A stretch of DNA of 5,019 nt from a virus. Its lineage: Duplodnaviria; Heunggongvirae; Uroviricota; Caudoviricetes. Of this stretch, positions 1 through 5,019 are shown piece by piece. Where the stretch lies: the IMG/VR virus record IMGVR_UViG_2541047946_000006. One strand, written 5' to 3'. The notes beneath the pieces are model-generated. The model was not told the origin of the DNA. It searched no databases and saw nothing but the letters and a program-made list of their open reading frames with translations. The stretch's first letter is position 1. Each line of letters begins with the position of its first letter. The translations under genes were made by a program, and so were the position numbers.

Positions 1-122
1 CCAATCTTTGGAGCAATGGAACAAATTGTCGCCCATTGTGAGTCATATTCGCCCTGACTTTCCAGAACCATACGGACTGCCCGTTGACGGACTTCAGGGG
101 AAAAACGAGTATTTTTAGTCAT
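1..122 (-). CDS. IS3-family transposase OrfA, N-terminal 40 codons only (runs off the window)
   Basis: ATG is the complement of nt 120-122; translation is [41 protein letters not shown] with no stop before the window edge. Confidence 0.8.
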
Positions 123-176
123 CCTGTTTACCTCTTTCTCAGGAAGTTTAGTCTCCAGGATTCCCGGGGCGGTTCA
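1..176 (-). mobile_element. IS629-type (IS3 family) insertion sequence, transposase-proximal terminal segment; element continues beyond the left window edge
   Basis: nt 1-176 are the exact reverse complement of nt 4844-5019 (compared base by base). The inward-facing terminus reads TGAACCGCCCCGGGAATCC on the - strand, a TG-initiated end typical of IS3-family elements. 54 nt inside the end is an ATG opening [41 protein letters not shown], which I recognise as the N-terminus of IS629/IS1203-type OrfA. The family call is from memory, not a database hit. Confidence 0.85.
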
Positions 177-672
177 ATCCAGCTTTTTGTTGGTATTGCT
201 GTCGATACGCAAGTTTGAAAGCAATTGCTTTTTCTATAAGTTCGTCAGTTTCACGATCCACTACGGCAGGATCAGCAAAAAGCAGTCCGGACTCCACCAC
301 ATCGCCATATTCTTTGTTTAACCCGGCGATCATGCACGTGATGCTTTTTCCGTCAGTAATTTCACGATACAACCTGAAATCATTAATCCGGATAGCCTCC
401 ATAATTGCAGGCACTAGCGCCGTGAACTTTTCACGCTTATCCCTGGTGTCGATAGCCTTCCAGCGTTCAAATATCTTCACTCGATTAACGCCAAGCGCTC
501 GCTGATCAATCGCGCCACCTTCATATGTGACACGCTGAACATCGATGTTCGGGCGCTCTTTCAAAGCCCAGAATGCTTCAGTGATTAATATCGTCGCCTG
601 CTCCTGTGTCATTCCTGGTCGACATATCCAGGCATCCAGAGCCTCACGAGCCTGTTCAGGAGTGATTTTCAT
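148..672 (-). CDS. YdaT-family-like (CII-analogue) early regulatory protein, probably 3'-truncated: codons 1-165 are native, the last 9 codons and the stop come from IS sequence
   Basis: 174-aa ORF from the six-frame track with protein-like composition. It lies directly downstream of the cro-like dicC on the same strand, overlapping it by 17 nt (656-672), which is the position cII/ydaT-type genes occupy in lambdoid prophages. The IS boundary at 176/177 falls inside codon 166. The family assignment is from recalled similarity and is the weakest call here. Confidence 0.5.
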
Positions 673-886
673 TGTTCAACCGCCCCGCCCGCTTCGTCTT
701 ACGATATTCATCATAAACTTTGGGATCATACTGAAGCTCCCCGCCAGATGCCTCCTGTAGACGCATCGCGCGACCTTCGGGAACTAAATCCCCTTTCCAG
801 CTATAAAGCGAAGCCAAACGAATACCTGCTGCTTGTGCAAGTTTTGTTTTTGAACCGAAATACAAAAGAGCGTCAGTTTTAAGCAT
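656..886 (-). CDS. dicC: DicC, Cro-like helix-turn-helix regulator of the Qin-type prophage
   Basis: 76-aa product [76 protein letters not shown], recognised as DicC. It is divergent from dicA. An AAGGTG Shine-Dalgarno sits 6 nt upstream of the ATG (complement of 884-886). Stop is TGA (complement of 656-658). Confidence 0.9.
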   Translation of the reverse strand: MLKTDALLYFGSKTKLAQAAGIRLASLYSWKGDLVPEGRAMRLQEASGGELQYDPKVYDEYRKTKRAGRLNNENHS

Positions 887-969
887 TTAAAACACCTTTA
901 TTGTTAGTCATAACTAACAAGATAGATGTTAACAAAAACATAGTCAATACGATTTAGCATTAGCTAACT
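887..969. promoter_or_regulatory. Divergent dicC/dicA control region containing two palindromic operator-like sites
   Basis: Perfect 20-bp palindrome TTGTTAGT-cata-ACTAACAA at 901-920. Second inverted repeat TTAGC-atta-GCTAA at 954-967, ending 3 nt before the dicA ATG. Both share a TTAG(T/C) core. No confident -35/-10 pair for dicA could be placed, and dicA has no clear Shine-Dalgarno, so its transcript may have a very short leader. Confidence 0.6.
919..947 (-). promoter_or_regulatory. Candidate sigma-70 promoter for dicC (PdicC)
   Basis: On the - strand: -35 TTGACT (complement of 942-947), 17-nt spacer, -10 TATCTT (complement of 919-924). The 901-920 palindrome overlaps the -10 and predicted start. 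Positional inference only. Confidence 0.45.
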
Positions 970-1377
970 ATGGAAACAAAAAATTTAACTATCGGCGAAC
1001 GCATCAGGTATCGTCGGAAAAACCTCAAACACACCCAAAGGTCTCTTGCTAAAGCCCTGAAAATCTCCCATGTGTCTGTATCACAATGGGAACGGGGTGA
1101 TAGTGAACCTACAGGGAAGAACCTTTTTGCCCTCAGCAAAGTATTGCAATGCTCACCAACATGGATTCTATTTGGCGATGAAGACAAGCAACCAACACCA
1201 CCTGTTGAGAAGCCAGTTGCCTTATCCCCCAAAGAACTAGAGCTCCTTGAGCTGTTTAATGCACTGCCAGAATCAGAACAGGATACCCAGCTCGCCGAAA
1301 TGCGAGCTCGAGTAAAAAACTTCAATAAACTCTTTGAAGAATTACTAAAAGCCCGTCAGCGGACAAATAAAAGATAA
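970..1377 (+). CDS. dicA: DicA, CI/c2-like XRE-family repressor of the dicB operon
   Basis: 135-aa product beginning METKNLTIGERIRYRRKNLKHTQRSLAKALKISHVSVSQWERGDSEPTGKNLFALSKVLQCSPTWILFGDEDKQ, recognised as DicA, with an N-terminal HTH. ATG at 970, stop TAA at 1375-1377. Confidence 0.9.
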   Translation: METKNLTIGERIRYRRKNLKHTQRSLAKALKISHVSVSQWERGDSEPTGKNLFALSKVLQCSPTWILFGDEDKQPTPPVEKPVALSPKELELLELFNALPESEQDTQLAEMRARVKNFNKLFEELLKARQRTNKR

Positions 1378-1412
1378 CATCATCAATGAGTTATCTTTTA
1401 CTACATCAATCA

Positions 1413-1466
1413 TGTTAGCTATAGCATACAAAATCACTTGACCGATATGTTAGTCATGGCTAATCT
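1413..1466 (+). promoter_or_regulatory. Candidate dicB-operon promoter (PdicB) with flanking and overlapping operator-like sites
   Basis: -35 TTGACC (1438-1443), 17-nt spacer, -10 TAATCT (1461-1466). Operator-like TGTTAGCTATAGC (1413-1425, containing palindrome GCTATAGC) lies upstream of the -35. TGTTAGTCAT (1449-1458), identical to the half-site at 902-911, overlaps the spacer. This is the layout expected for a DicA-repressed promoter. Confidence 0.5.
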
Positions 1467-1543
1467 TGTTTGCATCAACACACCGCACGGTGTTCTCAGC
1501 AAACAGTTCCGCTACCCCAGCGTTAAGGGGAAATGAGGTCAGC

Positions 1544-1699
1544 ATGGATACTATCGATCTTGGCAACAACGAATCTCTGGTGTACGGCGTGTTTCCAAAC
1601 CAGGACGGCACGTTCACCGCAATGACGTATACCAAAAGCAAAACGTTTAAAACCGAAAATGGTGCCCGTCGCTGGCTGGAAAGAAACTCAGGTGAGTGA
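1544..1699 (+). CDS. ydfA: YdfA, small Qin-prophage protein of unknown function (51 aa)
   Basis: ATG at 1544 with GAGG Shine-Dalgarno at 1535-1538; product MDTIDLGNNESLVYGVFPNQDGTFTAMTYTKSKTFKTENGARRWLERNSGE; stop TGA 1697-1699. The track ORF 1466-1699 is the same frame with an unsupported N-terminal extension. Confidence 0.8.
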   Translation: MDTIDLGNNESLVYGVFPNQDGTFTAMTYTKSKTFKTENGARRWLERNSGE

Positions 1700-1700
1700 T

Positions 1701-1829
1701 ATGGATTTCGACACAATCATGGAAAAGGCTTACGAAGAATACTTCGAAGGCCTTGCCGAAGGCGAAGAAGCTCTCAGCTTCAGTGAGTTTAAACAGGCGC
1801 TTTCCAGTTCGGCAAAATCTAACGGCTGA
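1701..1829 (+). CDS. ydfB: YdfB, small Qin-prophage protein (42 aa); absent from the supplied ORF track, presumably below its length cut-off
   Basis: Hand translation: ATG 1701, MDFDTIMEKAYEEYFEGLAEGEEALSFSEFKQALSSSAKSNG, stop TGA 1827-1829. AGGTGAG Shine-Dalgarno at 1690-1696. It starts 1 nt after the ydfA stop, suggesting translational coupling. Confidence 0.7.
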   Translation: MDFDTIMEKAYEEYFEGLAEGEEALSFSEFKQALSSSAKSNG

Positions 1830-1858
1830 TAAGCGAAACAGCACCGCGAGGAATCAGT

Positions 1859-2077
1859 ATGCAGAAACGAGAACCCGTCATCATCGCGCCAGACTATACC
1901 GATGATGAACTTTATGAGTGGATGCGCCAGAAAATTAATGCAGCGCAGGATCTGAAATGGGCTAATGAAGCCAGGGCTAAGCAGGCTGAAAATCTGTCCG
2001 CTCTGGAGCAGGATATCACCAATCTGGAAAAAGCAGCGGCATTAAGCATTGCCAGAATGATTACATACCCGCGTTAG
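1859..2077 (+). CDS. ydfC: YdfC, small Qin-prophage protein (72 aa)
   Basis: ATG 1859 preceded by GAGGA (1848-1852) with a 6-nt spacer; product MQKREPVIIAPDYTDDELYEWMRQKINAAQDLKWANEARAKQAENLSALEQDITNLEKAAALSIARMITYPR; stop TAG 2075-2077. Confidence 0.8.
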   Translation: MQKREPVIIAPDYTDDELYEWMRQKINAAQDLKWANEARAKQAENLSALEQDITNLEKAAALSIARMITYPR

Positions 2078-2417
2078 TAGCTAATCAACAAAGCTAAGGT
2101 TAGTAATTAAGGAGTTCTCCACGGGTGAGGTGGAGTGCGTGCGCCGGACACGGGTGCGCATCCGGAACTGACAGTTTACTGAAAGGATATTTCCCTGAAA
2201 AGTCAGACCATAACGCGAAAGCGCACGGCGAGGTAGCTGGTTCATAGATAGCCTGTCGTTAAATTTTCGTCGACCGTGCGCTTCCGGTTGTGGCAACCCG
2301 CGAAATGGCGCGGCGGTAAGTATGGCGGGGTTATTCCTTCCCCGTTGAGGACACCGGGTTGTCAGGTTGACCATACGCTTAAGTGACAACCCCGCTGCAA
2401 CGCCCTCTGTTATCAAT

Positions 2418-2475
2418 TTTCTGGTGACGTTTGGCGGTATCAGTTTTACTCCGTGACTGCTCTGCCGCCCTTTTT
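2418..2475 (+). ncRNA. dicF: DicF small regulatory RNA (Hfq-dependent sRNA that represses ftsZ among other targets); ends approximate to +/-5 nt
   Basis: Sequence TTTCTGGTGACGTTTGGCGGTATCAGTTTTACTCCGTGACTGCTCTGCCGCCCTTTTT recognised as DicF. It sits in the expected slot between ydfC and dicB and ends in a GC-rich stem plus T5 tract. The mature 5' end is made by processing and cannot be fixed from sequence alone. Confidence 0.85.
2433..2475 (+). terminator. Intrinsic (Rho-independent) terminator forming the DicF 3' end
   Basis: Stem GGCGG(2433-2437)/CCGCC(2465-2469), extendable with a G-U pair, an A-U pair and an inner CAG/CTG stem across a small internal loop, followed by C and TTTTT (2471-2475). 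dicB lies downstream, so termination must be partial. Confidence 0.6.
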
Positions 2476-2644
2476 AAAGTGAATTTTGTGATGTGGTGAA
2501 TGCGGCTGAGCGCACGCGGAACAGTTAAAACCAAAAACAGTGTTATGGGTGGATTCTCTGTATCCGGCGTTAATTGTTAACTGGTTAACGTCACCTGGAG
2601 GCACCAGGCACTGCATCACAAAATTCATTGTTGAGGACGCGATA

Positions 2645-2833
2645 ATGAAAACGTTATTACCAAACGTTAATACGTCTGAAGGTTGTTTTGAAATTGGTGT
2701 CACTATCAGTAACCCAGTATTTACTGAAGATGCCATTAACAAGAGAAAACAAGAACGGGAGCTATTAAATAAAATATGCATTGTTTCAATGCTGGCTCGT
2801 TTACGTCTGATGCCAAAAGGATGTGCACAATGA
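2645..2833 (+). CDS. dicB: DicB, cell-division inhibitor (acts with MinC)
   Basis: 62-aa product MKTLLPNVNTSEGCFEIGVTISNPVFTEDAINKRKQERELLNKICIVSMLARLRLMPKGCAQ, recognised as DicB. GAGGA Shine-Dalgarno at 2633-2637, 7 nt before ATG 2645; stop TGA 2831-2833. The track ORF 2540-2833 is the same frame with an unsupported N-terminal extension. Confidence 0.9.
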   Translation: MKTLLPNVNTSEGCFEIGVTISNPVFTEDAINKRKQERELLNKICIVSMLARLRLMPKGCAQ

Positions 2834-3021
2834 ATTCAGCATTTGTGCTTGTTCTGACAGTTTTTCTTGTTTCCGGAGAGCCAGTTGATATTGCAGTCAG
2901 TGTTCACAGGACAATGCAGGAGTGTATGACTGCAGCAACCGAACAGAAAATTCCCGGTAACTGTTACCCGGTCGATAAAGTTATTCACCAGGATAATATC
3001 GAAATCCCGGCAGGTCTTTAA
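2830..3021 (+). CDS. ydfD: YdfD, small Qin-prophage membrane protein reported to cause lysis when overexpressed (63 aa)
   Basis: ATG 2830-2832 overlaps the dicB stop as ATGA; product MNSAFVLVLTVFLVSGEPVDIAVSVHRTMQECMTAATEQKIPGNCYPVDKVIHQDNIEIPAGL has a hydrophobic N-terminal segment; stop TAA 3019-3021. In-frame upstream ATGs at 2776 and 2821 are possible alternative starts. Confidence 0.8.
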   Translation: MNSAFVLVLTVFLVSGEPVDIAVSVHRTMQECMTAATEQKIPGNCYPVDKVIHQDNIEIPAGL

Positions 3022-3113
3022 AACAGTTCCGTAATAAATATCCGGTTTCATTCTTATATGCCAGCAATGGCAGGGATTTGTTCATCCTTAAATCTGTCAT
3101 GAGGTTAAAACAA

Positions 3114-4892
3114 ATGAGTAAAGTCTTTATTTGCGCCGCTATTCCTGACGAACTGGCAACAAGGGAAGAAGGCGCTGTGGCTGTAGCCACAGCCATTGAA
3201 GCTGGCGACGAACGCCGTGCTCGAGCAAAATTTCACTGGCAATTCCTGGAACATTATCCGGCTGCTCAGGACTGCGCTTATAAATTTATTGTCTGCGAGG
3301 ATAAACCTGGCATACCCCGCCCTGCCCTCGATTCATGGGATGCTGAATATATGCAGGAAAACCGCTGGGATGAGGAGTCTGCTTCTTTTGTCCCGGTTGA
3401 GACTGAATCCGATCCGATGAACGTCACTTTTGACAAGCTGGCCCCTGAAGTACAGAACGCTGTCATGGTTAAGTTCGACACATGTGAAAACATCACCGTT
3501 GATATGGTTATTAGCGCACAGGAATTGTTGCAGGAAGACATGGCAACATTCGACGGACATATCGTTGAAGCGTTGATGAAAATGCCAGAAGTTAACGCCA
3601 TGTATCCGGAGCTTAAGTTGCACGCCATTGGGTGGGTTAAGCATAAATGTATTCCTGGTGCTAAATGGCCCGAAATTCAGGCAGAGATGCGCATCTGGAA
3701 AAAACGTCGCGAAGGTGAACGCAAGGAAACCGGAAAATACACGTCTGTTGTTGATCTCGCCCGCGCCAGAGCCAATCAACAGTACACTGAAAATTCAACA
3801 GGAAAAATCAGCCCGGTCATTGCTGCCATTCATCGCGAATACAAGCAGACATGGAAAACACTGGATGACGAACTGGCCTACGCTCTCTGGCCTGGTGATG
3901 TGGATGCCGGAAACATTGACGGCAGCATCCATCGCTGGGCAAAAAAAGAAGTTATCGACAACGACCGCGAAGACTGGAAGCGTATCTCGGCATCAATGCG
4001 CAAACAGCCTGATGCCCTTCGCTACGACCGCCAAACTATTTTTGGCCTTGTCCGTGAGCGTCCGATCGACATTCACAAAGATCCCGTAGCACTGAACAAA
4101 TATATCTGCGAATACCTGACGACAAAGGGCGTGTTTGAGAATGAAGAAACAGACCTGGGCACTGTTGATGTTCTCCAGTCATCAGAAACACAAACTGATG
4201 CAGTGGAAACTGAGGTATCTGATATCCCAAAAAATGAAACCGCGCCGGAAGCTGAACCATCTGTAGAGCGTGAGGGGCCGTTCTATTTCCTCTTCGCAGA
4301 TAAGGACGGAGAAAAATACGGTCGCGCAAACAAACTCTCTGGTCTGGATAAGGCACTGGCTGCTGGCGCCACTGAAATCACAAAAGAAGAATATTTTGCC
4401 CGAAAAAATGGCACATACACGGGCTTACCGCAAAATGTAGATACCGCTGAAGATTCAGAACAACCAGAGCCGATAAAAGTTACCGCTGACGAAGTAAACA
4501 AAATTATGCAGGCAGCCAATATCAGCCAGCCTGACGCCGATAAGTTGCTTGCTGCATCACGTGGTGAATTTGTTGAAGGGATTAGTGACCCGAATGATCC
4601 GAAATGGGTTAAGGGGCTCCAGACCCGCGATTCTGTGAACCAGAACCAGCATGAATCGGAACGGAACTACCAAAAAGCGGAACAAAACAGTCCAAATGCG
4701 TTACAAAACGAGCCAGAAACGAAACAGCCTGAACCAGTAGCGCAACAGGAAGTGGAAAAAGTCTGCACCGCCTGCGGTCAGACCGGCGGCGGCAACTGCC
4801 CTGATTGTGGCGCGGTGATGGGCGACGCAACATACCAAGAAACTGAACCGCCCCGGGAATCCTGGAGACTAAACTTCCTGAGAAAGAGGTAA
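3114..4892 (+). CDS. RecE-family (exonuclease VIII)-like protein, N-terminal portion only (YdfE-like): about 576 native codons, then 15 codons and the stop supplied by the IS
   Basis: Long ORF with protein-like composition in the slot after the kil-like dicB, where lambdoid PL operons carry recombination genes. The C-proximal stretch [33 protein letters not shown] resembles what I recall from the central region of RecE, at moderate confidence. Start chosen at ATG 3114 (GAGG at 3101-3104, 9-nt spacer); the track's TTG at 3078 is less likely. The IS boundary at 4843/4844 falls inside a codon and the stop TAA 4890-4892 is IS sequence. No nuclease domain is present. Confidence 0.6.
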
Positions 4893-5019
4893 ACAGGATG
4901 ACTAAAAATACTCGTTTTTCCCCTGAAGTCCGTCAACGGGCAGTCCGTATGGTTCTGGAAAGTCAGGGCGAATATGACTCACAATGGGCGACAATTTGTT
5001 CCATTGCTCCAAAGATTGG
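4844..5019 (+). mobile_element. IS629-type (IS3 family) insertion sequence, transposase-proximal terminal segment; element continues beyond the right window edge
   Basis: Begins TGAACCGCCCCGGGAATCCTGGAGACTAAAC at 4844 and is the exact reverse complement of nt 1-176. It contains the OrfA start at 4898. Confidence 0.85.
4898..5019 (+). CDS. IS3-family transposase OrfA, N-terminal 40 codons only (runs off the window)
   Basis: ATG 4898 preceded by AAGAGG; translation [41 protein letters not shown], open to the window edge. Confidence 0.8.

Follow-up and report, generated by a model that had tools for sequence, protein, structure and literature searches.

The window, by which we mean the whole stretch of 5,019 nt analysed here, is very probably a short-read contig covering the dic region of a Qin-type cryptic prophage of E. 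coli, with both of its ends lying inside IS629 copies. The arrangement is best explained as ordinary IS-driven prophage decay, that is, two independent IS629 insertions accompanied by IS-adjacent deletions, and we hold this with high confidence over a composite transposon that has moved. Two records are 100% identical to the window over its whole length: the complete chromosome of E. coli FDAARGOS_1377 (CP077325.1) and a scaffold of E. coli UMEA 3609-1 (KE702425.1). In KE702425.1, the window is the exact stretch bounded on each side by a run of N, and contigs from other short-read assemblies of the same locus stop 51–140 nt inside IS629, at a point that depends on the k-mer size. An assembler unable to cross the repeated IS629 would leave a contig end on either side of the enclosed segment. 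Because the match in UMEA 3609-1 runs from gap to gap, the equal 176-nt arms of the window represent contig ends and not biology.

A repeat search of the window recovered these arms at 1–176 and 4844–5019 (176 nt, 100% complementary, 4,667 nt between them), in agreement with the sequence-only reading, which had described them as perfect reverse complements. A perfect inverted match of 176 nt cannot have arisen by chance. The sequence that opens the arm, TGAACCGCCCCGGGAATCCTGGAGA, is the left inverted end (IRL) of IS629; the right one (IRR) is TGAACCGCCCCGGGTTTCCTGGAGA. The orfA ATG falls at IS629 position 55 (window position 4898 on the plus strand and 122 on the minus strand), and the first 40 codons of orfA gave a weak HTH_Tnp_1 match in a Pfam scan, so that an IS3-family terminus with an OrfA start, as previously proposed, is present at each end. 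Both IRL ends adjoin the inner segment 177–4843, which bears out the statement that the transposase-proximal ends face it, and both transposase genes therefore read outward. The enclosed 4,667 bp run from a ydaT-like gene through dicC, dicA, ydfA, ydfB, ydfC, DicF, dicB and ydfD to the first 576 codons of an exonuclease gene, and the features of the window are as follows.

1–176, minus strand: left end of IS629, 176 of 1,310 bp present; IRL at 152–176, orfA start codon at 120–122, first 40 codons of orfA running off the window.
148–672, minus strand: YdaT-family gene in the cII position of the prophage (Pfam YdaT_toxin; RefSeq annotation of uninterrupted loci).
656–886, minus strand: dicC, Cro-like regulator (Pfam P22_Cro, 1.7e-11; RefSeq 'dicB transcriptional regulator DicC' at the same place in 99.9% identical loci).
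887–969, no strand: divergent dicC/dicA control region, with an operator-like palindrome, TTGTTAGTcataACTAACAA, at 901–920, read from the sequence.
970–1377, plus strand: dicA, CI-like repressor of dicBp (Pfam HTH_3, 1.3e-16, and Phage_CI_repr; RefSeq; function from PMC10448788).
1544–1699, plus strand: ydfA, promoter-proximal in the dicBF operon (DUF1391, 1.7e-28; RefSeq name in colinear loci).
1701–1829, plus strand: ydfB, promoter-proximal in the dicBF operon (RefSeq name in colinear loci).
1859–2077, plus strand: ydfC, promoter-proximal in the dicBF operon (RefSeq name in colinear loci).
2419–2470, plus strand: DicF small RNA (Rfam RF00039, 76.7 bits against a gathering score of 48, E 2.8e-16, full length 1–52).
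2645–2833, plus strand: dicB, 62-aa inhibitor of cell division and ManYZ (Pfam DicB PF05358, 1.9e-40, 136.8 bits, full length; function from PMC6832061).
2830–3021, plus strand: ydfD, 63-aa lysis protein (Pfam DUF1482, 3.9e-26, 91.1 bits; RefSeq 'lysis protein YdfD'; function from PMC8835842).
3114–4843, plus strand: prophage exonuclease, first 576 of 823 codons (YdfE_N/YdfE_C part), cut by the right IS629.
4844–5019, plus strand: left end of IS629, 176 of 1,310 bp present; IRL at 4844–4868, orfA ATG at 4898.

Both genes at the edges of the segment are fused to IS629 sequence. The ydaT-like gene retains its native codons 1–165 at 177–672, its last 8 native codons being replaced by 9 codons from the IS629 end to give a chimeric 174-aa product, and the exonuclease reading frame continues to a stop at 4892 within the right IS629. 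The native exonuclease has 823 aa in an uninterrupted locus (L002), and in FDAARGOS_1377 its C-terminal Rv2179c-like part lies beyond the right IS629. The truncated exonuclease gave no match in a direct Pfam-A scan; YdfE_N and YdfE_C were taken from a precomputed Pfam table on an identical 592-aa product. In the control region, half of the palindrome at 901–920 is repeated at 1448–1463 (repeat family D4), and the palindrome itself, judged by its sequence, may serve as an operator.

The enclosed dic module is intact. The cargo named in the sequence-only reading, DicF, DicB and YdfD with a repressor, was recovered with the models RF00039, PF05358 and DUF1482 and, for DicA and DicC, by Pfam; DicF, DicB, DUF1391 and DUF1482 (YdfD) fit their family models over essentially the whole length. 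As expected of a Qin-type dic region, a CI-like DicA and a Cro-like DicC are divergently encoded (Pfam domains, RefSeq names), DicF is followed by dicB and ydfD in one operon, all on the plus strand downstream of dicA, and the surrounding lambdoid prophage has xis and int next to rspB/ynfA (gene tables of FDAARGOS_1377 and of locus L014; colinear annotated loci). The closest known counterpart is the Qin (Kim) cryptic prophage of E. coli K-12, where the order dicC, dicA, ydfA, ydfB, ydfC, DicF, dicB, ydfD, exonuclease/ydfE is the same and the likeness extends past exonuclease/ydfE to xis and int next to rspB. Unlike K-12 Qin, the prophage in the lineage of the window is interrupted by IS629 twice, once within the ydaT-like gene and once within the exonuclease gene; K-12 presumably has an IS2 insertion at ydfE. 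This immunity and cell-division-inhibitor region is already well known, its regulation and functions having been described in K-12 (PMC10448788, PMC6832061, PMC8835842), and the dic genes of the window probably function in the same way. DicA would repress dicBp, DicC would act like Cro and DicF would be processed from the dicBF transcript, while DicB would act through MinC on FtsZ, and on ManYZ, and YdfD would be lytic.

The fully resolved assembly behind the two-copy structure is that of one genome, FDAARGOS_1377, in which two inverted IS629 copies point their left ends towards the enclosed block, the whole unit measuring 7.3 kb. A check proposed earlier was whether each copy is full length, and both are, at 1,310 bp, and identical to each other. 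Both have the terminal inverted repeats of about 25 bp and the TG...CA ends of IS629. The element matches LC567824.1 (annotated 'insertion sequence: IS3 family IS629, OrfA, OrfB') at 99.9% identity across 1,310 bp, and its 404-aa OrfA/OrfB transposase product contains HTH_Tnp_1, HTH_21, rve and rve_3 domains. Related IS copies in two annotated loci (L001 and L002) show 99.4% and 98.1% DNA identity and are tagged 'programmed frameshift' in RefSeq.

The target sites of the two copies differ. The left IS629 of FDAARGOS_1377 reads ...TTCC ATCC / IS / ATCC AGC..., with a 4-bp duplication of the ATCC that is single in the empty site. The right one reads ...GAAAC / IS 1–1310 / IS 1211–1310 / ATGAAG..., the empty site being GAAAC ATTCG ATGAAG; no duplication accompanies this copy, a 100-nt remnant of another IS629 comes after it, and the target has lost 5 bp. 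At the outer junctions, the IRR adjoins ...TTCCATCC and the IRR remnant adjoins ATGAAGAG. Both target sites are empty in four compared loci (L001, L002, L019 and that of FDAARGOS_1249, L017), and FDAARGOS_1249 is 100% identical over 6.7 kb of flank. A search for the block uninterrupted in related genomes, also proposed earlier, was likewise positive: the uninterrupted Qin prophages of RM14721 and VG888-46E9 are colinear with the FDAARGOS_1377 flanks, which places the block in its native prophage position and native orientation. In UMEA 3609-1, a 510-bp deletion was found in the outer flank of the left IS629 copy; the orientation of the block in this strain rests on scaffolding because there are gaps at both copies.

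These observations are best explained by two IS629 copies that entered a resident prophage by separate copy-out-paste-in insertions. One would have used a site within the final codons of the ydaT-like gene, immediately upstream of an O-like replication gene, duplicating ATCC. The other would have entered codon 577 of the exonuclease gene, with later remodelling that left the 100-nt remnant of a further IS629 and removed 5 bp of the target. Since the duplication is missing at the right IS629, its history is reconstructed and not observed, and we infer the order of events at that site. The insertions leave three flanking prophage genes inactivated or truncated, and they seed further IS-adjacent deletions. 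The sequence-only reading had named two independent insertions, each with its own duplication, as the outcome that would speak against a mobile unit, and this is largely what was found: the left copy has its own ATCC, and the right one, lacking a duplication, shows a more complex and separate scar. Prophage-borne IS629 copies of E. coli O157:H7 and other STEC are comparable in length (1,310 bp), identity (99.9%) and prophage target. Most IS629 copies (62%) lie in prophages, and a 3–4 bp duplication is kept at only 21 of 47 sites, its absence being common for this element (PMC3271280); here the left copy has one and the right copy has none. Unlike that comparison set, the host lineage here is that of FDAARGOS_1377 and UMEA 3609-1. 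In one E. coli lineage the Qin prophage is under active erosion by IS629, with the self-repressed dic module staying intact.

Among the alternatives, the one that survives best is that the 4.67-kb block is invertible, flipped by RecA-dependent recombination across the inverted 1.3-kb IS629 pair so that a population contains two isomers. We consider this possible but rather unlikely. Long identical inverted repeats are good substrates for homologous recombination, and here 1,310-bp repeats of 100% identity lie 4.67 kb apart. However, the sole resolved genome, FDAARGOS_1377, shows the native orientation, and the duplications of its left IS629 match on both sides, so no net inversion has occurred there; short-read contigs cannot report the orientation of the block, and one further locus with similar neighbouring genes, beyond those listed, could conceivably carry an inversion isomer. 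Flipping would probably be without obvious consequence, as all promoters and their genes are contained in the block and neither IS-block junction would change.

It is highly improbable that the dic block, together with its flanking IS629 pair, is a compound transposon that is mobile as a unit, or has been in the past, and so spreads a phage-defence and toxin module. The cargo is indeed bracketed by two identical full-length copies, and IS629 is clearly active in the clade, in which its position within the same prophage varies among close relatives. Against this, the context and orientation of the block are those of native Qin, and in a near-identical relative neither site is occupied. A 3–4 bp duplication pairing the outer ends, suggested earlier as a check, was absent in FDAARGOS_1377 (ATCC on the left against GGCA in the IS remnant, or ATGA after the remnant, on the right), and the left IS629 has a duplication of its own. 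Moreover, such a unit would end in IRR on both outer sides, whereas transposition in the IS3 family proceeds via a circle with an IRR-IRL junction (10.1101/2023.06.07.543989). Compound transposons of the Tn10 and Tn5 type likewise have two identical inverted IS copies around a cargo; unlike them, the present structure has native flanks, no outer-end duplication and no second location, and the circle chemistry of IS629 differs from the cut-and-paste of IS10 and IS50. Of the earlier suggestion of IS-mediated movement or deletion, deletion was found on the outer sides of the IS copies and not in the block itself, while movement of the block found no support.

Searches for the unit elsewhere gave the same picture. 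Junction-spanning 80-mers for either IS629-block junction had no identical match in 5,426 complete E. coli genomes; the inner block is present in 480 complete genomes, none of them with either junction, and, among the matches listed, runs on past both junction positions. At least six independent assemblies, from isolates and metagenomes, share the junctions, and among the contigs listed every one that contains a junction and reaches beyond IS629 shows Qin flanks. No IS629-bounded unit was found in the plasmid or phage records searched, or outside Qin. VG888-46E9 and RM14721, the best whole-window matches (96–97% coverage), were rejected as junction carriers and used solely as uninterrupted references, their IS3-family elements lying at other positions (a different codon of the exonuclease gene, and a DUF977 gene). 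An apparent 100% junction match in TST3 and TBE6 proved to be an independent IS629 insertion 17 bp downstream. The Escherichia phage record PhiR42_1 (host ECOR13) contains the identical block, uninterrupted, and lists a 'Mobile element protein' among its genes; as the record may represent an isolated phage or a prophage region, it was not accepted as proof of a viable phage.

The structure resembles a compound transposon, but there is no evidence that it behaves as one. We find it very doubtful that the IS629 pair makes dicA/dicC/DicF/dicB/ydfD a functional pseudo-compound transposon or flip-flop cassette, able to pass from one prophage to another or to plasmids in E. coli rich in IS629; if it did, the cassette would be a self-repressed toxin and anti-lambda defence unit. 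Were movement or flipping of the block demonstrated, it would offer a modest instance of a prophage immunity and defence module being reshuffled by IS elements; the evidence points the opposite way. Beyond bookkeeping, prophage decay by two IS629 insertions is of little importance, except that a repeat-bounded short-read contig can mimic a composite transposon.

That the terminal inverted duplication is itself an artefact, from a single IS copy or from the construction of the window, would fit arms that are exactly equal and end at the window ends, and scaffold gaps that bound the window in KE702425.1, but this is the least credible reading, as the two junctions join IS629 to different sequences, recur across the independent assemblies and are resolved in a complete chromosome into two full copies. 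The different outer flanks of these copies exclude assembly duplication of a single IS, and arm length is the only artefactual part.

A repeat search of the window found a perfect inverted repeat (1-176 versus 4844-5019; 176 nt, 4,667 nt apart), a match that cannot be due to chance. Read outward from the inner boundary, both arms start with TGAACCGCCCCGGGAATCCTGGAGA, and in each an ATG at element position 55 opens a reading frame with a weak Pfam match to HTH_Tnp_1. Both arms are therefore IRL (transposase-proximal) ends of one type of insertion sequence, facing inward, as the sequence-only reading had proposed. The entire 5,019-nt window is contained at 100% identity in the complete chromosome CP077325.1 (Escherichia coli FDAARGOS_1377, a strain name judged from the sister plasmid record CP077326.1; locus L004) and in scaffold KE702425.1 (E. 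coli UMEA 3609-1; locus L014). In FDAARGOS_1377, either arm extends into a full-length element of 1,310 bp, and the two copies are identical. This element is IS629: it aligns over its full length, with 99.9% identity, to LC567824.1, annotated by the depositor as 'insertion sequence: IS3 family IS629' with OrfA and OrfB. Many E. coli plasmids carry copies with 100% identity to it, and its 404-aa product contains HTH_Tnp_1, HTH_21 and rve domains. All features of IS629 are present in the FDAARGOS_1377 copies, except for a target-site duplication at one of them.

While the two IS copies are real, their equal arm length of 176 nt is an assembly boundary. In KE702425.1, the window (L014 6888-11906) lies exactly between two runs of N (5518-6887 and 11907-15946). 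In other assemblies, from isolates and from metagenomes, the same contig ends in IS arms of 126/123, 76/73, 54/51, 140/137 and 64/64 nt, the behaviour expected of k-mer assemblers meeting a repeat. The window is thus a short-read contig bounded by repeats. In the four unequal pairs, which are contig ends from de Bruijn assemblies (L006, L007, L008 and L015), the left arm exceeds the right by 3 nt; possibly AAC also precedes another IS629 copy in those genomes, a trivial assembly effect. The left junction is uniquely tagged by a chimeric 174-aa YdaT product, consisting of native codons plus 9 codons from the IS, which an exact look-up matched on NCBI, ENA and JGI contigs. The tag of the right junction is a chimeric 592-aa exonuclease product.

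The DNA between the arms belongs to a Qin-type cryptic lambdoid prophage and makes up its immunity and early-left region. The following features were detected in the window:

148-672, minus strand, YdaT_toxin (Pfam)
656-886, minus strand, dicC (P22_Cro, Pfam)
970-1377, plus strand, dicA (HTH_3 and Phage_CI_repr, Pfam)
1544-1699, ydfA (DUF1391, Pfam)
2419-2470, DicF (Rfam, full length, 76.7 bits against a gathering score of 48)
2645-2833, DicB (Pfam)
2830-3021, ydfD (DUF1482, Pfam)
from 3114, long open reading frame (YdfE_N and YdfE_C in the precomputed domain table)

RefSeq annotation of loci 99.7-100% identical agrees in gene names and order. The earlier description of a repressor-controlled cargo with DicF, DicB and YdfD is borne out. 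Beyond the window, those loci continue with the remainder of an 823-aa exonuclease, followed by xis and int adjoining rspB/rspA/ynfA. Every defining feature of a Qin-type dic region is present in the inner block (177-4843), and the dic module is intact, with all regulatory and effector parts inside it. DicA represses dicBp, DicC is Cro-like, and RNase III and RNase E excise DicF from the dicBF transcript (PMC10448788). DicB blocks division via MinC and also keeps lambda DNA from entering by the ManYZ-dependent route (PMC6832061), and the lysis protein YdfD inhibits the IspG step (PMC8835842). Operator-like sequences of one repeat family (D4), TTGTTAGTcataACTAACAA at 901-920 between dicC and dicA and TGTTAGTCATGGCTAA at 1448-1463 upstream of ydfA, are probably bound by DicA at the promoters of dicC/dicA and dicB. 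Another inverted repeat, I3 (2478-2498 with 2609-2630; 19 nt, 89%), forms a long-range stem enclosing the spacer from the DicF terminator to the dicB ribosome-binding site. The predicted fold of RNA 2400-2650 has -90.4 kcal/mol (z = -5.26 versus shuffles), and the stem could be a structure for dicBF mRNA processing or translation control.

At the left junction in FDAARGOS_1377 (...CATAATTCC ATCC / IS629 / ATCC AGCTTT...), ATCC occurs twice around the element and once at the empty site. The left IS629 therefore inserted in a simple event that left a 4-bp duplication of its own, and the identical ATCC on either side shows that there has been no net inversion in this strain. The ydaT-like gene has its last 8 codons replaced by the insertion, which sits 7-10 nt upstream of the point where a 321-aa O-like replication gene starts, a position that would cut off the rightward operon from its promoter through a polar effect.

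The right junction reads ...CCAAGAAAC / IS629 1-1310 / IS629 1211-1310 / ATGAAGAGTATC..., compared with CCAAGAAAC ATTCG ATGAAGAGTATC at the empty site. By this comparison, the right IS629 has no target duplication and 5 bp of target (ATTCG) are absent. The exonuclease gene resumes after the IS sequence; the insertion thus takes from the protein its C-terminal 247 residues, including the Rv2179c-like 3'-5' exoribonuclease domain, which lies beyond the IS. Directly beyond the complete element lies a 100-nt IRR-end remnant of a further IS629 (element 1211-1310; L004:4420-4519). The remnant, the 5 bp lost and the missing duplication suggest, as the simplest reading, that IS629 inserted twice, at points 8 bp apart, and that an IS-adjacent deletion came later. 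IS629 is often found without a duplication; of 47 copies in O157:H7 genomes, only 21 have one (PMC3271280). Within 17 bp of the exonuclease gene, IS629 has inserted at three distinct points (window 4843-4860 region; L003:9058): after GAAAC in the window lineage, before ATGAAG for the remnant, and after GAGTATC, with the duplication ATC, in E. coli TST3, whose locus itself was read (TBE6 is known only by the same junction-search pattern). This stretch may be a local IS629 hot spot. TST3 has lost the dic region itself by deletion.

The sequence-only reading had seen in the paired ends a composite-transposon-like or inversion-prone architecture. Aligned to the uninterrupted Qin prophages of RM14721 and VG888-46E9, both outer flanks of the FDAARGOS_1377 locus are colinear: the left continues exactly where the inner block begins, and the right carries on the exonuclease gene, then xis and int. 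The block has thus been neither displaced nor inverted there. Identical inverted 1.3-kb repeats 4.67 kb apart can recombine. The native orientation alone was seen, in FDAARGOS_1377; on orientation, short-read data are uninformative. Flipping would alter no IS-block junction and no promoter-gene link within the block, and hence no phenotype is expected. Occasional inversion, which would be of little consequence, is more likely than mobilisation.

Four other loci have no insertion at either target site. Among them is that of the close relative E. coli FDAARGOS_1249, whose Qin flank is 100.000% identical to that of FDAARGOS_1377 over 6,680 bp and whose inner block is 99.96% identical. The two insertions are therefore recent and lineage-specific. 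Of 5,426 complete E. coli genomes in RefSeq, none has either junction; 480 contain the inner block, which, among those listed, runs on past both junction positions. The IS-bounded unit was absent from the plasmid and phage records searched, and no duplication pairs its outer ends in FDAARGOS_1377 (ATCC on the left versus GGCA or ATGA on the right). Although the arrangement looks like a compound transposon, it is not classed as one, since neither of the two behaviours that can be tested was found: a duplication at the outer ends, and occurrence of the unit in another genomic context. Two independent insertions that share no history as a unit are the very outcome that the sequence-only reading had named as refuting its idea, and it is highly improbable that the IS629 pair can mobilise the dic module. 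All parts were already known, and ordinary processes explain the arrangement.

The overall picture is of a cryptic prophage decaying through IS activity around a dic module that has been retained. The IS copies go on reshaping the outer sides, as in the remnant at the right site and in UMEA 3609-1. In that strain (L014:5290-5291), the IRR of the left IS joins the flank at a point 510 bp more distant than in FDAARGOS_1377. Through this IS-adjacent deletion, the O-like replication gene has lost its 5' half and the duplication its outer ATCC copy; the deletion tells apart two strains that have both inner junctions in common. Loss of dicA with dicB kept is toxic, and selection against deletions that reach inward may be a reason why the module has been retained. 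FDAARGOS_1249 carries a 1,331-bp IS3-family element between dicF and dicB (L017:9395-10725) and an IS629 copy adjoining relE (L017:1-328). In the clade of this strain and the window lineage, the same prophage has been struck repeatedly by IS elements. Uninterrupted and at 100% identity, the inner block also occurs in a 48.7-kb record that its depositors describe as the complete genome of a phage (PV340562.1, Escherichia phage PhiR42_1; host ECOR13); its genes bear the labels cII, Cro, cI and replication protein O there.

Follow-up and report, generated by a model that had tools for sequence, protein, structure and literature searches.

The dic locus of Escherichia coli carries repeated palindromes in both intergenic regions beside dicA, which raises the question of whether they are the operators of a single switch and which proteins read them. 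The operators of this cryptic prophage decide whether the cell-division inhibitor DicB, the small RNA DicF and the lysis protein YdfD stay silent, and by holding them silent they matter for E. coli physiology. We analysed a 5019-bp stretch of DNA (the window) that is a Qin-type dic locus, with 99.7% identity to K-12 over 921 bp (640–1560) and 100% identity over the same interval to a second E. coli chromosome with annotated dicC, dicA and ydfA. Roughly 850 complete E. coli genomes carry the locus. The ends of the window come from an IS3-family element and form a perfect inverted repeat of 176 bp. With a probability of about 90%, we conclude that the repeated sites serve a P22-type prophage immunity switch, the Qin dic locus, as its OR-like and OL-like operators.

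The two genes at the center of the locus, dicC and dicA, are divergently transcribed with 83 bp between them (Table 1). DicC is 36% identical to P22 Cro. DicA matches Phage_CI_repr in addition to HTH_3, and all of its Pfam matches are of the HTH type; its alignment to P22 C2 is confined to the N-terminal 63 residues, with 59% identity to C2 residues 6–68. Pfam did not find in DicA the C-terminal S24 peptidase domain that, with its Ala-Gly cleavage site, marks an SOS-cleavable (LexA/CI) repressor. The remainder of the window holds the ydfABC-dicF-dicB operon and its neighbors.

Table 1 Genes, promoters and operator sites of the dic locus, with positions in the 5019-bp window.
Feature	Position	Strand	Description
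ydaT-like gene	148–672	minus	
dicC	656–886	minus	P22 Cro-like repressor; Pfam P22_Cro 1.7e-11; annotated as dicC in identical E. coli records
Oc, OR1-like operator	901–920		20-bp inverted repeat TTGTTAGTCATAACTAACAA; 18-bp core 902–919 TGTTAG-TCATAA-CTAACA; about −8 to +12 of dicCp
dicCp, PR-like promoter	919–947	minus	−35 TTGACT 947>942; 17-bp spacer; −10 TATCTT 924>919 (promoter scan)
OR2-like middle position	927–944		TGTTAACAAAAACATAGT; 5/12 mismatches to consensus; overlaps dicCp spacer and −35; collinear with P22 OR2
OR3-like site	952–969		ATTTAGCATTAGCTAACT; 3 mismatches; exact TTAG-N6-CTAA core; abuts dicA ATG at 970
Candidate PRM-like dicA −10	955–960		TAGCAT; assigned by homology with P22
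dicA	970–1377	plus	135-aa cI-like HTH_3 repressor; Pfam HTH_3 1.3e-16; annotated as dicA in identical E. coli records
Predicted OL2-like operator	1413–1430		TGTTAG-CTATAG-CATACA; 2 mismatches; ends 7 bp upstream of dicBp −35
dicBp, PL-like promoter of the ydfABC-dicF-dicB operon	1438–1466	plus	−35 TTGACC 1438–1443; 17-bp spacer; −10 TAATCT 1461–1466
Predicted OL1-like operator	1448–1465		TGTTAG-TCATGG-CTAATC; 2 mismatches; fills dicBp spacer; right-half CTAA overlaps −10
ydfA, ydfB, ydfC			genes in the window
DicF RNA	2419–2470		Rfam match
dicB	2645–2833		Pfam DicB
ydfD			gene in the window
RecE-like exonuclease gene			N-terminal part only in the window

The repeat that first draws attention to these regions is the 10-mer TGTTAGTCAT, found exactly at 902–911 and 1448–1457, two copies where 200 shuffles of the sequence led us to expect 0.01. 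As the original prediction had it, the first copy is enclosed in a perfect 8-4-8 palindrome, TTGTTAGT-cata-ACTAACAA at 901–920, which overlaps the dicC −10 located by the promoter scan. The second copy was rightly recognized and rightly assigned to the spacer of the dicB promoter, between TTGACC and TAATCT; its position had been given as 1449–1458, one base too far. The 10-mer itself had been mistaken for a half-site and comprises TGTTAG, the half-site proper, and the next four bases, which belong to the central spacer. Copies of TGTTAGTCAT with one mismatch are also present at 37, 113, 4898 and 4974, all in the IS ends, and we take these four to be unrelated to the operators.

A single frame, TGTTAG-N6-CTAACA, accommodates the sites in one register at 902–919 (no mismatches), 952–969 (3), 1413–1430 (2) and 1448–1465 (2). 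Two related elements in the original prediction, TGTTAGCTATAGC at 1413–1425 and TTAGC-atta-GCTAA at 954–967, were correctly located, and the latter shares its dyad center with the 18-bp frame at 952–969. The accompanying proposal that varying half-site spacings give graded affinities is wrong, as the four sites differ only in half-site match; this single spacing is a useful correction. Because the spacing is constant, any grading of affinity must stem from half-site mismatches or from the composition of the center. The order of half-site match, Oc (0 mismatches), OL1 and OL2 (2 each), 952–969 (3) and 927–944 (5), fits the published binding of DicA to Oc but not to Om or Oa alone, and a hierarchy of affinities that follows half-site match rather than spacing is plausible. 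The weak sites may be filled cooperatively or used preferentially by DicC.

Could such repeats be a functionless coincidence in AT-rich intergenic DNA? Short palindromes are common in DNA of this kind, and sites with 3–5 mismatches are individually unremarkable, since 1.69 matches to the 18-bp frame with at most 3 mismatches are expected in the window by chance. The copy numbers of the exact elements speak against it: besides the two copies of the 10-mer, the TTAG-N6-CTAA core is exact at three of the sites against 0.03 expected. Moreover, the two intergenic regions account for about 5% of the window and contain four of its five matches with at most 3 mismatches (binomial P about 3e-5). Together with half-sites that stay invariant while their centers vary, conservation across genera and published binding, these statistics refute a chance origin, to which we assign a virtually nil probability.

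The best-matching of the sites is known from experiment. The sequence at 901–920 is identical to the published Oc, given as 5′-TTGTTAGTCATAACTAACAA by Yun 2012, who mapped the dicC start by 5′RACE and found Oc to overlap the −10 (PMC3441716). In the window, Oc overlaps both the −10 and the +1 of dicCp. The Reg-Seq preprint annotates the DicA site at −8 to +12 of dicCp, and if this site is 901–920, the dicC start would lie at or near 912, in agreement with the −10. DicA repressed a reporter through Oc in vivo, a half-site change from A to C at window position 916 abolished binding and repression, and a 90-bp fragment was shifted in EMSA by crude extracts containing DicA (Yun 2012, PMC3441716). 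The promoter fragment could be cloned at high copy only with point mutations in Oc (PMC3441716), and such counter-selection on multicopy plasmids fits titration of DicA. Bound at Oc, DicA represses dicC and activates dicA (Yun 2012, PMC3441716).

The same repressor acts on the other side of dicA. Ragunathan 2023 describes operators resembling lambda OR and OL in both intergenic regions, citing Bejar 1988, and places dicBp upstream of ydfA, with a 22-fold rise on dicA deletion and relief of DicA repression by the antirepressor Rem (PMC10448788). The idea of one repressor at both control regions, with DicA repressing dicCp through 901–920 and the dicB-operon promoter upstream of ydfA, thus holds and had already been published; the comparative data below agree with it. 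DicC occupies both regions as well: its strongest ChIP-seq signal is at the dic locus, with peaks on both sides of dicA and the motif TT(A/C/T)G...C(G/A/T)AA, and it represses dicA 48–84 fold (bioRxiv 10.1101/2024.09.21.614188).

Between Oc and the dicA start lie two weaker sites, of which 927–944 is probably the published Om and 952–969 probably the published Oa. Yun 2012 states, without displayed data, that these other predicted operators are unbound by DicA in vivo (PMC3441716). Of the tripartite OR, only Oc is therefore established, since DicA failed to bind either Om or Oa in isolation. For the same reason, the original suggestion that dicA is autoregulated through 954–967 finds no support, since DicA alone is published as not binding the site next to dicA; the documented autoregulation is positive and runs through Oc. 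More plausibly, and by collinearity with P22, DicC uses 952–969 as an OR3-like site that overlaps the dicA promoter. No consensus dicA promoter passes the promoter scan. In P22, the PRM −10 TAAGAT occupies OR3 positions 4–9, with the c2 start site 4 nt ahead of the ATG; the dic equivalent of this −10 would be TAGCAT, and the dicA transcript would start near 966. By this equivalence, the dicA message may be nearly leaderless and a protein bound at 952–969 would shut off dicA as at OR3.

On the dicB side, the promoter hexamers fall under the threshold of the promoter scan, but they are collinear with those of the annotated P22 PL (TTGACC ... TAAATT). The ydfA transcript would start near 1473. 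Across 59 related loci, the −35 is invariant, as are positions 1, 2, 3 and 6 of the −10. The predicted OL2 and OL1 bracket this −35 at a start-to-start distance of 35–36 bp across the relatives examined. A precise comparative placement of these operators is useful, as the Reg-Seq authors class the DicA site at dicB as low-evidence and list its location as unknown. The published count of dicB-side operators is three (PMC10448788). Two could be placed here, and a third OL operator was not identifiable by sequence on the dicB side; 1388–1405 was considered and rejected, having 5/12 mismatches, overlapping the dicA terminator hairpin and not being conserved in a clade with 89% identity.

DNA looping between OR and OL was also considered. 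The distance from Oc to OL1 is 546 bp, or 52.0 helical turns, in the window and 819 bp, or 78.0 turns, in P22. Seven other loci gave 51.5, 52.1, 52.5, 54.2, 54.5 and 55.7 turns. Because helical phasing varies among the loci measured, the looping idea was dropped.

Conservation was assessed in loci gathered from E. coli genomes, GTDB genomes and IMG/VR, of which 59 aligned with at least 85% identity over window positions 640–1700. Changes were counted by parsimony on a neighbor-joining tree built from non-operator sites, so that the counts are to be read with the few informative sites in that tree, the inflation of homoplasy by recombination and the biased sampling of IMG/VR contigs in mind; a scan of genome contigs contributed no more than 6 loci, including 2 informative orthologues. 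Among the 59 loci, no change occurred at the 12 half-site positions of Oc or in the left half of OL1, and the OL2 half-sites changed twice. The right half of OL1 changed three times, each time in the two outer bases that it shares with the −10. The centers of the same operators changed 21 (Oc), 13 (OL2) and 16 (OL1) times. Per site, this amounts to 0.14 changes in the half-sites overall against 4.17 at the pyrimidine/purine (Y/R) positions of the centers; the coding values are 0.13 for dicC and 0.16 for dicA, and other intergenic DNA shows about 0.9–1.2.

The arrangement also extends beyond E. coli. In Citrobacter and Serratia rubidaea, with DicA identities of 73% and 64%, a three-position OR occurs together with two OL sites bracketing the −35; the flanks of the OL sites are unalignable between these genera and the window. 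The OL2 position is occupied likewise in Citrobacter, Serratia and the heteroimmune types described below. Half-sites that are near-invariant in 59 loci and kept in two further genera bear out the expectation that they would be more conserved across strains than their surroundings.

Conservation of the weaker sites could have another source. The stretches 927–944 and 952–969 and the right half of 1448–1465 might be conserved as promoter elements, which would leave Oc, possibly joined by the left halves of OL1 and OL2, as the only true repressor sites. These stretches do hold the −35 and spacer of dicCp, the PRM-like dicA promoter and the −10 of dicBp, and DicA is unbound at Om and Oa in vivo. 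The invariance extends over the entire 920–969, beyond the half-site positions (0 changes at 927–944 and 2 at 952–969 in 59 loci), and the region is conserved in Citrobacter; with 5/12 mismatches in Om, promoter elements could wholly explain its invariance. In addition, relatives whose immunity operators differ keep 952–969 nearly unchanged, and OL1 departs from consensus in its right half exactly where it forms TAATCT. Against this stand the exact TTAG-N6-CTAA core of 952–969, in register with the other sites and at the position of P22 OR3, and the occupancy of the intergenic region by DicC with its strong repression of dicA. Operator and promoter functions overlap in lambdoid switches, and both readings are compatible. 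We consider a purely promoter-based conservation of the weaker sites possible and, on balance, unlikely.

Who reads the sites is further constrained by heteroimmune relatives. Three other immunity types occupy the same chromosomal position with different operators, altered in parallel at OR and OL. One keeps TGTTAG...CTAACA with different centers; in another, OR reads TTGAGTTTTCTCAA and the two OL sites closely resemble it; in the O157-type, all three operators read CTTAG-N6-CTAAG. The HTH sequences of the repressor and the Cro-like protein differ by type; the −35 and leader, like the C-terminal regions of the proteins, are unchanged. Judged from the sequences, this covariation of operators with HTH is what immunity modules classically show.

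The covariation also bears on whether the main readers of the palindromes are the prophage repressors or a host factor such as the TetR-family YjdC or H-NS/Cnu. YjdC is enriched at the dic locus in ChIP-qPCR and interacts genetically with dicA and dicC, and the CnuK9E-H-NS complex antagonizes DicA at Oc (Yun 2012, PMC3441716). A fixed host factor would not, however, account for operators that change with the HTH helices of the adjacent cI-like and Cro-like genes, and this covariation argues against such a factor as the primary reader. The DicA-dependent binding at Oc has been demonstrated directly, and the DicC ChIP motif agrees with the TTAG...CTAA core. We regard reading chiefly by a host factor as highly improbable.

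We therefore return to a P22-type switch operated by DicA and DicC. In our model, a DicA dimer would read the 18-bp TGTTAG-YYATRR-CTAACA through its two outer hexamers. At Oc, which covers roughly −8 to +12 of the leftward dicC promoter, it blocks dicC and stimulates dicA. The predicted OL2 and OL1 lie on either side of the −35 and take up the spacer and −10; DicA bound there would silence ydfABC-dicF-dicB. Cro-like DicC binds the same regions and represses dicA, probably through the weaker 952–969 that overlaps the likely dicA promoter. Earlier publications cover the binding of DicA to Oc, the repression of both dicCp and dicBp, and the presence of DicC on either side of dicA; the common site frame, its conservation and its covariation with repressor type come from this analysis; the occupying protein and the filling order at OL1, OL2, Om and Oa are what we infer from combining them.

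The operators, their layout and the DicA–Oc interaction are known from work published between 1986 and 2024, so that confirming them adds little. The operators themselves are ordinary, and the previously unreported feature is the hypervariability of their centers. In 204 operator instances from 68 distinct haplotypes, every center reads YYATRR. Position 1 is T in 102 and C in 102, position 2 is C in 168 and T in 36, positions 3 and 4 are A and T in all 204, position 5 is G in 110 and A in 94, and position 6 is A in 110 and G in 94. All 12 Y/R positions of the centers are polymorphic, compared with 126 of 1049 other positions. The 4.17 changes per site at these positions are about 11–14 times the rate at fourfold-degenerate sites of dicC (0.30) and dicA (0.38); the value for ydfA is 1.38. 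In 1061 bp, the two most variable 6-bp windows are operator centers, and the third center ties for third place. Even within the commonest, otherwise identical background of about 900 bp (10 loci), three center haplotypes occur.

The 50 inferred center changes are all transitions, 29 from GC to AT and 21 from AT to GC, against a background of 176 transitions and 86 transversions. Deamination of cytosine in a hairpin loop was considered as the cause and rejected; with changes in both directions, a purely deaminative hot spot is not supported. Nor is variability a general trait of uncontacted centers: in the sister loci of the O157-type (46 distinct sequences) and L003-type (52), the centers are nearly invariant, so that hypervariability belongs specifically to the Qin type. 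Possible causes are selection, a mutational hot spot and relaxed constraint limited to transitions. In P22, uncontacted central base pairs alter repressor affinity about 13-fold, from 4.3 nM for an A-tract to 57.6 nM for a C-containing center (PMC4267663), and natural variants of the dic centers could by the same effect tune repression. As a tentative proposal that we would not favor on present evidence, the transition-only center may be a natural affinity rheostat, read only by DNA shape as in the P22 and 434 repressors and repeatedly retuned by selection or a local mutational hot spot, which would set the tightness of silencing of the toxic dicB operon strain by strain. If tuning or a hot spot is at work, these centers would let indirect readout and operator evolution be studied in a simple natural system.

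Among known systems, the closest is Qin of K-12 itself, whose genes, promoters and operator positions are all as in the window. Its control regions are the same except for two single-base differences upstream of OL2, and it is without the inverted IS3-family ends that bound the copy studied here. The Oc, Om and Oa operators of K-12 Qin and those of its dicB promoter were reportedly described by Bejar, Cam and Bouche in 1986 and by Bejar, Bouche and Bouche in 1988.

Lambda OR and OL likewise combine a divergent repressor and cro with operators overlapping PR, PRM and PL, and the lambda repressor also blocks lytic promoters and activates its own gene in a bistable switch; the protein families differ at the sequence level, and the lambda operators are 17 bp with another sequence. 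The PaaR2/YdaS region of CP-933P in E. coli O157:H7 has its repressor gene at the genomic position of dicA. As in dic, equally spaced 18-bp palindromes lie at PRM/PR with a second set at a PL-like promoter, and footprints of both the repressor and the Cro-like protein have been obtained on these palindromes. CP-933P differs in its repressor sequence, its half-site consensus GTTTAGTAA, its four inverted repeats and a downstream toxin-antitoxin pair.

A further comparison is with P22 immC. In both systems, homologous HTH domains read 18-bp dyad operators via their outer half-sites. The OR layout is 18+5+18+7+18 bp in P22, with OR3 abutting the c2 ATG, and 18+7+18+7+18 bp in dic, with 952–969 abutting the dicA ATG. 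The OL layout is common to both, with OL2 followed by the −35 TTGACC and then OL1, 35 bp from start to start. The half-sites differ, TGTTAG in dic against ATTTAAG/ATTAAAG in P22, and, unlike in P22, DicA alone is published as not binding the OR2-like and OR3-like sites. DicA is also without the C-terminal S24 autocleavage domain of C2 and is relieved by the antirepressor Rem, not by RecA. The dic locus shows the divergent cI/cro genes, dyads of a shared consensus, a second OL set, HTH covariation and conserved half-sites that characterize P22-type immunity.

The three DicA operators share the frame TGTTAG-N6-CTAACA, and their 6-bp centres are hypervariable among near-identical prophages. We infer 50 changes at these centres, all of them transitions (50/50), corresponding to 4.17 changes per site versus 0.30–0.38 at the fourfold sites of dicC and dicA. 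Among the same prophages, the half-sites and the central AT of the centres are invariant. When we looked for hypervariable centres in the heteroimmune sister types, which carry different operators and a different repressor HTH at the same chromosomal position, none were seen.

Features of the dic locus (window positions except for locus L094)
Feature	Position	Remark
DicA operator centres, 6 bp each	908-913, 1419-1424, 1454-1459	All YYATRR without exception
DicA residue 43	1096-1098	Directly after the recognition helix
Hairpin across the dicA stop codon	1368-1400	Arms TAAAAGATAAC / GTTATCTTTTA
Leader from dicBp to ydfA	1470-1543	
Perfect 176-bp inverted repeat	1-176 and 4844-5019	Both window ends
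Related dic locus L094	2187-2908	Escherichia phage PhiR42_1, PV340562.1

DicA residue 43 is glycine (WERGD) in the window and in K-12. An aspartate (WERDD or WERDE) occupies this position in the E. coli clade of 89% identity and in a copy from a MAG, as it does in Citrobacter, in Serratia and in all the other immunity types. One related dic locus, L006 (JAIIUG010000151.1), lies on a 2.5-kb contig binned to a Collinsella sp. MAG; it is an E. coli locus of 99% identity and almost certainly a binning contaminant.

The hairpin spanning the dicA stop codon has a predicted RNA minimum free energy of −11.4 kcal/mol (z = −4.9) and overlaps the sole candidate third OL operator. Members of the clade with 89% identity differ on both sides of the inner stem of this hairpin (AACGCA...TGCGTT), which gives them a longer stem followed by TTTTT. 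This hairpin is likely to be a terminator of dicA.

The end repeats contain the end and the initial codons of a transposase of the IS3 family (IS1203-like) and bracket the entire dicC-dicA-dicF-dicB module. The ydaT-like ORF runs with its 3′ end into one copy, and the RecE-like exonuclease ORF (3114-4892) is cut short by the second. The exact IS junction of the window is found in no complete E. coli genome of our collection. The cI encoded by PhiR42_1, a 48.7-kb phage genome record with E. coli ECOR13 as its source, is 100% identical to DicA; next to it are encoded a Cro resembling DicC and a YdaT-like cII, along with replication genes. Besides the cryptic prophage, a phage genome that is apparently complete therefore also has the Qin immunity type.

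The leader between dicBp and ydfA is near-identical in all heteroimmune types and conserved in part in Citrobacter and Serratia. It contains the palindrome ACACCGCACGGTGT (1480-1493) as well as CCCC-AGCGTTAA-GGGG. This leader may constitute an antitermination or processing signal, because the equivalent position in P22 is occupied by nutL.
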